From IMG/VR virus record IMGVR_UViG_3300037225_000134, positions 1 to 61,939 of that record: a stretch of 61,939 bases of DNA; one strand, 5' to 3'. The notes under the pieces were generated by a model, which ran no database searches, had not been told where the DNA came from, and was given only the letters and a program-made list of their open reading frames with translations. Made by a program: the position numbers and the translations under genes. Each line of letters starts with the position of its first letter. Positions within the stretch are counted from its first letter, which is position 1. Source of the DNA: a virus (taxonomy: Duplodnaviria > Caudoviricetes). Positions 1 through 61,939 of the stretch are shown one piece after another.

Positions 1-8
1 GAGACGTT

Positions 9-1094
9 ATGCCGGAGGACTTCGACAGCAACAAAGATATTATTAATATGAGGAATGGCTTATACAACTTCAGGACCAAGGAGTTTAAACCTCATGATAC
101 CAGGCTACCGACGGCATCCCATCCCCGATACTTATCTATGGTGCAGATACCAGTTGACTATAAGCCTGGTGCTGAATGTGTCAATTTCAAGAAAAGCATG
201 GCCGCGGTATTCACCACCCCCGGAGACCTTCTTAAGATCCGGGAATTTATAGCGTATTGCCTATATAATGATTATTCAATACAAAAGGCATTTATCTTGT
301 ACGGGCCTGCCGACAAGGGGAAGAGTTTTATTATTGACCACATAGTTCAATTTCTCGGCATTAATAATTGCTCAGTGGTATCGATTAAGAAATTGTGCCA
401 TAATAACTTTGCAGGATCCGAGCTATTAGGTAAGCTCATGAATACCAGCGGCGAACTTGATAAAGGCAGCGTTAAGAACTTGTCCGAGTTTAAGACCGCG
501 ATAGGCGGAACGGATCAAATGCGGGTGGAGGCAAAAGGCAAGGATGCCGTTTACTTCAGGAACCGGGCTAAGTTCATATTTGGGACTAACTCAATATTCT
601 CCTCGGAGGATGAATCTGATGGGTTTATGCGTCGGTTTGAAATTATCAAAACCCGGATTGAGGATTTACCGGCGGGGCTACCAACGGAGGCAATGATTAG
701 CACCGATGAAGAAATGAGTGGGCTATTCAACTATGTTATTGACCTTCTGGAACCATTGATAAACAGGCGGAAATTTAGTAACCAGTTGTCGAAGCTGGAG
801 ATAACGCAAGACTTTACGAGGATGGGCAAAAGCATAGAAAGCTTCGTAGAGGATAATGTAGAACCGGGCCATGATAGGCAGGTTATAACTGTGGATGACT
901 TATGGACTCGCTACGTAGAGTATTGTGACGGGCATGGCATCTATGAACACCCGAGGAAATGGAACTTTCTTAGGGCGGTACAACGGTTTCTGCCTGATTC
1001 TCATTATGAAGACGGCCAAAAGCATAGCAGAAGTAAAAAGGAAAAATGCTTAATAGGGTATAGATTCAAGGATAATGAGTGGTCTGGATTATGA
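9..1094 (+). CDS. D5-like SF3 helicase (primase-helicase C-terminal part), probably 5'-truncated by the window edge
   Basis: D5_N-like INMRNGLYNF...IPVDY; Walker A GPADKGKS; SF3 motifs TSGEL, EAKGKD, FGTN, GFMRRF; frame is open to the window start. Confidence 0.85.
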   Translation: MPEDFDSNKDIINMRNGLYNFRTKEFKPHDTRLPTASHPRYLSMVQIPVDYKPGAECVNFKKSMAAVFTTPGDLLKIREFIAYCLYNDYSIQKAFILYGPADKGKSFIIDHIVQFLGINNCSVVSIKKLCHNNFAGSELLGKLMNTSGELDKGSVKNLSEFKTAIGGTDQMRVEAKGKDAVYFRNRAKFIFGTNSIFSSEDESDGFMRRFEIIKTRIEDLPAGLPTEAMISTDEEMSGLFNYVIDLLEPLINRRKFSNQLSKLEITQDFTRMGKSIESFVEDNVEPGHDRQVITVDDLWTRYVEYCDGHGIYEHPRKWNFLRAVQRFLPDSHYEDGQKHSRSKKEKCLIGYRFKDNEWSGL

Positions 1095-1499
1095 ACAACC
1101 ACCTGGTAGGGTGTTTGTATAATCTATACGTAGACATGGCTGGAGACCCGGCGGACTCATAAAGTGTAGGAATGGCAAACATGCATCTGTATATATTAAT
1201 ATTTTTTTACGATAGCAGTAGACTATGGTGTTTTTTATGCAGATGTAAGAATGGCATACTGTAGGCTGTGAGTTACTCATTTCAATTTTTAATTAGTCTA
1301 TAGAGAGTTAAATATAGAGAGAAATAACCAGGGGTAAAGTAGAGTCTGGTTTTTTCGGTATCCGTGGCGAACCTAAGAAAAAAGTTTTTAAAGATAAATT
1401 CAAAAATCGATACCAGTGGTGAGCGATGGACATGTAAATGTTACAGGATGAATAAAAATGCGTATCGATTCTAAGACAAAATTTGGAGTAAAGCATACG

Positions 1500-1507
1500 T
1501 TTATATA
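1500..1507 (+). promoter_or_regulatory. Archaeal TATA box (TTTATATA)
   Basis: TTTATATA about 40 nt before a GGAGG RBS and the ATG at 1545. Confidence 0.55.
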
Positions 1508-1544
1508 GTGGAAGCGTGGTATAAAGAATCTGGAGGATAAGAAT

Positions 1545-1694
1545 ATGGTACAATGTTTTAGAGACAAAACTAGAGAATGCGATAAAGGATGTATAGCCTT
1601 CATAGATGATGGATCAAGATTCACTAAGGAAAGATGTTTGATTTTATTATCTATGGCTACTAGTGCGGATATAGAGTATGTTTTAGATGACTAA
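1545..1694 (+). CDS. Small Cys-containing hypothetical protein (49 aa) whose end overlaps the tnpA start
   Basis: Manual translation MVQCFRDKTRECDKGC...EYVLDD*; GGAGG RBS upstream. Confidence 0.6.
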   Translation: MVQCFRDKTRECDKGCIAFIDDGSRFTKERCLILLSMATSADIEYVLDD

Positions 1695-2097
1695 ACAAGA
1701 GCATTGGGTGAGTGCAAGAGGATGTGTCTATAACGTGTATTACCATTTCGTATGGTCTACAAAATACCGGAGAAAGGTTCTTGTTGGATCAGTGGCCGAA
1801 GATCTTCACTGGCTGCATGAACTGATTGCAGAACAGAAAGGCATTGAAATGGTAAATCAAGAAATCATGCCCGATCATGTTCACCTTTTTGTAACTGCTC
1901 ATCCAATATTTGCTCCTGCGAATATCGTTAAGATCTTCAAAGGAATCACGGCAAAGAAGCTCTTTGAAAAGCATCCTGAACTGAGAAATCAACTCTGGAA
2001 TGGTCATCTCTGGAATCCTTCGTACTATGTAGGAACCTGTGGTGATGCTACCAAAGATGTAATAGAACGATATGTAGCAATGCAAAAGGTGGAGTAA
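1687..2097 (+). CDS. tnpA: IS200/IS605 Y1 HUH transposase
   Basis: YHFVWSTKYRRK, HUH motif PDHVHLF, LWNPSYYVGT, catalytic Tyr in IERYV. Confidence 0.95.
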   Translation: MTKQEHWVSARGCVYNVYYHFVWSTKYRRKVLVGSVAEDLHWLHELIAEQKGIEMVNQEIMPDHVHLFVTAHPIFAPANIVKIFKGITAKKLFEKHPELRNQLWNGHLWNPSYYVGTCGDATKDVIERYVAMQKVE

Positions 2098-2101
2098 GCC
2101 A

Positions 2102-3202
2102 ATGAGAGTGTTTCGATATAGACTCAAACCAACCAAGGCTCAGGTAACCAAGCTGAATGAGCAGCTAGAGCTTTGCCGATGGGTTTATAACGAAACTCTT
2201 GCACTGCGAAAGAACTCCTTTGAACAAGAAGGCAAATCGATAAGCTACTTCGCATCTAAGAAGATGCTGCCTATCTGGAAAGAGTCCAAACCTGAACTAA
2301 GATCGGTCCATTCTCAGGTATTGCAGGATGTTGTTCTCAGGGTCAATCTTGCATTCAGTGCATTCTTCCGAAGAGTCCAATCTGGTGAAGAAGATCCTGG
2401 TTATCCTCGCTTCAAAGGGAGGAACAGATATGACAGCCTCAGTTATCCTCAGACAGGTTTTTCCATAGACGGTAACATGATTTGGTTATCCAAGATAGGT
2501 GATATCAAATTCAAGTTGCATCGACCTATCGAGGGTGATGTTAAGAGACTAACTATCCGAAGATCTTCAACCAAGAAATGGTATGTGTCGTTCCTAATTG
2601 AAGATGCACCAAATCACATTCTTGAACCCTCTAATGAAATAGTAGGCGTAGATATGGGTATCAAGAATTTCGCTGTGCTTTCCAACGGTGAGTCTATCGA
2701 GAATCCTAGATTTCTTCTAGCCGATGAAGAACGACTTAAGAAGGCTCAAAGCAAACGTGATAAGCTTCCTAAAGGATCACCTCGGAGAAGGAAGGCAAGC
2801 AAAGCGGTAAGTCATCTATACGAGAGAGTAACCAATCGAAGAGAAGACTTTGCCCAACAACTAAGTAGGCAGTGGATCAACAAATACGGAATAATTGTAT
2901 TTGAAGATCTGAATATATCAAATATGGTTCATAATCACAACCTAGCGAAGAGCATCCTGGATGCAAGTTGGAATAAACTGGTGCAATATACTTCATACAA
3001 AGCGGAAGACGCTGGTAGAAAAGTAGTGCTAGTTAATCCTGCTTATACATCTCAGATGTGCTCAAGCTGTGGTCAAATAGTCAAAAAGGACCTGTCTATC
3101 AGAGTACACGATTGTCCTTATTGTGGATTATCGATAGACAGAGACCTTAATGCATCTCTGAACATTGCAAGACTGGGGCTACAGTCTTTGGCATCCGCCT
3201 AG
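2102..3202 (+). CDS. tnpB: RNA-guided nuclease TnpB
   Basis: N-terminal HTH, GYPRFK, RuvC residues intact (VGVDMG, VFEDL, DRDLNA), CxxC...CxxC Zn ribbon. Confidence 0.95.
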   Translation: MRVFRYRLKPTKAQVTKLNEQLELCRWVYNETLALRKNSFEQEGKSISYFASKKMLPIWKESKPELRSVHSQVLQDVVLRVNLAFSAFFRRVQSGEEDPGYPRFKGRNRYDSLSYPQTGFSIDGNMIWLSKIGDIKFKLHRPIEGDVKRLTIRRSSTKKWYVSFLIEDAPNHILEPSNEIVGVDMGIKNFAVLSNGESIENPRFLLADEERLKKAQSKRDKLPKGSPRRRKASKAVSHLYERVTNRREDFAQQLSRQWINKYGIIVFEDLNISNMVHNHNLAKSILDASWNKLVQYTSYKAEDAGRKVVLVNPAYTSQMCSSCGQIVKKDLSIRVHDCPYCGLSIDRDLNASLNIARLGLQSLASA

Positions 3203-3254
3203 ATGCCCGCCAATTCATTGGCGGGAGTAGTCACATGATTAGGAGGCTAAAATA
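3080..3254 (+). ncRNA. Putative TnpB omega/reRNA (5' boundary approximate); guide predicted to begin ATGATTAGGAGG at 3235
   Basis: Established TnpB biology: scaffold overlaps the tnpB 3' end and the right-end hairpin, and the guide follows the terminal TCAC. Confidence 0.55.
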
Positions 3255-3658
3255 TGATTCAGTGTAATAGATGTAAGAACTTTAAGCCCGACGTTAAGCT
3301 CTTCCGAATTAAGAATGAGCATGTAGACATGTTCCAAACACTTTGCTCGAATTGCGAAGACGATTATGAAGAGCGGAGATTTATTGTAGAAAGAGAATAC
3401 AAAATATCGGATAGTGATGTCCCTTCAAAATGGGTAAGTGTTGAAACAGATCTGCCGGTCGATAGTCGAGTAGTGTGGGCCTACGATAAACGACGAGGTA
3501 TCGTTATCATAGCCTGGAGACGGTGGATATCCCCGGAGAAAGGATCAAATATAGGCTTGTCAATATGGGAATCTTGTTTATTTGGAGATGACATTCTCAT
3601 AAAAGCATGGTACGATGCTGATTACCCTGGATACCCGCCAAAAGAAATGATGAGGTGA
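3254..3658 (+). CDS. Hypothetical protein, N-terminal Zn finger and DUF551-like C-terminal segment
   Basis: CxxC...CxxC; WVSVETDLP...W pattern; GGAGG RBS. Confidence 0.5.
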   Translation: MIQCNRCKNFKPDVKLFRIKNEHVDMFQTLCSNCEDDYEERRFIVEREYKISDSDVPSKWVSVETDLPVDSRVVWAYDKRRGIVIIAWRRWISPEKGSNIGLSIWESCLFGDDILIKAWYDADYPGYPPKEMMR

Positions 3659-3956
3659 AAACGATGGAAGGTAGGGATAGTTACCTAGATTCCAGGCTGG
3701 AGTGTGGAGGAGCTTACGGTGAAATCATGGATAACGGAGGATTTCTAATGAGGGTATTTGAATGTGAAAAGTGCCATAGATTTAAGCAAGACGTTGCCAA
3801 GTGTACCGTCTATGAAATCGGATACATGAAAAGCAAAAAAGTGCACTATCTCTGCAATGATTGCATGAATGCAGCAATAGCAAAAGGCCACCTGGTATTG
3901 AAGCCCATCTAAGGCCATTTATAGGACCATAGCGAGACTTTGAAGAAGGTGATATA

Positions 3957-4454
3957 TTGATTCATGAACAACTAAGAAAGCAGAACCTTGGGCAAACTGT
4001 GAAGGAGGAAAGCCATATGATTGATGAAGTAACAACTAAACCTAGCTTCCCGGAAACACTTGAAGAAAAGATGTATCCAAAGCGGTTTATAATGGTACCC
4101 TTCGACTGCAAAGCACTGCCGGAGGTAGTAGTACCCGCTTATGCTGACTTTGAAAAACGCTGCCATGAGACACTAACGAAAACCCCGTCTAATAGGATAA
4201 CGTCGGTTATCAGATCTAAAACTGAGCAGAGTAAATTAATGGCTAAATGGAATAGGGATCAACTAATAGCTTATGATGCTTTCCTATGGTCCGAAAAAGT
4301 GAGACACCGAGAGGATATTGATGCAATTGACAAGAAGCGTGAGGTACTCCACCGGGCCGGATTCCAGGCTGATGAACCGGCTCCTTGGATTCATGAGGCC
4401 GAAATAGAGGAAGCTGGAAAAGGTACCGGGTACTTAAAGGTAAATGGAGTGTGA
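3957..4454 (+). CDS. Hypothetical protein
   Basis: Co-oriented ORF with RBS; start may be the ATG near 4017. Confidence 0.55.
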   Translation: MIHEQLRKQNLGQTVKEESHMIDEVTTKPSFPETLEEKMYPKRFIMVPFDCKALPEVVVPAYADFEKRCHETLTKTPSNRITSVIRSKTEQSKLMAKWNRDQLIAYDAFLWSEKVRHREDIDAIDKKREVLHRAGFQADEPAPWIHEAEIEEAGKGTGYLKVNGV

Positions 4455-4671
4455 AATAAATGTCATTGAATAATGTTCTGGTAGTTGCAGAACTAATAAA
4501 AGATGAGATATTTGGGATCTATGATCTATGTGCGGATTGTGAGTATGATGACAGCTACTTTAACTATGGTAACGCTGCATTCCTAGCTACCTCCCTTAAA
4601 GCCGCAATCATTATCGCTATGGATATTGAACATGAATATGGGCCAACCTTCATATTTAAAGGCGATAAAAA

Positions 4672-5028
4672 ATGACCCCCTTAGCCAATTTTTTAGGCTT
4701 ACTGGTAGCGATAGTTAGTAATTTGCTTATGCTACCTCAGATATACCGGATCTACAAAGATAAAGCCGCCAAGGATGTATCCAGGGGAATGATCCTAATC
4801 TATATTATTACACAGAGTCTTTGGATAATGTACTCGTTAGCCGCTAGTGATTATTACCTTTATGTGTCGTCAATAGTGGCGATCATTATAGCAATATCTC
4901 TTGGGGTATTCTATTGGTGGTACGAAATCCACCAGGGCGGGCTTTTTCACTGCAAAAGATGTGGATATACGGGTACACTTGCACCTGGTATGACAACGTG
5001 CGGATGTGATGACCAAAGAGGTAAATGA
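4672..5028 (+). CDS. PQ-loop/SemiSWEET-like small transporter with C-terminal Zn ribbon
   Basis: LPQIYRIYKDKAAKDVS motif, three hydrophobic helices, CKRC...CGC tail. Confidence 0.75.
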   Translation: MTPLANFLGLLVAIVSNLLMLPQIYRIYKDKAAKDVSRGMILIYIITQSLWIMYSLAASDYYLYVSSIVAIIIAISLGVFYWWYEIHQGGLFHCKRCGYTGTLAPGMTTCGCDDQRGK

Positions 5029-5079
5029 AGTTATGACACCGATACCATATATAACGTTATATAAAAATGAGGTGTAACG

Positions 5080-5964
5080 ATGAAAGGAGTACGCTATGAC
5101 AAAGATAGTGGTAAGTATCAAGCACAAATTACAGTCCAAGGTAAGAAGTATGCACTTGGAAGATTTGATACTCTCCTAGAAGCACAGTATGCACGATTAA
5201 GTGCGGAGGAAGAAAAAGAAAAAGGAACATTTATAAAAAATAGTATATTTGCAGGAAGATATAATATTGTCAGCCTCGGAGATTGGCACGTTCCGTATGA
5301 GAATCGAGAAGCCATTAAAGCAGCCCTAAAGTTTGTCGAAAAACTGCAACCAAACATAATAGTACTCCATGAGGTGCATGACTTTTACAAATTGTCTAGG
5401 TTCGACAAAGACCCGGATCGACGCGACAACCTGCAGACGGAGCTAGACATAGCAACTGGATACTTTAACCAAGTCAGGGCGGAAAACCCCGACGCGAGGA
5501 TTATCCTGACAAAATCAAATCACTTGGATAGACTTCGCCGGTATCTATGGGCTAATGCCCAGGGCTTAAGCTCATTAAAGAGCCTGGAGATAGAAAATTT
5601 GCTTAACTTAAGAGCCAATAATATAGAATATATGGAATCATTACTATATAATAATGTCTTATTTAAGCATGGCAACTTGGTTAGTAAAGAAGCTGGAATG
5701 ACAGCCCGCCGCGAACTGCAGGCAGAAGGTCTTAGTGGAGTCTCAGGCCATACTCACCGATTAGCCCAGATCTACAGAAGGGACCGATCAGGTAACTATA
5801 TGTGGATAGAGGGAGGTTGCCTGTGCCAGTTGCAGCCTGAGTATATAGAAGGGGTCTCGAATTGGCAGCATGGCTTTAGTATAGTATCCTTCGACAATGA
5901 GGACTCTAACAAGTATTTCGCTATGCCGGTGCCAATAATTGATGGTGAGGTATTCATATGTTAG
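5080..5964 (+). CDS. AP2 DNA-binding domain fused to a calcineurin-like metallophosphoesterase
   Basis: KGVRYDK...KYQAQI...LGRFDTLLEA..AR (AP2); DWH, SNH, HG, GHTHR metallophosphoesterase motifs. Confidence 0.8.
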   Translation: MKGVRYDKDSGKYQAQITVQGKKYALGRFDTLLEAQYARLSAEEEKEKGTFIKNSIFAGRYNIVSLGDWHVPYENREAIKAALKFVEKLQPNIIVLHEVHDFYKLSRFDKDPDRRDNLQTELDIATGYFNQVRAENPDARIILTKSNHLDRLRRYLWANAQGLSSLKSLEIENLLNLRANNIEYMESLLYNNVLFKHGNLVSKEAGMTARRELQAEGLSGVSGHTHRLAQIYRRDRSGNYMWIEGGCLCQLQPEYIEGVSNWQHGFSIVSFDNEDSNKYFAMPVPIIDGEVFIC

Positions 5965-6227
5965 AGATAATTAAAGCCTACTCGGACATACTCATAATGC
6001 TATGCTCGCTCGTGTTTAGTGTATCGCTAATACCGACTACACTAAATAATTTTAGGAAAAAAATATGTGAGATACCATATAAAACCTCAATACCGACAGC
6101 ATCCGGTCTATACCTGTTGGTATTTGTCTATATGGCTAATGGCTGGCAGTATTCCGAGTTAGTAGGGCTATTATCCGCTATAATGTGGACTATCATAGCA
6201 CTACAGAGGAGACAATATTATAGATAA
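5958..6227 (+). CDS. Small 3-TM membrane protein, PQ-loop-like
   Basis: Three hydrophobic segments; SLIPT in place of the PQ motif. Confidence 0.5.
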   Translation: MLEIIKAYSDILIMLCSLVFSVSLIPTTLNNFRKKICEIPYKTSIPTASGLYLLVFVYMANGWQYSELVGLLSAIMWTIIALQRRQYYR

Positions 6228-6242
6228 ATATAGATAGGAGAC

Positions 6243-6617
6243 ATGATATATTTGCCACATAAAAAGTATACTCTGAAAAGTGATACCAAACGATATAAGA
6301 AGTACAGAAAACAAGTACTATCTGATAGACAGCAGTGGCATGATAATCATAGAGAAGATTTTAAAAAATACGAAGTATTTAGGAATGGCGAATTAAGGGA
6401 TATGGTGTTTGATCTATTAGGTGATCAATGTGCAAGATGTGGAATCGCAGATTATAGGGTTCTGCAAATTGACCATATAAATGGAGGTGGAAGTATAGAA
6501 AGACGAAAAATAGGTAGCCGAGGAATCTATATCAAGATCCTAGAAGATGGAGGCGCTGGATATCAAATCTTATGCGCAAATTGCAATACTTTAAAGAGAG
6601 CTATAAATAAGGAGTGA
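6243..6617 (+). CDS. HNH endonuclease (homing-type), paralog of 54052-54453
   Basis: CARC...DHINGGGS...YQILCANCN; basic Tyr-rich N-terminus. Confidence 0.85.
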   Translation: MIYLPHKKYTLKSDTKRYKKYRKQVLSDRQQWHDNHREDFKKYEVFRNGELRDMVFDLLGDQCARCGIADYRVLQIDHINGGGSIERRKIGSRGIYIKILEDGGAGYQILCANCNTLKRAINKE

Positions 6618-6862
6618 TATCAATGCCTGAAATGTATGAAAACGTTATAGAAGATTGTGACCACGATTGTGATGGGTGTGAAGAAATTTGCCCCGGTGAG
6701 GAAGGCAGCGACGAGGAAGAGATAGTACTTTGCCCAGGTTGCAGAGCTGAGAATACCTTTTTTGCGCATCCAACGATGGTAGGCGGCTCTTTGAAGGTAG
6801 TTGCCAAGTGTTTGAGTTGTGGATATCTATCGCCACTGAACGAGTTAATAATAGCAGGCTAA
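6614..6862 (+). CDS. Small acidic Zn-finger protein
   Basis: Multiple CxxC motifs; overlaps the stop of the upstream gene. Confidence 0.55.
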   Translation: MISMPEMYENVIEDCDHDCDGCEEICPGEEGSDEEEIVLCPGCRAENTFFAHPTMVGGSLKVVAKCLSCGYLSPLNELIIAG

Positions 6863-7651
6863 CCGAAACCCTGATATAGTATCAATGAGGTAATATCATT
6901 ATGGCCTATATCGTGAGTCAATTAAATAGAGGCTACCTAGATAGTCACTTGGAGTATACCACGGAGCTAGTTAAAGCTCTTCGGTTTACTTCTTATGAAT
7001 CAATGAGGATGATATTAGAGGGACATCCAGACTTTGAAAAACTGATATATGCGGAGGTGAAATAAATGATTGATACAAGAGGAGGATACATGTTAGAACT
7101 TGAAGATATAGAGATTAATGAGTTTGAACCAATAATTGCGCCGTTGACAGGTCTACTTTGGAGAATACCTCCAAAATTAGACATTGCTAAAGAATTATCT
7201 ATTGCAACTACGCCAATGGATCAACCAGTTTGGAATTTAGCTAGTTCGACCTGGCAATTTTATGCGCCAAGGCCACTAACCAACACCAAGATACCACCTA
7301 AGGATATTGATGCACCACCTGCAGCAAAGCCCCAGGATGAGGATGACGAGGAATAGCTATGAGTGATGATCCTGATTACATAACTCCGTTTACGGAGAAT
7401 TTAAATAAATTTTTGGATGAAGTATTCTATGCTCAGTGCCCGCATTGCCTGCATAAGATTTGGACTCTCGCGGAAGCCTACATAAGTATGACAGAGGATT
7501 GTCCCTCGTGTTCTCGATATATGGGAATAAGCAACTATACCCAAGACTTCAAGAACGCGATGACGGCCAAACTCTATGCAGCATATCCTTAAATAGTATG
7601 AGATTCATTACTATATTGGAGCTTGTTTAAATAAGGTAGCGGAGGTATGAT

Positions 7652-7996
7652 ATGTTAAAAGCTATGGAGTTTGAATTTAAGAGAATCGTGGTCAAAGGCG
7701 TTAAAATGGTGCAATATTTGGGACAAAAAAACGTTCTATTATACGATGATTTGCCTATCGAATATGTGCAAGGCGGGACATATGTTAGACTTAATGCCGC
7801 CGGGCGCGGCGTGGTATATGCCGAGGGCCAGGGACCAACACGGTATCTTTATTCTGGTGACTTAATGAATATCGAGGAACTGCAGAAGTTCAACGATTTA
7901 ATGATCGATGCAGGAACCAGATTAGGCAAAATCAGGAAAGAAGGCAACGCCAAATTAGAAGAAGCGTGGCATGGTGAGTTTGTAGTGGAGGTATAA
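7652..7996 (+). CDS. Hypothetical protein
   Basis: Preceded by a TATA box (7589-7595) and GGAGGT RBS. Confidence 0.55.
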   Translation: MLKAMEFEFKRIVVKGVKMVQYLGQKNVLLYDDLPIEYVQGGTYVRLNAAGRGVVYAEGQGPTRYLYSGDLMNIEELQKFNDLMIDAGTRLGKIRKEGNAKLEEAWHGEFVVEV

Positions 7997-8262
7997 AACA
8001 ATGATGGAAGCATTTTGGTATGGGTTTAATGGTACCTATAATTTAGTATGGGACTTAATAGGACTCCTCATGGCCTTGATAAGCATGGGTGTAATAGTAT
8101 TCGTGGCTGTAATGATTGTCAGCTTAATCGAATACTGGATAAAGTGGATTGCTAGCGCATTAGCAACAAGCGCGACCTGCAGCACCAGGGCCGGATACGG
8201 GGGAGTCGGTCGATGACTGACTTTTCCATTTTCCTGACGTTGGTATTAGGTAAGGAGGAAGC

Positions 8263-9654
8263 ATGAGCCTTTCTGTTGATACGATCATCTGCGGGGATTG
8301 CAAGGAGATTCTGCCGTCCCTGGAAGAGGATTCGATTGATGCCATTGTCTGCGATCCCCCTTATGAACTTGGCTTCATGGGAAAGAAATGGGACAACCAG
8401 GGCATTGCCTACGATAAAGATATGTGGTTTGGCTGCTTGCGGGTGCTGAAACCTGGCGGCCATCTGTTGGCATTCGGAGGAGATCGCACCCATCATAGGA
8501 TGTTTTGTGCAATAGAAGACGCGAGCTTTGAGGTTCGTCGCACTCTGGTTTGGACATTTGGCTCAGGATTTCCAAAATCTTTGAATGTTTCAAAAAAGAT
8601 TAATGAGACGATTCCTTCCAGCCTTCGGTGCGTTTGTGATGCCCATTTGAGGGATAAAGCATCAAGTTCTCAATCCGATTGTCGTCCCTCTGGTGATTCA
8701 TATGATGAACAACTTCCAACGGGTCAAGATGGTATATCTCGGATATTACATAAATGTAACCGATGTGGTAAATACTTTGCGGGCGATGGTGTTGGGTCTG
8801 ATTTGAAACCCGCCGCTGAGTTCATCTGTTTAGCAAGAAAGCCGCTAGACGCTGGATTTACAATCGCGGCCAATGTCTTGAGATGGGGCGTTGGCGGGCT
8901 GAATATCGATGCTTGCAGGATAGGCACGGAAGGCGGAAGCACTCAACCGTCTGGAATGGATCGATATAATGCGAAATTGGCTACGCAAGGATATAGGCCC
9001 AATGAATACCAACAAGGCGAACCTATGGCACCATTGCCAGCCGGAAGATTTCCCGCCAACCTGATTCATGATGGTTCGCCCGAAGTCCTGGCGGAATTTG
9101 CGAAGGCGGGTCAGTTAAAGAGCGGTGTTTATTCAGGCAAACGAAACTTTCCCAAAACGAAAAATGCTTATGGTAAGTTTGACCTGCAGGATGAAAACCC
9201 CATATCATATGGGGATTCCGGTTCTGCTGCCCGTTTCTTCGCCTCCTGCCCATTCCAGGAGGAGGATCTTCCAGCATTTGTATATTTTGCGAAGGCGAGC
9301 AGGGCGGAAAGAGATGCCGGGCTGTCTGGAATGCCCACATATCACAATGCCGATCTAACCGGAGGAGATCGCAACAAGGAAAATGATAGGGCCGGAACTA
9401 ACCGAAATGGGCCAATCAAGTGTAGTAATAATCATCCTTGTGTAAAACCTTTGTCTCTCATGCGTTATCTTTGCCGCCTGATCACTCCTCCCGGTGGCCT
9501 AATCTTGGACCCCTTCGGCGGAAGTGGTACAACAGGGCTGGCAGCTATCCAAGAAGGATTTCATTATGTGCTGATTGAGCAACAGGCGGAATATTGCGAC
9601 ATCGCCCGCAAGCGCATAGCCGCGATACCGCGACGCCTGGAGGAATGGGCATGA
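8263..9654 (+). CDS. DNA amino-methyltransferase (N6-A/N4-C, beta class) with an internal in-frame insertion
   Basis: Catalytic DPPY near the N-terminus, HPCVKP, SAM-binding LDPFGGSGTT near the C-terminus; visibly more GC-rich than flanks. Confidence 0.92.
   Translation: MSLSVDTIICGDCKEILPSLEEDSIDAIVCDPPYELGFMGKKWDNQGIAYDKDMWFGCLRVLKPGGHLLAFGGDRTHHRMFCAIEDASFEVRRTLVWTFGSGFPKSLNVSKKINETIPSSLRCVCDAHLRDKASSSQSDCRPSGDSYDEQLPTGQDGISRILHKCNRCGKYFAGDGVGSDLKPAAEFICLARKPLDAGFTIAANVLRWGVGGLNIDACRIGTEGGSTQPSGMDRYNAKLATQGYRPNEYQQGEPMAPLPAGRFPANLIHDGSPEVLAEFAKAGQLKSGVYSGKRNFPKTKNAYGKFDLQDENPISYGDSGSAARFFASCPFQEEDLPAFVYFAKASRAERDAGLSGMPTYHNADLTGGDRNKENDRAGTNRNGPIKCSNNHPCVKPLSLMRYLCRLITPPGGLILDPFGGSGTTGLAAIQEGFHYVLIEQQAEYCDIARKRIAAIPRRLEEWA
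8600..8731 (-). pseudogene. HNH endonuclease core encoded antisense within the MTase insertion
   Basis: Minus-strand translation HLDPLEVVHHMNHQRDDNRIENLMLYPSNGHHKRTEGWKESSH*; no plausible full-length start. Confidence 0.8.
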
Positions 9655-10133
9655 TAAATGTGTGGTGCGGACTGTGGTATGCTTGGATATGCCCTAAGTT
9701 GACAGGTGAATATTATTAAGGTGGTACTATGACAAGAGAAAGAAAATTGGAATATGCGCTAAGATGCGCTATTGAGGCATTGCAACTGGTTAACGCGACC
9801 ATATTAATATCAAACGCAATAGAGGATACTATCTGGTGCAAAGGCGACAATATGACCACACTCTATGACTTTGTAGAATGTGAGATAATCCGGGCCAAAG
9901 ACGCTATCAAGAAGCCCGACGACTATCTTAGAAGAAACACATTTCCACCAATGAGTTAAGAGGTGCTATCATATGGGAAGATCGATATGCGTAATATGTA
10001 AAGATGAAAAGGACGACTCCGAGTTTACGGATACTTTCGGAGAGCTTCAGCCCGATTGTAATCAATGCCGGGAATCATGGTATCAAACCGTAAAAAACCG
10101 ATACATGGCCCGGTTAGCTGGTGAGGTATTTCT

Positions 10134-12719
10134 ATGGTAAAAATCCAGATTTTAGACGTAAGTTACTACACCAATTTTAGGACCAAAGAGCCAATTATTC
10201 AAATTTTTGGGAAAGACTCTGAAGGTAAGTCTCAGGTAATAAATGTTAGTGGCTTTAGGCCATACTTCTATGCGCTACCTATGCATATTGGTCGCGAGGA
10301 TGAGGAAGGCATAATTATCGAGGACGAATATCCTCAGTTAAGTATAAATATAGTAAGTCGATATCTTCCGATGGGATACCAAGAAGGGCCTAGAAAAGTA
10401 TATGTGATAAATTATACTAATCCACAAGATACCAGGGACTTCAGGGAGCGACTAGTTACTGATGGATATGTCAAAGAAGTCTATGAGGCTGATATCCTAT
10501 TTAAGAATAGGTTCATGGTGGATCTAGGGATTAAAGGCTTTGATTGGATTGAAGTACCTGGAGAAAGATGCACTTACCAAGAGATTAAGGTACTAAAAGA
10601 TGAAAGCATTTTGCCATTTCGGGTAATGGGCCTGGATATTGAAACAGAAATACCTGAAACAGGTGGATTCCCGACAGCAGATAAATGTAGTATTATAATT
10701 GCTACGTTGGCATTTGAGCCACTCTTTGAGGGCCGGGCCTCTATGGTACTGGCAGTACATAAAATGAGCGCCACGGACGTATTAGACGGTATGCCAGGCC
10801 AAGTACCACCGTATCTTAGACTCTTCGAGAGGGAGGATCAACTACTAGACTACCTGGAGCAAATAGTTCACGACTACGACCCGGATATTATAGTAGACTA
10901 CAACGGCAATGAGTTTGATATGGGCTATATCACTGATAGGTTAAATATAGTATCACTAAAGAATGATATGGGTCGAAATGGCCGAAGCTGGTTCTGCAGG
11001 GAAAGCCCAGATAAAACCACCTGGCAAATACCGGGCCGGATTCACTTAGATCTATTACCCCTCATCAAGAAGCATGTAAATCCTACTGAGTTTAAAAGCC
11101 TCAAACACCCCCTCAAGGAGTATTCCCTTAAGTATGTAGCGTCACAGCTATTAGAGGTACAAAAGCTGGATATGAAGCCATCAGAGATGCGTAGGGTATG
11201 GGAAAGCGATGAATGGCCCAGGATGATAGAATACGCCAGGCGCGACGCCGAGTTAATGCCACTACTCCTAAACAAGGTGCAACTGCTAGACAAATACATA
11301 GCGTTGGCTCAGGCGGCAGGGTGTCTACTGCAGGATGTCCTTAACGGCGGCCAAAGCACTATGATCGATATGCTCATGATAAGGGAATTCAAGAAGTATG
11401 ATAGACTTATCCCTATGAGGCCGTCTTTCGGGCAACAAAAGGAGCATGAAAACCAGTTAAAGGAGATTCAGAAAACTTTAGATGGTTTAGACCTGGAGGA
11501 ATACTCTGATAGTGACGGCGTGCAATACCAGGGAGGTCTAGTATTACCGCCAGAAGTAGGGCTATGGGAATGGATAGTTATAATGGATTTTGCCAGCCTA
11601 TATCCCTCGATTATGCGTGCGTTTAACTTAAGCCCCGATACCATATACTACGAGAACGGGAAAGCTAAGTTTAGGATGGACTTCCAGGGGATAGTACCTA
11701 AGATCTTAGAAAGGCTATATGAATCCAGAGTTGCCTATAAAAAGGAGATGAAGACCACCACCGATATGCAGCTTAAGGCTCAGTTAAATCTCAAGCAGTA
11801 TGGATGTAAGATACTCCTAAACTCAATTTACGGGTACTTCGGCTTTGATAAAAGTCGACTGTTTGAGATGAGCATTGCCGCCAAGGTGACGGAGGAAGGC
11901 CGGAATGCACTAATTTTAACCAAGAAAACAGTAGAGTCCCATAAAGGGCTTAAAGTAATAGCCGGGGATACCGATAGCGTTTTCATCCATGTAGGCAACG
12001 GTGAAATGAATCACCGGATGTTTGATATCAACAGATTTGTCTATGCCACCAGAATAGGTAAAATAATTCATGATGAAATGGCTGAACTACTTCCAAAACC
12101 TATGAGCCTGGCATTCGAGGCATACGGGAAACGTGGTATACTTCTTGCAAAAAAGAGGTACGCTATTGCAATAACTGAAGACGGTGATAAATATACCATT
12201 AAGCAGCGAGGCATAGAGACTCGCCGGAGAGACTGGTGCAATTATGTGGAAGAGACACTTTCAACAGTTTTTGATACTCTCTTAAATGAGGGTGACATAA
12301 CCAAGGCGGGAATCTATGCAAAAACCCAGATCGAACGGATCGCGAAGCTTCAATATGTCACTGACGACCCGGATCTACTAGCCAAATTGGTGCTAAGTAA
12401 GAAGTACTCTAAACCAGTGGACCAATATAAAGTTAAAACTATGCATATGGAGGCATTGAAGAGAGCACAAGCTAGAGGAGACGAAAGCATTCACCTTGGA
12501 GACCGGATTATGTTCTATGTGGTCGATAAGCATGTTAAGCAATCCACTGCAAAAACGGAAGTAGTAGACTATGTTATAGAACAAAATTTGCCTATCGATA
12601 AGGACTATTACATAAATAAGCAACTAGCTCCACCTTTGGAAAGAATTTTCAAAGTGTTAAACTTCAATATCGCCACGGGTCGATTCAATGGTAAGCAGGT
12701 AACATTTGAAGGGTTCTGA
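10134..12719 (+). CDS. polB: Family B DNA polymerase with proofreading domain and C-terminal PIP box
   Basis: Exo DIET, YNGNEFD, YARRD; pol DFASLYPS, KILLNSIYG, GDTDS, KKRY; ends KQVTFEGF; no intein seen. Confidence 0.97.
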   Translation: MVKIQILDVSYYTNFRTKEPIIQIFGKDSEGKSQVINVSGFRPYFYALPMHIGREDEEGIIIEDEYPQLSINIVSRYLPMGYQEGPRKVYVINYTNPQDTRDFRERLVTDGYVKEVYEADILFKNRFMVDLGIKGFDWIEVPGERCTYQEIKVLKDESILPFRVMGLDIETEIPETGGFPTADKCSIIIATLAFEPLFEGRASMVLAVHKMSATDVLDGMPGQVPPYLRLFEREDQLLDYLEQIVHDYDPDIIVDYNGNEFDMGYITDRLNIVSLKNDMGRNGRSWFCRESPDKTTWQIPGRIHLDLLPLIKKHVNPTEFKSLKHPLKEYSLKYVASQLLEVQKLDMKPSEMRRVWESDEWPRMIEYARRDAELMPLLLNKVQLLDKYIALAQAAGCLLQDVLNGGQSTMIDMLMIREFKKYDRLIPMRPSFGQQKEHENQLKEIQKTLDGLDLEEYSDSDGVQYQGGLVLPPEVGLWEWIVIMDFASLYPSIMRAFNLSPDTIYYENGKAKFRMDFQGIVPKILERLYESRVAYKKEMKTTTDMQLKAQLNLKQYGCKILLNSIYGYFGFDKSRLFEMSIAAKVTEEGRNALILTKKTVESHKGLKVIAGDTDSVFIHVGNGEMNHRMFDINRFVYATRIGKIIHDEMAELLPKPMSLAFEAYGKRGILLAKKRYAIAITEDGDKYTIKQRGIETRRRDWCNYVEETLSTVFDTLLNEGDITKAGIYAKTQIERIAKLQYVTDDPDLLAKLVLSKKYSKPVDQYKVKTMHMEALKRAQARGDESIHLGDRIMFYVVDKHVKQSTAKTEVVDYVIEQNLPIDKDYYINKQLAPPLERIFKVLNFNIATGRFNGKQVTFEGF

Positions 12720-12743
12720 CCTTGAGCTACATCTAGCTCAGGG
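12720..12743 (+). terminator. Hairpin immediately after the polB stop
   Basis: CCTTGAGCTA-CATC-TAGCTCAGGG; no strong U-tract. Confidence 0.4.
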
Positions 12744-12789
12744 TACCCCTTCCGCAACCTTTAAATACTAGTAGCGTATGTAGTACCTT

Positions 12790-13015
12790 GGAAGAGATAA
12801 GCCTACTTCCTGAGGGGCCATAATACTAGCTATGAGTCATCGAATAAGCAACGTAGCTCATACCAGATATTAGAGAGACCGTTAAACCGTGTCCTTTGAT
12901 ATTGTTGGTTCAATGCTTCAAAAGTCCGGCTACTGCCGTAGACGATTGGCTAGGAGAATACCGAATAGGCACCAGGAAGGATTAATATAAGGTGTCCGGT
13001 ATCTCCGATCCTTCC
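12790..13015 (+). ncRNA. Putative structured ncRNA (about 225 nt) with its own promoter
   Basis: TATA TTTAAATA at 12760-12767; closing stem GGAAG(A)GAT/ATCCTTCC; several internal hairpins; 7-bp CTTCCTG/CAGGAAG long-range pairing; no listed ORF. Confidence 0.6.
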
Positions 13016-13863
13016 AAATTATAAATTTCTGGAGATGAAAATATGGGCGCAACACATATGAATAGATGGGGATATTGCAAAGACTGCAAGAAAAGCTTCT
13101 TTCTTTACTCTTCTTTAATAAGGGCCTTTGCTAATGGTTGTCCGGCGTGCGGATCAAAGAACATAAAAAGAACGCTATTAACTGATGGATATATGGAGGA
13201 ATGAATGACTAAACATTATGATAAATACGAGTTTGCAGTAGCTCGTGGTACTGTGGAAATAGCAAAATACCAAGGTATGCTCGTGGTCGATTTGCTAAAA
13301 TTAGCAATGCCAGCGGAATATGATGCTATGGAAAGATTCTTTGCGGCAACAGGCCATAAGTACACTACTTTTGATGTAGCATATAACTTGGATCGTGCCA
13401 TTAATATGTTTAAATTCAGATTCGTAAGACAATATGAGGAGGAATGAATAAAATGGGAAATAAAATGATGGCTATATCGTTGCATGAAAGAATCAAGAGA
13501 ACGCTATGCTCGGGATGTGATCTATTCAAGGCTAGCAGATGCAGATGCAAGAATGATAATCTTCTTAACTGCATAGTATCTTTGGCAAATGAGCATATCC
13601 TGCATGAGCAGGCCCAGGCCGCAAAGCTATCTGCAGCCGATGCAATCCATCACAGCATACCGGATACTGATAACTGTGGTGAGTAGGATGAGCGTAGAAT
13701 TTCTAGGTAGAATCAGAGCGGTGGAGACTCAGGACTCTCTCTACTTTGATGTAGTTGACATGGTAACTGGAGCGAGCCTTAATAAGTTCCTGAATACCTT
13801 AATAAAGCGCAATCCCCTTGATATCGTTGGAGTTGTAGTATCTGTTGAAGAGGCTAGATAAGC

Positions 13864-14568
13864 ATGGAGATAATAGGGAGGACCATTGGCGACGTTTGGA
13901 CTCCAGCTTTAAGAAGGATTATTAGTATGGGGGATATAAAATACATCCCTCATCATAACCAGTACGTTGTAGAGCTGGATGAGCCTTTGATGCTGTCGGT
14001 ATCTCACCCGTTGGAGGATATTATACCTGAAGGCTCAGGGTGGAATAAATATCAATTAGAGCTTTATGCAGATCAATACCTAGAGCCGTTTAATGATCGT
14101 GGTTTTGTTTATACTTATGGCTCAAGGTTGCAGGCCTTTGGTCAAATACATAGCGTTATAAATAAGCTACGTAACGATCCTGCAAGCAGGCAGGCAGTAG
14201 CTATAACCTGGCGACCAGTTCAAGATAACATGAGTGAGTATCCCCCCTGTATGATGCTAATGGACTTCAAGATATACGGGGATAAAATAAGCACGGCGGT
14301 ATACTTCAGGTCGAATGATATGTTTCAAGCGTGGCCTCAGAATTTTTACGGAATAGCCGCGATGGCAAAGTATATATCAACGGAAGTACTAGGACATATT
14401 GATATTGGAAGAATAACAACAATCAGTAGTGCACCTCATATCTATGTATCACTAATAACTGATGCGTGCATACTGGCATACGGTCTTAAAGATGGAATGC
14501 TTGAAGCCAACAAGTTATTTGAACGGGTTAATGGAGTTCATTTAGTAGATGAAGGTGCAATATCATGA
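13864..14568 (+). CDS. thyA: Archaeal-type thymidylate synthase
   Basis: YTYGSRL, SRQAVA, PPCM catalytic Cys, RSNDM, WPQN (Asn indicates dUMP specificity), HIY. Confidence 0.9.
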   Translation: MEIIGRTIGDVWTPALRRIISMGDIKYIPHHNQYVVELDEPLMLSVSHPLEDIIPEGSGWNKYQLELYADQYLEPFNDRGFVYTYGSRLQAFGQIHSVINKLRNDPASRQAVAITWRPVQDNMSEYPPCMMLMDFKIYGDKISTAVYFRSNDMFQAWPQNFYGIAAMAKYISTEVLGHIDIGRITTISSAPHIYVSLITDACILAYGLKDGMLEANKLFERVNGVHLVDEGAIS

Positions 14569-14705
14569 ATACATATTCGAGGGATTATTATATTAAAAAT
14601 TCAGATAGAATAAAAGCAAACCAAAAAACGTATAGAGAATTACATACTGGATCAAGGTGCCATAGAGAACATCATAATGGGGGAATGCTTTATGATAATG
14701 GGTGA
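14565..14705 (+). pseudogene. Internally deleted HNH endonuclease remnant
   Basis: MNTYSRDYYIKNSDRIKANQKTYRE...CHREHH resembles the two ends of the HNH at 54052 (CHRIRH) with the middle missing; ATGA overlap with thyA. Confidence 0.5.
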
Positions 14706-14927
14706 GCATAGCATAGAGACCCGGCGAAATGTTCTAAAGGCCCGCCAAGAGGCGGCCATAACCTTTTGTCCGAGGTGCAATATGCAGATAACGCACTTCA
14801 TAAGTTATGGTAAAGTAGCTGATGGAAAACAAGAGAAGTTTTACCGGTGCATGAGATGCAAGAACGTTCAAGAAAGTTATATACTAATATAAAGGGAGAT
14901 GTAAAGCAATACCAGTAAGCCGGAGAG

Positions 14928-15578
14928 ATGTTGATGAGTGATAAAAATAAAAATTTCTGTAGTAAATATGAACTGGAACATAATGCATGGTTACAAAATA
15001 AGTATGTCACAGATAAGCATTTAAATAAAATAATAAGTAATGATATAGTTATAAATATATGTCCATATTGTGATTATATATGTAAAGCAAAATCTAATAC
15101 GGATACTGAAAAAGTATGTATCTTAAAGTCTACTGAGAGTTATAGAGTATGGATAAGGATAACAAATACCCGGCCAAAGGTGGAAGCTGGAAAGACTTAC
15201 GGAAAAGTCAAAGCAGTATACCTGAAATATAAGGATAATTATGGAAATCATTATTGGGAATGCATTAGAAACGGAAAAATAGTAATAATCAGATCGCAGG
15301 AAATATTGCGCGGAGACAACGTTGGTATAGTGAGCAAGAGGAATCAGAGATATATTGGCTCCTCTACAAACCCGGACAAATCGCGGCATGTATTCGCGAC
15401 AGAGCACTCGTCTAGGGTTGGATGTGCGGTTGAACAAATAGTAATGGAAGATATTGAAGGTGAGCCTAAACCAAAAAAGAGTCAACAGAGAGCCATTTGC
15501 AAATGTGGCGGTACTATGCGTTATGAAGTAGATGGGATATGGTGTGATAGATGCAGGTGGGATAATGGAGGAGAATAA
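14928..15578 (+). CDS. Hypothetical Zn-finger protein with a segment resembling N-terminal modules of HNH/AP2 homing endonucleases
   Basis: GKTYGKVKAV...GNHYWEC...IRSQEILRG; CxxC motifs at both ends. Confidence 0.45.
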   Translation: MLMSDKNKNFCSKYELEHNAWLQNKYVTDKHLNKIISNDIVINICPYCDYICKAKSNTDTEKVCILKSTESYRVWIRITNTRPKVEAGKTYGKVKAVYLKYKDNYGNHYWECIRNGKIVIIRSQEILRGDNVGIVSKRNQRYIGSSTNPDKSRHVFATEHSSRVGCAVEQIVMEDIEGEPKPKKSQQRAICKCGGTMRYEVDGIWCDRCRWDNGGE

Positions 15579-15624
15579 GATACTGAAGCAAAACATTTAT
15601 ATAGAATAATTGCATTTATAGGGG

Positions 15625-15753
15625 TTGAGGAATAAGTATCCCAATCTGAAAAGAATGCCTTCAATGTGGACAAAGACGTACTATGTTGGAACTGCTGGTA
15701 ATGTCTCCGCAGAGGTAATCAAGCGATATATCGAGGAATGTCAAGGAACATGA
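15625..15753 (+). pseudogene. tnpA: C-terminal fragment of TnpA
   Basis: LRNKYPNLKRMPSMWTKTYYVGTAGNVSAEVIKRYIEECQGT*; HUH half absent; stop codon just upstream. Confidence 0.85.
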
Positions 15754-16862
15754 AGACCGCCTACAAGTTCAGGATGTACCCTAATAAGCAGCAAGAAGCC
15801 ATGTTAGATGTAACTCTTGAAACTTGCAGGCACCTCTACAACACTGCTCTGGCGGATCGTAAGAATTGCTATGAACTTGAAGGTATCAGCAGGTCCTATG
15901 AAGATCAGGCAGCTACTTTGACCCTTGAAAAGAAGGAAGGGAAATGGCAAATCTTCTCTCAGGTTTCTCAGGATGTTTTGAAGAGGGTAGACAAAGCCTT
16001 CAAGGCATTCTTCAGGAGAGTCAATGCAGGAGAGAAACCTGGATATCCTCGATTCAAGGGAGACGGCTGGTATAAGTCTTTTACATACCCACAAGTAGGA
16101 TTCAAGGTTGAAGGATCTAAGTTGGTTCTGTCCAAGATCGGCTCCATCAGGATCTTCAAGCATCGAGAAGTCGAAGGCAAAATCAAGACATGCACTATCA
16201 AGAAGGATCTCTTGGGGCACTGGTATGCGATATTAGTATCTGAGATGGAAGATGTTTTTCAGGTCGAACCTAAGGTTGCTATTGGCGTAGATGTTGGCTT
16301 GAAGAATATGGTTGCACTCTCTGACGGCACTGCTATTCAGTATCCCAGGTACTACGTCCAAGCCGAAAAGAAACTTGCAGTAGCCCAAAGAGAGCTTTCC
16401 CGAAAGAAGAAGGGATCAATTAACCGTCAAGTAGCCAAAACCAGAGTCGCTAAGCTCCATCAAAAGATCCAGAACCATCGAGATGAGTTCCTACATCAAG
16501 TATCCAGAAAGCTCGTAGATTCAGCCGATCTAATTGTATTTGAGAACTTGAATATTTCGGGTATGCTCAAGAATCATCACCTCGCAAAGCATATTCAAGA
16601 TCATGCATGGGGCAAACTAATCCAGTTCACTCAAAGCAAAGCTGCAAAGGCTGGCAAAGTGGTAGAACTGGTAGATGCAAGGTACACTTCTCAGAAGTGC
16701 TCCACATGTGGTATAATAGTTCCTAAGACCCTGGCAGATAGAGTTCATTCATGCCCCAACTGTGGGCTGGAGATGGACCGGGATATCAATGCCAGCTTGA
16801 ACATACTCACCCTCGGACTGAGGGGAAGAGCCTATCGAGATACTGCAAAAGCAGGTCAGTGA
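15750..16862 (+). CDS. tnpB: RNA-guided nuclease TnpB (start at the ATGA overlap with the tnpA remnant; ORF track start 15738)
   Basis: MKTAYKFRMYP, GYPRFK, RuvC IGVDVG / VFENL / DRDINA intact, Zn ribbon. Confidence 0.95.
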   Translation: MKTAYKFRMYPNKQQEAMLDVTLETCRHLYNTALADRKNCYELEGISRSYEDQAATLTLEKKEGKWQIFSQVSQDVLKRVDKAFKAFFRRVNAGEKPGYPRFKGDGWYKSFTYPQVGFKVEGSKLVLSKIGSIRIFKHREVEGKIKTCTIKKDLLGHWYAILVSEMEDVFQVEPKVAIGVDVGLKNMVALSDGTAIQYPRYYVQAEKKLAVAQRELSRKKKGSINRQVAKTRVAKLHQKIQNHRDEFLHQVSRKLVDSADLIVFENLNISGMLKNHHLAKHIQDHAWGKLIQFTQSKAAKAGKVVELVDARYTSQKCSTCGIIVPKTLADRVHSCPNCGLEMDRDINASLNILTLGLRGRAYRDTAKAGQ

Positions 16863-17761
16863 AGTAGGAAGCCTTACCCCTTCAGGGGTAGGGAGGAAGT
16901 CACTAAGGTAAGGTGAAAAGGATGGAAAAAATTGATATGTCTGAAATACTGCCTCATAAGAACTGCCTGGTAGAAGCTCCTAACGGAAAAGGGTATGAGT
17001 GCGATATATGCACAGTGTTAATAGGTGGTGGAATGCTTCTTGGGAATGTAATTCTAGGCCAAGAAGAGTTAGAGCTGGAAAACAGAAGATTAATGTTAAC
17101 CAGGATAGATGGACTACTTGTAATGCATGATTTCGCGCCAGTACCAGATATTACCTTCGGCCAATTCCTGCAGCTAAAGGCAAATATCACTGCAGCTATT
17201 ATGAAAGCAAACATGGCTCCTCCACAAGAAGTACCTGCAGTAGTATCACCACCTGGCGAAGTACCATATGACACTACTAAGGTACCGGTACACGATGGAA
17301 TCTTATATGGATAAGGTGATAGTGATGCATGAAGTACAAATTGGAAACCTGAAAATTGTAGTAGGGGATTGCGATGTCATCATAGACGACCTAGACGCCA
17401 GAACCCGTATCTTTAACGATACGGTCGTAGGTGAGAACGCAATCAGGAAGCAGAGAACCAGCGAAGACTACTTAGCAAAGCTGGCGACAGGGCTTATCTT
17501 CAGGCTTAAGAAATCTGATAGGGATGATCTAGTAGACAAAATAATAGAGGGATTATTCAAGTATGAATATTTCCTGGCTGGATACAAAGCCAAGTTTTAC
17601 CTCTATTACTATGATAGGCTTATAGAGTGCGGATATGAGCCACGAGATCCATATGCTGACACTGTAGCCGAGTATGAGCATACCCGGCAGGTAAAAGCCA
17701 AGAGAGATGAGCTGAAGTATCAAGGCTGGAAGTTTGCCCAGACTCATTACTAAATTTTTTC

Positions 17762-17843
17762 ACCAGGTTGCCGGATTGGATAACGGAGCTGACTTAAAAT
17801 CTGCTGTCGAAGGACTTAGAGAGTTCAATTCTCTCACCTGGTA
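17762..17843 (+). tRNA. tRNA-Leu(UAA)
   Basis: Acceptor ACCAGGT/ACCTGGT + A discriminator, loop CTTAAAA, long variable arm, T arm GAGAG-TTCAATT-CTCTC; one T-T mismatch in the anticodon stem; no encoded CCA. Confidence 0.85.
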
Positions 17844-18074
17844 TTTCTCTTTAATGGAGATCAATTATGAATAATAAAGCATTGATGGATAAAGAGTTGA
17901 CTGACTTAGAGTATAAGTTAGTGACCTTGATAGTACGGTATGCTGGCATAGAATACTTTGACGCCATTAAGGTACTACCAAAACTTGCAGCAATGTCTAA
18001 GAGAAAATAAATTTATTTCTATTCTTTACATTTTTAGGACTAATTATATATATATTACAGCATGGTGTTATGTT

Positions 18075-18470
18075 ATGTCTAGGCAGACTTCGTATAATGA
18101 GGCGATAAAAAATCGCTTAGTGGAGCATTTAAAGAATGGACATAGCATAGATGATGCGTGTAAGTTGTCTGGATGCAGCGATACGTCATTTTATAAGTGG
18201 TATAATTTATCGATCGATGGGGATGCTAGATACACTGGCTTTGCTGACTCAATAGACGAGGCAAAGGCGGAAGCTATTGATGTAATTCTTGAGAAGATCA
18301 AAGAACTTGGAGCAGTCAAAGAGGATTGGCACGCTTATGCTTGGATTTTGGAAAGGATGAGCAAACACTGGAATAAGCAGGAAAAAATTGAAGTATCCGG
18401 CGATGATTTACCTATCGTGTTAGTTTGGGCTGACCAGCTTTCTAAAGACAAGAATGATGAGGTGGAATGA
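18075..18470 (+). CDS. Terminase small subunit, probably leaderless (ORF track start 17958 looks too far upstream)
   Basis: HTH (SIDDACKLSGCSDTSFYKW) and DWHAYAWILER motif; TTATATATAT about 25-30 nt before the ATG at 18075; upstream of terL. Confidence 0.75.
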   Translation: MSRQTSYNEAIKNRLVEHLKNGHSIDDACKLSGCSDTSFYKWYNLSIDGDARYTGFADSIDEAKAEAIDVILEKIKELGAVKEDWHAYAWILERMSKHWNKQEKIEVSGDDLPIVLVWADQLSKDKNDEVE

Positions 18471-19142
18471 TGATGAAAATTGAGACGTTTAAACCCTTAT
18501 ATAATGAAAGTTCCATACAATTGCTTATCAAACTCAATGAGGCTATTGATAAGCTCAATGAGGTTATAGACCACGTTAACATATTAGAGGAAGAATTCCC
18601 GGAGGATAATAATGATACTTACTAAAGAGCAAATGAAAACAAATACCATAGTTGCAGATATGCTTATGAACACGGCACAGAGGCTACTAAATGGCACTAT
18701 GCGAGTGCTACAAGCATCAGAACGTCTTGAGTTAGACGATATAACCACCGACTTTGATAGCGTTATGCGTAGACCTAATGGAATATATCACTTTGATATG
18801 ACTCTATTCGAGGACATTAGAAGCCTGGGCCTTTATATTGAGCGGGAGCCATTAAATGAGTGATATGCTTATGAATATGATAGACCTATTAATCGATATG
18901 GATCAATTCTATGATAACGATTTAATACACTTGACGTATGCTGCATATGGAGCAAAATTTGGAGCAAACTGGCAGGATACTTACACATTTGGAGCAGACG
19001 AAGCACTTATTTAAGTGCTACTCCAAACACAAAACCGGAACCCAAACTACTCTTTTATTTTTCCTTATTATTATTATTCTCATTATATTCGTTTTATGAG
19101 TTTAGGAAGTTACCTAACAATATATAACATTAGGAGAATATA

Positions 19143-20447
19143 ATGCAACCAATTACAGCACCTTACCTTTACCCGGAACAGGCTGATATCGTAGCTGACA
19201 AAACCCGATTTAAGGCAGTATGTGCAGGGCGGCGTTTTGGTAAGACTAAAATGTGTAGCGTTATCGCTTTCGATAAAGCTATGCGTGGCAAAAAGGTTTG
19301 GTGGGTTGCACCGTCCTATACTGCGTGTGACCTGGGCTTTGGAGAGATCGAGGCTTTATTTAGGCAGATCCCCGCACTCTATTCTAAGTTAATCATTAGC
19401 AGAACCAAACCCAAGAAGATTGAACTTCCTAACGGGGGATTCATTGCCTTCAAGTCAGCAAACCGGGCCGATTTTTCGAGAGGTGAGGGCCTGGATTATA
19501 TGATTATAGACGAAGCAGACTTTCTTGAAGAAGTAGCCGAGAACAACGGTAAGACCTGGAACGAAGTTCTACGTCCTACTTTAGTTGACCACAAAGGCGG
19601 CGCTATTTTAATTTCCACTCCTAATATAGAAAACGGGTGGTTTCATAAATTTTGGCTAAAAGGCCAAAAAGGTGATAATCCACAGTATAAGAGCTGGAGT
19701 TATTCGTCTTATACTAATCCTTTTATAGATGCTTCTGAGATCGATGATGTTAAGGTAGACACTCCAAGCATTACATTCCGCCGCGAGTATATGGCAGAGT
19801 TCGTATCATCTGCAGGCGCGAGGATACAACGTGCGTGGCTCGAAGATCGTTACCTGGATATGCCTCAGAAATCCGTTCTGGATCAGATGTCAATATCAAT
19901 GGGTGTTGACCTGGCAATATCCGAGAAGAAAACAGCGGATTATACTGCTTGTGCTATTCTGGGCCGGGATGTCAAAGGCAGCGTCTATGTTTTGGATGTC
20001 CGAAGAATGCGCGGATCATTTCAGAGTCAAATTGCTTTTATCAAACAACAGGCAGATAAATGGAATCCCTCGTATATAGGTATTGAGAAAGTCGGGTACC
20101 AAGACGTTATGGTTCAAACTATATCCAGGGCCACAAACTACGCTGTCGTAGGCGTGCCAGCAAATAAGGATAAGATCTTTAGATTTGCTCCCTTAGAGGC
20201 CCGGTACGAGCGCAAAGAAGTCTATCATGTTAGAGGACTTCCTCCAGAGTTTGAGACTGAGCTTTTTGGATTTCCTGTTGCAGAACATGACGATCAGATA
20301 GACGCGATGTCAATAGCCTGGGCCGTGTTAGGAATACCCCAGGGAGCGGGCGCTATAACTGGAGTATTTTCTGGTAATAGTGGAAGCTTAGGCGATTTCG
20401 GTAATGATAGTAGCATGGACATTGAAGATGTTCCGTGGCCGGAATAA
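19143..20447 (+). CDS. terL: Terminase large subunit
   Basis: Walker A AGRRFGKT, Walker B IIDEA, ISTP coupling motif, nuclease GVDLA...DYTA...HDDQIDA. Confidence 0.95.
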   Translation: MQPITAPYLYPEQADIVADKTRFKAVCAGRRFGKTKMCSVIAFDKAMRGKKVWWVAPSYTACDLGFGEIEALFRQIPALYSKLIISRTKPKKIELPNGGFIAFKSANRADFSRGEGLDYMIIDEADFLEEVAENNGKTWNEVLRPTLVDHKGGAILISTPNIENGWFHKFWLKGQKGDNPQYKSWSYSSYTNPFIDASEIDDVKVDTPSITFRREYMAEFVSSAGARIQRAWLEDRYLDMPQKSVLDQMSISMGVDLAISEKKTADYTACAILGRDVKGSVYVLDVRRMRGSFQSQIAFIKQQADKWNPSYIGIEKVGYQDVMVQTISRATNYAVVGVPANKDKIFRFAPLEARYERKEVYHVRGLPPEFETELFGFPVAEHDDQIDAMSIAWAVLGIPQGAGAITGVFSGNSGSLGDFGNDSSMDIEDVPWPE

Positions 20448-20465
20448 AAATTGAGGTGAAAATAA

Positions 20466-20585
20466 TTGCCAAACAATAAAATGAAATCAAGAGATAATGC
20501 CTACTTCGTTAACCCTATTATAACGATTACAGAACACGACGATCAGGTCGACACTATATCAATAGCCTGGACCGAACTAAATTAA
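20466..20585 (+). pseudogene. Chimeric mini-ORF: portal N-terminal piece fused to a terminase C-terminal piece
   Basis: MPNNK...YFVNPIITIT (portal has YFINPLITVD) + EHDDQVDTISIAW (terL has EHDDQIDAMSIAW). Confidence 0.7.
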
Positions 20586-20602
20586 TAAGGGGGTGAGAAT
20601 AA

Positions 20603-22399
20603 TTGCCAAGGAATATAGCTAAACAGAAATCGCACGACCCGGCTATTAATCAGCCAAATCTTGCAGATGATTATGTTTTAGTGCTACCAAATGGTACACG
20701 TTATGAACCAATAAAAAATGACCCAAACGCACTGATGAATGCGAATAAAAATAGTTCTTTGGGTATGGAATTCCCTAATACTGATATTTACTTTATCAAT
20801 CCACTGATAACGGTGGACACTGTGCGACACGCAGGGAAGCACTATCTACTTTCAAGAATACTAAGACAGATTGATGACTTTGCATTTAACGGCGCAAAGA
20901 TCAAACCAATTCCTCCAGAGGATAAAGCAAAAGACATTCCCGAGGATGACATTGATGAAGTCCAAAGCAAAATAGATAGGATAGATAGTAAAGTAGTAAA
21001 GACTATTCTCAGAATGAGGCAGGCTACTTACGACGAATTTATCTATGGCAGCGCGGTTTTCGAGCGGATCGAGGGCATAATTGAAGATTGGATAGCCCCG
21101 GTGATATTCAAGAGACTTCCAGCTTATTCTTTTTGTGAAAGACCTATAGGAAGAATGGATATCCAGAGATATGTAACGGGTGATATTCTTTATGGTATTG
21201 TCTTCGACAAAAGGACCAATACCTTTGAGTATTGGCAGAAGCAAAACCAGATATCCGTACCTATCCAGATTCCGACAAAAAATGTGATTCATCTTAAGGA
21301 TGAAATCTCAGAACAAGTAGACGGCGACTCATTTGTTCAAAAAGTCATGCCTCTAATCAGGAAGCTTGATTATGCAGATATGGCACTAATGGAAACAGTA
21401 CACCGGGCCGGTGCGCCGTTACTCTGGATCAAAATTGAAGAATACAGAGACAACCCGGCAGCCCAGGGTCAAGGCTTATGGAGTCCCGCTACAGCTTTTG
21501 AAATGGGAAAGAAGATCGCAGTTAACCACGGCAAAAATAACGCTATGGTAGCGCCATCATGCATAACGCCGGTGCCACTAGATTATAAACTCTGTATAGA
21601 CCCTATGCAGGTAATAACGAGTTATGAAGAGAGAGTTTTAAAGGCTTTAGTGCCGAGGGACTTCTTAGAGTCTCAAAACGGTGGAAGTGGTGGACTCGGA
21701 AAGTCTAACGCTGCAGGTCTAGAGCTACTCATGATGATTGCCGAGGGCTGGAGAGAGCGAGTAGCCAAGACGTTTATTGAGATGTGGAATACCATATTAG
21801 AAGAGAACGGCTACGAGGGCTGGAAAGTTGAAGTTGAATGGAAAGAGTTAGACCCGACAGATGAGTCCGAGCTATTCAAGCGGGCTGCAATAGCCTTTGG
21901 TATGACTAATCTATTCACTGAGGATGAGATTAGGGAGATTGCAGGCAAACCGCCAATGTCCGAGGAAGACAAAACAGCCAAAGAAGAAAAGGATGCATCC
22001 GACGCACAAGCTAAGCAGGATCAGTTTAACGCGACCTTAGCATCTAAGGCAGGCGTACCGCCAGGGCAACCCGGCCAAGTACCGCCAGGACTAGCGCAAA
22101 AGAAAGGCGCGGTACCTCCAGGAAAGAACCCGGTTGGTACTCAGGTCAAACCTGTTGATGTCACTATAACTAAAGACGTTAAAGGCAAAGGCGGAAAGAA
22201 CGTTAAGACCGACAAGGGAGAAGTGGTAAAAGACAAACAAGAGAAGCCACTCAAAAACTCTCTTGTCGAAAACTTTATAACTAATGCATCTGATAAAAAG
22301 ACCCCTGCCGAGCTGGAGAAGCTAATGGCAGAAAAAGCTCACCTTTTTGCAACGTGGGCCAAGGAAGCCGGGTTTATGCCGTGGGATGAAAACGAATAA
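20603..22399 (+). CDS. Portal protein
   Basis: Position after terL, size, IPTKNVIHL and FTEDEIRE motifs, low-complexity C-terminal tail. Confidence 0.85.
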   Translation: MPRNIAKQKSHDPAINQPNLADDYVLVLPNGTRYEPIKNDPNALMNANKNSSLGMEFPNTDIYFINPLITVDTVRHAGKHYLLSRILRQIDDFAFNGAKIKPIPPEDKAKDIPEDDIDEVQSKIDRIDSKVVKTILRMRQATYDEFIYGSAVFERIEGIIEDWIAPVIFKRLPAYSFCERPIGRMDIQRYVTGDILYGIVFDKRTNTFEYWQKQNQISVPIQIPTKNVIHLKDEISEQVDGDSFVQKVMPLIRKLDYADMALMETVHRAGAPLLWIKIEEYRDNPAAQGQGLWSPATAFEMGKKIAVNHGKNNAMVAPSCITPVPLDYKLCIDPMQVITSYEERVLKALVPRDFLESQNGGSGGLGKSNAAGLELLMMIAEGWRERVAKTFIEMWNTILEENGYEGWKVEVEWKELDPTDESELFKRAAIAFGMTNLFTEDEIREIAGKPPMSEEDKTAKEEKDASDAQAKQDQFNATLASKAGVPPGQPGQVPPGLAQKKGAVPPGKNPVGTQVKPVDVTITKDVKGKGGKNVKTDKGEVVKDKQEKPLKNSLVENFITNASDKKTPAELEKLMAEKAHLFATWAKEAGFMPWDENE

Positions 22400-22417
22400 G
22401 AGTGATTTAAATGGGTT

Positions 22418-23014
22418 TTGGTGTTGGTGATATTGGACTTCAATAATTTATGGAAAGGTATTAAGGATAATGTTAGTGAACTTAACGAAAAGGTATGGAA
22501 TTATGTTTGGGAAAAATCAGTAGCCCAGGATTACATGGACGGCCAAAAGGTTGGGGCCGCAAGCCTTAACCTCGATTACTCTCTAAACTCCAGCTCTGTA
22601 ATGAAATACTATCAAGAGCACGGTTTAGAGTTAGTTAAAACCCTCGATGACACGGATAAGGCCAACTTCAAGCTTTTGCTGGAGCAGGGCAAAGATATGT
22701 CATTCCCGGAATTTCAAACCCTTCTCGATAACTCTTTTATAGGCAGCCCGGAACGTGCTAAACTGATTTGGGATAACGAGCAGCATACCGCTAGTGTTAA
22801 TGGCACAAATGATTATGTCCAAAACTATGCTAAGGAAACCGACGCCAAAATTATTACTAAAGTCTGGCACCGGGGAAACAGTATAGTTCCGAGGGAGGCT
22901 CACCTAATTGAGGGCGAATCCCGGCCACTAAATGAGGCCTTTAGTAATGGGTTGATGATTCCTGAAGGAATAGGATGCAAATGCTGGCTGGAGTACATCG
23001 ATGAAAGTACCTAA
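22418..23014 (+). CDS. MuF/SPP1 gp7-like minor head protein
   Basis: RAKLI...E, KVW...PREAH...PLNEAFSNG...P..CKC after the portal. Confidence 0.75.
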   Translation: MVLVILDFNNLWKGIKDNVSELNEKVWNYVWEKSVAQDYMDGQKVGAASLNLDYSLNSSSVMKYYQEHGLELVKTLDDTDKANFKLLLEQGKDMSFPEFQTLLDNSFIGSPERAKLIWDNEQHTASVNGTNDYVQNYAKETDAKIITKVWHRGNSIVPREAHLIEGESRPLNEAFSNGLMIPEGIGCKCWLEYIDEST

Positions 23015-23247
23015 GAACCTATGGGGAACTTGTGCACTATGCTACTGGAAAATAAATCTACCAGGGAGATGTCCAAAGATTAATAATAATCCGGTATTTC
23101 CCTGCAACGGATTCAGGATAAGGAAATTAAAGAAGTGATAATTATGTATGAAGAGGAAGCAATGGTACACTACGTAGCACTAAGTCATTTCCAGGATAAC
23201 AAAGCAGAAATGATTATGACTATGTTTAAGGAAGTTAATGAGGTGAA

Positions 23248-24012
23248 ATGATGAAGTATATAATTTTAATTGCGATTATGTTTATGTTCTGTATGCCAGC
23301 AACGGCGCATAATGATTATATCTATACCAGTGGAATAGCTGGATTTCTATCGGGAATGTCACCAGTAGTTGATAATGTACCTCCAGTAGTTGATAACGTT
23401 ACTCCAGTAGTGGCAACACCTGGCGTAGATACATCAATGACAACACCACTAGGAATATATGACCCCGGAGCAGAGCAAACAGTATACGAAATACCAACAA
23501 ATACTGCAACTACAGCGACTCCGGCCACAGTCGCAGTTAATAACACCCCGGCCAAAACAGTAGCACCAGCAACACAAGATAAACCCGCAACAGTGGATAC
23601 CTCAATGGTCACTCCAACCGGCTACGATACGACATCACCTAAGGTAGTCATAACAGGAATGCTAAACCAGGATCTAAAAGCCCCGGTGTTTACAAATGTG
23701 TTTAATGAAGCGCAATTTAAGGCGGCTCTTATTCCACTGAGAACGGTAGAGACTGATATTAATACCGGTACATGGGCCAATGATCCCACGACCATAATAA
23801 CAGTGACTTGTATGCCAGGGCATGATGCTTACGGTGCACTGATCCCCGGACAGTATGAGTATTCTATGAGTATGGGATTAACAGCGGTCGGAATGAGATT
23901 CTCCACCGATGAAGCTAACATAATGTCTCACAAAATAGGTCCATCCAGTACCACAGATATTAATGTGGCTTGGACTTGGTACGTGAATCAACTTCATGCA
24001 GTAGGTTACTAA
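23248..24012 (+). CDS. Secreted or surface protein with signal peptide and Thr/Pro/Val-rich linker
   Basis: MMKYIILIAIMFMFCMPATA signal; PVVDNV repeats. Confidence 0.65.
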   Translation: MMKYIILIAIMFMFCMPATAHNDYIYTSGIAGFLSGMSPVVDNVPPVVDNVTPVVATPGVDTSMTTPLGIYDPGAEQTVYEIPTNTATTATPATVAVNNTPAKTVAPATQDKPATVDTSMVTPTGYDTTSPKVVITGMLNQDLKAPVFTNVFNEAQFKAALIPLRTVETDINTGTWANDPTTIITVTCMPGHDAYGALIPGQYEYSMSMGLTAVGMRFSTDEANIMSHKIGPSSTTDINVAWTWYVNQLHAVGY

Positions 24013-24013
24013 G

Positions 24014-24160
24014 ATGTATGTAGACCACGTTATATTAAAATGTCCTCAGTGCGGTAGTGCTAACGTGGTACTACTGCCACAAAGGGAATATGAAGGAAAA
24101 ACAGGATTACCGAAGCACTACGAATGCAAAGATTGCTTTGGAATGTTTACAGGGAGGTGA
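24014..24160 (+). CDS. Small Zn-ribbon protein (48 aa)
   Basis: Manual translation with CPQC...CKDC; fills the gap between neighbouring genes. Confidence 0.55.
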   Translation: MYVDHVILKCPQCGSANVVLLPQREYEGKTGLPKHYECKDCFGMFTGR

Positions 24161-24164
24161 GTGA

Positions 24165-25034
24165 GTGACGAAAATAGAAATAGTTATGTGTCCACCGAAG
24201 TATATGTCTAGTGAAATAAAAAATAATGATTGGATGAAGGCATACCCGGAGGATGAGATAGAAGTTAATATCGATATTGCAATGAAACAATATTGGGATT
24301 TATATACTGCTATTTCTCAGCAAGCTTTTGTGTGGCAACTTCCACCTAAGAAGGGCCTGCAGGATCAAGTCTATGTGGCTAACGTGGCTTGTGTCTTACC
24401 TCACCTCGATAAGACGGCAGTTTTAGCTAACTGGAAGGCAGAAGGCAGGGCCGGGGAAGAAAAGGTCGTAGATGATCTATTAGAGGCCTTAGACTATGAC
24501 TATATTCAGTGTCCCTACGATTTTGAGGGCGAAGCTGAATTGAAGTGGCTCCGAGATAACATTTACGTTGGAGGCTTTGGACAAAGAACATCTAAGGCGG
24601 CTCTTAACTGGATGGAAGATAAATATGATATGAAAATTATTCCTCTCAAAGAATCTGATCCTTATCTCTACCACGTTGATTGTAGCATATTCATGTTAGA
24701 TACTGAGACCGTTCTCTTAAGCACTGAGACTATTGATAAGAAGACAATTGATACAATTGAAAAAGTTGCTACTGTCATACCAGTCTCTAAGAGATTTGCC
24801 TATGATTCTATGTGTAATAGTTTAAGGATCGGCGGAGTGTTTTTCACTAGCGCGGCAGTCAACTTTAACACCGACGCAATAGATCCACAGAACAACGAAG
24901 TAGTTAATATTTGCAGAAAGTATGGCCTGCAGCCGGTTTTCATCGATTTGTCAGAATATGCTAAGTCTGGCGCGGCTCTTAGTTGCATGTGTATGCATCT
25001 TACCTACGACAAAGTAAAACTGAGGTATCCATAA
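24165..25034 (+). CDS. Pentein-fold amidinotransferase / DDAH / arginine dihydrolase-like enzyme
   Basis: MCPPKY...WM, GLQDQVYVAN, RAGEE, FEGEAE, YHVD, and C-terminal catalytic Cys in KSGAALSCM. Confidence 0.85.
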   Translation: MTKIEIVMCPPKYMSSEIKNNDWMKAYPEDEIEVNIDIAMKQYWDLYTAISQQAFVWQLPPKKGLQDQVYVANVACVLPHLDKTAVLANWKAEGRAGEEKVVDDLLEALDYDYIQCPYDFEGEAELKWLRDNIYVGGFGQRTSKAALNWMEDKYDMKIIPLKESDPYLYHVDCSIFMLDTETVLLSTETIDKKTIDTIEKVATVIPVSKRFAYDSMCNSLRIGGVFFTSAAVNFNTDAIDPQNNEVVNICRKYGLQPVFIDLSEYAKSGAALSCMCMHLTYDKVKLRYP

Positions 25035-25804
25035 TGCAACTTCTGAAGGACTGGCTTGTATCCCCGGAGATAGCGGAAATCCGAAAGATGTCTATGGCAG
25101 ATATCTTAAAGAAAGGATTTCACCGGGAAAGCCTAGTTCCAATTTTCATCAACAAAGAGGTATTATTTAGCCCAGCCAACGGTGTTATCCTCTACGTTAA
25201 GCATATCAAAAACCGGGAAGAAATCATAAATGTTCATGGAACCCCTTTGAAAATCAAAGACTTGATTAGAACCGATCTATATGATGATGAATTTATAGTA
25301 ATCGGTATATTCATGACAATGTATGATGAGCATATTAATTTTATGCCAAGTTCCGGCTACCTGTCGTTTAAGGATCTTCCAAAGCTGAAGATTGATAATA
25401 TGACTATGACATCTGTAGAGCTGGCACTCATAGAGGCAAATGATCACCCCGATACCGAAGGCATGGAGTACCTCTTTTATAACGAGCGAATGCTTAACAC
25501 GGTTTTTGATAACGAAATAGGACAAGAATATTATATTGTCCAAATAGCCGATGCAGACGTAGGCGCTATAATTCCCTTCAAAGAAAATGATAAATTTATA
25601 GCTCAAGGTTATCCGTTCTCTGCCGTGCGCTTTGGTAGCCAGGTAGATCTAATCATACCCTTGAAGCCCAGGCGGAACTATGAGGTGCTAGTAGGAGATA
25701 AGATAGGCTGGCATGTATCTGCCGTTGCCGATCCATTAGTAAAGATCACTAAATCGGATGCTTCAAGTATACCAGTCGTAAATATGGGATTACCAAAGAG
25801 TTGA
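25034..25804 (+). CDS. Phosphatidylserine-decarboxylase-family (pyruvoyl) protein, divergent and apparently soluble
   Basis: FSPANG, IGIFMTMYDEHIN, NER, VQIA, RFGSQVDL self-cleavage motif; TAATG overlap with the upstream gene (ORF track start 24983). Confidence 0.8.
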   Translation: MQLLKDWLVSPEIAEIRKMSMADILKKGFHRESLVPIFINKEVLFSPANGVILYVKHIKNREEIINVHGTPLKIKDLIRTDLYDDEFIVIGIFMTMYDEHINFMPSSGYLSFKDLPKLKIDNMTMTSVELALIEANDHPDTEGMEYLFYNERMLNTVFDNEIGQEYYIVQIADADVGAIIPFKENDKFIAQGYPFSAVRFGSQVDLIIPLKPRRNYEVLVGDKIGWHVSAVADPLVKITKSDASSIPVVNMGLPKS

Positions 25805-26454
25805 TTTTTATGAGTGATACAGGTATGGGCGCAATGACAACGGCTCAGATTGGCAGATATTCTAAAGGCTGGATGAGGCGGAAAGCTAAGAAGAATAACA
25901 GGCCTGATTTTGAAGCAGTTAAGAATAGCCATATTGAGCAGGCTAAACACGATATGAACCTCATGTTAGTACAAGAGCAAGCAGTACAAAACTTCAACCC
26001 CAACCACGATAGCAAAGGACTCTTTGCCTCAGGTAGTGGCGGCGGAAAAGACGTTACTAGCGAGAGATTAGATGAAGCCTTACATGCTACAGGTTTTCAT
26101 TCTGAAGTGGGCAAACTCGGATCTACCAAAGGAGTAGTTGCCAAGAAGGTACTCGATAAAGTAGGCGACGGGCAAAGACTTCATGGTATGATGCAAAAAT
26201 CGGCAGGAGCGGGCATATCCGAAGCGGTTAGAATATCTAAGCCTTTATTATATTCAGAATTTTCTTCGAGTCTTTCCAAGGCTGAAAAAGGTGTTATGCT
26301 AGCTTTAGTTAAGGAAGGCACTCTACAGATAGCAGAAGATAATGATGGGTTTGTTCATATCGGGCCTAAGGCAGTAACTAATAGCCTGGAGACCCAAAGA
26401 CTTGAAGCACTCCAAAACTTCAACCCTAACCACATAATGGAGCTGAGAAAATGA
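25801..26454 (+). CDS. Putative internal head protein with a capsid-like N-terminal peptide and a duplicated QNFNPNH motif
   Basis: MGAMTTAQIGRYSKGW vs MCP MGAMTTAQLDKYIRGW; 21-nt near-identical repeats at 25987 and 26413. Confidence 0.55.
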   Translation: MIFMSDTGMGAMTTAQIGRYSKGWMRRKAKKNNRPDFEAVKNSHIEQAKHDMNLMLVQEQAVQNFNPNHDSKGLFASGSGGGKDVTSERLDEALHATGFHSEVGKLGSTKGVVAKKVLDKVGDGQRLHGMMQKSAGAGISEAVRISKPLLYSEFSSSLSKAEKGVMLALVKEGTLQIAEDNDGFVHIGPKAVTNSLETQRLEALQNFNPNHIMELRK

Positions 26455-26690
26455 GCCAGACCCCGGAGCAGAAAAAGAATACAGATGATTATGCAGATTG
26501 GTTTTTTGGTAATGGCAAATATGCCATAGATCCCAAAAAAGAAGATGGTAAAGATGTTTAAATGCGATGTCCACCCAGACTTAATATGTCATAAATTATG
26601 CTGCGAAAATTGCAATGCGCGTCACTGGTGCATAGGATGCAGCATGAAACCGCACTATTGCGGCCACTCAATTTTAGTGGAGGTGAAAAG

Positions 26691-27845
26691 ATGATCATAA
26701 CAAAAGTGGAATCTAGTGAAAGTATTTGTCTTAACTCAAACAAAATGGAAAAGAAAAATGGAGAAATTATTAAGCCTATTGTCATCATGAAGGCAGGCGT
26801 GTTTAATGATTATCTAAAAACACCAAAAGCATTAGAAAAATCCGCTAGGTGGTGGAATATTCCAATTGTAATTAAAGATGCAACCAGCATACAAGACCAC
26901 CCTGATAGTGTTATAGTTACTAATAAAACTTTCAGAGTTGGAGCCGTTACTAATGCGCATTGGGATATGAAGGGCGAAAAGATAGTAGGAGATGCTCACA
27001 TTTATGAGGATCTTTGCCCGGATTGGTTATTAACTGCGATAGAAAACGGAGAAGTAAAAGGAGTATCTGGTACTTACTTTTGCGATTTAATAGATACCAA
27101 AGGCGAACTAGACGGAGTAAAATATATTAAAGAAGAGCAGAACTATGCGCCAAATAACATTGCCATAGTAGCTAACCCGGCATGTACGCCAGATCAGGGA
27201 TGTGGTTTATCGATGAATTCTAAGAAAGATAAAGTATGCAATTGCGCCGACGATGAAGAGCTAGTCTTAAATGAAGACGGAAGTCCGAAGCTAGACGACG
27301 AAGGCAACCAGATGAAAAAGAAAAAAGCAATAAAAGCGGCAGATAAAAAAGATTCTGACGTTGTAGTTTCACAAAATTCACAAACGGAGGCAAATAATAT
27401 GGCAGAGATTGAAGATATGAAGAAGCAGTTAGAAGCAATGGGTATCCAGGTAAATAGCATGACTGCAAAGATGACTGAGCAGGCACAGATTATTGAGACC
27501 GTTAACCAGGAACTTATTACCGCGAAGGCGGCAGTAGCTAAGTATGAACTTGCAGCTAAGGAAACAGGATTCCTGGCTCAATTCCCGGAGTCTACTAGGG
27601 AGCTGGCGAAAACTGAGCTTATGCCAGTCTTCATGAAAGACCCGATGGAACTGGTAATGAACCACGCCAAGAGACTCGGAGAACTTTTAGTACCCGCACC
27701 AGTAACTAACGGAGCGGTATCCTTAGGCGCGGAGCACGTAGACCTTCCTCTTAAGGACGTTGTAGAGAATGCTGATGAAGTTCTCGCGGCTCTCCCTAAG
27801 ACAGAGGACGCACTAGCTCTTATGAGGGCGCATAGAGCAGCTTAA
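26691..27845 (+). CDS. Prohead protease/scaffold fusion (DUF2213-like; ORF track start 26598)
   Basis: GGAGGTGA RBS before ATG 26691; DHP, VSGTY, NNIAIVANPAC, then an acidic and coiled-coil scaffold region; just upstream of the decoration/capsid genes. Confidence 0.7.
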   Translation: MIITKVESSESICLNSNKMEKKNGEIIKPIVIMKAGVFNDYLKTPKALEKSARWWNIPIVIKDATSIQDHPDSVIVTNKTFRVGAVTNAHWDMKGEKIVGDAHIYEDLCPDWLLTAIENGEVKGVSGTYFCDLIDTKGELDGVKYIKEEQNYAPNNIAIVANPACTPDQGCGLSMNSKKDKVCNCADDEELVLNEDGSPKLDDEGNQMKKKKAIKAADKKDSDVVVSQNSQTEANNMAEIEDMKKQLEAMGIQVNSMTAKMTEQAQIIETVNQELITAKAAVAKYELAAKETGFLAQFPESTRELAKTELMPVFMKDPMELVMNHAKRLGELLVPAPVTNGAVSLGAEHVDLPLKDVVENADEVLAALPKTEDALALMRAHRAA

Positions 27846-27868
27846 ACAAAACCCGGAGGAATAGTACT

Positions 27869-28321
27869 ATGAGCGTTATTAAAGATATGGGCCGGGTTGG
27901 TAGGTCTTTACCGTGCGCTGCAGAAGCTATTGTAGAAGGATATGTCTACAAGTACACTGCAGACGGATATATGACTATCATAACGGCAAAGGGCGACTCT
28001 GCTTTTGCGGTCGCACTCGCTAGCTCTTTAGATCCACAGCTAGCTACAGCAAAGACTTTGACAGCGGGCGATAACTGGAGCTTCGCAGAACTTGGTTGCA
28101 AGATGATTGTAACTGTAGCCAGCATAGCATCCAGAACTTGGACCGGACACCCGATGGTTTACCTGGCAGATTTGGTTGACGGCATGGTAGATACAGCTCA
28201 CGCTACGAGCAGGCCAATAGGCCATTATGCAGGCCCAAGCGGATTAGTAACTAGTTCTAGCGACGGCGATCTCATTGAGGTTTACCTTGATGTTCAGCCA
28301 GGCGCGGATAACGTAGCTTAA
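27869..28321 (+). CDS. Head decoration/cement protein, paralog 1
   Basis: Position before the MCP; shares SLPCAAE...G..Y...IGHY with the next ORF. Confidence 0.6.
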   Translation: MSVIKDMGRVGRSLPCAAEAIVEGYVYKYTADGYMTIITAKGDSAFAVALASSLDPQLATAKTLTAGDNWSFAELGCKMIVTVASIASRTWTGHPMVYLADLVDGMVDTAHATSRPIGHYAGPSGLVTSSSDGDLIEVYLDVQPGADNVA

Positions 28322-28348
28322 ACAAAATAAAACAAGGAGACTAAACAT

Positions 28349-28789
28349 ATGGCAGATGTAAGATTTACAGGCGTTAAAATGATGAGCCTGCCGTGCGCTG
28401 CAGAAATTATCTACGAGGGTAAGCTCTACAAAGACGATGGCAGCGGAAGAATGACAGTATGCAACGGTGTAACCGATACAGTCTTCGTAGTGGCAGCTTA
28501 TTCTAGTATAGATGTTCAACTAGGATCTGCAGTAGCAAAGGTAGTCGGGGATAATCATCCGTTCTTCCTAATTGGGTCTGGAGCTATCGTTCTGGTACCC
28601 TGCGATGGATCTATAACTATGCAGTTTGGAGACAAGGTTTACGTAGGCCAAACCAATAACGGATACGCGAATACATCCACAACCTCCACCCCTAAGGCAG
28701 TAGGTCACTATGTCGGAAAAGATAACAAAGCCTATACCGATGGGGTAATGATGGAAGTCGTTCTCGATTGTCCAATAGGCAGCACTTAA
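28349..28789 (+). CDS. Head decoration/cement protein, paralog 2
   Basis: Paralogous to 27869-28321 (shared CCGTGCGCTGCAGAA). Confidence 0.6.
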   Translation: MADVRFTGVKMMSLPCAAEIIYEGKLYKDDGSGRMTVCNGVTDTVFVVAAYSSIDVQLGSAVAKVVGDNHPFFLIGSGAIVLVPCDGSITMQFGDKVYVGQTNNGYANTSTTSTPKAVGHYVGKDNKAYTDGVMMEVVLDCPIGST

Positions 28790-28831
28790 ACATAAATACA
28801 TAATAACAAAATTATTAAGGAGAGATGAATT

Positions 28832-29764
28832 ATGGCTATGCAAATGGGCGCAATGACAACCGCGCAGCTCGATAAGTACATCAGAGGATGGGGTCCGAAG
28901 GCTCTTGAACTGATTAACCTGGATATGCAGGTAGAATCTGTTCTTGATAAGGCTTTTCCCTCCAAGACTGTAGACATTCAGAGAATAGAGTTCTTTACCA
29001 CGCACGGGAACCCCGGCCAGATGGATGTAGCTCTTGAGACCCCGCCAGTTACCACCAGGTGGAACAAAACCAGAGTCACCAAGGATATCAAGATTCAGAA
29101 GTTTAGCTACAAGATTCTTGATTCCACAAGGGCAAACATCTACGTAGATGACATGGCCTCTGAAGGCGCGGCTATGGCTCTGAAATATTTCGGAGCAGTC
29201 CACACCTATAAGCTGATAACTGAGCTTGTCGCTAGATATCAAAACACCTCCGCCGCTACCGGATATTGGAACGTAGCAGCCGGAGACGTAGAGAAGGATA
29301 TTATGACAGGTATTGAAACCATAATGTCCAAAACAGGCACAAACCCGGAATCCAGTGCTTACGGCATGGTATTCCCAAGCAAGATTATGTCTGGAATCAA
29401 TCAACTTGATCTCATTCATAACGTGCAGCAAAACCTGAAGGATTACCTCAAGGATACCTGGAACATCAATTGGTACCCGTATACTCCATACATGAATGCA
29501 GACGGAGCGCAGTACATCGATATTGAGCAGTTAACCGCTAGCGATGCTCTGAGCACTAACGCTGTCATGTTCTTGGAAGGTGCACAGACAGTTAGAGCGG
29601 CTCAGTATATACCACCCGCCACAGTCCCTATGTCTGAGACAACCAGACTACACGATGAGGGCTGGATCACCACCTTAAGACACGGCTATGATTGCATAGC
29701 AGTACCAAAGTGGCACGCTACCAGCACTCCAAATATTTACCTCATCAGTGGAGCCAGCGCATAA
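28832..29764 (+). CDS. Major capsid protein (probably HK97 fold)
   Basis: Position, 310 aa, strong RBS, followed by a hairpin at 29779-29800; fold not verified. Confidence 0.75.
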   Translation: MAMQMGAMTTAQLDKYIRGWGPKALELINLDMQVESVLDKAFPSKTVDIQRIEFFTTHGNPGQMDVALETPPVTTRWNKTRVTKDIKIQKFSYKILDSTRANIYVDDMASEGAAMALKYFGAVHTYKLITELVARYQNTSAATGYWNVAAGDVEKDIMTGIETIMSKTGTNPESSAYGMVFPSKIMSGINQLDLIHNVQQNLKDYLKDTWNINWYPYTPYMNADGAQYIDIEQLTASDALSTNAVMFLEGAQTVRAAQYIPPATVPMSETTRLHDEGWITTLRHGYDCIAVPKWHATSTPNIYLISGASA

Positions 29765-29831
29765 ACTTACATATCGTGAAGGGGTGAACCTAAACCCCTT
29801 TGCCTACCCTTTATAAAGGAGGAATTATAAA

Positions 29832-30674
29832 ATGTATGACAGAGATATCAAGAATAGGTTTTCCTGCAAGGTATTAATCGCTACCACAGGAACCATAACA
29901 ACCTTAACAGCAACCACGATTAACGGCAACACCCTTTACAATAGCGGTCTTGCTTTCGCTAATGATGTAACTGTTTCAGCCGGTAAAAACTTTACTATGG
30001 ATGTCGGTGGAGCTGGAACTTTCACTACAGCAGCCGGTACCAATACCCTGAGCGGTAACGTAGTCATAGCAGCCGCAAAGAATCTTACTATGTCTGGTGC
30101 ATCAACTTTCACCACAGGCACAGGCGCGGTATCCCTTAATGGTGATGTCACAATCGCAGCCGCAAAGAATCTTGCAATGTCTGGAGCTGCAACCTTTACC
30201 ACCGGCACGGGCGCGGTAGCTATTAATGGAACTATGACAATAGCAACGGCAAAAACCCTAATCGTAACTGATGCAGATAAGTTAACCGTTGGAGCAGTAA
30301 TTGTACCTCAGGCTATTGAAGTGGCCGTACCAATTAACGCGGCTACCGTTGATGAATGGGTTTTCATGACACCGTTAGTAGGATATACCTTAACGGCAGT
30401 TAGAGAAATCCATACAGTAGCATCCGCAGGCGGTACGACTGTTGATATCAAGAAGACGGCGGCAGCCTCTACAACGGCACCAACGTCCGGTACTACTATG
30501 CTTAATGCAGTAATACCTATGGACTCAACCGCAAACATCGCACAAAGCCCGGCACTTACTGGAACCGGCGCAAACCTGGTTTTAGCAGTCGGAGATAAGG
30601 TAGGCATTCATATTAGTGCAACACTTACCGGCTTGGTAGGCGGTATTATAATGCTGACCTTCAAGAGGTCTTAA
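29832..30674 (+). CDS. Virion fibre or decoration protein with internal repeats
   Basis: Thr/Ala/Gly-rich; repeated IAAAKNLxMSGAxTFTTGTGAV units. Confidence 0.6.
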   Translation: MYDRDIKNRFSCKVLIATTGTITTLTATTINGNTLYNSGLAFANDVTVSAGKNFTMDVGGAGTFTTAAGTNTLSGNVVIAAAKNLTMSGASTFTTGTGAVSLNGDVTIAAAKNLAMSGAATFTTGTGAVAINGTMTIATAKTLIVTDADKLTVGAVIVPQAIEVAVPINAATVDEWVFMTPLVGYTLTAVREIHTVASAGGTTVDIKKTAAASTTAPTSGTTMLNAVIPMDSTANIAQSPALTGTGANLVLAVGDKVGIHISATLTGLVGGIIMLTFKRS

Positions 30675-31221
30675 GCAGGCCTATCATTTGACCAAGGCTA
30701 AACTTTAACACCTTCCGAGGTACTATTTTATCTCGGATTATTTTTCTCAGCCTTGATTTTTAAGTGAATAATTAATAATTATGGAGAGATTAATTTCATG
30801 AAGAGACGGAATAGGATTGATCTGGATGTACTATTAGATCAGGAACTACCTGATAGTGGGTTATATATGGCAGAGACAAACCCGGAGGCTTACAAGGTTC
30901 ATATAGGAATCAGTGTTTTTGTAAACATGCCGGAATACTCCAGGAAACTAAAATTTCTGAAGCTGGAACAACGTGAAAATGGCATGGTATCTGAAGAAGA
31001 ATTCCAGGCTGGAGTTCTAGTATTAGATAACGATATGAAACTATACCCCGGAAAAACATATGAACTAAAGATGACACCCCAAATCAAGGACTTCCTGAGG
31101 CGGGGAATCTTAAGAGGCGGCGGTCGGATGCATGGCTCAATTAATACGCCACGGCCAATAGTAAGATCAATTTTCGAGATAGAAAAAGAGCAAGCACAAA
31201 AGGCAATGGAGGAAGCCGAAA

Positions 31222-31599
31222 ATGTCTAAACAAATTATAGACCCAATAAAAGTAGAAGCGATAACAGTAACGACTGACGGCTCCGGTAACTCGGCAGTAA
31301 AATCAGCAAATATTGTTAATGGTGAGATATTAAAAATCGCTTATGATAAGGGCACTGTAGGCGCGGCTACGACAGTCGCATTAACATCATATACGCCGCT
31401 AGTAGGCACAGTAAGAGAAGCAATTGACTCTTACAACGTGAATACAGCTAGCGTTAACAGGTATCCTTATGCAGCAATAACAGGCGCGGTAGCCGGAGAT
31501 AACAAGTGGGCAAAGTTCGCTGTTAACGATTATCTGTTAGCAACGGTAACGAGTGGAGATACATCTAAGACGTTTACAGTGTACGTGTTCTATAGGTAG
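31222..31599 (+). CDS. Putative virion structural protein
   Basis: Beta-rich composition in the head-to-tail region. Confidence 0.45.
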   Translation: MSKQIIDPIKVEAITVTTDGSGNSAVKSANIVNGEILKIAYDKGTVGAATTVALTSYTPLVGTVREAIDSYNVNTASVNRYPYAAITGAVAGDNKWAKFAVNDYLLATVTSGDTSKTFTVYVFYR

Positions 31600-31608
31600 G
31601 CGGTAATC

Positions 31609-32088
31609 ATGGTTGACTTAGACGATGTAATAGAAGCAATCGAGGATTACACTTATTTGAGTGCGCAATCAAGCGCGGAAGCTGGAGCAACACCCCCGAC
31701 AAACACCAGCGCAAATATCCTCTACGCTACAAGCAGCCGGAGACAAGGTAATGCAACACGATTTTATGCTATGGCTACTTTACAAATAGCTAAGGACTCG
31801 GCAAAAGCTGGCGTAACTCTTGATGATGAGTACACCCTGCAGGCATACGCATACCTGATTCAATACCTATATGAACGAAAGTTTAAAGACTTCAATGCAA
31901 CTTCGGTATCCAGTAGCGGCGACTCGGTAACGAGACCCGGAAGCGGTGCACTGCAGAACTATAAAGCACTCTTCGAGGATAATAAAGTAATTGACACGAC
32001 GATAGTGAGGCATACTGATTATCAGAACTATCCTGCAGATTGGAGAAATACTCAGTTACCTATTGACGATATTAAAATACAAAATTAG
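31609..32088 (+). CDS. Putative head-tail adaptor
   Basis: Position; helical N-half followed by SVSSSGDSVT, typical of adaptors. Confidence 0.55.
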   Translation: MVDLDDVIEAIEDYTYLSAQSSAEAGATPPTNTSANILYATSSRRQGNATRFYAMATLQIAKDSAKAGVTLDDEYTLQAYAYLIQYLYERKFKDFNATSVSSSGDSVTRPGSGALQNYKALFEDNKVIDTTIVRHTDYQNYPADWRNTQLPIDDIKIQN

Positions 32089-32322
32089 GAGGATTATAGT
32101 GAATATTTTCGTATGTCCGAGTTGTGGCTGCATGTATAAGCCACGGGAATATATCAAGCGGTGGAAGCAAACAGGGCCGAAATGTCCTAATTGTGACTCA
32201 TCGATAACTAGAATAACTTTTGGAGGAAAGAAATAATGACTCTAAGTAGGTTAACGGGTATTACTTTTACTATTCTGTTTTTCATTATAGTAGGAATAGC
32301 CCAGACACAAACATGGTAAGAG

Positions 32323-33135
32323 GTGAAAACGATGGAAGTTTGTTTAAACGATGCTAAGACACTCTTTTCATTATGTGTGATGATTTTTGTATTCTTAGCA
32401 ATAGGAGCATTACTAGGCCACAGCAACACGTTTAGTAATACCATAGTAGGCGTAGGCGCATTTGAACAACGAAGCAACTTTAACGGTATGACAGATATAG
32501 CCTCAGTAGCAGACGGCACAGTAAACTATAAGGCGGATGCTCAATGGGGTTTTGATGATAACAGTAAGGCATTACCATTAACATTCAATTCGTCATTCAT
32601 GGTGACGGATGCTAAGACCGTAAAGGGTATGCCATATAGCAACACCTACAAGGTGGGAGTATATTCTGCTTTGGATGGGTATAAGTATAAATTGGAAGCA
32701 ACTAACATTAAAGGAAATTTCTCAGGTAGCGCAAACTTTGCTCTGGTATTAGGAGTAACGACCGATGCAGTAGTAATGATGGATTCCCGAAATGGAAATG
32801 CAGAATTTAAGGGAAGTGTTATCACTACAGGAACCGCAAAGCATCCGATAACGCAATCTGAAACACTGGCACTCGGAAAGTTCATTATCAATCAGGAACT
32901 ACATTTAACTGCAGATCCAAGTACGCCAGCGGTAGCAACAGCCGAGGATTATCTGCAATTCTGTATAGAATTGGATCATGATCTAATATTAGATAAAACC
33001 GTTCCATCTGCAGTTTATATAGCACCGCCTGGTTATACAGTTAACGCAGACGGAAACGTGGTAAAGATTCCAGATGGATATACAGCAAAGAAAGACGGAA
33101 CCTTAGTAAAAAATAGCACTGTGGCGAAAGCATGA
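32323..33135 (+). CDS. Membrane-anchored or secreted beta-rich protein
   Basis: N-terminal hydrophobic helix followed by a beta-rich region. Confidence 0.55.
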   Translation: MKTMEVCLNDAKTLFSLCVMIFVFLAIGALLGHSNTFSNTIVGVGAFEQRSNFNGMTDIASVADGTVNYKADAQWGFDDNSKALPLTFNSSFMVTDAKTVKGMPYSNTYKVGVYSALDGYKYKLEATNIKGNFSGSANFALVLGVTTDAVVMMDSRNGNAEFKGSVITTGTAKHPITQSETLALGKFIINQELHLTADPSTPAVATAEDYLQFCIELDHDLILDKTVPSAVYIAPPGYTVNADGNVVKIPDGYTAKKDGTLVKNSTVAKA

Positions 33136-33509
33136 TAGGCGGCACATATAATAAGCTAGTATTCCCGGTTAAATCAGTAGCAACGGTAAACCGTATCGGT
33201 GAGCCGCTAACCTGGACTACTTCTTATATTTATTATGACGGCATGGTGCATAGAGTAGGCCAACGGACAGCGTTTTCACAACTGACTAAAGGTCTGGATG
33301 CAACAAATATATTCAAAGTTAGGATCGACGAGGATATTAACGTTAATCTTAACGATGTATTCTATATCGGTGGACAAAATGGAGCCTGGAAAGTTAACAG
33401 CGAAGTAGATAAGCACTTCCAGCTTGGTACCGACTTAGTAGAGTATACGGAATTTACCGCTACGAAAACAAGTGGACTTCCAACAAAGGAAACAATCGAT
33501 GGATATTAG
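33132..33509 (+). CDS. Putative head closure protein
   Basis: Position, size, NRIGEP...W pattern. Confidence 0.5.
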   Translation: MIGGTYNKLVFPVKSVATVNRIGEPLTWTTSYIYYDGMVHRVGQRTAFSQLTKGLDATNIFKVRIDEDINVNLNDVFYIGGQNGAWKVNSEVDKHFQLGTDLVEYTEFTATKTSGLPTKETIDGY

Positions 33510-33522
33510 GAGATGAATAATA

Positions 33523-34053
33523 ATGGCAGATGATAATAGTAAAATGGGAAAATTATTAGCTTTAATCGAGTCTCTTAAGGGATTTATTGGAGCTATTCTT
33601 TGCATAGTAGCAACTATAGCACTGGCAGTTATGCCAAATGTAGACGTAACCATTAAGACTACAATTGGTGGAGCTTTAACAGCTTGTGCACTGCAGTACT
33701 TTACATCTCATAGAAATAGCGCACTCAATGATCAGTTAATGGAACTGGTTAAAAATTCTCAGGCAGCTTACTTAAGCACTCAGGGACAGGCTATTGTAAG
33801 CGAATTTAAAGCAGGCAAACTCCCTTCAGCTTCAGAGATCTTAAACCTGGAGCCAATAGTAGCACCTATCGTAGAGGAAGCTAAAGTAGTCGTACCCGCA
33901 CTGGTGGAAGTAGCCAAACAGGATATACCACCTATGGCAAACCCAACACCTGACGTACCAGCACCAGCAACACCTTACCCTGGAGAAGTAAAAGTAGTAA
34001 CTCAGATAACTCCACAGCTTCCATTTGTGACGAACCCGGCGGTCCCACAGTAG
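33523..34053 (+). CDS. Holin-like 2-TM membrane protein
   Basis: Two N-terminal hydrophobic helices, Pro-rich tail. Confidence 0.4.
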   Translation: MADDNSKMGKLLALIESLKGFIGAILCIVATIALAVMPNVDVTIKTTIGGALTACALQYFTSHRNSALNDQLMELVKNSQAAYLSTQGQAIVSEFKAGKLPSASEILNLEPIVAPIVEEAKVVVPALVEVAKQDIPPMANPTPDVPAPATPYPGEVKVVTQITPQLPFVTNPAVPQ

Positions 34054-34062
34054 GGGATCTTC

Positions 34063-34398
34063 ATGGCTGAAATTAAATGGAACGATCACTTAGAAGAGGA
34101 TATAAAAGCATTACTAAAAGCTAAAATGCATGAAGGAGCGCAAATAGTCCTAGAAGAAGCCCAAGGAGAAAGCCCGGTAAAGTCTGGCATGATGAGGGCA
34201 ACGGGCCGGATCGAGGATGAAGGCGACGATGTGCTAATTAAATTCGGCGGCGGCATGGTGGATTATGCTCTCATGCAGCATGAAGTAATGTACTTCTATC
34301 ACCCGGTCGGAAAAGCCAAGTACCTTGAAGACCCATTTAATAGAAATAAACAAAATATTATAGATATCATAAAAGAAGGCGTAGAGGCGATGCAATGA
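34063..34398 (+). CDS. HK97 gp10-like tail completion protein
   Basis: SPVKSGMMR...YALMQHE...GKAKYLEDP. Confidence 0.75.
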   Translation: MAEIKWNDHLEEDIKALLKAKMHEGAQIVLEEAQGESPVKSGMMRATGRIEDEGDDVLIKFGGGMVDYALMQHEVMYFYHPVGKAKYLEDPFNRNKQNIIDIIKEGVEAMQ

Positions 34399-34769
34399 TA
34401 GACATAGCAGAGGATATGATGGCCGCGATTATTTCGGCTGGATATGCCACAGGCGGCGTTGATATTTTTAGGAATGCGCCGTTAGACACGCCGGATAATG
34501 TGATAGTGGTAACTGGAACATCAGGCCAAATACCTATTAGTATACTAGGTGGAACTAATATTAATAAGCCTGGATTCCAAGTACTCGTAAGAAATACGAA
34601 CGCTACTGACGCGATAGATCTATGCGAAAATATCAGAGTATTATTCACCAAAAATACAGTAATTACAGGATATACTTTGATAGATTGCGCACAATCGCAT
34701 TGCACCTTAATGGGTTCTGATGCAAAACTAAGATATCTCGCGGTATGCAATTTCACAACATTTAAATAA
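34395..34769 (+). CDS. Tail terminator / minor capsid protein
   Basis: PDNVIVV...PGFQVLVR...R..CNF pattern and position. Confidence 0.65.
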   Translation: MIDIAEDMMAAIISAGYATGGVDIFRNAPLDTPDNVIVVTGTSGQIPISILGGTNINKPGFQVLVRNTNATDAIDLCENIRVLFTKNTVITGYTLIDCAQSHCTLMGSDAKLRYLAVCNFTTFK

Positions 34770-34793
34770 ATAAAAATATAAGGAGAGATAATT

Positions 34794-35189
34794 ATGGTAG
34801 TTGCAGCAACACCGGTCTATAATACGAAATGGCAGGTAAACGGGTCTACAGTCGGTCTATGTACTTCTCTGAAGGTGCCCAATAAATATACTCTGGTAGA
34901 TATCACAAGCCAGGGTGATGCATTTACCCGAAGATTCCCGACTATTGAAGATTGGTCCATATCTGCAGATGTGGTTATGGATATCGTTAACGATGTGGCT
35001 CAGGCCGCTATTCATACAGCATGGAAGGCTAAGACCACGATAGTATGCGTTATTAACATGGATGCAACAGGCACGCATTACTACACTGGCACAGGCTATG
35101 TGGAAAGCTTCGACAAGACCTTTGATCCGAGTGGAGTAACTAAGGCATCAATAGTAATACAGTGCAACAGCGCATTAGTTTACACTTAA
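34794..35189 (+). CDS. Tail tube protein
   Basis: VDITS...IEDWSISAD...YTGTGYVESF pattern. Confidence 0.75.
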   Translation: MVVAATPVYNTKWQVNGSTVGLCTSLKVPNKYTLVDITSQGDAFTRRFPTIEDWSISADVVMDIVNDVAQAAIHTAWKAKTTIVCVINMDATGTHYYTGTGYVESFDKTFDPSGVTKASIVIQCNSALVYT

Positions 35190-35196
35190 AAATAAA

Positions 35197-35375
35197 TTAG
35201 TCTTTAAACAAGATGTTTAATAAGGCATAATCTCCGAAATATCCTATGGCTGCACAATCATATGCAATGGCAGCATCTTCTTCAATATCATATAATCCTA
35301 AAGAAACATGCTTACCATTTATTTTAATACGTGCGTGCCATTTATTTCTAGTATTGTGCCAATAGGCAACCGGCA
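35197..35375 (-). pseudogene. AP2-domain remnant of an HNH-AP2 homing endonuclease (upstream boundary approximate)
   Basis: KWHARIKINGKHVSLGLYDIEEDAAIAYDCAAIGYFGDYALLN. Confidence 0.75.
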
Positions 35376-35606
35376 AATACCCATAGCAGAATTTTATAAT
35401 ATGGAGCTTCTTTATACCTGCAAAATTTGTAAGGAAGGAATTAAGCGAAGCGGTGTTTGTGGCCTTGATAACTTGGAGCATACCCAAATTTGCCCTATGT
35501 TTGATATTAAAGAATGAATAAAAACACCAAAACGCTTAAATATTTTACAAGCATATAATAGTTTGTGGTGTTTACCACAAATAAAGAATAAAAGGAGAAT
35601 GAATAA

Positions 35607-37079
35607 ATGCCATCTAGTTACGATTGGGGAATGTATAATTATCATCATCCTTCGGGTGATGAAATAGACGATATGACAGATACCGCTGCATTAGCAAATG
35701 ATGATTATTGGACGGCTAATGTAGGTAAACAAATGTCAATTTATCCTAAGTTGGTTTGGTGGCCCGCTGAATCATGGACTTCTATAAAGGCTTGGTTAGA
35801 TGCTGCATTTTCTAGGGGTGGAGAACCTCTTCTTATGCTCTGCAATTCATCAGTTGTAGGAAGGTGGGATAATCCACGAAACTGGATTAATAGTACTTGG
35901 ACAAGTGGAAGTCATGATACAGCCCTAAATACTCTAATAGATAACATAAAGAACTACAGTTTAGACCATATAGTTCATATTAGATTCTTTTGGGAGGGCA
36001 ACAGAAATGTACAACTAAGGCCATTACCATATGATCCAGTTAATTTTCCTGAAGCGGGTTGGTATGCAGACCTAAAAAATGAGAATGGAGTACAACTTAA
36101 TACACCGACTACATTTAAGGATGCATGGAGGTATATAGTAAATAAGTTTAAGACAAGAGGAGCTTCAAACGCTAGGTTTTGGTTTACAGTTGGATCTTAT
36201 GGAAATATTTTGTATAATGGATCTTCCATATTATCACAGATGTATCCTGAAGATGTATCTCACCAATGCGTAGATAATTTGGGTTATGAGATATATGCTA
36301 ATAGAATTACAACTAACTCATATTTGAATGATCCAAATATTACTTACACCTATCCAGCATTAGCGGCTTTAAATGCTACTAAACCCATATTTGTTGTAGA
36401 ATCAGGTTGTCAAAGCAAACCCGGCGATGCAGCATATAAACCGGCATGGTTAGGAAATACATTAAACCCGGCATTGATAAAAGCGGCTTATCCTAGAACT
36501 TGCGGTATATTGTATTGGGATGATTTATCAATACTAGGTGATGGTACTAAGTTCGATCTTAAGGATACTGTAGCGGCTCAAAACATGGCATTAGCTAGGT
36601 TTGGAATAGCTGACTATAGGAATGGATATACAGGACCGTTCTTAAGTGCTGTTAATGGTGGTGGTGCAAATGCAATTCCTAATAGGATGTACCCGTATGG
36701 ATGGGAACAGTTTAAGTTAACTAAAGTTAGCGGAAGCTGGTACTATATCCAGTCATACGATAATCATTACCTGTTTGAGCAAAATGCCGGAGGTGCCGGA
36801 ATCACCTTTGAAGGTACATATGGAGACATTTGGAATAGGGTATTACTTACAAGACAAACAGATGGATACTACACTATGAAATGCTATGATAACGTACATT
36901 TTATTTGTGCTGAAAACGGAGGCGAAACACCAATCAATGCGACAAGAACATCCGCCGGAATATTTGAAAATTGGGGGTTCCATAATATAAGCGGTAACGT
37001 TTATAATATATGGACTAAAAATTATCCGGCATATGGACCTAGATTTCAAGCGATGCCAACGTTAAGTATTATACCGTAA
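35607..37079 (+). CDS. GH26-like glycoside hydrolase with C-terminal fascin/beta-trefoil-like domain
   Basis: IRFFWEGN acid/base motif, AWRYIV, YP..D..GYEIY, KPIFVVESG nucleophile; WEQF and FICAENGG fascin-like motifs. Confidence 0.7.
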   Translation: MPSSYDWGMYNYHHPSGDEIDDMTDTAALANDDYWTANVGKQMSIYPKLVWWPAESWTSIKAWLDAAFSRGGEPLLMLCNSSVVGRWDNPRNWINSTWTSGSHDTALNTLIDNIKNYSLDHIVHIRFFWEGNRNVQLRPLPYDPVNFPEAGWYADLKNENGVQLNTPTTFKDAWRYIVNKFKTRGASNARFWFTVGSYGNILYNGSSILSQMYPEDVSHQCVDNLGYEIYANRITTNSYLNDPNITYTYPALAALNATKPIFVVESGCQSKPGDAAYKPAWLGNTLNPALIKAAYPRTCGILYWDDLSILGDGTKFDLKDTVAAQNMALARFGIADYRNGYTGPFLSAVNGGGANAIPNRMYPYGWEQFKLTKVSGSWYYIQSYDNHYLFEQNAGGAGITFEGTYGDIWNRVLLTRQTDGYYTMKCYDNVHFICAENGGETPINATRTSAGIFENWGFHNISGNVYNIWTKNYPAYGPRFQAMPTLSIIP

Positions 37080-37236
37080 ATTTAATATTTCCTTTTCTTT
37101 TGTTAAATCCTTGTTAACAATGTTACTCTATAAAATTTATTTTTTGAAGAAGTAAATGGTGTTTTCAATTTGGGTATTATATAAATGTTTTGGAGATGAA
37201 TCAAATGATTAAATACATTAAATATGAGGAATTCAT

Positions 37237-38193
37237 ATGGTAGCCACGCCGAGGACCGGCGCGACAAGTGCCGTTTATTCCGTTAAAGGTGCAACAGGGT
37301 CTTTAACAAACGAGCCTATGAATGAGATAGGAGCAGATCCATACTACGCGGTGCATACTTGTTATGAGATTACCGATCCCACTAAGCGGTATTTGGTAAG
37401 AACTGCAGCCGCGACTTTCTGGTATAAGGCTGGCGGTACAGGATCATGGTTAGCACTAACACCTTCTGAAGTTCAATATGCAGGCGGAAGAATAGTAATT
37501 CCAGCGTTATCAGTAGACGACACCGTATCATGCACAGCAACCTATTACACGACTATCACAAAAGCGATAGGCGGCTCAGTGGCAAAAATAGCAGACAAAG
37601 TTAATCTAGTAGCAATACCACTATTAGGAGACTTATTCACTCGGAGATATCCGACATTAAGATCATGGAGTCTTACCCTGGATGAGTTTATTATGCTCAC
37701 CAATGCAGCATATAGCACAGCTCAGGCCTCTAACAAGGATTTAACTTGGTGGCATATGCCTGGTGGAGTAGCTGGAAATTCCTGCACGATAACGTATGCA
37801 GCCGGAACTTTCGGAGTGGCAGTAGTCGGAACCAATATCACTGTATCTATAGGAACATCTAGGACAGCTAACGAAATCATGGCACTAGCAAACTTATCAC
37901 CTGCAGTTAGAGCTATCGGAGTACACGTTGACTTAGCATCCGGCAGTGATGGTACTGGAGTACCGGTAGCTTTCACAGTGCAAAACTTCGTCGGTGGTCT
38001 TGATATCGAAGATAATCATGCAAAATTTGGAGTACCACTCATAGCGATAATTTATGATGTAGAATCCGCTCATATGAGGTACGAAGGCTACTGCTATTTA
38101 GAATCGGCAGATAATAGTTTTCCACCTGCAGAAGTTATCAAAGGTACACTCACTTTCCAAAGTGATGATGCTCTATGGTATAGATTAAGCTAA
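37237..38193 (+). CDS. Second tail-tube-like / tail structural protein
   Basis: FTRRYPTLRSWSL...YEGYCYLES...KGTLTFQ parallels 34794-35189, with inserted domains. Confidence 0.6.
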   Translation: MVATPRTGATSAVYSVKGATGSLTNEPMNEIGADPYYAVHTCYEITDPTKRYLVRTAAATFWYKAGGTGSWLALTPSEVQYAGGRIVIPALSVDDTVSCTATYYTTITKAIGGSVAKIADKVNLVAIPLLGDLFTRRYPTLRSWSLTLDEFIMLTNAAYSTAQASNKDLTWWHMPGGVAGNSCTITYAAGTFGVAVVGTNITVSIGTSRTANEIMALANLSPAVRAIGVHVDLASGSDGTGVPVAFTVQNFVGGLDIEDNHAKFGVPLIAIIYDVESAHMRYEGYCYLESADNSFPPAEVIKGTLTFQSDDALWYRLS

Positions 38194-38206
38194 AGGACGT
38201 TATGAA

Positions 38207-38677
38207 ATGATATTCAAAAACCGTAGCCGAGCGGGTTCTCGGCTTAAAACTAAGAGGAGATTGTTAGAAATGGTACATGTAATAAACTTTTCCAATGATG
38301 GAAAGATGGTTAAAGCCTTTAAATTCCCTACTAAGATAATTAAGAAAATGGAAGCATCTGGCGGAAAGGTAATCTATGGAGAGCATTACCTCGGCAGGAT
38401 CGCGTTAAACGACATTACTAGGGCCATAGGCCTTAGAACTGTATTATCCTGGGTTATCTTCTGGGGTCTTGCATGGTCTAAGGATGAGGCTATGGATGAG
38501 GACTCTATTGATGATATGATAGACAATTATCTTGCAATGGAACTTGACAACGGAACAAGATCCGGCAAATTAGCCGATGAATTAATGATTCCACTCTTTG
38601 CAGGATATGGTATCGACTCAGAAAAGCTTAAGGAAATGGCAAAGGAATCTGAGAAGAAAACCGACAGCCCAAACTGA
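38207..38677 (+). CDS. Tail assembly chaperone G (start may be ATG 38270)
   Basis: Lies between the tail tube and tape measure genes; ends in a slippery heptamer. Confidence 0.7.
   Translation: MIFKNRSRAGSRLKTKRRLLEMVHVINFSNDGKMVKAFKFPTKIIKKMEASGGKVIYGEHYLGRIALNDITRAIGLRTVLSWVIFWGLAWSKDEAMDEDSIDDMIDNYLAMELDNGTRSGKLADELMIPLFAGYGIDSEKLKEMAKESEKKTDSPN
38668..38674 (+). promoter_or_regulatory. Programmed -1 frameshift site C CCA AAC
   Basis: X XXY YYZ directly before TGA; the -1 frame is open for 18 codons and in frame with ATG 38722. Confidence 0.8.
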
Positions 38678-38721
38678 ATTGTCATACTCCTATAAATTGG
38701 GGATTTTATGACAAATTAGCA

Positions 38722-39000
38722 ATGGAATTAGGTTTAATGCCTTGGGAATTTGACGATTTAACTATGCTTGAGGTAGCTTGGTATTCTCAAAGATTATCAA
38801 AAACTATGGAAAATCAACGCTGGTCAAATTGGGAAGTTCCAAAACTAATAAATATAGCTTTAATGAATCCAAAATCGTATCCTACATGGAACGAATATAA
38901 TAAAACATCCGAAGAACCAGAAAAACAAGACTTTAAAGAGAGTCTAAAAGAGCATGGTGTAGATCTACCGGTATATATAAAAGACAAAAAATCGTCTTAG
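38722..39000 (+). CDS. Tail assembly chaperone T part (GT fusion)
   Basis: LGLMPWEFDDLTMLE motif; in the -1 frame of the upstream ORF. Confidence 0.75.
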   Translation: MELGLMPWEFDDLTMLEVAWYSQRLSKTMENQRWSNWEVPKLINIALMNPKSYPTWNEYNKTSEEPEKQDFKESLKEHGVDLPVYIKDKKSS

Positions 39001-39191
39001 TATATGCCGGTTTTTTTGTTTATAATTTGATGCATTCTAATTGTTATCCTTTTTCCATTTGTCATCTGAGTATTTCTTTTAGCATAAAATACATTCCAAT
39101 TTTTATGCGCAAACCACTTTTTTTCAGTAATATCTTTATCAATGTCATCTATCAGGGCTACTTTTCCCTGAGTCAAAACAACTTCAATCAT
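38997..39191 (-). pseudogene. N-terminal remnant of an HNH-AP2 homing endonuclease
   Basis: MIEVVLTQGKVALIDD...KW...YAKR...IRMHQII then truncated; minus-strand RBS and TATA upstream. Confidence 0.75.
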
Positions 39192-39287
39192 AGTATTGCA
39201 CCTCGATATATACTATGCATTCAACCTATATAAAAGTTACTATTAAATATATATAAAAAAGGAGGAATCATTATCGAGGTAGGTGAG

Positions 39288-42200
39288 GTGTCAGTTAGAA
39301 TCTCCGGGGATACATCAGCTTTAACTTCGTCTCTAGCAGACGCCAAAAGTCAGGCACAATCGGCAGCAAGTGAAATCGAAAAACCGATGACGATGCAAGT
39401 CGATTCCGCTGGTGCGTCAGCCGGAATCGGAGATATAGTAGCAGGTATACTTTCTGCCCAGATCATTACAAAGGCCTTTAATGCGGCAGTACAGGCCGTA
39501 ACGGAATCACTCGCGGCATGGTCATCATTTACATCACAAAACACGGAACTAGCGCAAATGCTCCAGATGAACGCGGACGGAGTAGGCAAAGTAAATGATC
39601 AGTTAAGAACACAATCCGATCTCTCAGGCACGGGTACCGCGACACTGCAATCTTATGCAGAAGCAGCCGGTGCGTTAGGTGCGCATTCAGTAGATGCAGT
39701 TTCCAAAGCTACTGATAGCATGAACACGTATGCAATAGCAACAGGTAGTACCCAAGCGCAAACTATAGCACTGTATACATCATTAGGCAGAGTATACGGA
39801 TACAATTCTGATCAATCAGCGGAATATGGAAATGCCTTAGTAGCACTCACGAATAAGTATGGAATTCAATCTACAGCTATTGCAGATGTAGTAACACAAA
39901 CTGCAAATATGAATAAGATGATGGGTGAAAGCCCGGAGAAATCAGCAGCATTCGCTACCGCAATCATGGCGGCAGGCGGAGATGCGTCCCAAGCAATGAG
40001 TAGTGCATATGCAGATACTCAGGCTATGGCCGTTAAAATGGGTACCTTAGAAGATGCAGCGGATAAAACTAAAACCATAAAAGGCAAAACCTCCAAGGGA
40101 GTTTTAATAACACCAGATCAAATAATTCCTACTGATGCAGCCGAAATAGCAAAAGGAAAATTAGACCAAATACAGCAAGTCTTTGGGGAATCCGGCGCAC
40201 AATTAGCTCAGGATATGGGTAACGATTATCAAGGAACTATGCAAAAAATGGCCGTTGCACTGCATGCTAATACAACGTTATCCACAGCCGATAAATCAGA
40301 ACTTCTAAAAGATCTCGGATTAAGACAGCAAAATGCATCAACCATATTAAAAATGGCTGATAACACGGATACCTATAGCGCAGCCTTAGCAACAGTAAAC
40401 GAAAATAGTAAGGATACTACAGCAACCCAAACACTCTTTAACACGCAAATGGAGGAACTAGGCAACCAAGAAGCCATAGCATCAGCAAGAACAACTGATA
40501 TGGGAAATGGCTTAGGCCAAATACTAGAACCTGCATTAAGAGCCGGAATATCAGCATTTAATGACTTTGCTTGGCAGGTTAAAGCGGTTGAAAGTGCTAT
40601 TGCCGGTGGAGATTGGGGATCAGTAGGAGACATTATAACCAAGGCCCTAGAAGGCGCATTTGATAGTATATCTAAGTTTGATTTTGGCGGTTTAATATCC
40701 GGCATTGAAACCGGTATTAAAGGAGCACTTGAAGCATTAAGCCAGGTTGGAGACTGGATAAGCCAAAAGTTATCTGGTATCGATTGGGGTAAAGTTTGGG
40801 GTGATTTATCTGGTATTGGAGCAGGATTATTATCTGCAATACAGAATGCACTTAACCAAATACCTAACGCAATCAATGCGGCAACCAATCTAAACTTAGG
40901 AGAAAAACTAGGTAATGCACTCTTCGGAGCTATTGACTTTGGAGTTACAACAGCAACAAATGTAGTAAATGCAGTAATAAAAATGCTGCAAGGCGTAGAT
41001 TGGTCTAGTATAGGATCAAGTTATGTTGGATATGCTGTAAAAATGTGGGATGGATTATATACTGCTACGCAAAATTGGATTACAGGTGGAGGACCAACAA
41101 AAATAGGAGATGAAATAGGAACATCTTTAAGCGGTGTACTAAGCGGTCTTGGATGGGTCGCCGGGAAACTCTATGATGCTATTTCTAATTATATATCAGC
41201 TCATGGTGGATTCTGGCAAGTTGTGGAAAACGCATTTGGCACGTTGGCAGATTGGGGTAAGTTAGCAATGGAAATTGCTGAAGGAATAGGCCAAGGCATA
41301 TATGATAAAATACAAATGCCTATCGCGCAAGTACATGACTTTTTCGCTACTACTATGGCATCGGTAGTATCTGGATTCGTCGGTGCGGGCATTGATATGG
41401 GTAATGCAATCGTAAGTGGACTAAACGCAGCCGAGGCAACGATTAAAGGCATTCTTACAGGGTGGTATGATGCAGCCGTAAACGTATATAACTATATCAC
41501 AGGAAATGCAAGTAGCACTGCATCAAATCAAGCAAGCGTAGACGCGGAAACAGAACGAGAATTAAACGCAGCACATACGCAAACTGTAGGAAGTTCTAGC
41601 TCTAATATAGGAACTGCAATAAATAATGCTCAGATAAACGATGCATTATCACAAATGTTAGCCAAAGGTGCACTTGGATCAGTAGGTAAATCATCTAATA
41701 CCGGAATTACTACGCAAACCATAGGATCAGGTAGTACCGGAACATGGAACGAAAATACCCAACAATTTGAATATCCTTCCGGTCAACCGGTGGTATTTGC
41801 TAACGAAAACGCTAATACTAAAGATACAAGTACCTCAGGCAGCACCTGGAACGATAATACCCAACAATTTGAAACACCCTCAGGGAAAGCAGCAACATTC
41901 CCTAATGAAGGAACTAATACACCAGTAGACTCATCAGATAACTTAAGCAAGATTTTAGGAACCTTTTTTGCAGGCACACTTGTGGACACTAAAACCAAAA
42001 ACGACGCAATGACAGCGGCATATACTTCAACTTTAAATGCAGCCGGTGGACTTTGGGCCGACAAACTCAAAGCACAGCAAACTGCAGATACGACTAGCGC
42101 GACTAGTGTAACCACGGCAGCAGAAGCATTTAAAGGCGGCGTCACTGATGCAACTTTAACCTTTAAGCAAGGCGTAGACGGTGCATCAACTGGATTCTTT

Positions 42201-43334
42201 AACACAAGCCAAGCAATAAATGCAGCTAGCGCGGCAGCGGCAGCACAAACCGGGCAAACCCAAGTACAATATAGCGGGTATGCAGCCACAGCTTTACAAC
42301 TAGGCGCACAGATAGGCGGCAATTTCATTAGCAATGGTGGACAAGCCGTGGCTATTGGCTTAACTTCAACAGGCCAAAACATAGCAGTCATAGGACAGGT
42401 AGCCCAAGCTAACGCTATTGCTGGAGGCCAAGTCTTAACAACTGGAATAGGCACAGCGGCAACCGGTTTTGGAACTTCGATGGGCTTAACATCAGCTCAG
42501 TTTAAGGCTCAGATGGTTGCAGGCGGCGACTCATGGATGCAAAGTGGCAAATCAGCCGGAGCTTATAACCTAAGCGGAGCATCACAAGGCGCGACAGCTA
42601 CAGTAGCAGGCGGAACATCAGCCGGCGGTAGCATGACATCAGGCGGCACGGCAGCATTAAACGGTATGACAACAGGAACAAATACCTTCACTACTGGAGC
42701 AGGCCAAGTTTATAACTCATTCAGTAGTTTAGCTGGCACGATAAACCAAGTATCACTAAATTTTAAGCAGGGAGTTGATGGTGCATTTACTGGATTTTTC
42801 GATAGCGGGGGATCAAGTAGCAACGGAGGCGGAACTACTTCAGTTAATGCCAACGGCGCTATTATAAACCCGGATGGGTCAGCAAACTATACGACTGTGA
42901 CCTGTTTAGGTGATACCGTATTAGTAAACGCTTTAAAGTATACGTCGCCGTCCGGCGTAGTATCTTATGCGAACCCATTGAACGGAGATCAAACAGCATC
43001 CTTATATTCAGGCTCATCCTCTTCTTCGGATTCATATGGTTGGGCTGGAGAAAACGATGCGAGTTCGTGGGGTGCAAAAGGCGCACTCATTGATCAGCCT
43101 AGCAATATCATCGCAGGCGAAAAAGGAAGAGAACTACTACTCCCTAACAATATAACTGAAACAATAATGGGACTAGTGGCAGAACATAATAGTGGCAACC
43201 TTAACATGAATCCAGAAGGTAAATTATCAGTAGAAGTAATTAACAAGATTTACCTGGATGGAAATGAAGTAACTAACATGTTAATGGAAAATGCCACTCA
43301 AGAATTAAGACGCGGTGGACTGCATACGCATTAG
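39288..43334 (+). CDS. Tape measure protein
   Basis: 1348 aa, Ala/Gly/Ser/Thr-rich, IDW repeats, C-terminal AGEKGRELLLP. Confidence 0.9.
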   Translation: MSVRISGDTSALTSSLADAKSQAQSAASEIEKPMTMQVDSAGASAGIGDIVAGILSAQIITKAFNAAVQAVTESLAAWSSFTSQNTELAQMLQMNADGVGKVNDQLRTQSDLSGTGTATLQSYAEAAGALGAHSVDAVSKATDSMNTYAIATGSTQAQTIALYTSLGRVYGYNSDQSAEYGNALVALTNKYGIQSTAIADVVTQTANMNKMMGESPEKSAAFATAIMAAGGDASQAMSSAYADTQAMAVKMGTLEDAADKTKTIKGKTSKGVLITPDQIIPTDAAEIAKGKLDQIQQVFGESGAQLAQDMGNDYQGTMQKMAVALHANTTLSTADKSELLKDLGLRQQNASTILKMADNTDTYSAALATVNENSKDTTATQTLFNTQMEELGNQEAIASARTTDMGNGLGQILEPALRAGISAFNDFAWQVKAVESAIAGGDWGSVGDIITKALEGAFDSISKFDFGGLISGIETGIKGALEALSQVGDWISQKLSGIDWGKVWGDLSGIGAGLLSAIQNALNQIPNAINAATNLNLGEKLGNALFGAIDFGVTTATNVVNAVIKMLQGVDWSSIGSSYVGYAVKMWDGLYTATQNWITGGGPTKIGDEIGTSLSGVLSGLGWVAGKLYDAISNYISAHGGFWQVVENAFGTLADWGKLAMEIAEGIGQGIYDKIQMPIAQVHDFFATTMASVVSGFVGAGIDMGNAIVSGLNAAEATIKGILTGWYDAAVNVYNYITGNASSTASNQASVDAETERELNAAHTQTVGSSSSNIGTAINNAQINDALSQMLAKGALGSVGKSSNTGITTQTIGSGSTGTWNENTQQFEYPSGQPVVFANENANTKDTSTSGSTWNDNTQQFETPSGKAATFPNEGTNTPVDSSDNLSKILGTFFAGTLVDTKTKNDAMTAAYTSTLNAAGGLWADKLKAQQTADTTSATSVTTAAEAFKGGVTDATLTFKQGVDGASTGFFNTSQAINAASAAAAAQTGQTQVQYSGYAATALQLGAQIGGNFISNGGQAVAIGLTSTGQNIAVIGQVAQANAIAGGQVLTTGIGTAATGFGTSMGLTSAQFKAQMVAGGDSWMQSGKSAGAYNLSGASQGATATVAGGTSAGGSMTSGGTAALNGMTTGTNTFTTGAGQVYNSFSSLAGTINQVSLNFKQGVDGAFTGFFDSGGSSSNGGGTTSVNANGAIINPDGSANYTTVTCLGDTVLVNALKYTSPSGVVSYANPLNGDQTASLYSGSSSSSDSYGWAGENDASSWGAKGALIDQPSNIIAGEKGRELLLPNNITETIMGLVAEHNSGNLNMNPEGKLSVEVINKIYLDGNEVTNMLMENATQELRRGGLHTH

Positions 43335-43369
43335 GCAGTCCATAAATATTTTTTAAAGGAGAGATAAAA

Positions 43370-44530
43370 ATGGTGACAAATAGGAATGGTTTTCACATAC
43401 CATCAGGGCTTGAACTAGGATTAACATTTTACACTGACTTAGGAACTGATTTAAATACTTTAGATGCAGCTTTGGCTAAATGTAACTGGGCTGCAACCAT
43501 AGACCCAACGGTAAGCAATGACTCCAGTCAAGGCTATGTAGTAGGGGCTCACTGGTATAACACTACAGGAAATACTATCTTTATTGCTAAAAGCGTCGGG
43601 GTAGGCGCGGCAGTTTGGACTCAGATATACCCTACAGTTAATGCAAATCTAAGCATTACCAACGCTATGCTAGCGGGAAGTATAACATTTGCAAAATTGC
43701 TAGGTAGTGATATTTCAATAACTAATACTCAATTAGCAGGATCTATTACAAATGATAAATTAGCTGGATCAATTTCTCAGGATAAATTATCAGGTGGTAT
43801 ATTAAATTCACAGCTTGCAGCCTCGGATGGATGGATAGCCTCAGGTGAGACATGGACGTACGCCAGCGCGGCCGCGCCAAACTACACTTTCACGATCGCC
43901 ACGGATAAGACCACAAAATACAGTCCGGGAATGAGGATCAAGCTAACCGACAACGGCGCGGTTAAATATTTCATAGTTGTTAAGGTCGCATACTCGAACC
44001 CGAACACTACCATAACCGTATACGGCGGGACCGATTATATTCTAGCCGGAGGCGCGATCAGTGCGACGTTTTACAGTATGGTAAACATCCCCACGGGCTT
44101 CCCGATGGATAAGACCAAATGGCAGATAGTCGTATCGAACGCGACCGTCGCGACTCAAGCGTCTCCGACCTCGGACGTCTGGTATAACCTCGGGACTATC
44201 AATATCCCTATACCTATTGGGGCCTGGAGGGTCTCATGGAAAGATCAGATCCAAGCGACCAGGGCGGCCTCCGGCGCACTGTGGATATTTGCGACGCTGT
44301 CAACCGCGAATAACTCAGAGTCAAATACCAGCTTTACGCAAACCGTTTACGTATTGGCGGAAACAAATGTATTCCTCGGAGCTTATATGTCACTTAATAT
44401 ATTAGTGGCCGCGGACACTACGTATTATTTGAATACCAAAGTCTCCGGCGCGAGTTGTACCGCTATATATGCGAACGGCGCGGCTCCGTCTCCTCCGACC
44501 TTGCTAATAGCGGAATGCGCATACATCTAG
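43370..44530 (+). CDS. Tail fibre / receptor-binding protein
   Basis: PTVSNDSSQGY..G..W, ITNxxLAGS repeats, variable C-terminal domain. Confidence 0.7.
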   Translation: MVTNRNGFHIPSGLELGLTFYTDLGTDLNTLDAALAKCNWAATIDPTVSNDSSQGYVVGAHWYNTTGNTIFIAKSVGVGAAVWTQIYPTVNANLSITNAMLAGSITFAKLLGSDISITNTQLAGSITNDKLAGSISQDKLSGGILNSQLAASDGWIASGETWTYASAAAPNYTFTIATDKTTKYSPGMRIKLTDNGAVKYFIVVKVAYSNPNTTITVYGGTDYILAGGAISATFYSMVNIPTGFPMDKTKWQIVVSNATVATQASPTSDVWYNLGTINIPIPIGAWRVSWKDQIQATRAASGALWIFATLSTANNSESNTSFTQTVYVLAETNVFLGAYMSLNILVAADTTYYLNTKVSGASCTAIYANGAAPSPPTLLIAECAYI

Positions 44531-46387
44531 GTGAGCATAATGACGAAATTATTAGTACAAATAGGAAGTGATATTTTATACTCCTCACCTCTATTAAACA
44601 GTATAGCAGCGGTAACTTTAAGCTCACTCGCGGCATTGCCTCTTAGTCAAATTTTTCCGGCGTTTAGCCTATTGAATCTTATGGAAAAAACCGTCATAGT
44701 AGACAAGGTGGAGGATAGGTCCACTCTCGATGTCACAGTATGGGATGAGTTAGGAGCTTATCACTGGAGCAAAGGGCAACCCGTTACTATCATAGACAGC
44801 GACGATAATGCTCTTATGTTTTCTGGCTATGTGGATTCTTCGACGGAGACCATGCTAGAAGGTGGTGGAGGCGCGATGTATCATAAAGTAGCTTGCGTCG
44901 ATAACCATTACAAAGCAGATAAGAGAGCCATTATCAAGGGCTGGATTAATACCGAAGTCTCTGAAATGGTGTCATATGTTTTCACTAATATATTAATGGC
45001 AGAAGGAATATCACTAGGTGCTATTATCGTAACTAGTCCGGCAGTGATGATTACTCAAGCTTTTACCTGCATGGTTAATTCTTTCCTGGATCAATGCGCC
45101 ACATATGCAGGTTATACATGGTTCATATCTGCAGATAAGAAGTTTTACTTCATACCCCGGACTACATACCCGGCACCGTTCGATATTGAAAAGGTAGGGG
45201 ATAACTATCCTTATGTTAAAAATAATTCGTTAACAGTAGTCAGTGGAAACCCGGAATTTCGAGATTACCAATATATGAAGGGCGGAAAAAATACTACTGA
45301 TGCTCAAACAGAATGCGCAGCCGGTGACGGTAATACTACAACTTTTCCCGTTGGATATCCGATAGCAGAGGCACCCTTGGTATATGTTAGCTTAAACGGC
45401 GGAGCTTATGTAGCTAAAACAGTAGGCATAAAATCGGTTGATACTAGTAAAGATTGGTATTGGTCCGAGGGAGATAATACCATATCACAAGATTACTCTG
45501 GAACAAAATTGCTACCTACGAGTACCGGCTATGTAGGAGATATAATAAAAATGGTATATAAAGGTAATTATGATATCATGGCTGTATCTCTTGATTTTGA
45601 TGCAATTTTAGCTAGGCAGGCAATAGAAGGCGGCGGCACTGGATATGTAGAGAATATTCAAGAGGAAACCGCACTTAAGACATCCGACAGTTTAATCCTG
45701 CAGGCTAACAAGCTACTAGCTCAGTATGCAGTAGTAGGCGACAAGATAACATATACTACCAGTGAGCCAGGGCTTGCAGCGGGCCAATTACAATATGTAA
45801 CGTCTCCAGAGCACGATTTAGTTCACGTAGGATGTTTAGTGACACAAATAAAGACGCGAGATGAGAAAGGCTATACATGGTTTGATGTAACACTAGCGAG
45901 CGGCCCGGTGGAAGATTATTGGGTTAAGGTATTCCTATCGTTATCACAATCCCAAGCACCGGCAGCAAGCACGGCATCGAGTACTGTGATTATTATTCCA
46001 GTACCATTATCAAAGAATTGGTTGGTTGGAGATTCCCCTAACATATTCTCAGGTGTAACCATGCTAGGATTGACTACAACCCCCTCTACATCAGGGTGGC
46101 CGTGTTTTGCATCAGGTGATGAGATAAAGTACTTGGAAGTTAATATTTCGGGCGGTTTTAGGCGCTACAGAACTTCGCAAACTATTTTATCCAATAAGAT
46201 AACGACTATTTGCATCATACCTTCAGGATCGGCAAATGGCTCATGGACGACTGTTAAGATGTACGGCGGATCTGCAGCAACAGATGTTATAGGATCTGGA
46301 ATTTTGCTAGATACATTCTCTTATAGCCATACTAAAAATGCACTAGAAATTATCCAATTTATCGTGACTGACAACAAATGGGCATAA
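44531..46387 (+). CDS. Baseplate hub / distal tail protein
   Basis: FSGYV, WFISADKKFYF, GQL patterns; follows the tape measure gene. Confidence 0.65.
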   Translation: MSIMTKLLVQIGSDILYSSPLLNSIAAVTLSSLAALPLSQIFPAFSLLNLMEKTVIVDKVEDRSTLDVTVWDELGAYHWSKGQPVTIIDSDDNALMFSGYVDSSTETMLEGGGGAMYHKVACVDNHYKADKRAIIKGWINTEVSEMVSYVFTNILMAEGISLGAIIVTSPAVMITQAFTCMVNSFLDQCATYAGYTWFISADKKFYFIPRTTYPAPFDIEKVGDNYPYVKNNSLTVVSGNPEFRDYQYMKGGKNTTDAQTECAAGDGNTTTFPVGYPIAEAPLVYVSLNGGAYVAKTVGIKSVDTSKDWYWSEGDNTISQDYSGTKLLPTSTGYVGDIIKMVYKGNYDIMAVSLDFDAILARQAIEGGGTGYVENIQEETALKTSDSLILQANKLLAQYAVVGDKITYTTSEPGLAAGQLQYVTSPEHDLVHVGCLVTQIKTRDEKGYTWFDVTLASGPVEDYWVKVFLSLSQSQAPAASTASSTVIIIPVPLSKNWLVGDSPNIFSGVTMLGLTTTPSTSGWPCFASGDEIKYLEVNISGGFRRYRTSQTILSNKITTICIIPSGSANGSWTTVKMYGGSAATDVIGSGILLDTFSYSHTKNALEIIQFIVTDNKWA

Positions 46388-46390
46388 AAA

Positions 46391-46450
46391 TTAAGGTATT
46401 ATAACATCTACCAGGGCTACTTTACCCTGAGTTAAGGAGATTTCTTTCAT
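46391..46450 (-). pseudogene. 19-codon remnant of an HNH-AP2 endonuclease
   Basis: MKEISLTQGKVALVDVIIP*; DNA similar to 39146-39191. Confidence 0.7.
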
Positions 46451-46492
46451 GATTAATATACTCATGTTAAACTATAAAAAGGTGGTGGTAAT

Positions 46493-47197
46493 GTGGTTTA
46501 TGTGATAACCCAATGGAACGAGAATAATATGAGTACTACTGCTAAGGTAAATGGACTCAATAACTTAGAGACTATTTATTCTTCAACTACTACTTATATT
46601 GATGCTATGACACATTCCGATAGATATTATACAAAATCTCATTGCGATAGCACTTACTTTACAGCGGCTGATGATGGTTCTGGAACGGAACTTGTAGCCG
46701 CGACCCTCGATGGATTCACGACTCAGCAAATATTAGATGCAGGCACTCCAGCGGGATGTATCGGTATCTGGTATAGCTCCAAAGGCTCTATTCCGGTAGG
46801 GTGGTATCTTTGTGATGGCAATAACTCAACGCCTAACATGCAGGATCGGTTTATTGTAGGATCAGGCGGAAATTATTCGTATGGTGCTATAGGTGGATCA
46901 GATACAGTAACTATAACAGGGTCAATAACTGTTGCAGGACATGCATTAACGGCGGCGGAAATCGCAAAACATCAGCATGGTACAATAACAGATTATTATC
47001 CGACAACTTTTGTTAGCCAGCCGGTTGATCAAAGTAGTGGCGGCTATATAGTAAACAGTACAACTACGCCAGGCTCAGTAACCACAAGTACCGGAAGCGG
47101 TATAAGCCACGGGCATACCGCGAGTTTGGCAGGTACTTCAAACCAAGATAAGAGGCCGCCGTTTTATGCACTCTGTTATATAATGAAGGGATTCTAA
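46493..47197 (+). CDS. Tail-collar-domain fibre protein 1
   Basis: GCIGIW...IPVGWYLCDG...TPNMQDRFIVG; His-x-His motifs; PPFYALCYIMK. Confidence 0.8.
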   Translation: MVYVITQWNENNMSTTAKVNGLNNLETIYSSTTTYIDAMTHSDRYYTKSHCDSTYFTAADDGSGTELVAATLDGFTTQQILDAGTPAGCIGIWYSSKGSIPVGWYLCDGNNSTPNMQDRFIVGSGGNYSYGAIGGSDTVTITGSITVAGHALTAAEIAKHQHGTITDYYPTTFVSQPVDQSSGGYIVNSTTTPGSVTTSTGSGISHGHTASLAGTSNQDKRPPFYALCYIMKGF

Positions 47198-47899
47198 ATG
47201 TACGACAAACATAATTGGACAACTTCGGATCTATTATCTGGAGCTTTATTCAATCATCTTGAAACACAGTGGACGGAAATGAAAACTATCATAGATGTGC
47301 ACGTTCACGACGACCGATATTTTACTGAAACTATATCAGACACTACATTCTTTTCCCTGAATTTTTATACCGGATTTGATGCTGATAAGATCGATGGACT
47401 GCATTTAAGTGATATTTTAACCACTATGCTACCTATTGGTGCGATAATGATCTGGTATAACGATCCTGATGTATATCCATTACCGACAGGGTGGTTTATC
47501 TGCGATGGTTCGGCGCACGCCGGATACACGACCCCTCCATTACAAGAAAAGTTCATAATTGGAGCTGGAGGAAGCTACAATCCTGGAGACACTGGAGGGC
47601 CTGGAACCTGGAATGGAACCATAACAGCGACAGGAAGCGTAACTATTGGAGCGCATCAGCTTCTAACGGCGGAATTACCAGCACATACGCACGGTTACAC
47701 TGAATACGGCACTACAGTACAACAGTGGCATGGTTATGCTTACTCATGCTATACTGGAGTAAGTACACAAAGTGCTACTATTAACTTTCAAACATCAGGT
47801 GATGGTACGCATACGCACGCAGGATCTACAGCAAGTCTTAGTAGCTTTGATCCAAGACCTTTATATGGAAGTTTATATTATATAATGAAGTGTCGGTGA
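47198..47899 (+). CDS. Tail-collar-domain fibre protein 2
   Basis: PIGAIMIW...PTGWFICDG; ELPAHTH; LYYIMK. Confidence 0.8.
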   Translation: MYDKHNWTTSDLLSGALFNHLETQWTEMKTIIDVHVHDDRYFTETISDTTFFSLNFYTGFDADKIDGLHLSDILTTMLPIGAIMIWYNDPDVYPLPTGWFICDGSAHAGYTTPPLQEKFIIGAGGSYNPGDTGGPGTWNGTITATGSVTIGAHQLLTAELPAHTHGYTEYGTTVQQWHGYAYSCYTGVSTQSATINFQTSGDGTHTHAGSTASLSSFDPRPLYGSLYYIMKCR

Positions 47900-47910
47900 G
47901 AGGTTATTAT

Positions 47911-48624
47911 ATGGCATATATACAAAATCCTACATGGACTAGCAGCACCGTATTAACTCCGACGCTACTTAATAATCTTGAAACACAATATGATGATGCT
48001 GATATTTATTTTTTAGCTCATAATCATGATACACTTTATTATACCCAAACCCAAATGCAGGCTACTTTCTGGTATTCAGGCAACGATGGGCCAGGATCTG
48101 GCTCTGATGCAGATTTGCTTTACTATGCAAGTGGAAACAAGCATGGTAATAGCTTCGCGGGGCTTGGAATTGCCACGGGTTTAATAATTTGGTGGTATGG
48201 ATCAGTGGCCTCCATTCCTGCAGGTTGGCATTTGTGCGACGGAACATCTGGAACTATGGACCTTCGCGGGAAAATGGTACCTGGCGCGGGGAATACCTAT
48301 AATGTAGGGACGGCAGGCGGATCTACAACGTTTACTGCAACTGGAACGATAACGGTAGACGCGCACGTTTTAACTATAAATGAAATGGCCGCGCATACAC
48401 ATCCATTCATCGATGTAATACCAGTGACAAGCGCGATGAGATTATGGGATCATGCTTCCAATTATCCGGTAGACGTAGATATAACTACGAACACCGGAAC
48501 GACAGCAAGCGCAGGCAGTAACTCAGGGCATACGCATAGTGGAGCAGAAGGCACAGCATTAAACGGAAATGCAATAGCATCAATGCCAAATTATTATGCA
48601 CTTTGCTTTATTCAAAAAATCTAA
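47911..48624 (+). CDS. Tail-collar-domain fibre protein 3 (ORF track start 47890)
   Basis: GLIIWW...IPAGWHLCDG...DLRGK; EMAAHTH; PNYYALCFIQK. Confidence 0.8.
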   Translation: MAYIQNPTWTSSTVLTPTLLNNLETQYDDADIYFLAHNHDTLYYTQTQMQATFWYSGNDGPGSGSDADLLYYASGNKHGNSFAGLGIATGLIIWWYGSVASIPAGWHLCDGTSGTMDLRGKMVPGAGNTYNVGTAGGSTTFTATGTITVDAHVLTINEMAAHTHPFIDVIPVTSAMRLWDHASNYPVDVDITTNTGTTASAGSNSGHTHSGAEGTALNGNAIASMPNYYALCFIQKI

Positions 48625-48645
48625 GCAAAAGGTATAAATAGCATA

Positions 48646-49077
48646 GTGATGTATAGGGAGTCGGTGAGGAAAATGAAGACAAGCAGATTTATCTTGGCCT
48701 TAATCGCAATCGCGATTTTGGTAGTACCAAGCATGGCATATGATCAAAGATCTGGAAGCCACGGAGTACCATACATACCTCCAGACCCGAGCCTGAAGAC
48801 CACCGATCCCTTCTACGTGGCTATTATGGATCGGCAATACGGATCAAATAGTGCATCAACTAATAGCATGGATAATGAAGATCCGTGGGCCGGTATCCTT
48901 AACTCGACAGATCCCACAAAACCATTAAACTCATCAAATAGTAGCCTTAATAGTACACCAAAACCTATCGTTGATGCATTGCCTAGTCATATCATACAAG
49001 CAGCATCAATTAACGATTTAACCGATGCTCAGATACAAGCAGCCGGATTAAAGCCAGGACAAGGATCTTGGCTCTAA
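48646..49077 (+). CDS. Small secreted protein (likely start MKTSRF)
   Basis: Signal peptide FILALIAIAILVVPSMA; own promoter TATAAATA at 48633-48640. Confidence 0.6.
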   Translation: MMYRESVRKMKTSRFILALIAIAILVVPSMAYDQRSGSHGVPYIPPDPSLKTTDPFYVAIMDRQYGSNSASTNSMDNEDPWAGILNSTDPTKPLNSSNSSLNSTPKPIVDALPSHIIQAASINDLTDAQIQAAGLKPGQGSWL

Positions 49078-49963
49078 ACAATTTTATGATGGAGGATGAA
49101 TGATAGACGTTTCACAAGAAGAAATAGATACGAGATATGATATTCTTATCGAAGCATATAAGATGTTAGCTGAGAAAGAAAATGAGTTCGTAGCACTTCG
49201 CAATGAGCTAGCAGAGTTTGGAGAATCTAAGTCGAAAAAAGCATCAAAACTCAGAGACCAAATAGCAGATATAACCCCTATTGTAACTGAATTACAACAG
49301 GCTTACAAGGTTGCAGACATGGAAGTAGGCCGGATAATGAGACATATCGACCTTATGTTAGCAACCAAATAAAACCTTTTTTATTATTTTTACAACCTAG
49401 TGGCGGAAGACTTATATCCTCATGGTGCGTATAGGTGGAGTATGGTAACGACGATAGGCGACCTGGCAAAAGAATTTGCGGAACAAATGAACAAAGAGAA
49501 CCATGAGCTACATCTAGCTCAAGGTAAGCATAAAGTACCGGCAAAGGACCGCTACAAGCATCATGCAAAGGGTTTAAATAGAGGAAGCAACGTAGGTAGT
49601 AAGGCCGGAGTATGCGAAGAGTGCCAAGGTGAGGTACGAAGCGACGGCAAAGATAAAGTATGTATTGAATGTGGACTAATCAGAAAAAGGAGATAAAATC
49701 ATGGTTAAAGAAGAAGCACAAGCGAGAACTACGAAGGTAGCATCGTACATCTGCAAGAGCGAGTACATGGATAAAACGTATGGAGAAGGAATGAGGGTCT
49801 TCAATAAGATGAAGAATGAGGGCTTTTGGAGATGCTGCAATTGTAAGGCAGAAAAGCATCTCTGAGCAATACCTTTTTATAGTATGACTGTGGTATAGGT
49901 AATGCTGGCAGTGAGGTGCGGGCGTAGTCCGCAATTAACAACCGCCAGCTTGATAATTAGCAA

Positions 49964-50536
49964 ATGTGGAATGTGGTGAATTACATGGTGAATGGATTAG
50001 AGAGAGTTATGGGATTTAAGGGACCGGAAGAATCGACTGAAGTAGATGAGACATTTTTGCACCAGGGCAAAGACATTATAGTAACGCTGGTAGCAGTAAA
50101 TGTAGTGGAGAAGCTGGTAATGAGGTTCTCTGAGGAAGTAGGCGAACTAGCATGGAAAGAGTACGCTACTCTCACAGAAGAGGAAAAGGAAGCTGTAGAC
50201 GCTATGGAGCCTGACACCAGGAAGGGCGGAAAACCTAAGGCAAAGTTCGCAAACAAGTACATGCTTTACCTTACGCATACCCCCTCCGGCAGGAACTTCT
50301 ACTATGAAGGTGAAGGCTGGAGCAGGTCGGATATTGCCTTCTTTACAGAAGAGAATGATACCCCGTGGGCGGCATTCAAAAAGTTCCTGGAGACACTCGG
50401 CCCGGAGATAACAGGCCCGTTTCAGCTTGGAGAATACTTGCACGAGGGTGATGAGTTTATGGCTAGGCTTATCCTGAAAGATGGGTACCTACACCTAGAC
50501 CCGGCTACTTTCGTATCGGTGAATATTCCCGATTGA
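49964..50536 (+). CDS. Hypothetical protein at the head of the recombination module (possible SSB)
   Basis: Own promoter and terminator; position near ERF; SSB is only a guess. Confidence 0.4.
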   Translation: MWNVVNYMVNGLERVMGFKGPEESTEVDETFLHQGKDIIVTLVAVNVVEKLVMRFSEEVGELAWKEYATLTEEEKEAVDAMEPDTRKGGKPKAKFANKYMLYLTHTPSGRNFYYEGEGWSRSDIAFFTEENDTPWAAFKKFLETLGPEITGPFQLGEYLHEGDEFMARLILKDGYLHLDPATFVSVNIPD

Positions 50537-50553
50537 ATTGAAATAGAGACCAA

Positions 50554-50581
50554 GGCGGGGGGTTTTCCCGCCAATTTTTTT
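50554..50581 (+). terminator. GC hairpin plus U-tract terminator
   Basis: GGCGGG-GGGTTTT-CCCGCC-AATTTTTTT. Confidence 0.65.
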
Positions 50582-50791
50582 ATCAATAATTATAAGGAGA
50601 ATAATATTATGCAAGAAAAATGCCTAAAATGCTATTTTGTTATGGATTGCGGCGGTCTCATGGAGACCTACTGTGACTATGAGGAAAACCACATAATAGA
50701 GGTGGAAGTAGTATCATTAGCAATAATCGGAGTAAACGAATTTGTTGATGCAATAACAAAAATATTTGATCAAGTTGGAGAGCTGATGTAA

Positions 50792-51265
50792 ATGGAATTT
50801 TCACCTACAGTAACGGCCATAACCAAGGCCTTGGTAAAGGTACAAGAGAAGATACAAAACCCAACAACCACCGCAAAGAATCCATTTTTCAAGAGCAAAT
50901 ATGCTCCACTAGATGAAATTCTTGCTATGGTTAGACCTATATTAGCTGAGAATGGACTTGTAGTACTACAAGAAGCATCCGGGGATGGATCTTTCGCTAC
51001 CATATCGACTATCCTCATGCATGATTCCGGGGAATACCTGAAAACGGCGGCATTAACTCTTAAACCCGTCAAAACTGATCCACAAGGGATAGGCAGTGCT
51101 ATCACCTATGGCCGAAGATATGCACTCTTAAGCATACTTGGATTAGCTGGAGAGCCTGACGATGATGCTAACGTGGCTACTCATGGAGCAGCAACACCAG
51201 AAAAAGCAGAGCCTAAATCAGGGTTTATAAGAAGACCCGGACCCGCACAAGAGGCAACTAAATGA
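50792..51265 (+). CDS. erf: ERF-family single-strand annealing protein
   Basis: KNPFFKSKYAPL...H.SGE...PQGIGSAITYGRRYAL...DDDAN. Confidence 0.92.
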   Translation: MEFSPTVTAITKALVKVQEKIQNPTTTAKNPFFKSKYAPLDEILAMVRPILAENGLVVLQEASGDGSFATISTILMHDSGEYLKTAALTLKPVKTDPQGIGSAITYGRRYALLSILGLAGEPDDDANVATHGAATPEKAEPKSGFIRRPGPAQEATK

Positions 51266-51360
51266 AAACAGGACCAAAACCACAACCCCTCTTACCTCGT
51301 TTTTTGAAATTTGTAGATCATATAAATAGAATATGTAACCATAAAAGAAGGGAGATATGA
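51262..51360 (+). pseudogene. Probable internally deleted HNH endonuclease remnant
   Basis: MKTGPKPQPLLPRFLKFVD resembles RFWxKVD N-termini of HNH_3 endonucleases; ATGA overlaps at both ends. Confidence 0.45.
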
Positions 51361-52004
51361 TGATAACGAAAAAATATACTGTATTTGGAACACCTATTGG
51401 AAGATTGTACCGTATAAAAGGTATCTATCTTCCTTCCGTTACTAGTATTATATCAGGATTTAAAACAGATAGAAAAAATTTCACCAACGATTACCTATCA
51501 ATAGGCACCTTGGGGCACTTTGAATGCCTCCGGGAATATGAACCAAACATGGTAGTACCCGATGTATCATTTACGTGGGATGATGATATAATAAATGCAA
51601 AATTAAATGCAATTAATACAATGTGGGATATATGCAAGCCTTTGTCTGCAACTAATATCAAGGTGGAATTTGTAGTATACGACCCGGTTAATAGATATGC
51701 AGGCCAAGTTGATATGCTCGAAGGTTCGAGAATATCTGATATTAAAACCGGCGCATTCTACAAGCATTATACCCTGCAGTTAGGAGCCTATTTCCATGCT
51801 TATAATCTAGGGCGGAAGAAAAAACTAACCGGCACCAGGCTTTATATCCTGGATTCAAATAATAGGGCTGACAGAAATCCCGATGGACTACCTGAAATAC
51901 TAAATTATTCTCAGGCAGAAAGCGAGGAGTTCGCAGCTAAATTCCTGGAAAAGGCAGCGGCGTACAACGTATTGATGGATGAATACCTGAGTGGGAGGTG
52001 GTAA
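51357..52004 (+). CDS. PD-(D/E)XK exonuclease
   Basis: LPSVTSII, GTLGH, YAGQVD, DIKTG, QLGAY. Confidence 0.85.
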   Translation: MMITKKYTVFGTPIGRLYRIKGIYLPSVTSIISGFKTDRKNFTNDYLSIGTLGHFECLREYEPNMVVPDVSFTWDDDIINAKLNAINTMWDICKPLSATNIKVEFVVYDPVNRYAGQVDMLEGSRISDIKTGAFYKHYTLQLGAYFHAYNLGRKKKLTGTRLYILDSNNRADRNPDGLPEILNYSQAESEEFAAKFLEKAAAYNVLMDEYLSGRW

Positions 52005-52032
52005 ATGCCTAAATTTTTAGCTAGAGAAGTTT

Positions 52033-52698
52033 ATGGAGACTTTGCAAATGGCAATTTCACTTATTATTGATTCTAGAGAAAAACTAGATAAAGTACAACC
52101 TTTAATGGATAAAATCATGGCTGGAGGTAGATTTGATAACATTAAAATAGAGTATAAAGCATTAAAATATGGGGATTACCGTATTGACTCCAACGGCAAA
52201 AGCATGTTAATAGAAAGAAAGGCGGTAGCTGACTTTTGCTCGAACTATGGCAAAGGAGACCTGAAAGAAAAGCTTTGGCATATGAGGCAGGAAGCAGACA
52301 GAGCTATGCTTATGATCGAAGGCCGGTTTAAAACCTTCGAGGGAAAACCCGACTTATATCTATATCGTGGTAGTGATTTAACTCCAGAAATAAAAATTCA
52401 AACTTACGTTAGGTTCTTAACAAATGAAATGGAGCGTGAAACTTGGATTTACTTTACACATAGCCGATTCGAGAGCCTGCTAAGCATCATGTACTTGGCT
52501 GAAAACATGGAATTTATGCAAAATCCTAAACCAAGTATAAAATGTGGTAATCCCCGTGAACTATTGATACAAATACCAGGTGTTGGAGAAGATACGATAA
52601 AGAAGCTTCAAATGAAATACAAGACACCTATGGACGCCTTGATTGATTTGGATTCGTGGGCAAATAAGACTGTTAAAGAGGGTTTAAATTCATGGTAA
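52033..52698 (+). CDS. ERCC4/XPF-family structure-specific nuclease with HhH
   Basis: IDSRE, GDY, IERK...D, IEG; IPGVG HhH. Confidence 0.88.
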   Translation: METLQMAISLIIDSREKLDKVQPLMDKIMAGGRFDNIKIEYKALKYGDYRIDSNGKSMLIERKAVADFCSNYGKGDLKEKLWHMRQEADRAMLMIEGRFKTFEGKPDLYLYRGSDLTPEIKIQTYVRFLTNEMERETWIYFTHSRFESLLSIMYLAENMEFMQNPKPSIKCGNPRELLIQIPGVGEDTIKKLQMKYKTPMDALIDLDSWANKTVKEGLNSW

Positions 52699-53189
52699 AT
52701 AATATTTATGTCGATATTGATGGTGTCCTTAGGCTCTTAGATGTGAAATGCTTTGGGAAACCTGCGAAGTATTGGCACCAGAAAAACGATAAGATGCAAA
52801 GCCTAATAGAGATAGTTAATGAAAACCTTAATGTTCTGTTAGAAGCGGAACCAACGGAGTACCTGCCGTATTTCAATACATGGCCTAAGTTAACTCTGTT
52901 AACATCGCAGCTTGAGGCCTGGAAGCCTTATACTGAAGCATGGCTAAAAGCCCATCTTACAGTACCTTACACTATCACCTATACCCTAGATGCTAACGAT
53001 AAGTTAGACCACCTGGAGAAGGGAGATTATGTCATCGATGATAGCCCAATGTTCTCGAATTTTAAACAAGTTATATTAGTTCACAAGAAGTATAATAAGA
53101 AGGCGGAAGCACCCCTAAGGATACATAATTCATTTGAGTTATCAATATTATTAGGGATGTTAAAGAGGAAGAAAAAGGAGATACGATGA
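52692..53189 (+). CDS. HAD-family 5'(3')-nucleotidase-like protein
   Basis: YVDIDGVL, LLTS, K, IDDSP. Confidence 0.75.
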   Translation: MVNNIYVDIDGVLRLLDVKCFGKPAKYWHQKNDKMQSLIEIVNENLNVLLEAEPTEYLPYFNTWPKLTLLTSQLEAWKPYTEAWLKAHLTVPYTITYTLDANDKLDHLEKGDYVIDDSPMFSNFKQVILVHKKYNKKAEAPLRIHNSFELSILLGMLKRKKKEIR

Positions 53190-53221
53190 CAACAAAAATT
53201 AGATAAATTTGGTGATATAAA

Positions 53222-54049
53222 ATGAGAATTATAGATAACGACGCAATGGTAGGACTCTCTATTAGAGATCTACGAAACATAATGGCGGGAAGAGCTGCAA
53301 CAGAAAACGCAAATTTAGCCAATAACCCGGAAACCAAGCACAAGCAAATAGCGGACCTGGTATCTAAGGACTTCTATCTTAAGATGCTTCCTGAAGAGCT
53401 GGCACAGCTTCATATCGATGGTAGCCTACACATTCACGACCTGGAGTACTTCGGTACCCGGCCATTTTGCCGAAGCCTAGATATTAGGCCTACTCTGATG
53501 TATGGGTTTATGCCCGACGGAGGGCATGGAGCGATTGATGCAGGCCCGGCAATGCACCCTGACGTAGCAATACTTCAGGCGGCTAAAGCTCTTGCTATGA
53601 GCCAAACACAACACGCCGGAGGGCAAGGCCTACTGTATGGGCTTGTATTCCTGAGCCCCTTCATGGCAGAGCTGGATTATAAAGGAATTAAACAGATGAT
53701 GCAGCTTTTGATGTATGAATTGAATCAAATGTATATATCAAGAGGCGGGCAAACCATATTCAGCTCAATTAATATATCTCCTGGAGTACCTAAGATACTT
53801 GAGGATGTACCGGTAGTCTGGAAGGGGATTCTATGGGACGGTGAGACTCAACCCTATGGAAAGATGGATAAGGGGATCTACTCGGATTACATCAGGTATC
53901 CTAAGAAGACCTACGGCGACTTTGAAAAAGAAGTAAGGCTTATGTTTAAGGCCTTGATGGAAATATCACTACAGGGCGATATTCGAAACAAACCTTACCC
54001 CTTTCCCAAGTTGGAAGTAAGTATCGAGAAAAAGTTCTTGGAGGAATAA
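53222..54049 (+). CDS. nrdD: Anaerobic (class III) ribonucleotide reductase, N-terminal fragment
   Basis: HIHDLEY...RPFC, AGGQG, RGGQTIFSS, FPKLE; no ATP cone seen. Confidence 0.9.
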   Translation: MRIIDNDAMVGLSIRDLRNIMAGRAATENANLANNPETKHKQIADLVSKDFYLKMLPEELAQLHIDGSLHIHDLEYFGTRPFCRSLDIRPTLMYGFMPDGGHGAIDAGPAMHPDVAILQAAKALAMSQTQHAGGQGLLYGLVFLSPFMAELDYKGIKQMMQLLMYELNQMYISRGGQTIFSSINISPGVPKILEDVPVVWKGILWDGETQPYGKMDKGIYSDYIRYPKKTYGDFEKEVRLMFKALMEISLQGDIRNKPYPFPKLEVSIEKKFLEE

Positions 54050-54051
54050 TC

Positions 54052-54453
54052 ATGGATAAAACAGAATACAATAAGAAGTATAGATTAGATCATATAACTT
54101 ATTTTCATGAATACGATAAAGAACGATATCTTACAAACAAAGATGATATATTAGTTAATAAGAAAGAAGATAGAGAAAAATATCCAGATAAATATAAAAA
54201 ACGAGATAAACTAAATTATAGAAAACTTCGTATTCAAGTTATTATGGCATTAGGCGAAAAATGTGTAGATTGTAGAACTATGGATATTAGAGTATTAGAC
54301 GCACACCATATCAATGGCGGAGGAAGCCAACAATTCAAAACATTTGGAAATTATAAAAAGTATTACAAATATATTATAGATAACCCAACAGAATTTTTAT
54401 TATTATGTGCAAATTGTCATAGAATAAGGCATTATGGTGATTTAGATGGATGA
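54052..54453 (+). CDS. HNH homing endonuclease interrupting nrdD
   Basis: CVDC...HHINGGGS...LLCANCH; AT-rich; fills the gap between the nrdD halves exactly. Confidence 0.9.
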   Translation: MDKTEYNKKYRLDHITYFHEYDKERYLTNKDDILVNKKEDREKYPDKYKKRDKLNYRKLRIQVIMALGEKCVDCRTMDIRVLDAHHINGGGSQQFKTFGNYKKYYKYIIDNPTEFLLLCANCHRIRHYGDLDG

Positions 54454-55633
54454 AGACGTACCTACATATGAAGAATTATATAAAATGGCATTTGAAGTTG
54501 CTGCGAAATTTGGAACAATTTACTTCGATAATTTACTTATTGATGGTAAAAACAAAGAAAATTCTGTTTCGTGTACCCAATGCTGCGCATATAGCTTCAA
54601 ATCTGATGATAAAACAGATAACAAATTTAACAAAAAACTAAACTTTGTAGGTGGTGAGCATTTTAAGCTCGGAGGTATGCAGGTAGTAAGTATCAACCTT
54701 CCAAGGTGCGCATACCAGGCTAACGGCGATAAAAAGATACTCATAGCACGGATCTATGACATGATGGATAAGGCGGTGGAGATCTTTAAGATAAAGCAAA
54801 AATTGATCATGGATCAGGCGGCAAATGGAAGCTTATCTTACATCAATCAGATTACTCCAAAAGGGGTAAGATTCACAGATTTCAAGTCTCTAGTATTTGA
54901 AATGGGTATTGTAGGCCTAAATGAGATGGTGGAGCATTTCACTTGTGAGCAGCTACATGAAAGTGAAAACTCGCGAGACCTGGCAAAAAGCATCCTGGCA
55001 CAAATGAGTGAATATTGCAAAATGGCCTCGGATACCTATAATATGAAAATTGTATTGGCCCGGACTCCGGCAGAGACAACGGCTCAGAGGTTCGCAGTTT
55101 GTGACATGATGGATGATAGGTACAAAGGATTCGCGGAGCTTACGGTAAAGGGAGACAAGTACACGGCCAAGGGCCTAATAGCCAAGGGAAAAACAAGAGA
55201 CCTGCCGGTATTTTACAGTAATGGTATATCACCAAGCATAGACGCACCTATAAATCTATCCAAAAAAATAAAAATAGAAAGCGAGCTTTGGCCTTATTTA
55301 GATGGCGGATGCATCTCACATATTTGGCTTGGAGAGTCAAACCCTTCAGCCGAAAGTCTTATGAATTTCGCTCTAAGAATCGCACAGAAAACCAATATCG
55401 GGTACTTTGCTTTCAGTAAGAATTATTCACAATGTGAAATATGCCATCATATCACCGATGGAATAGCCAAAAAATGCGAAAAATGCGGAGGCGAAAAGCT
55501 TATCATCTTTGCACGTATAACAGGATACTTGAGTGCAGCGGGCATGATGGAGCACGGAATATTTAAACCACGATGGAACGCTGCAAAAGCTACAGAACTG
55601 TTTATGAGGCACGATGATGGAAAAGATATGTAA
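54446..55633 (+). CDS. nrdD: Anaerobic (class III) ribonucleotide reductase, C-terminal fragment
   Basis: QCCAY finger loop, SINLPR, GLNE, TPAET, CxxC-CxxC, glycyl-radical motif RITGYL. Confidence 0.92.
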   Translation: MDEDVPTYEELYKMAFEVAAKFGTIYFDNLLIDGKNKENSVSCTQCCAYSFKSDDKTDNKFNKKLNFVGGEHFKLGGMQVVSINLPRCAYQANGDKKILIARIYDMMDKAVEIFKIKQKLIMDQAANGSLSYINQITPKGVRFTDFKSLVFEMGIVGLNEMVEHFTCEQLHESENSRDLAKSILAQMSEYCKMASDTYNMKIVLARTPAETTAQRFAVCDMMDDRYKGFAELTVKGDKYTAKGLIAKGKTRDLPVFYSNGISPSIDAPINLSKKIKIESELWPYLDGGCISHIWLGESNPSAESLMNFALRIAQKTNIGYFAFSKNYSQCEICHHITDGIAKKCEKCGGEKLIIFARITGYLSAAGMMEHGIFKPRWNAAKATELFMRHDDGKDM

Positions 55634-55705
55634 GAAATGTAAGAAGAGTAAGGATGTTAAATTTTTTACTAAGAATAACGACAACAAAGACCACCTTGAT
55701 GACTT

Positions 55706-56428
55706 ATGCGATATTTGTATAGGAGAACTAAAATGAAAATGTACTATGGAGGCATGGAGAACGTATCTTTAACTGATTGGCCGGGGGAAGTGGCAACCGT
55801 TATCTTTTTCCAAGGTTGTCCTATGAAGTGCCCGCACTGTTTCAATGAGGCTATGCTACAACCCCTTGGAGCCAATTTGAGGGACCTAAAGGTAATAAAG
55901 GATGACCTGGTATCAAACCCTCTTATATCGGCTCTAGTACTATCTGGAGGGGAACCCCTTATGCAACCCGACGCGGCGAGGGAGTTATTGGTATATGCTA
56001 AATCGATAGGCTTGAAAACCGCTATAGAGACCTGCGGCTATTACCCAAACGAATTAGTCAAATTACTAATTAATGATTTACTTGATATGGTTTTCATTGA
56101 TGTAAAGTCGGAGCTAACTGATGGTTCGCAGAGTATCGCGACGGGGATAAACGACGCTACAAACAAGGTGATAGACAGCTTAAACATATGCTTCACGACG
56201 ACGATACCATTTGAGATTAGAACCACGGTATTTCCAAACTTTCCAAATACAATAGAGCTGGCGAATCTCGCGATGGATATTAAGAAACTGAAAAAGGAGT
56301 ACCCAAATAACGAGCTACAGGGCCACGTTCTGCAACAGGGCATAGCAAAAGAGAGCGAGACGTACTTTGAGCCAGTACTTAAGGCAACCTTAGCAAATAT
56401 GCAGAAAGTATTAGATGAGTTTATTTAA
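55706..56428 (+). CDS. nrdG: Anaerobic RNR activating radical SAM enzyme
   Basis: DWPG...GCPMKCPHCFN, SGGEP, EIRTT; follows nrdD. Confidence 0.92.
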   Translation: MRYLYRRTKMKMYYGGMENVSLTDWPGEVATVIFFQGCPMKCPHCFNEAMLQPLGANLRDLKVIKDDLVSNPLISALVLSGGEPLMQPDAARELLVYAKSIGLKTAIETCGYYPNELVKLLINDLLDMVFIDVKSELTDGSQSIATGINDATNKVIDSLNICFTTTIPFEIRTTVFPNFPNTIELANLAMDIKKLKKEYPNNELQGHVLQQGIAKESETYFEPVLKATLANMQKVLDEFI

Positions 56429-56942
56429 AATGAAAACAAATTATCAATTCATCGGGCCTATTAGGGATATTCGCGAGTTTGCGTGTGATAATTTATACTT
56501 TACTTATCATATTAAAACGGGCGAAGGTGGATACGATTGTCAGAGGCTATCGGGTCACTATTGTTATGGTACCGGGTGGTGTCCACTACGTTATACCTCG
56601 GGGGAATTTACCCCTAAAGTAGGGTCAAGTGGATCATGGCGATTCTATTGACCAAAACCTTTTTATTCTAATCTTGTCTTTATGGTATCTGGAGATAACT
56701 ACTCCGACTAACAACCGGAGCAAGTGACCAATATCAAAGCCAACGGAAACCACCGCAAAGAAAGCCGGGTATCCGCCGCCAGCACCTTCTATAATAATCC
56801 TGACATTATTAGTATTAGAGATAGTCCTAGCAGTCTCAGGATAAGGAGGCGGCTAATATTGCAAAACTGTTTAATGAACCAAAGACATCAAACCATTTTT
56901 TGATGGTGTATAATAGGCTTAACTTATAAGAGGTAGGCGGAA

Positions 56943-57413
56943 ATGAAAATACTGCTTGGGATACTGGTTCTACTGCTAACCGTACCAACGGCTCAGGCAG
57001 TAGGAATAAATGGACTGCTAACCTTTGAGAATTTTCTCAGGGTAGACAACACAAGCCACGGGAAATACATACCAGGCGTGTATGAATGCATACAATTTAG
57101 TGAGGACCTGGTAAAAGAAGCAAAACTACACGGCTATGATTTGATATTAGTGCTCGCGGGAAAGTGCAAAACCTTTCCTAAAGGTCACTGCATGGTAGCT
57201 ATACATTTAGATACCGGAGTAGACACTAAACAATATTGTATATTTGATTCCCAAACTGGCGTATACATGAACACGGTACTACTAAAATGCAGCCAAACCG
57301 AGAACATGAGTCTAATATTCTTACCATTACAGGCAGTAAAAGCACAATCAGTAGAATCAGTATTTTATGATACCGATATGGTAATATCTGTAAAAATCTT
57401 TAAGGGTGAATAA
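56943..57413 (+). CDS. Secreted papain/transglutaminase-like cysteine peptidase
   Basis: Signal peptide; YECIQFS (Cys), GHCMV (His), IFDSQ (Asp). Confidence 0.6.
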   Translation: MKILLGILVLLLTVPTAQAVGINGLLTFENFLRVDNTSHGKYIPGVYECIQFSEDLVKEAKLHGYDLILVLAGKCKTFPKGHCMVAIHLDTGVDTKQYCIFDSQTGVYMNTVLLKCSQTENMSLIFLPLQAVKAQSVESVFYDTDMVISVKIFKGE

Positions 57414-57415
57414 AA

Positions 57416-57694
57416 ATGTTAACTGTTGAAATGTTAAAAGCAATGCCGAGGAAAACAATCTTTGCCTCGGGTGAGTCAGTGGATGGACCGATGGGAATAA
57501 ATCTTATGAATAGCGGCGCTATGCTAAGATGGGTTGCCGTTCGCGGTGGATACCACGATTGGGCCGTTTATGCCGGGCCGGTGGACTGCAGCATAGATGA
57601 GGTTAAAAACAACGGTGATAAGGTATATGATGCTAGAACTATTAGGAATCTAGTGCCATGCAACCAAGAAGCTTTCAAGCTGTATAGGCAATGA
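57416..57694 (+). CDS. Hypothetical virus protein
   Basis: Clean ORF with RBS; RWVAVRGGYHDWAVY. Confidence 0.55.
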   Translation: MLTVEMLKAMPRKTIFASGESVDGPMGINLMNSGAMLRWVAVRGGYHDWAVYAGPVDCSIDEVKNNGDKVYDARTIRNLVPCNQEAFKLYRQ

Positions 57695-58607
57695 GGGTAT
57701 TAGCAGTCACTTAGAGAAGCTGGTAAGAGATTGGACAGGAGACGAACCATATGAGGATTAAAGCATTATTTTTTGATGATGAAAATATGGATTGGGTAGC
57801 AAATGTTCTTGCAGGTGAATTAAGAGCATTTAGTGATCCTGAAGAGCTGGCAAAAGAAGAGCACTTATTGAACTATTTACTAGTTAAAAAATCAAGAGGT
57901 AGATAAGTATGAAAAGGAGCTGGAAATATGATGATGTATGAATTCATGGAATACAAACAAAAGGTATGGCTGGAGAAAATAACACCCTTGATACCAGTGG
58001 AGCTAAGATTTCACTTCGCGATGCTGGTAGCTGGATACTTTGACAGAACCCAAATGAACCCTGATGATGATGAGGATATAACAGGGTATGCGTGCATCCA
58101 GATATTCGATAATCTAATAGAAAATGGATACTTTAGGATAATGGCGTCTACATGCCCATTCTGTGAGAATACCGCGAACTACGAAAGAGACAACCCCGAG
58201 GATATTGAGGATGGCTGTGTGGAAGTATGCAAGTATGGAGAAGTATTTGGCTGCCATATAAATTCCGGGTTTTCTAAACTAAATAACTTCATAGAACGAT
58301 ACCTTTATGCAGGCATGGACGATATGAGGTTAGGGATATGAGGAAGCCGGAGACAGATAAAATGCCTGGAATGCATGGACCGATGTATAACCCGCGACGC
58401 GACACGCGACTAAATTCATATTGCCAAAGTTGCAAGTATGGAGGAGTATGCGCACTATGCGCACCTATTTGCAACGAAAATGCAAAATCTAACCCGATGA
58501 AAACACCGTCCTTGGCTTGGATGATTACTACGACTCTGGTAATCGCAGTTTTAGTTGTGATTATCGGAGGGAAAGTTATTTAAACTCATCGAGCCTATAT
58601 GGGTATT

Positions 58608-59100
58608 GTGAGGAAACAGAAACCCCCTCATCAGAGAGATAAGGCGCAAGAAACAGCCTAACGACCTGGCGACCTGACTCTGACACCAGACACCGGAAAA
58701 GTCTACAAAGAAAGCTAGACTCCGACTCCAGTCCCTTCATAATCCGTCGCCCAAAAAGATGCTTACGGCTACGAGGAAACAATCTCCTTAAGCTAGGTAA
58801 ATCAGACGGCGGCGGAAATAATAATGGTTTGTGCGCCAACACAAGCCGCATAGACCAAATACGCAAGCGCAAGCATCGCACTCACTTATAACTCAATTGG
58901 TAGATCTCAGTAAGGCGGCGGTTCGACTCCGTGAGTCCGGTAGAGCCTGAGGAGCGTGTAGGTTCGAGTCCTACTAAGTGAGTGCTAATTATAAACCCGG
59001 CCCGTGCCATTAGAGCATGAATCCTTAGTATTCAGAGTCTCGCTGTGGCCCTTCTGGCTCTACACTCTATGCAGACTGATATCCTTTGAAGTGAGGCCGG
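58608..59100 (+). ncRNA. Putative large structured ncRNA or multi-RNA transcript
   Basis: BRE/TATA at 58571-58584; chain of hairpins whose G-U pairs work only on the + strand; contains a tRNA-like module; no listed + strand ORF. Confidence 0.6.
58878..58985 (+). ncRNA. tRNA-like RNA with an 11-bp acceptor-like stem and a second T-loop in place of the anticodon loop
   Basis: GCACTCACTTA/TAAGTGAGTGC; D-loop-like CTCAATTGGTAGA; T arm GTAGG-TTCGAGT-CCTAC; inner GCGG-TTCGACT-CCGT. Confidence 0.75.
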
Positions 59101-59556
59101 TAATAATAGAAGGTGATTATCATGGTATTAGCTCTACGCTACAAACTATCATCAGAGGAATTCCATGCTGAAATATTAGCTAAAATGGCAGAAAAGTATC
59201 CAAAGCTTAATATTCAAACTAAAAAGCCTTCGGGCATTTCTCTTTTAAAAGGCGGCGGAATGATAATAATACCAGTAGCTTCCGAGTTCGTTCAATAAGG
59301 GCGGCGGCTATTGGTAATAATAATGAGCCATCTACATAGAAAGTCAAAGTGCCCACTTTCACTTTCTTAGAACCTGGCTCTAATAATTCTTTTTTAATAA
59401 TAGGGTGAATTATATTATGCCGGAATCTGAATTAATCAAGAAGGCGATCATTACAAATATTGATCCATTAACCAAAGGCCCACTTGATAGGCATGGTGTA
59501 TCTGAGATGATGGTAAACCAGATCGCAAACACAATAAGACACGCACCACAAAAAAC

Positions 59557-60186
59557 GTGGTAATATTATATTTATTTAGTAATAGGTGGTATATCATGGT
59601 ATCTAAGATATGTGGAACCTGCAAGAGGTTCATAGATCCTCCAGAGACATCTAAAGGGAGGGCTGACGTTGGAGCATGTCCCGATTTTGGATTAGTAAAT
59701 GAAAAAGATTGGTGCCAAGATTGGGAGCCTAAAGAGGTAGAATCAAATGCGATGGACCTGGCGAACACTGCTACTCATGAAGCAGGACATGCTGCGATGG
59801 TGTTAGAAGCCGAGGAATCAGGCTTAATTCCTGATATAGAACTAACAGAAGTTTTCATAACTGGAGTACCTGGAGTTACTTATGGTAGCACGCACTGGAC
59901 ATTTGCACGAAATCAAGCCGATGCTATTCAAATGGCAAAAATATCGTTCGCCGGAATGCTAGCCGTAAAGGTATTACTTCCTGAAGCAGATTGGAAAAGA
60001 GGTATCCGGTTGGATGTAGACCAAATTAGAGAGTTCATTGATATCGAGGATGAAGAGAAAGTTATTGCTGAAGTGGAAGAATACTTTAGGCAGGAAGATA
60101 ATGCTAACAGAGTTAGACGTATCGCTAAACTCCTCATAGATCGACGGAGTTTGAATGCCAAAGAAGTTAGAAAAATGGTGAGGTGA
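59557..60186 (+). CDS. Peptidase M41 (FtsH protease domain)-like Zn metalloprotease with N-terminal Cys cluster
   Basis: TATHEAGHA, AGMLA, RIAKLLIDRRSL; no AAA domain; true start probably MVSKIC. Confidence 0.7.
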   Translation: MVILYLFSNRWYIMVSKICGTCKRFIDPPETSKGRADVGACPDFGLVNEKDWCQDWEPKEVESNAMDLANTATHEAGHAAMVLEAEESGLIPDIELTEVFITGVPGVTYGSTHWTFARNQADAIQMAKISFAGMLAVKVLLPEADWKRGIRLDVDQIREFIDIEDEEKVIAEVEEYFRQEDNANRVRRIAKLLIDRRSLNAKEVRKMVR

Positions 60187-60728
60187 AAAACGGTGATCAG
60201 CATCTCGATTTTAGGTGGACACCCGAAAGACACTAAAAACAACCATCATAAGGTCAGAGAGTGGGCACCTGTTATCGATTTAAGAGGCAGAAGCCCAAGA
60301 GTATCGATAGAAGACAAGCAAGCAATTAAAAAATTACTGAAGGTGATAGTAAAATGTGCATAGGTATAGCGATTTTAAGAGTCATTCAACACGTTAACGA
60401 AATCGATGAGCAGAGAGCCACAATAACCAAAGAGCATCCTACATTTGATGCTACCTTTGATGACGGCTCAGTAGTGCCGGTTACTATCCAGCATTAATTA
60501 TATTTTTCTAATAATGATTGGTAATAAGTTTAGGTGGATGCTCTTAAGGATGCACTGAAGAGCCGACGACAAGCGAAAACCGCGAAGAGGCTCGCTAATC
60601 CACAGATTATTTTTTCTTAATTATAGGTGATTTATATGAGTGATTATGCAGGCGGATACCTGGCAAAGCTGGTATCGAAATATGTGAAATTGGAATAGGC
60701 TTAAATAGTATGAGGGCTGTAGTAAAAG

Positions 60729-61727
60729 GTGAGGTACAAAGACATGGCAGATTTTGGAAAAGCTGAAAATATTAAACCTGAGTTCGAGGCTTTAATTTCT
60801 CCATTAGCCCCGGAGGAGTATAGACTATTAACGGAAAGCATGTTAAAATACGGCCAAAGAGAACCTATTCTTACATGGCATGGATTCATAATCGATGGAC
60901 ACCACAGAAAAAAAATAGCTTCGGAGCATACTGATAAAATCACTCAACTTAAATACGAAGAATATGCACCTCTTATAAATGCATCAGATACCGAAGTTAA
61001 GATCTGGATGATTAAAAACCAGCTAGGAAGGCGGAATCTAACGCTAGACCAAAAGGTAATGAGGTATGCAGGAGAGTTAATAAAACTGGAATCGGAAGCA
61101 GCGGATGAAAGAAAGAAAGCTGGAGTAAAGATTGACCATGAGCTAGATGTAGCTCAGGGTCACAGAGCACCGGAAACCAGAGATATAGTAGCAAGCGTAT
61201 TTGGAGTAGGGCATAGTAAGATTGATGAGTGCAAACACGTTACAGAGGATGCACCTGCCTTAATACCAGATGTATTATCAGGCAAAACACCTCTCCATAC
61301 AGCGGCAAATATCGCCAAGAGGGTAAAGGATATAAAAGACCCTGAAGAAAAAGCTCTTAAAGTTCAAGAATATTCAACACCTGCAGGTAAGGCGCAGTTG
61401 AGAAAAGACAACAAAGAAGCAAAGGAAGCGAGAGATGCAGACAGCGCACGGAGAAGGCAAGCAGGAATAGACAACGCGGAAGTATCTGAGGTTAAAGATA
61501 AAAAGCAGGTAAGACTTGAGGCCCCGGAAGTAGAGAAAACGGAAGCAGAGCAGGAAAAAGACGACGCATTAGATGATCAAATCAACGCATTTATCACAAT
61601 CATGATACAAGACGGCTATGATATTAGAGACCTAGAATTTAGGTTTAATAAGATAATCAGAGCCGAGATAATTGACCAACAGAAGGCGGAAGCCATACCA
61701 AAGCTAAACGATGATGGCAGTAGTTAG
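60729..61727 (+). CDS. ParB/Srx-like domain protein
   Basis: PEFEALISPL...GQREPI...IIDGHHR...NQLGRRNL, followed by an HTH-like region. Confidence 0.8.
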   Translation: MRYKDMADFGKAENIKPEFEALISPLAPEEYRLLTESMLKYGQREPILTWHGFIIDGHHRKKIASEHTDKITQLKYEEYAPLINASDTEVKIWMIKNQLGRRNLTLDQKVMRYAGELIKLESEAADERKKAGVKIDHELDVAQGHRAPETRDIVASVFGVGHSKIDECKHVTEDAPALIPDVLSGKTPLHTAANIAKRVKDIKDPEEKALKVQEYSTPAGKAQLRKDNKEAKEARDADSARRRQAGIDNAEVSEVKDKKQVRLEAPEVEKTEAEQEKDDALDDQINAFITIMIQDGYDIRDLEFRFNKIIRAEIIDQQKAEAIPKLNDDGSS

Positions 61728-61939
61728 AGGTGAGCACAATGGGAAAAGGCAAAGGTTTCAAAATACCAGTAAGACACCCGGTAACTAAACAAGAAATTGC
61801 AGAAGCATATGAGGCAGGCAATCAGTTAATTAGTGAATACAAAGCTGATACCCAGAATATAGCGCCACATTACCCTTTACTTCAAAAAATGTATGATACA
61901 CAATTGGAGGAACGGCTCACATAAACAGAGTCGCGACTC

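Follow-up and report, generated by a model that had tools for sequence, protein, structure and literature searches.

A probable decayed homing-endonuclease cassette encoded antisense within an open loop of a phage DNA methyltransferase gene

The window, by which we mean the whole 61,939-nucleotide stretch of viral DNA analysed here, probably carries a decayed selfish HNH homing-endonuclease cassette, which lies antisense in the part of a phage DNA methyltransferase gene that encodes a surface loop (Table 1). Judged by its sequence, the HNH copy in the window is a pseudogene remnant; it belongs to the HNH_3 family (PF13392) and is not a complete translatable gene, lacking a start codon, a ribosome-binding site, and the N-terminal two thirds of the protein. 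Three homologous methylase genes carry a complete antisense HNH gene in the same loop, and across those genes the methylase frame is open well beyond expectation.

An earlier note on this DNA had read an HNH motif antisense to an in-frame, Cys-bracketed segment of the methylase, and profile searches bear this out. The minus strand reads ...LDPLEVVHHMNHQRDDNRIENLMLYPSNGHHKRTEGWKESSH, with a core, EVVHHxNxxxxDNRxxNL...H, that fits the HNH_3 profile; the 39-aa minus-strand ORF (8600..8719) matches Pfam HNH_3 with an E value of 2.2e-7 and 30.9 bits, above the gathering cut-off of 24.8, and the 69-aa stop-to-stop reading scores 27.5 bits. By tblastn, residues 104-146 of the full-length HNH of locus L012 match window positions 8731..8603 with 86% identity (E 1e-21), and this protein has no second match elsewhere in the 61.9-kb window. 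The suspicion that this copy is deleted at its 5′ end also proved right: 324 bp are missing relative to L012, 321 relative to L011, and 324 relative to L014, a multiple of three, and the HNH start, the ribosome-binding site, and ~103 HNH codons went with them. Beyond the junction, the plus strand of the remaining HNH-upstream region codes for the C-terminal Cys knuckle.

Table 1. Features of the window and of the three loci with full-length antisense HNH genes
Locus	Feature	Coordinates	Strand	Evidence
Window	Host gene, beta-class N6/N4 DNA methyltransferase, 463 aa	8263..9654	+	ORF; Pfam PF01555, E 2.4e-28
Window	Upstream flank, aa 74-110, closer to insert-bearing alleles	8482..8592	+	Identity comparison
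Window	Host-frame segment, aa 112-181, between GFPKSLxxSK and LKPAxE	8596..8805	+	Loop comparison with homologues
Window	HNH_3 homing-endonuclease gene remnant: last 43 codons, H-N-H core, stop 8600-8602	8600..8731	-	Pfam, tblastn
Window	Cys bracket, N-terminal half, C123-V-C125	8629..8637	+	Opposite HNH codons H-K-R
Window	In-frame deletion junction; 324 bp (108 host codons) of L012 missing	8730..8731	.	DNA alignment
Window	Remnant of region upstream of lost HNH start, homologous to L012 2083-2142	8731..8790	-	DNA alignment and upstream sequences
Window	Cys bracket, C-terminal half, H163-K-C165-N-R-C168, then G-K-Y-F-A	8749..8766	+	Codon comparison
L011	Antisense HNH ORF in methylase ORF 400..2013	740..1234		
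L012	Antisense HNH ORF in methylase ORF 1309..3420	1628..2068		
L014	Antisense HNH ORF in methylase ORF 26..1705	360..791		

Full-length antisense versions, whose existence in homologous methylases the earlier note had raised, are present at the same site as in the window in three metagenomic loci (L011, L012, and L014). These genes are 140-146 codons long, match Pfam HNH_3 at E values of 1e-9 to 5e-13, and are preceded by Shine-Dalgarno sequences (AGGAG/GAGG/AGGAGG). The frame offset between HNH and host is 1 in all four loci, the window included, and the L012 methylase has a second embedded HNH, which is on the same strand with offset 2. The full-length set (n = 3) was retrieved with host-frame peptide patterns, which favour open frames and miss stop-split alleles; L013, which looks similar to L012, was left out. 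In a tree of HNH proteins, those of the methylase loop form one group, in which the antisense trio (SH-aLRT 97) is sister to the same-strand HNHs of L015 and L044 (SH-aLRT 88). When L011, L012, and the window were scanned for consensus signals that could serve the HNH, neither a sigma-70 promoter nor a terminator was called on the minus strand, and a TTGCAT-N17-TATAC(T/C) picked out by eye upstream of the HNH has only three of six matches in its -35 hexamer.

The host frame contains no stop codon across the full-length HNH genes, where synonymous recoding predicts 3.7-5.9 (n = 3; L011, L012, and L014), and the remaining two plus-strand frames contain 3-14. The probability of an open frame is 0.0000-0.0024 with codons permuted and 0.001-0.015 with methylase codon usage, the three values being non-independent because the loci share ancestry. 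The missing stops lead us to conclude that selection holds the host frame open. Identity is 72-74% among the HNH proteins and 46-57% among the host-frame loops, and the HNH frame is therefore the conserved one. The proposal that the sense frame is kept open without an intron or intein holds up, both in the recoding test and in the lack of a Hint domain or an Rfam intron family (see below).

The methylase ORF reads GFPKSLNVSKKINETIPSSLRCVCDAH...ILHKCNRCGKYFAGDGVGSDLKPAAE and has the motifs DPPY (aa 31-34) and FGGSGTT (aa 418-424). Some 8000 of its relatives were scored; its best tblastn matches among phage isolates are mycobacteriophage methylases, and blastn against the same isolates returned just short methylase-core matches. 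Homologues without an insert have a native loop of ~60 aa with the motifs ALDKxxGAEREVIG and ITAPxTxAAKQWxGWG; since both are absent from the window methylase, the segment replaces the native loop and is not a pure insertion. What had been described as an insertion at 8595-8785 is thus an in-frame segment as stated, but one that covers ~8596-8805 and stands in place of native sequence. This segment is a junk peptide, which the methylase frame reads through. Inserts of this type occur in 9 of 99 non-self homologue loops; an apparent insert-free form with 100% identity, P0001, turned out to be the window's own protein, called with a truncated N terminus. Viral-contig scans with P0048 and with loop alignment A1 yielded no Cys-bracket locus; the loop of L004, from the P0048 scan, is occupied by an insert of an unrelated, helix-turn-helix-like kind, and L009 has split ORFs.

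A clasp of zinc-bound cysteines had been suggested to loop out the peptide, a feature that AlphaFold2 does not show: it models the conserved methylase core (pLDDT >90) but gives no confident structure at the Cys-bracketed segment, where pLDDT is 40-66 over aa 111-180, a stretch without zinc-ribbon-like strands in the model, and below 50 at residues 126-170. Several further methylase regions outside the segment are also modelled with low confidence. With this patchy confidence and the loss of native-loop motifs common to most homologues, the window methylase may no longer be functional.

The bracket residues themselves (C123, C125, H163, C165, and C168) are conserved, and the two halves differ in how their conservation can be read. 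In the C-terminal knuckle the H, C, C, Y, A, G, and G do not vary among four loci, and every one of them is written with differing synonymous codons in the host frame, which shows the knuckle to be under host-frame purifying selection. The N-terminal CxC lies opposite the HNH codons CAC AAA CGC, which are identical in 4/4 loci, and synonymous variation is seen in 19 of 28 other invariant residues; because it faces this conserved H-K-R, the conservation of the CxC could be driven by the HNH frame or by a DNA element. A Pfam match to RNHCP in the window protein is sub-threshold (E 0.077).

These residues bear on a first alternative, which is possible if somewhat doubtful: that the endonuclease is the evolutionary source alone, and that selection keeps a small Cys4/His zinc-binding methylase loop, used for instance for DNA contacts or stability, as a functional domain and not a scar. 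Such a loop would account for a bracket that outlived the 324-bp deletion, for a knuckle (H-x-C-x-x-C-x-x-Y-x-A) with 7/7 invariant residues over synonymous host-frame variation, and for the recurrence of CxC...CxxCG around the same-strand HNH of L015, outside the HNH coding region, and in the loops of P0072 and P0077. However, the HNH that L044 carries in this loop has no Cys bracket around it, the bracket on its own is found in 0 of 90 extracted insert-free loops, the AlphaFold2 model gives the segment neither confidence nor zinc-ribbon-like strands, and the CxC half may owe its conservation to the opposite strand.

The favoured reading, a homing cassette that has decayed, is compatible with the mosaic structure of the methylase. 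The window protein is 90-92% identical to insert-free P0002/P0010 over aa 1-73 and 84-88% over aa 386-463, against 48-70% between this backbone and insert-bearing alleles. The flank at aa 74-110 is 84% identical to insert-bearing P0048, 73-76% to L011/P0075, and 65% to P0002/P0010, and looks like a co-conversion tract; an insert-free backbone with an insert-bearing patch fits homing plus co-conversion. The patch is suggestive of co-conversion and not proof of it, because mosaicism is in any case a feature of phage methylases; identity to all compared alleles is just 28-53% in the target-recognition region (aa 216-300).

We propose that in intact copies (L011, L012, and L014) the HNH_3 gene would be read from the minus strand using its own Shine-Dalgarno sequence, and that the methylase would be translated straight across it on the plus strand, with the HNH codon choice avoiding all host-frame stops. 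The read-through peptide would form a disordered loop between CxC and HxCxxC and stay part of the finished enzyme. Spread probably works through cleavage of insert-free methylase alleles in co-infecting phages, after which repair would copy the cassette in along with short flanks. In the window phage, it would have arrived in a P0002/P0010-like methylase backbone and then lost 324 bp in frame; what is left of the endonuclease is a dead fragment, with the methylase frame unbroken and the Cys bracket still present. Endonuclease activity and its target, homing, zinc binding, and a retained methylase activity are what we infer.

It is improbable that the HNH is not selfish and forms a linked module with the methylase, working in the manner of restriction-modification or turned against competitor DNA that lacks methylation, with the overlap ensuring joint inheritance. 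HNH genes do recur in or beside methylases of the PF01555 family: the L012 methylase has its two embedded HNHs, L070 combines a hidden HNH with a free-standing one between methylase genes, an HNH/EndoVII-like ORF lies 1.6 kb upstream in the window, and free-standing HNHs upstream of related methylases are described in the available part of a published study (PMC11855218). However, the closest methylase alleles lack any HNH, the window phage retained its methylase frame and lost the HNH, related HNHs lie antisense in terminase inteins where no methylase is involved, and the apparently patchy, mosaic distribution fits a selfish element.

We regard it as very improbable that an unrecognised intron, translational bypass, or atypical protein splicing takes the segment out before the mature enzyme forms, with the open frame being incidental. 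The insert does start near a Cys and end near H-K-C-N, and the authors of the same study (PMC11855218), in the text available, likewise could not fully exclude splicing. However, an intron or bypass needs no open frame, yet the frame is open far beyond expectation, and Rfam, at its gathering score, matched nothing in the window, L011, L012, or L014. Searches for a Hint/intein domain were negative for the window protein at E<=10 (Pfam; PF14890, PF05203, and other Hint families) and for all five host methylases scanned (L011, L012, L014, L044, and L107) at E<=1, and the read-through peptide should therefore stay in the methylase. The splicing domain of inteins is ~130 aa, and the HNH-free host residues are only ~20-30 per side, too few for such a domain. 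Across the segment, one RNA-Seq library contig (8551-9108) is colinear with the window and free of joints or indels, which is weak evidence on splicing because such libraries may contain DNA; DNA contigs from three further runs are likewise colinear, without joints or indels. Among the contigs of the four runs, in which rare variants are invisible, there was neither a full-length HNH allele nor an insert-free one.

We consider refuted the idea that a variable low-complexity loop resembles an HNH on its other strand by coincidence: the remnant counts just 43 codons and lacks a start, but its above-threshold Pfam match, its identity to the complete L012 HNH at the same site, the full-length homologues, and an identical frame relation in 4/4 loci leave chance a negligible probability.

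The class of hidden HNH genes to which we assign the cassette is not new, because the ShiLan domain has been published (Arsenault, Gosselin, and Gogarten 2025, Genes 16:178, PMC11855218). As described in the portion of that article available to us, it is a same-strand, out-of-frame HNH hidden in mycobacteriophage DNA methylases that adds no stop to the methylase frame, shows no intein or intron signature, is reported to lack a ribosome-binding site, and is interpreted as homing. The earlier note's idea of a distinct class of selfish element is not supported, as an HNH in the alternate frame of an open methylase is already covered by that account (PMC11855218, available part). The two systems share a PF01555 methylase host with GSGFPKS...ALKPxHEP, a hidden HNH, a methylase frame that here is open beyond chance, the lack of intein or intron signatures, and a host-frame peptide predicted to be disordered or looped out. 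The ShiLan distribution is disjunct, and that of the present inserts may be so as well. The ShiLan HNH, as the accessible text has it, lies on the same strand in the third frame, whereas ours lies on the opposite strand at offset 1 in 4/4 loci. We independently recovered Mantra gp64, from a phage named in PMC11855218, with an HNH query, and the Mantra HNH is same-strand with offset 2, as is the second HNH of L012. The sites also differ: the Mantra insert follows HEPVVVARKP, with a repeated EPxVVARKP, and its GFPKS-LKPAxE loop is native, whereas here that loop is replaced. The Cys bracket and visible Shine-Dalgarno sequences distinguish our antisense loci further, their hosts are peat and permafrost metagenome phages of 42-58% G+C and not actinophages, and the window copy is a deleted remnant. 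What is new here relative to ShiLan is the antisense orientation, the different site, and the Cys bracket, a variant and not a class. The antisense form extends the published same-strand case, because sense and antisense messages then have to be made and translated separately. The words antisense, anti-sense, reverse, opposite, and complement do not occur in PMC11855218, and the literature searched held no antisense HNH within a non-intein host ORF, although the supplements of that article and of the intein preprint could list cases.

Antisense or other-frame endonuclease genes are known from non-canonical inteins (Gorbalenya 1998; Gogarten et al. 2002; both via bioRxiv 10.1101/2025.01.02.630785). 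In the available part of that preprint these comprise antisense LAGLIDADG and VSR-like genes and a frame-3 EndoVII-like gene, with HNH solely in frame. We found related HNHs antisense inside terminase inteins in 15 of 92 loci, all with the frame relation seen in the window. Intein_splicing was matched at E<=0.001 in seven of eight terminase hosts scanned, just L051 exceeding the Pfam cut-off, and host L071 has a Hom_end_hint match instead. As the preprint's available text describes them, the non-canonical inteins are like the methylase cassettes in that an antisense endonuclease gene overlaps a host frame that must stay open, but their read-through peptide is spliced out, whereas the methylases here have no Hint domain. 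An HNH ORF lies wholly within another open frame at 30 HNH-relative loci, and in 13 of them the host extends for under 80 codons on one side. Within this set of 13, L065, L078, L082, and L100 look as if a capsid-like or other ORF had been extended N-terminally by chance in the antisense frame that is codon-aligned, and they were not counted as embedded. The mobE gene within nrdA of phage Aeh1, which Gibb and Edgell are said to have described in 2007, reportedly breaks its host gene into two ORFs whose products reassemble. It is likewise an HNH homing-endonuclease gene within a conserved phage gene, neither intron nor intein, but differs in that the host frame here continues through the endonuclease gene.

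A broader idea, which we offer tentatively and would not ourselves bet on, is that dual-coding stealth has arisen time and again among HNH_3 homing endonucleases, their genes lying antisense or in another frame of essential or useful phage ORFs, with HNH codons that keep the host open. In terminase inteins, splicing would remove the junk peptide; in the methylase loop, a selected CxC...HxCxxC clasp would replace the splicing domain, tie together the ends of the junk loop, and come with the cassette in either orientation. If so, stealth and clasp would amount to a protein-level substitute for splicing, with a selfish gene tolerated inside a host protein; the Cys bracket gives a concrete, testable suggestion as to how ~170 junk residues may be accommodated in a host protein. 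That HNHs of the methylase loop are linked to those embedded in inteins is relevant to the way inteins gain their endonucleases. Gene callers miss endonuclease genes hidden in ordinary-looking ORFs, which inflates the counts of 'disordered insertions' and of 'decaying' or mini-inteins in phage proteins. The recoding test quantifies selection for an open host frame and is applicable to any suspected overlap. The window itself is a modest result, a dead remnant recording a past invasion.

Free-standing HNH_3 relatives annotated as HNH endonucleases are found in Bacillus phage IEBH, Halobacterium phage phiH, and others; the window copy differs from these phage endonucleases in having no start codon and in matching, in its 39-aa ORF, profile positions 20-45 of 46.

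The methylase sequence between GSGFPKSLNVSK and LKPAAEFICLARKP reads KINETIPSSLRCVCDAHLRDKASSSQSDCRPSGDSYDEQLPTGQDGISRILHKCNRCGKYFAGDGVGSD on the + strand of the window, and the peptide encoded opposite this segment, which ends at the minus-strand stop at 8600-8602, is ...LDPLEVVHHMNHQRDDNRIENLMLYPSNGHHKRTEGWKESSH. The peptide covers only positions 20-45 of the 46 in the Pfam HNH_3 profile, but scores 30.9 bits against a gathering threshold of 24.8 (E 2.2e-7), and it has 86% identity to residues 104-146 of the HNH protein of L012, one of the retrieved loci (E 1e-21). The antisense HNH within an in-frame methylase segment that the earlier note had proposed is thus real; no second copy is present elsewhere in the window (61,939 bp, one contig, the entire assembly).

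A metagenome scan with the loop alignment gave 177 pattern matches and four confirmed loci, of which L011, L012, and L014 were analyzed and L013, similar to L012, was left out. In all three, an antisense ORF matching HNH_3 (E 1.4e-10, 1.3e-9, and 5.3e-13, respectively) lies wholly within an uninterrupted methylase ORF (see table), so the complete versions anticipated in homologous methylases do exist, and the frame relation between methylase (host) and HNH is the same in these loci and the window (4/4). The antisense HNH proteins share 72-74% pairwise identity and the host-frame loops 46-57%, and the HNH frame is therefore the conserved one. By eye, Shine-Dalgarno-like sequences lie 6-9 bases 5′ of the HNH ATG (GAGG in L011, AGGAG in L012, AGGAGG in L014); a consensus scan called no minus-strand promoter in L011, L012, or the window.

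Coordinates of methylase genes, embedded HNH ORFs, and neighboring features
Locus	Feature	Coordinates	Strand	Detail
Window	Beta-class N6/N4 DNA methyltransferase	8263..9654	+	463 aa; PF01555, E 2.4e-28
Window	Free-standing ORF	6243..6617	+	124 aa; CxxC...DH.NG...CxxC
Window	Family-B DNA polymerase-like ORF	10134..12719	+	861 aa
L011	Methylase ORF	400..2013	+
L011	Antisense HNH ORF	740..1234	-	Likely start MKKKLNR
L012	Methylase ORF	1309..3420	+
L012	Antisense HNH ORF	1628..2068	-
L012	Second hidden HNH_3	2382..3050	+	222 aa; E 1e-14
L014	Methylase ORF	26..1705	+
L014	Antisense HNH ORF	360..791	-
L015	Methylase	2152..3804		Window's loop
L015	Same-strand HNH, out of frame	2483..2992	+
L044	Methylase	2083..3390		Window's loop; 34% G+C
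L044	Same-strand HNH, out of frame	2312..2809	+
L004	Locus with unrelated insert at same loop	2302..3789
L070	Methylase-like and HNH_3 ORFs	513..2423, 958..2013, 2399..3103, 3409..5142		Contig of 289 kb
Mantra (L107, NC_051680.1)	gp64	799..3123		Annotated only 'methyltransferase'
Mantra	Out-of-frame HNH_3-like ORF	1698..2387

Of the 120 best methylase homologues, 100 yielded the loop, and in the remaining 20 the motif pattern failed. Among the 99 non-self loops, 90 have a sequence other than the window's type, most of them a native loop of ~60 aa (ALDKxxGAEREVIG...ITAPxTxAAKQWxGWG) and some with helix-turn-helix-like inserts. Seven proteins (P0034, P0047, P0048, P0049, P0075, P0086, and P0087) carry a window-type loop of ~200 aa with the pattern RCVC...low-complexity...ISRIxHKCNxCxKYFAxxGxGTALKPAAE, and a G+C-rich variant, likewise bracketed by CxC and CxxCG, occurs in P0072 and P0077. 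In alignment with these long forms, the window loop is missing ~107 middle residues. Its host-frame segment is a replacement of the native loop, and longer versions of this segment exist. Unrelated inserts of 70-100 aa resembling helix-turn-helix domains (GLTYKQIDxxLG..., GISRKELTMLF...) occur at the same loop in L004 and in P0007, P0008, P0011, P0041, and P0108, and the loop is thus a general hotspot tolerating insertions.

That the window copy is deleted at its 5′ end was borne out by DNA alignment and coordinate mapping: 324 bp of L012 (1759..2082), including the HNH start, the Shine-Dalgarno sequence, and ~103 codons, are absent between window positions 8730 and 8731. The deletion is 321 bp relative to L011 and 324 bp relative to L014, multiples of three that spare the methylase frame, as expected if selection on the methylase continued, but chance alone would spare it in one event out of three. 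The window methylase is also mosaic. Its residues 1-73 and 386-463 are closest to the insert-free P0002 and P0010 (90-92% and 84-88% identity, versus 51-70% and 48-55% to insert-bearing alleles), whereas residues 74-110, directly upstream of the insert, have 65% identity to P0002/P0010 but 84% to P0048 and 73-76% to L011/P0075. The insert itself is not alignable with P0002/P0010 and has 59-61% identity to insert-bearing alleles, with which the downstream flank LKPAAEFIC is shared, rather than matching LKPAHEPIV. This is the trace that homing with co-conversion of flanks would be expected to leave, but it is only supportive, because phage methylases are generally mosaic (residues 216-300 have 28-53% identity to all alleles compared).

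In the window-type frame relation, a host-frame stop arises where TT, CT, or TC closes one HNH codon and the next begins with A, and each full-length HNH gene has 19-22 such at-risk dipeptides. We recoded each gene synonymously and counted host-frame stops, in two runs; none are observed in L011, L012, or L014, with 3.7-5.9 expected. The probability of an open frame is 0.0000, 0.0002, and 0.0024 with codons permuted within the gene, and 0.015, 0.001, and 0.003 with codons drawn from methylase usage, for three loci that are related by descent and were retrieved with host-frame patterns. The remaining two + frames have 3-14 stops across the HNH genes. The host frame across the antisense HNH is thus held open by selection, as the earlier note had supposed for an element needing neither intron nor intein. 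Pfam searches found no Hint/intein family in the window protein (E<=10) or in the methylases of L011, L012, L014, L044, and Mantra (E<=1), and the window, L011, L012, and L014 have no Rfam matches; by these searches the insert is neither an intein nor a recognised intron. The window phage is present in peat and permafrost metagenome runs, where contigs of four runs, one of them an RNA-Seq library with a contig covering 8551-9108, are colinear across the segment without a joint or indel. These contigs speak only weakly against splicing, because RNA-Seq libraries can contain DNA and contigs mask rare forms.

The host-frame cysteines bracketing the insert (CxC...HxCxxC) show two patterns of codon use. 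Across the final 40 HNH codons, the four loci agree at 28 residues that have degenerate codons but use an identical codon at only nine of them, and six of these nine lie within H-K-R-x-E-G-W-K-E (CAC AAA CGC ... GAA ... AAG GAA), opposite host-frame IPSxLRCVC; no other His or Arg codon would give Cys in the host frame. Such a pattern is consistent with constraint on the two frames, and a DNA-level element would be an alternative. Opposite the C-terminal knuckle is non-coding sequence 5′ of the HNH gene. Seven knuckle residues (H, C, C, Y, A, G, and G) do not differ among the four loci, and each of them varies synonymously in the host frame (TGT/TGC, CAT/CAC, TAC/TAT, etc.), the mark of purifying selection acting on the peptide of that frame. 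In L015, this loop holds a same-strand HNH, flanked just outside its coding region by CRC...CPKCGG; L044 has an HNH in this loop without the bracket, and its methylase N-terminus is apparently frameshifted (aa 6-34 in another frame). An AlphaFold2 model (59-sequence alignment; mean pLDDT 68.5) exceeds 90 in the conserved methylase core and falls below 50 at residues 126-170, precisely the part enclosed by C125 and C165. The bracket may plausibly have a structural role, and a putative zinc clasp is a reasonable, testable hypothesis.

Of 92 loci with HNH relatives, 80 of them viral and 12 from genomes, 30 have the HNH ORF entirely within another open frame, and in 17 of these at least 80 host codons extend beyond it on both sides. 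Two are the same-strand methylase cases L015 and L044; the other 15 (L021, L022, L025, L026, L027, L030, L032, L034, L035, L040, L051, L055, L063, L071, and L077) are antisense, all with the window's frame relation. Here a complete HNH gene on the + strand lies in the intein linker of a minus-strand host ORF resembling terminase large subunits, with the P-loop interrupted by the intein (ggnr|CLAGEQ...HN|SGKT). Pfam scans of eight of these hosts gave Intein_splicing matches in seven, with only L051 above Pfam's own cut-off; the L071 host instead matched LAGLIDADG_3 and Hom_end_hint, and terminase domains exceeded the cut-off in L063 only. The recoding test gave P <=0.01 in 14/15 (0.08 for L030), and for same-strand HNHs 0.0000 in L015 and L044 and 0.036-0.050 in Mantra and the second HNH of L012. 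This second HNH (0.036) is G+C-rich and sits in another frame of the unbroken methylase at a third insertion site, between ...ARFF and YxAKAS.

A quick maximum-likelihood tree, built from 97 HNH sequences, places the three antisense methylase HNHs together (SH-aLRT 97) with L015 and L044 as their sister (support 88), and the loop's HNH lineage thus exists in both orientations. Eleven HNHs from inteins cluster apart from these (support 100), and embedding requires at least six state changes and therefore arose more than once. As a separate observation, a methylase-like ORF in L070, matching only the N-terminal part of PF01555, encloses a 351-aa HNH_3 ORF in another frame (E 1.4e-6); after it come a free-standing HNH_3 gene and a second methylase gene.

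The distinct new class suggested in the earlier note is already in print: Arsenault, Gosselin, and Gogarten (2025, PMC11855218) describe the ShiLan domain, an insertion in mycobacteriophage DNA methylases with no added stop, no intein or intron signature, and a disjunct distribution, with an HNH hidden on the same strand in its third frame, and predict that the domain loops out of the enzyme. We independently retrieved one phage of that paper, Mantra, in which the gp64 insert is the published ShiLan-type element; its HNH_3-like ORF is flanked by repeated (H/F)EPxVVARKP, and gp64 also carries LAGLIDADG_1 in frame (aa 62-159, E 6e-16) and has no Hint domain. Unlike ShiLan, the window-type element is antisense in a host without an intein, occupies a different site with loop replacement, has a Cys bracket and a visible ribosome-binding site, and is found in non-actinophage environmental hosts; the terms antisense, anti-sense, reverse, opposite, and complement have 0 occurrences in PMC11855218. 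A preprint from the same group (10.1101/2025.01.02.630785) reports inteins that contain LAGLIDADG and VSR-like genes in antisense or an EndoVII-like gene in frame 3, and credits the earliest antisense intein cases to Gorbalenya 1998 and Gogarten 2002; the HNHs described there are in frame only, whereas the 15 terminase-intein HNHs here are antisense. The main inference of the earlier note holds: in the window, a hidden-HNH homing element of a phage methylase has reached a decayed end state. It is a variant of the kind described in 2025 and not a new class.

Near the methylase, the free-standing ORF 1.6 kb upstream has no sequence relationship to the embedded remnant and weakly matches Endonuclease_7 (E 0.024) and HNH (E 0.068). 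The polymerase-like ORF directly downstream of the methylase region agrees with the reading of the window as a phage genome, with 42% G+C, that is present in the peat and permafrost runs.

Follow-up and report, generated by a model that had tools for sequence, protein, structure and literature searches.

The locus at positions 53222-55633 of the window (the whole 61,939-nt stretch of viral DNA that was analysed) raises the question of how a class III ribonucleotide reductase (RNR) could be made from an nrdD gene that is cut in two by a gene for another protein. Either one chain is restored from the two halves, or the gene has been inactivated, or NrdD is made as two chains. The last reading, taken as a whole mechanism, is fairly likely, and the two halves probably work together as one enzyme. 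The features of the locus are as follows.

53222-54049, plus strand: nrdD first half, 275 aa, with Cys83 of the RPFC motif and without an ATP-cone
53746-54739, no strand: mosaic tract around the nuclease gene, defined by identities to the allele L003 in 60-nt windows
54040-54044, plus strand: GGAGG, putatively Shine-Dalgarno-like, within the end of the nrdD first half, 7 nt 5' of the HNH ATG
54052-54453, plus strand: putative free-standing HNH endonuclease gene, 133 aa, with PHROG matches
54436-54440, plus strand: GGTGA, putatively Shine-Dalgarno-like, within the HNH gene, 5 nt 5' of ATG 54446
54446-55633, plus strand: nrdD second half, 395 aa, with Cys46/47 of QCCAY, zinc ribbon Cys330, 333, 344 and 347, and Gly360 of RITGY
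55614-55736, plus strand: small 40-aa ORF with CxxC...CxxC, overlapping the nrdD end and the nrdG start
55706-56428, plus strand: nrdG, radical-SAM activase of NrdD (TIGR02495; Pfam Radical_SAM and Fer4_12), with CxxxCxxC in the sequence

The first nrdD ORF ended with ...KKFLEE-TAA, which was followed by TC and then by the ATG of the 133-aa ORF, i.e., the HNH gene started 2 nt past the first-half stop. An earlier reading, made from the sequence only, had stated that the HNH gene fills the gap to within 2 nt, that GGAGG lies at the end of the first half and that GGTGA precedes the second half; the coordinates agreed with this, and both motifs were present. The second-half ORF opened with MDEDVPTYEEL at ATG 54446, and its start was overlapped by 8 nt by the HNH stop TGA at 54451-54453 (ATGGATGA), a detail absent from the sequence-only reading. 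The halves shared one reading frame, and the 399 nt between them contained 11 stops in that frame. The nrdG gene was located 72 nt downstream of nrdD. No plus-strand terminator-like sites were found in 52900-56800, and a scan for promoters of the bacterial type, whose scope does not extend to archaeal promoters, gave no excess of matches over shuffles (12 versus a mean of 11.5). It is proposed that nrdD was cut in two by a promoter-less cassette in which the nuclease gene is preceded by a stop codon and followed by a new start codon. The order nrdD-N, HNH, nrdD-C, small ORF and nrdG would be carried on one message, and the three large ORFs would be translated in succession, the nuclease via the GGAGG in nrdD-N and nrdD-C via the GGTGA in the nuclease gene.

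To judge from profile comparisons, the two ORFs cover nearly the whole of NrdD. The first half matched positions 1-213 of 562 of Pfam NRDD (E 1.5e-51) and positions 2-227 of 581 of TIGR02487 (145.7 bits), and the second half matched positions 220-560 of 562 (E 9.3e-72) and 229-578 of 581 (235.9 bits), respectively. The gap between the halves was 1-6 profile positions (213|220 in Pfam and 227|229 in TIGR02487). Either half alone scored below the TIGR02487 cut-off of 326.35 bits, and the rough sum of 381.6 bits was above it. A comparison with uninterrupted NrdD, which had been proposed as a check, was carried out, and the first half was found to be colinear with these relatives; the two halves abut on the profiles.

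The sequence and the alignments A4 and A5 placed Cys83 (RPFC) on the first half and QCCAY, the four zinc cysteines and Gly360 (RITGY) on the second half, so the division of residues described earlier (the FC cysteine on one side, QCCAY and RITGY on the other) was confirmed. In alignment A4 (13 rows), R357, T359, G360, Y361, C46 and C47 were invariant, as were C330, C344 and C347 of the zinc site, and C333 was nearly invariant. The QCCA finger loop is described in the available text of PMC9669993 as a motif of the NrdD3 subclade. The nrdG gene, previously read as intact, passed the TIGR02495 NrdG2 equivalog cut-off (140.8 versus 131.15 bits). A colinear match over the whole protein, the RxxGY, zinc and finger-loop residues and a cognate NrdG, which mark membership of NrdD (PF13597/TIGR02487), were all found.

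The first half ended 6 residues past a conserved strand, and the second half started 6 residues ahead of a conserved helix. In uninterrupted relatives, the junction loop between the FPK(L/P)E strand and the (S/T)Y(K/E)EL helix was 11 to 46 residues long, as read from the sequences. The cut site would therefore lie in a variable surface loop, one strand-helix unit ahead of the finger loop; direct sequence comparison with solved NrdD structures gave hits too remote to locate the junction in any of them. Each of the new ends had a stretch of about 2-6 residues without a counterpart in the proteins P0002 or P0003, which may or may not serve in assembly.

A single 670-aa NrdD could be made if an unrecognised self-splicing intron, or another form of removal at the RNA level, took the insert out. 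The common frame of the halves and the insert length of exactly 399 nt would fit this explanation, as would the group I introns with endonuclease genes in the nrdD of T4 and other phages (PMC2988022, PMC3653736) and the many Jug phage nrdD interruptions that are spliced introns, as far as the accessible text describes them (PMC12880540). However, the insert is taken up by the nuclease ORF: only 2 nt on the upstream side are non-coding, and the ORF runs 8 nt into the exon downstream, which leaves no non-coding core. No Rfam introns were detected at E up to 10 in 52500-57000 of the window or in 1200-4100 of L003, in agreement with the absence of group I intron flanks seen earlier. In both alleles, the second half had its own ATG and an upstream purine-rich motif, and at the same site L003 carried a 633-nt insert with a different ORF. 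RNA-library contigs of two studies were unspliced at both junctions (X17 record 18, 53922-54267; X16 record 11, 54246-54649), and no contig joined across the insert in any of the 4 runs compared; since these records are contigs, which may include DNA and from which rare forms are lost, a spliced form of low abundance could have been missed. Stretches of the window without RNA-run cover carry no evidential weight. Removal of the insert from the RNA is therefore very unlikely.

A further possibility is that translational bypassing rejoins the halves, or that the gene is a "fractured gene" whose products are rejoined by a split intein. Fractured RNR genes with split inteins around free-standing endonuclease genes have been described in metagenomes (PMC2677866, available text), and some NrdD relatives contained intein-looking in-frame insertions at other sites. 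However, no extra domains were present at the broken ends. The two halves lie end to end on the NrdD profiles, which leaves no space for the parts of an intein or a split intein (pieces of 100 or 35 aa), and the new ends are only 6 residues from the conserved strand and the conserved helix; the earlier statement that intein termini are lacking thus held. Bypassing would have to span 11 in-frame stops over 399 nt versus the 50-nt gap of T4 gene 60 (bioRxiv 10.1101/2022.08.31.505936, accessible text). Rejoining at the protein level was refuted by the anatomy of the locus, and this explanation as a whole is extremely improbable. The preferred reading of a two-chain NrdD would accordingly involve neither RNA nor protein splicing.

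In the near-identical relative L003, nrdD was split at the same codon, and a different nuclease gene occupied the slot. The L003 junctions were GAGGAATAA-ATC-ATG and ATGATTGA, and its 210-aa ORF had no significant similarity to the HNH protein (BLASTP E 0.98). This ORF matched no Pfam family. Its AF2 model (mean pLDDT 88.6) gave 9 Foldseek matches in the PDB at E <= 0.001, and NhoI (E 6.6e-5), I-Ssp6803I (E 2.8e-4), Eco15I, PvuII and Hjc were among the PDB matches. E88, D109, D119 and K121 were invariant in 18 sequences of its family. On the basis of the model and these residues, the L003 insert is predicted to be of the PD-(D/E)XK nuclease fold. I-Ssp6803I is an intron-encoded enzyme. The match to its structure (PDB 2ost) had a TM-score of 0.40-0.59, and the L003 family shares with it the invariant E, D and D-x-K; unlike I-Ssp6803I, the L003 protein is free-standing and has an N-terminal zinc ribbon. 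The slot was occupied by the HNH gene in the window and in L006 and by the PD-(D/E)XK gene in L003. That the split is shared by an allele whose nuclease is of another kind supports the reading of a two-chain enzyme.

The PD-(D/E)XK family was found at 49 loci in viral contigs, and tblastn with the NrdD halves at these loci revealed none adjoining nrdD. Coordinates were taken for 47 of the 49 loci (L060, which is partial, and L062, at 27% identity, were left out), and in 2 of the 47 there was no ORF. A Pfam scan of the flanks of 5 such loci showed PolB and dCTP deaminase among the neighbours and no split gene.

Comparison of the two alleles revealed a mosaic. The DNA identity between the window and L003 was 1.00 in all 30 consecutive 60-nt windows of 54860-56659 (1.8 kb downstream), and nrdG was 100% identical. 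Within the tract 53746-54739, identity fell from 97-100% to 63-88%, with the minimum beside the insert and the drop within about 250 nt of it (0.63-0.88 in 53746-54042 and 0.63-0.70 in 54446-54679). This tract, which is centred on the nuclease gene, looks like co-conversion of the nuclease flanks, although it could also reflect ordinary recombination with breakpoints that happen to lie near the insert. If it is co-conversion, about 250-300 nt of adjoining nrdD would be carried along when the cassette is exchanged. Replacement polymorphism between closely related genomes, together with a co-conversion pattern in the flanks, is a hallmark of a homing gene and was seen here. The HNH and PD-(D/E)XK alleles co-occurred in one DNA run and in the same peat samples; run X11 contained the HNH allele together with a loose end identical to L003 2984-3004.

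The assignment of the 133-aa ORF was based on matches to the PHROG HNH families phrog_2255 (E 1.8e-13) and phrog_3106 (E 5e-11). In Pfam, HNH_2 was matched at E 0.025 (14.9 bits), below the cut-off of 21, and there was no match in NCBIfam. Inspection by eye revealed C71, C74, H85, H86, C119, N121, C122 and H127, which we take to be an HH-N-H motif with CxxC...CxxC zinc cysteines. The core was matched by 54 distant viral relatives at 26-39% identity, apart from one among them whose short 17-residue match was at 65%. The G+C content of the gene was 0.264 versus 0.417 for the window, the lowest among the 61 plus-strand ORFs of at least 100 aa, and a paralogue was present in the window at 6243-6617 (31% identity, E 7e-16). 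A position outside any intron or intein, a foreign composition and a second genomic copy are the features of a free-standing homing endonuclease gene, and the earlier description of the HNH gene as free-standing was borne out, there being no intron signal and no room for an intein. The gene is thus a putative homing-type selfish element, with a presumed nuclease activity and target, and in the virus population its slot is held by either the HNH or the unrelated PD-(D/E)XK gene.

It might be supposed that the split inactivated nrdD, leaving two recent pseudogene halves in a virus that relies on ribonucleotide reduction by the host. None of the 30 viral and none of the 79 cellular relatives was split at this site, so the split may be recent; being young or narrow in distribution, it weakens any argument from long-term retention. 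The empty site was met solely in more distant relatives. However, for the last 100 codons of the first half and the first 100 codons of the second half, which flank the junction in two alleles that are both split, dS was 1.23, dN was 0.164 and dN/dS was 0.13. This dN/dS check, which had been suggested earlier, indicates purifying selection on the divergent stretches beside the junction. The catalytic and zinc residues were all retained, as were the translation signals at both junctions of both alleles, and nrdG was intact and invariant between them.

The state of the variants also bears on the supposed inactivation. All 8 full-length first-half variants (that of the window and seven of cluster 2) were open and ended at the same site; three were 275 aa long (...KFLEE) and five, including that of L003, were 276 aa long (...KFLIEE), and distal variants were shuffled between these two classes. 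In favour of decay, P0001 (386 aa), which belongs to the 13-member cluster of second halves, lacked nine conserved residues (GGCISHIWL), and contig L008 contained frameshifts in the nrdD first half; 6 of the 13 members (90-274 aa) may be incomplete. The frameshifts were attributed to sequencing errors, since this hairpin-like contig had 17-55 gap openings per arm and the indels were patterned accordingly. Inactivation is considered unlikely.

The dN/dS of 0.13, the intact first-half variants, the unspliced RNA-library contigs and a structural model of the two chains support the two-chain reading. The model gave an ipSAE of 0.91 in each of three runs versus 0.47 for the best of 3 controls and passed the mark, which 58 of the 80 solved complexes and 2 of the 110 mismatched pairs had attained. 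Contact agreement between the runs was at least 92%, and the partner pLDDT was at least 87. Residues 77-85 of chain 1 were in contact with residues 43-46 and 360-363 of chain 2. Since single-chain NrdD structures have been solved, this result may come from structures that the predictor had learnt, and it shows likeness rather than proof of binding between the chains. It is therefore proposed that the 275-aa and 395-aa chains would associate post-translationally to rebuild the NrdD barrel, in which Cys83 of chain 1 would face two loops of chain 2, the QCC finger loop and the one with Gly360, and that NrdG would then install the glycyl radical.

A broader scheme can be put forward tentatively. 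It is possible, though doubtful, that the split is a stable state of the gene, giving a two-polypeptide glycyl-radical enzyme, and that the gap is a permanent landing pad where HNH and PD-(D/E)XK genes displace each other in a natural population of probably archaeal viruses. Each nuclease would cut the allele of its rival and co-convert about 250-300 nt of nrdD, and decay of the nuclease, as in the deletion remnant of L008, would leave the enzyme split. The same PD-(D/E)XK family may also have independently split a distant NrdD lineage in the same loop. This last suggestion is based on P0042 (415 aa, 41% identical), which starts with MTEEHIPTNEEQYRLAF at the same junction, and on P0141, which is homologous to the L003 nuclease at 59%; the longest contig listed for each is 3736 bp, and together they probably represent a third split lineage. 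Two other candidates were rejected: P0109 (337 aa, ending with ...KFINW near the junction) may have been cut by a contig end, and its 66% relative L012 is uninterrupted, while P0049, tried as a second-half ORF, belongs to a cluster with a 758-aa member.

Among known systems, the Aeromonas phage Aeh1 NrdA-a/mobE/NrdA-b arrangement is of the same kind, as the sequence-only reading had pointed out: there, too, an RNR catalytic gene is cut by a free-standing HNH gene without an intron or intein, the active-site residues are divided over two chains, and post-translational assembly has been proposed as the rescue (PMC3045599, available text). However, the Aeh1 enzyme is of class Ia, whereas the present one is a class III glycyl-radical enzyme, probably of an archaeal virus. 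In Aeh1, insertion-derived tails are essential for activity, whereas here the ends are a few residues long (...EE, MDED...), with no added interaction domain visible. Unlike in Aeh1, as far as the accessible text goes, a second, unrelated nuclease family occupies the same slot of a near-identical genome. The activity of the Aeh1 enzyme was demonstrated experimentally (PMC3045599), whereas that of the two-chain NrdD is presumed.

Other interrupted RNR genes differ more. In the FelixO1-like phages UAB_Phi87, HB-2014 and JH2, nrdD is annotated as two ORFs around a homing endonuclease ORF, as it is here, but the pieces of 399 and 284 aa indicate a different site, the table coordinates leave 112 and 255 nt of non-coding flanks with room for an intron core, and the nrdD sequences are unrelated to the present ones (PMC4837284, as available). 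The T4 nrdD (sunY) group I intron with I-TevII and the Jug phages likewise mark nrdD as a hot spot for endonuclease elements (PMC2988022, PMC12880540). Of 104 Jug phage genomes, 95 have a fragmented nrdD, and one junction showed no sign of splicing (PMC12880540). Most of these interruptions are introns or inteins, through which a single chain is restored, whereas none were detectable here and each half has its own translation signals. The split class II RNR NrdJa/NrdJb is also a natural two-chain catalytic subunit; according to the available text (PMC9669993), it is split after the barrel without a mobile element, whereas here the barrel is divided and a nuclease gene lies in the gap.

The virus comes from peat, and its hosts are probably methane-cycling archaea. 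That it is an archaeal virus is suggested by the NrdD subtype and the nearest cellular relatives, and the "archaeal virus" of the earlier reading is kept as a probable assignment; its remark that no equivalent was known for an NrdD of an archaeal virus needs the correction that bacteriophage nrdD genes interrupted by endonuclease genes are already in print (PMC4837284, PMC12880540, PMC3653736, available text). The tree was built from 31 hand-picked rows: the window, L003, L007, 8 proteins, 11 of the 31 viral loci and 9 of the 80 cellular ones. No close relatives of the second half or of P0042 were found in viral contigs, and among 50,697 deposited phage records the highest identity to the second half was 27%.

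Within a literature search that left out most subscription journals and the supplementary tables on Jug nrdD, this would be the first class III RNR barrel found as two chains through an intron-less nuclease insertion. If the halves are active, they would show how far the radical-bearing barrel can be fragmented and would point to a naturally occurring site at which split glycyl-radical enzymes could be engineered. The two alleles, 100% identical outside a mosaic of roughly 1 kb, represent a natural system for competition between homing endonucleases, and such selfish elements are little described in archaeal viruses.

Finally, the 40-aa ORF at 55614-55736 had weak PHROG matches to N-terminal regions of endonuclease VII/HNH proteins (E 1.6e-5 to 1e-3) and weakly resembled the beginning of the L003 nuclease (E 0.011). 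It is possibly a zinc-ribbon remnant of another nuclease gene.

The estimated completeness of this 61,939-bp linear virus record was 73%, and it encoded a terminase large subunit, a family B DNA polymerase, a DNA methylase, TnpB and one tRNA (tRNA-Leu). Five closely packed plus-strand ORFs occupied positions 53222-56428.

53222-54049, plus strand, first half of nrdD, 275 aa
54052-54453, plus strand, HNH gene, 133 aa
54446-55633, plus strand, second half of nrdD, 395 aa
55614-55736, plus strand, cysteine-rich ORF, 40 aa
55706-56428, plus strand, nrdG, 240 aa

The splitting of nrdD by an HNH gene was confirmed, and the junction sequences quoted in the sequence-only reading matched the window. 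GGAGG (54040-54044) lay 7 nt 5' of the HNH start and GGTGA (54436-54440) 5 nt 5' of the second-half start, which overlapped the HNH stop by 8 nt (ATGGATGA). The middle ORF matched PHROG HNH families (E 1.8e-13) and reached no Pfam cut-off; its G+C content (0.264) was the lowest among 61 ORFs (window, 0.417). A second HNH gene (6243-6617; 124 aa), 31% identical to the nrdD insert (E 7e-16), had the second-lowest G+C content (0.347) and was flanked by small ORFs, with no split gene evident around it.

The halves abutted on the Pfam NrdD profile (562 positions; 1-213 and 220-560) and on TIGR02487 (581 positions; 2-227 and 229-578), and no conserved part was absent in comparison with the uninterrupted relatives P0002 (643 aa), P0003 (638 aa) and P0017 (652 aa). 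The break site was the loop that connects the FPK(L/P)E strand to the (S/T)Y(K/E)EL helix and that spans 11 to 46 residues in relatives. As had been proposed, the active-site residues were divided, with Cys83 on chain 1 and the QCCAY finger loop, the zinc cysteines and Gly360 on chain 2, and nrdG was intact, passing the NrdG2 equivalog cut-off. The QCCA finger loop is described in PMC9669993 as the motif of the NrdD3 subclade.

Three ways of restoring a single chain were considered. An intron was rejected, as the earlier reading had held, since the HNH ORF fills the insert and neither window 52500-57000 nor positions 1200-4100 of L003, a near-identical relative, matched any Rfam model at E up to 10. 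An intein was likewise rejected because the abutting NrdD profiles leave no space for intein blocks. Both halves share one reading frame, and bypassing was rejected as a way of joining them, the 399-nt insert containing 11 stops in that frame. Contigs from RNA libraries of two studies, in which DNA may be present, were unspliced over the first junction (X17 record 18, 53922-54267) and the second (X16 record 11, 54246-54649); L003-type flanks were present in X18, and no run contained a joint over the insert. These contigs slightly favour the absence of splicing.

The two-chain interpretation, with a predicted enzyme and a putative nuclease, was supported. In three runs, the two-chain model gave an ipSAE of 0.91, and the highest-scoring of 3 controls gave 0.47; of 80 solved complexes 58 attain the mark used, compared with 2 of 110 mismatched pairs. 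Contact agreement between runs was at least 92%, partner pLDDT was at least 87, and residues 77-85 of chain 1 contacted residues 43-46 and 360-363 of chain 2. Because single-chain NrdD structures have been solved, this pass may reflect memory of them, and it indicates likeness rather than binding of the two chains.

Scanning metagenomes with the first half as query yielded nine loci. L006 had the same arrangement, its HNH protein identical but for one residue. In L003, nrdD was broken at the codon where it is in the window, the junctions (GAGGAATAA-ATC-ATG and ATGATTGA) were nearly identical, and the insert was a 210-aa ORF (G+C 0.272) unrelated to the window's HNH gene. This protein belongs to a 19-protein family without a Pfam domain, in which E88, D109, D119 and K121 are invariant; its predicted structure (mean pLDDT 88.6) matched the PD-(D/E)XK nucleases NhoI, Eco15I, the homing endonuclease I-Ssp6803I, PvuII and Hjc. 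Genes of this zinc-ribbon family were found at 49 viral-contig loci, with two copies in at least three viruses (same-contig pairs L014/L016, L023/L042 and L051/L053) and neighbours that include PolB and dCTP deaminase. The family may be a new one among free-standing homing endonucleases. The 40-aa ORF, which contains two CxxC pairs, overlaps the nrdD end and the nrdG start and is 100% conserved in L003, resembled the N-terminal zinc ribbons of the L003 nuclease and of endonuclease VII/HNH PHROG families; it may be a relic of a nuclease gene that had earlier inserted between nrdD and nrdG.

Scored in 60-nt windows, the DNA identity of L003 to the window was 1.00 in 30 consecutive windows (54860-56659), 0.97 at 54740-54859, 0.88 at 54680-54739, 0.63-0.70 at 54446-54679, 0.63-0.88 at 53746-54042 and mostly 0.98-1.00 farther upstream. 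Over the 100 codons to each side of the break, dS was 1.23, dN 0.164 and dN/dS 0.13, indicating purifying selection. What separates the two alleles is thus a mosaic tract with the nuclease gene at its centre, and its flanks were imported from a diverged nrdD that was likewise split at that codon and under purifying selection. Such a pattern is described for T4 as flank co-conversion during endonuclease-mediated mobility (PMC2988022); the same review also reports that different endonucleases share RNR genes as targets and that the free-standing ones are promoter-less cassettes.

All eight full-length first halves (the window's and seven from one protein cluster, one of them equal to that of L003) ended at the same site; they formed two classes, of 275 and 276 aa, between which distal variants were shuffled. 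The two alleles share one sample, since DNA run X11 contained HNH-allele contigs and, as a loose end, sequence identical to L003 2984-3004. L008, an L003-type contig with many errors and a hairpin-like form, had lost most of the nuclease ORF by deletion between two in-frame TATGAAAAA repeats but retained both junctions; this single molecule suggests that the split can outlast the nuclease.

A split at this junction was found in none of 30 viral-contig relatives (a 31st, with a short C-terminal match only, was not counted) and none of 79 among the cellular ones (in an 80th, the N part was missing). The window and L003 came out as sisters (100/100) in a tree built from 31 rows chosen by hand, and the uninterrupted P0002 and P0003 were next to them (99/97). 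The 415-aa P0042, which resembles the second half and is probably a third split case, grouped with the uninterrupted P0045 and L080 in a different supported clade. The virus is likely archaeal, because the best 80 cellular matches (40-46% identity) all had archaeal record titles, nearly all of methanogens or methanotrophs, and the best deposited phage record was 27% identical.

According to the accessible portions of the reports, endonuclease-interrupted nrdD is already known from bacteriophages: an endonuclease gene interrupts it in FelixO1-like phages (PMC4837284), it is fragmented in 95 of 104 Jug phage genomes (PMC12880540), and six split cases occurred among 128 phage genomes (PMC3653736). 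The interruptions described there are introns, inteins or fragmentations left unexplained. The nearest case in mechanism is Aeh1 NrdA split by mobE (PMC3045599), where insertion-derived tails are essential, whereas the new ends here comprise only a few residues. In the literature searched, supplements aside, neither an intron-less two-chain NrdD nor an archaeal-virus case of interrupted nrdD was found. What the analysis adds is the allele pair with unrelated nucleases and its co-conversion-like tract.

Other interruptions were observed among the relatives. In five of the 30 viral relatives (L073, L079, L082, L083 and L086), the nrdD ORF stopped just 5' of the zinc-ribbon/glycyl-radical domain (at ~4502-4526, with the glycyl motif in small ORFs at ~2092-2189), and a separate ~70-aa ORF upstream carried CxxC...CxxC and R(I/V)TGY. 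This ORF is predicted to be a stand-alone glycyl-radical domain, giving a different natural two-chain NrdD that may be more novel than the HNH split; the truncated tail was also seen in host-like P0022, P0026 and P0029 (one labelled Methanoculleaceae). Large in-frame insertions of ~0.4-1.6 kb, probably inteins, were present in viral L069, L070, L077, L078 and L084 and cellular L099, L123, L140, L153, L157, L162 and L168, at recurring sites including after first-half residue ~178 and the QCC finger loop (second-half residue ~46). In this group, nrdD is a hot spot for mobile elements of several kinds.

A ~1.7-kb TnpB element (OrfB_IS605 and Cas12f1-like TNB domains) lay 24 nt upstream of nrdD in L003 (107-1267), L009 and L011. 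It was absent upstream of nrdD in the window, where the matching position is 53197|53198 and the window's own TnpB is at 15738-16862; RNA run X17 had loose ends exactly at 53197/53198. Among the database proteins P0115, P0117, P0118, P0120, P0135, P0047, P0050, P0052 and P0053, some on 100-600 kb contigs, several methanogen-like NrdD gene calls lost frame exactly at the CYQCCAY finger loop. Matching C-terminal pieces began just past this point, and P0135 was back in frame ~25 residues past the loop; the frame loss could be due to assembly error, pseudogenes or recoding at the catalytic loop.
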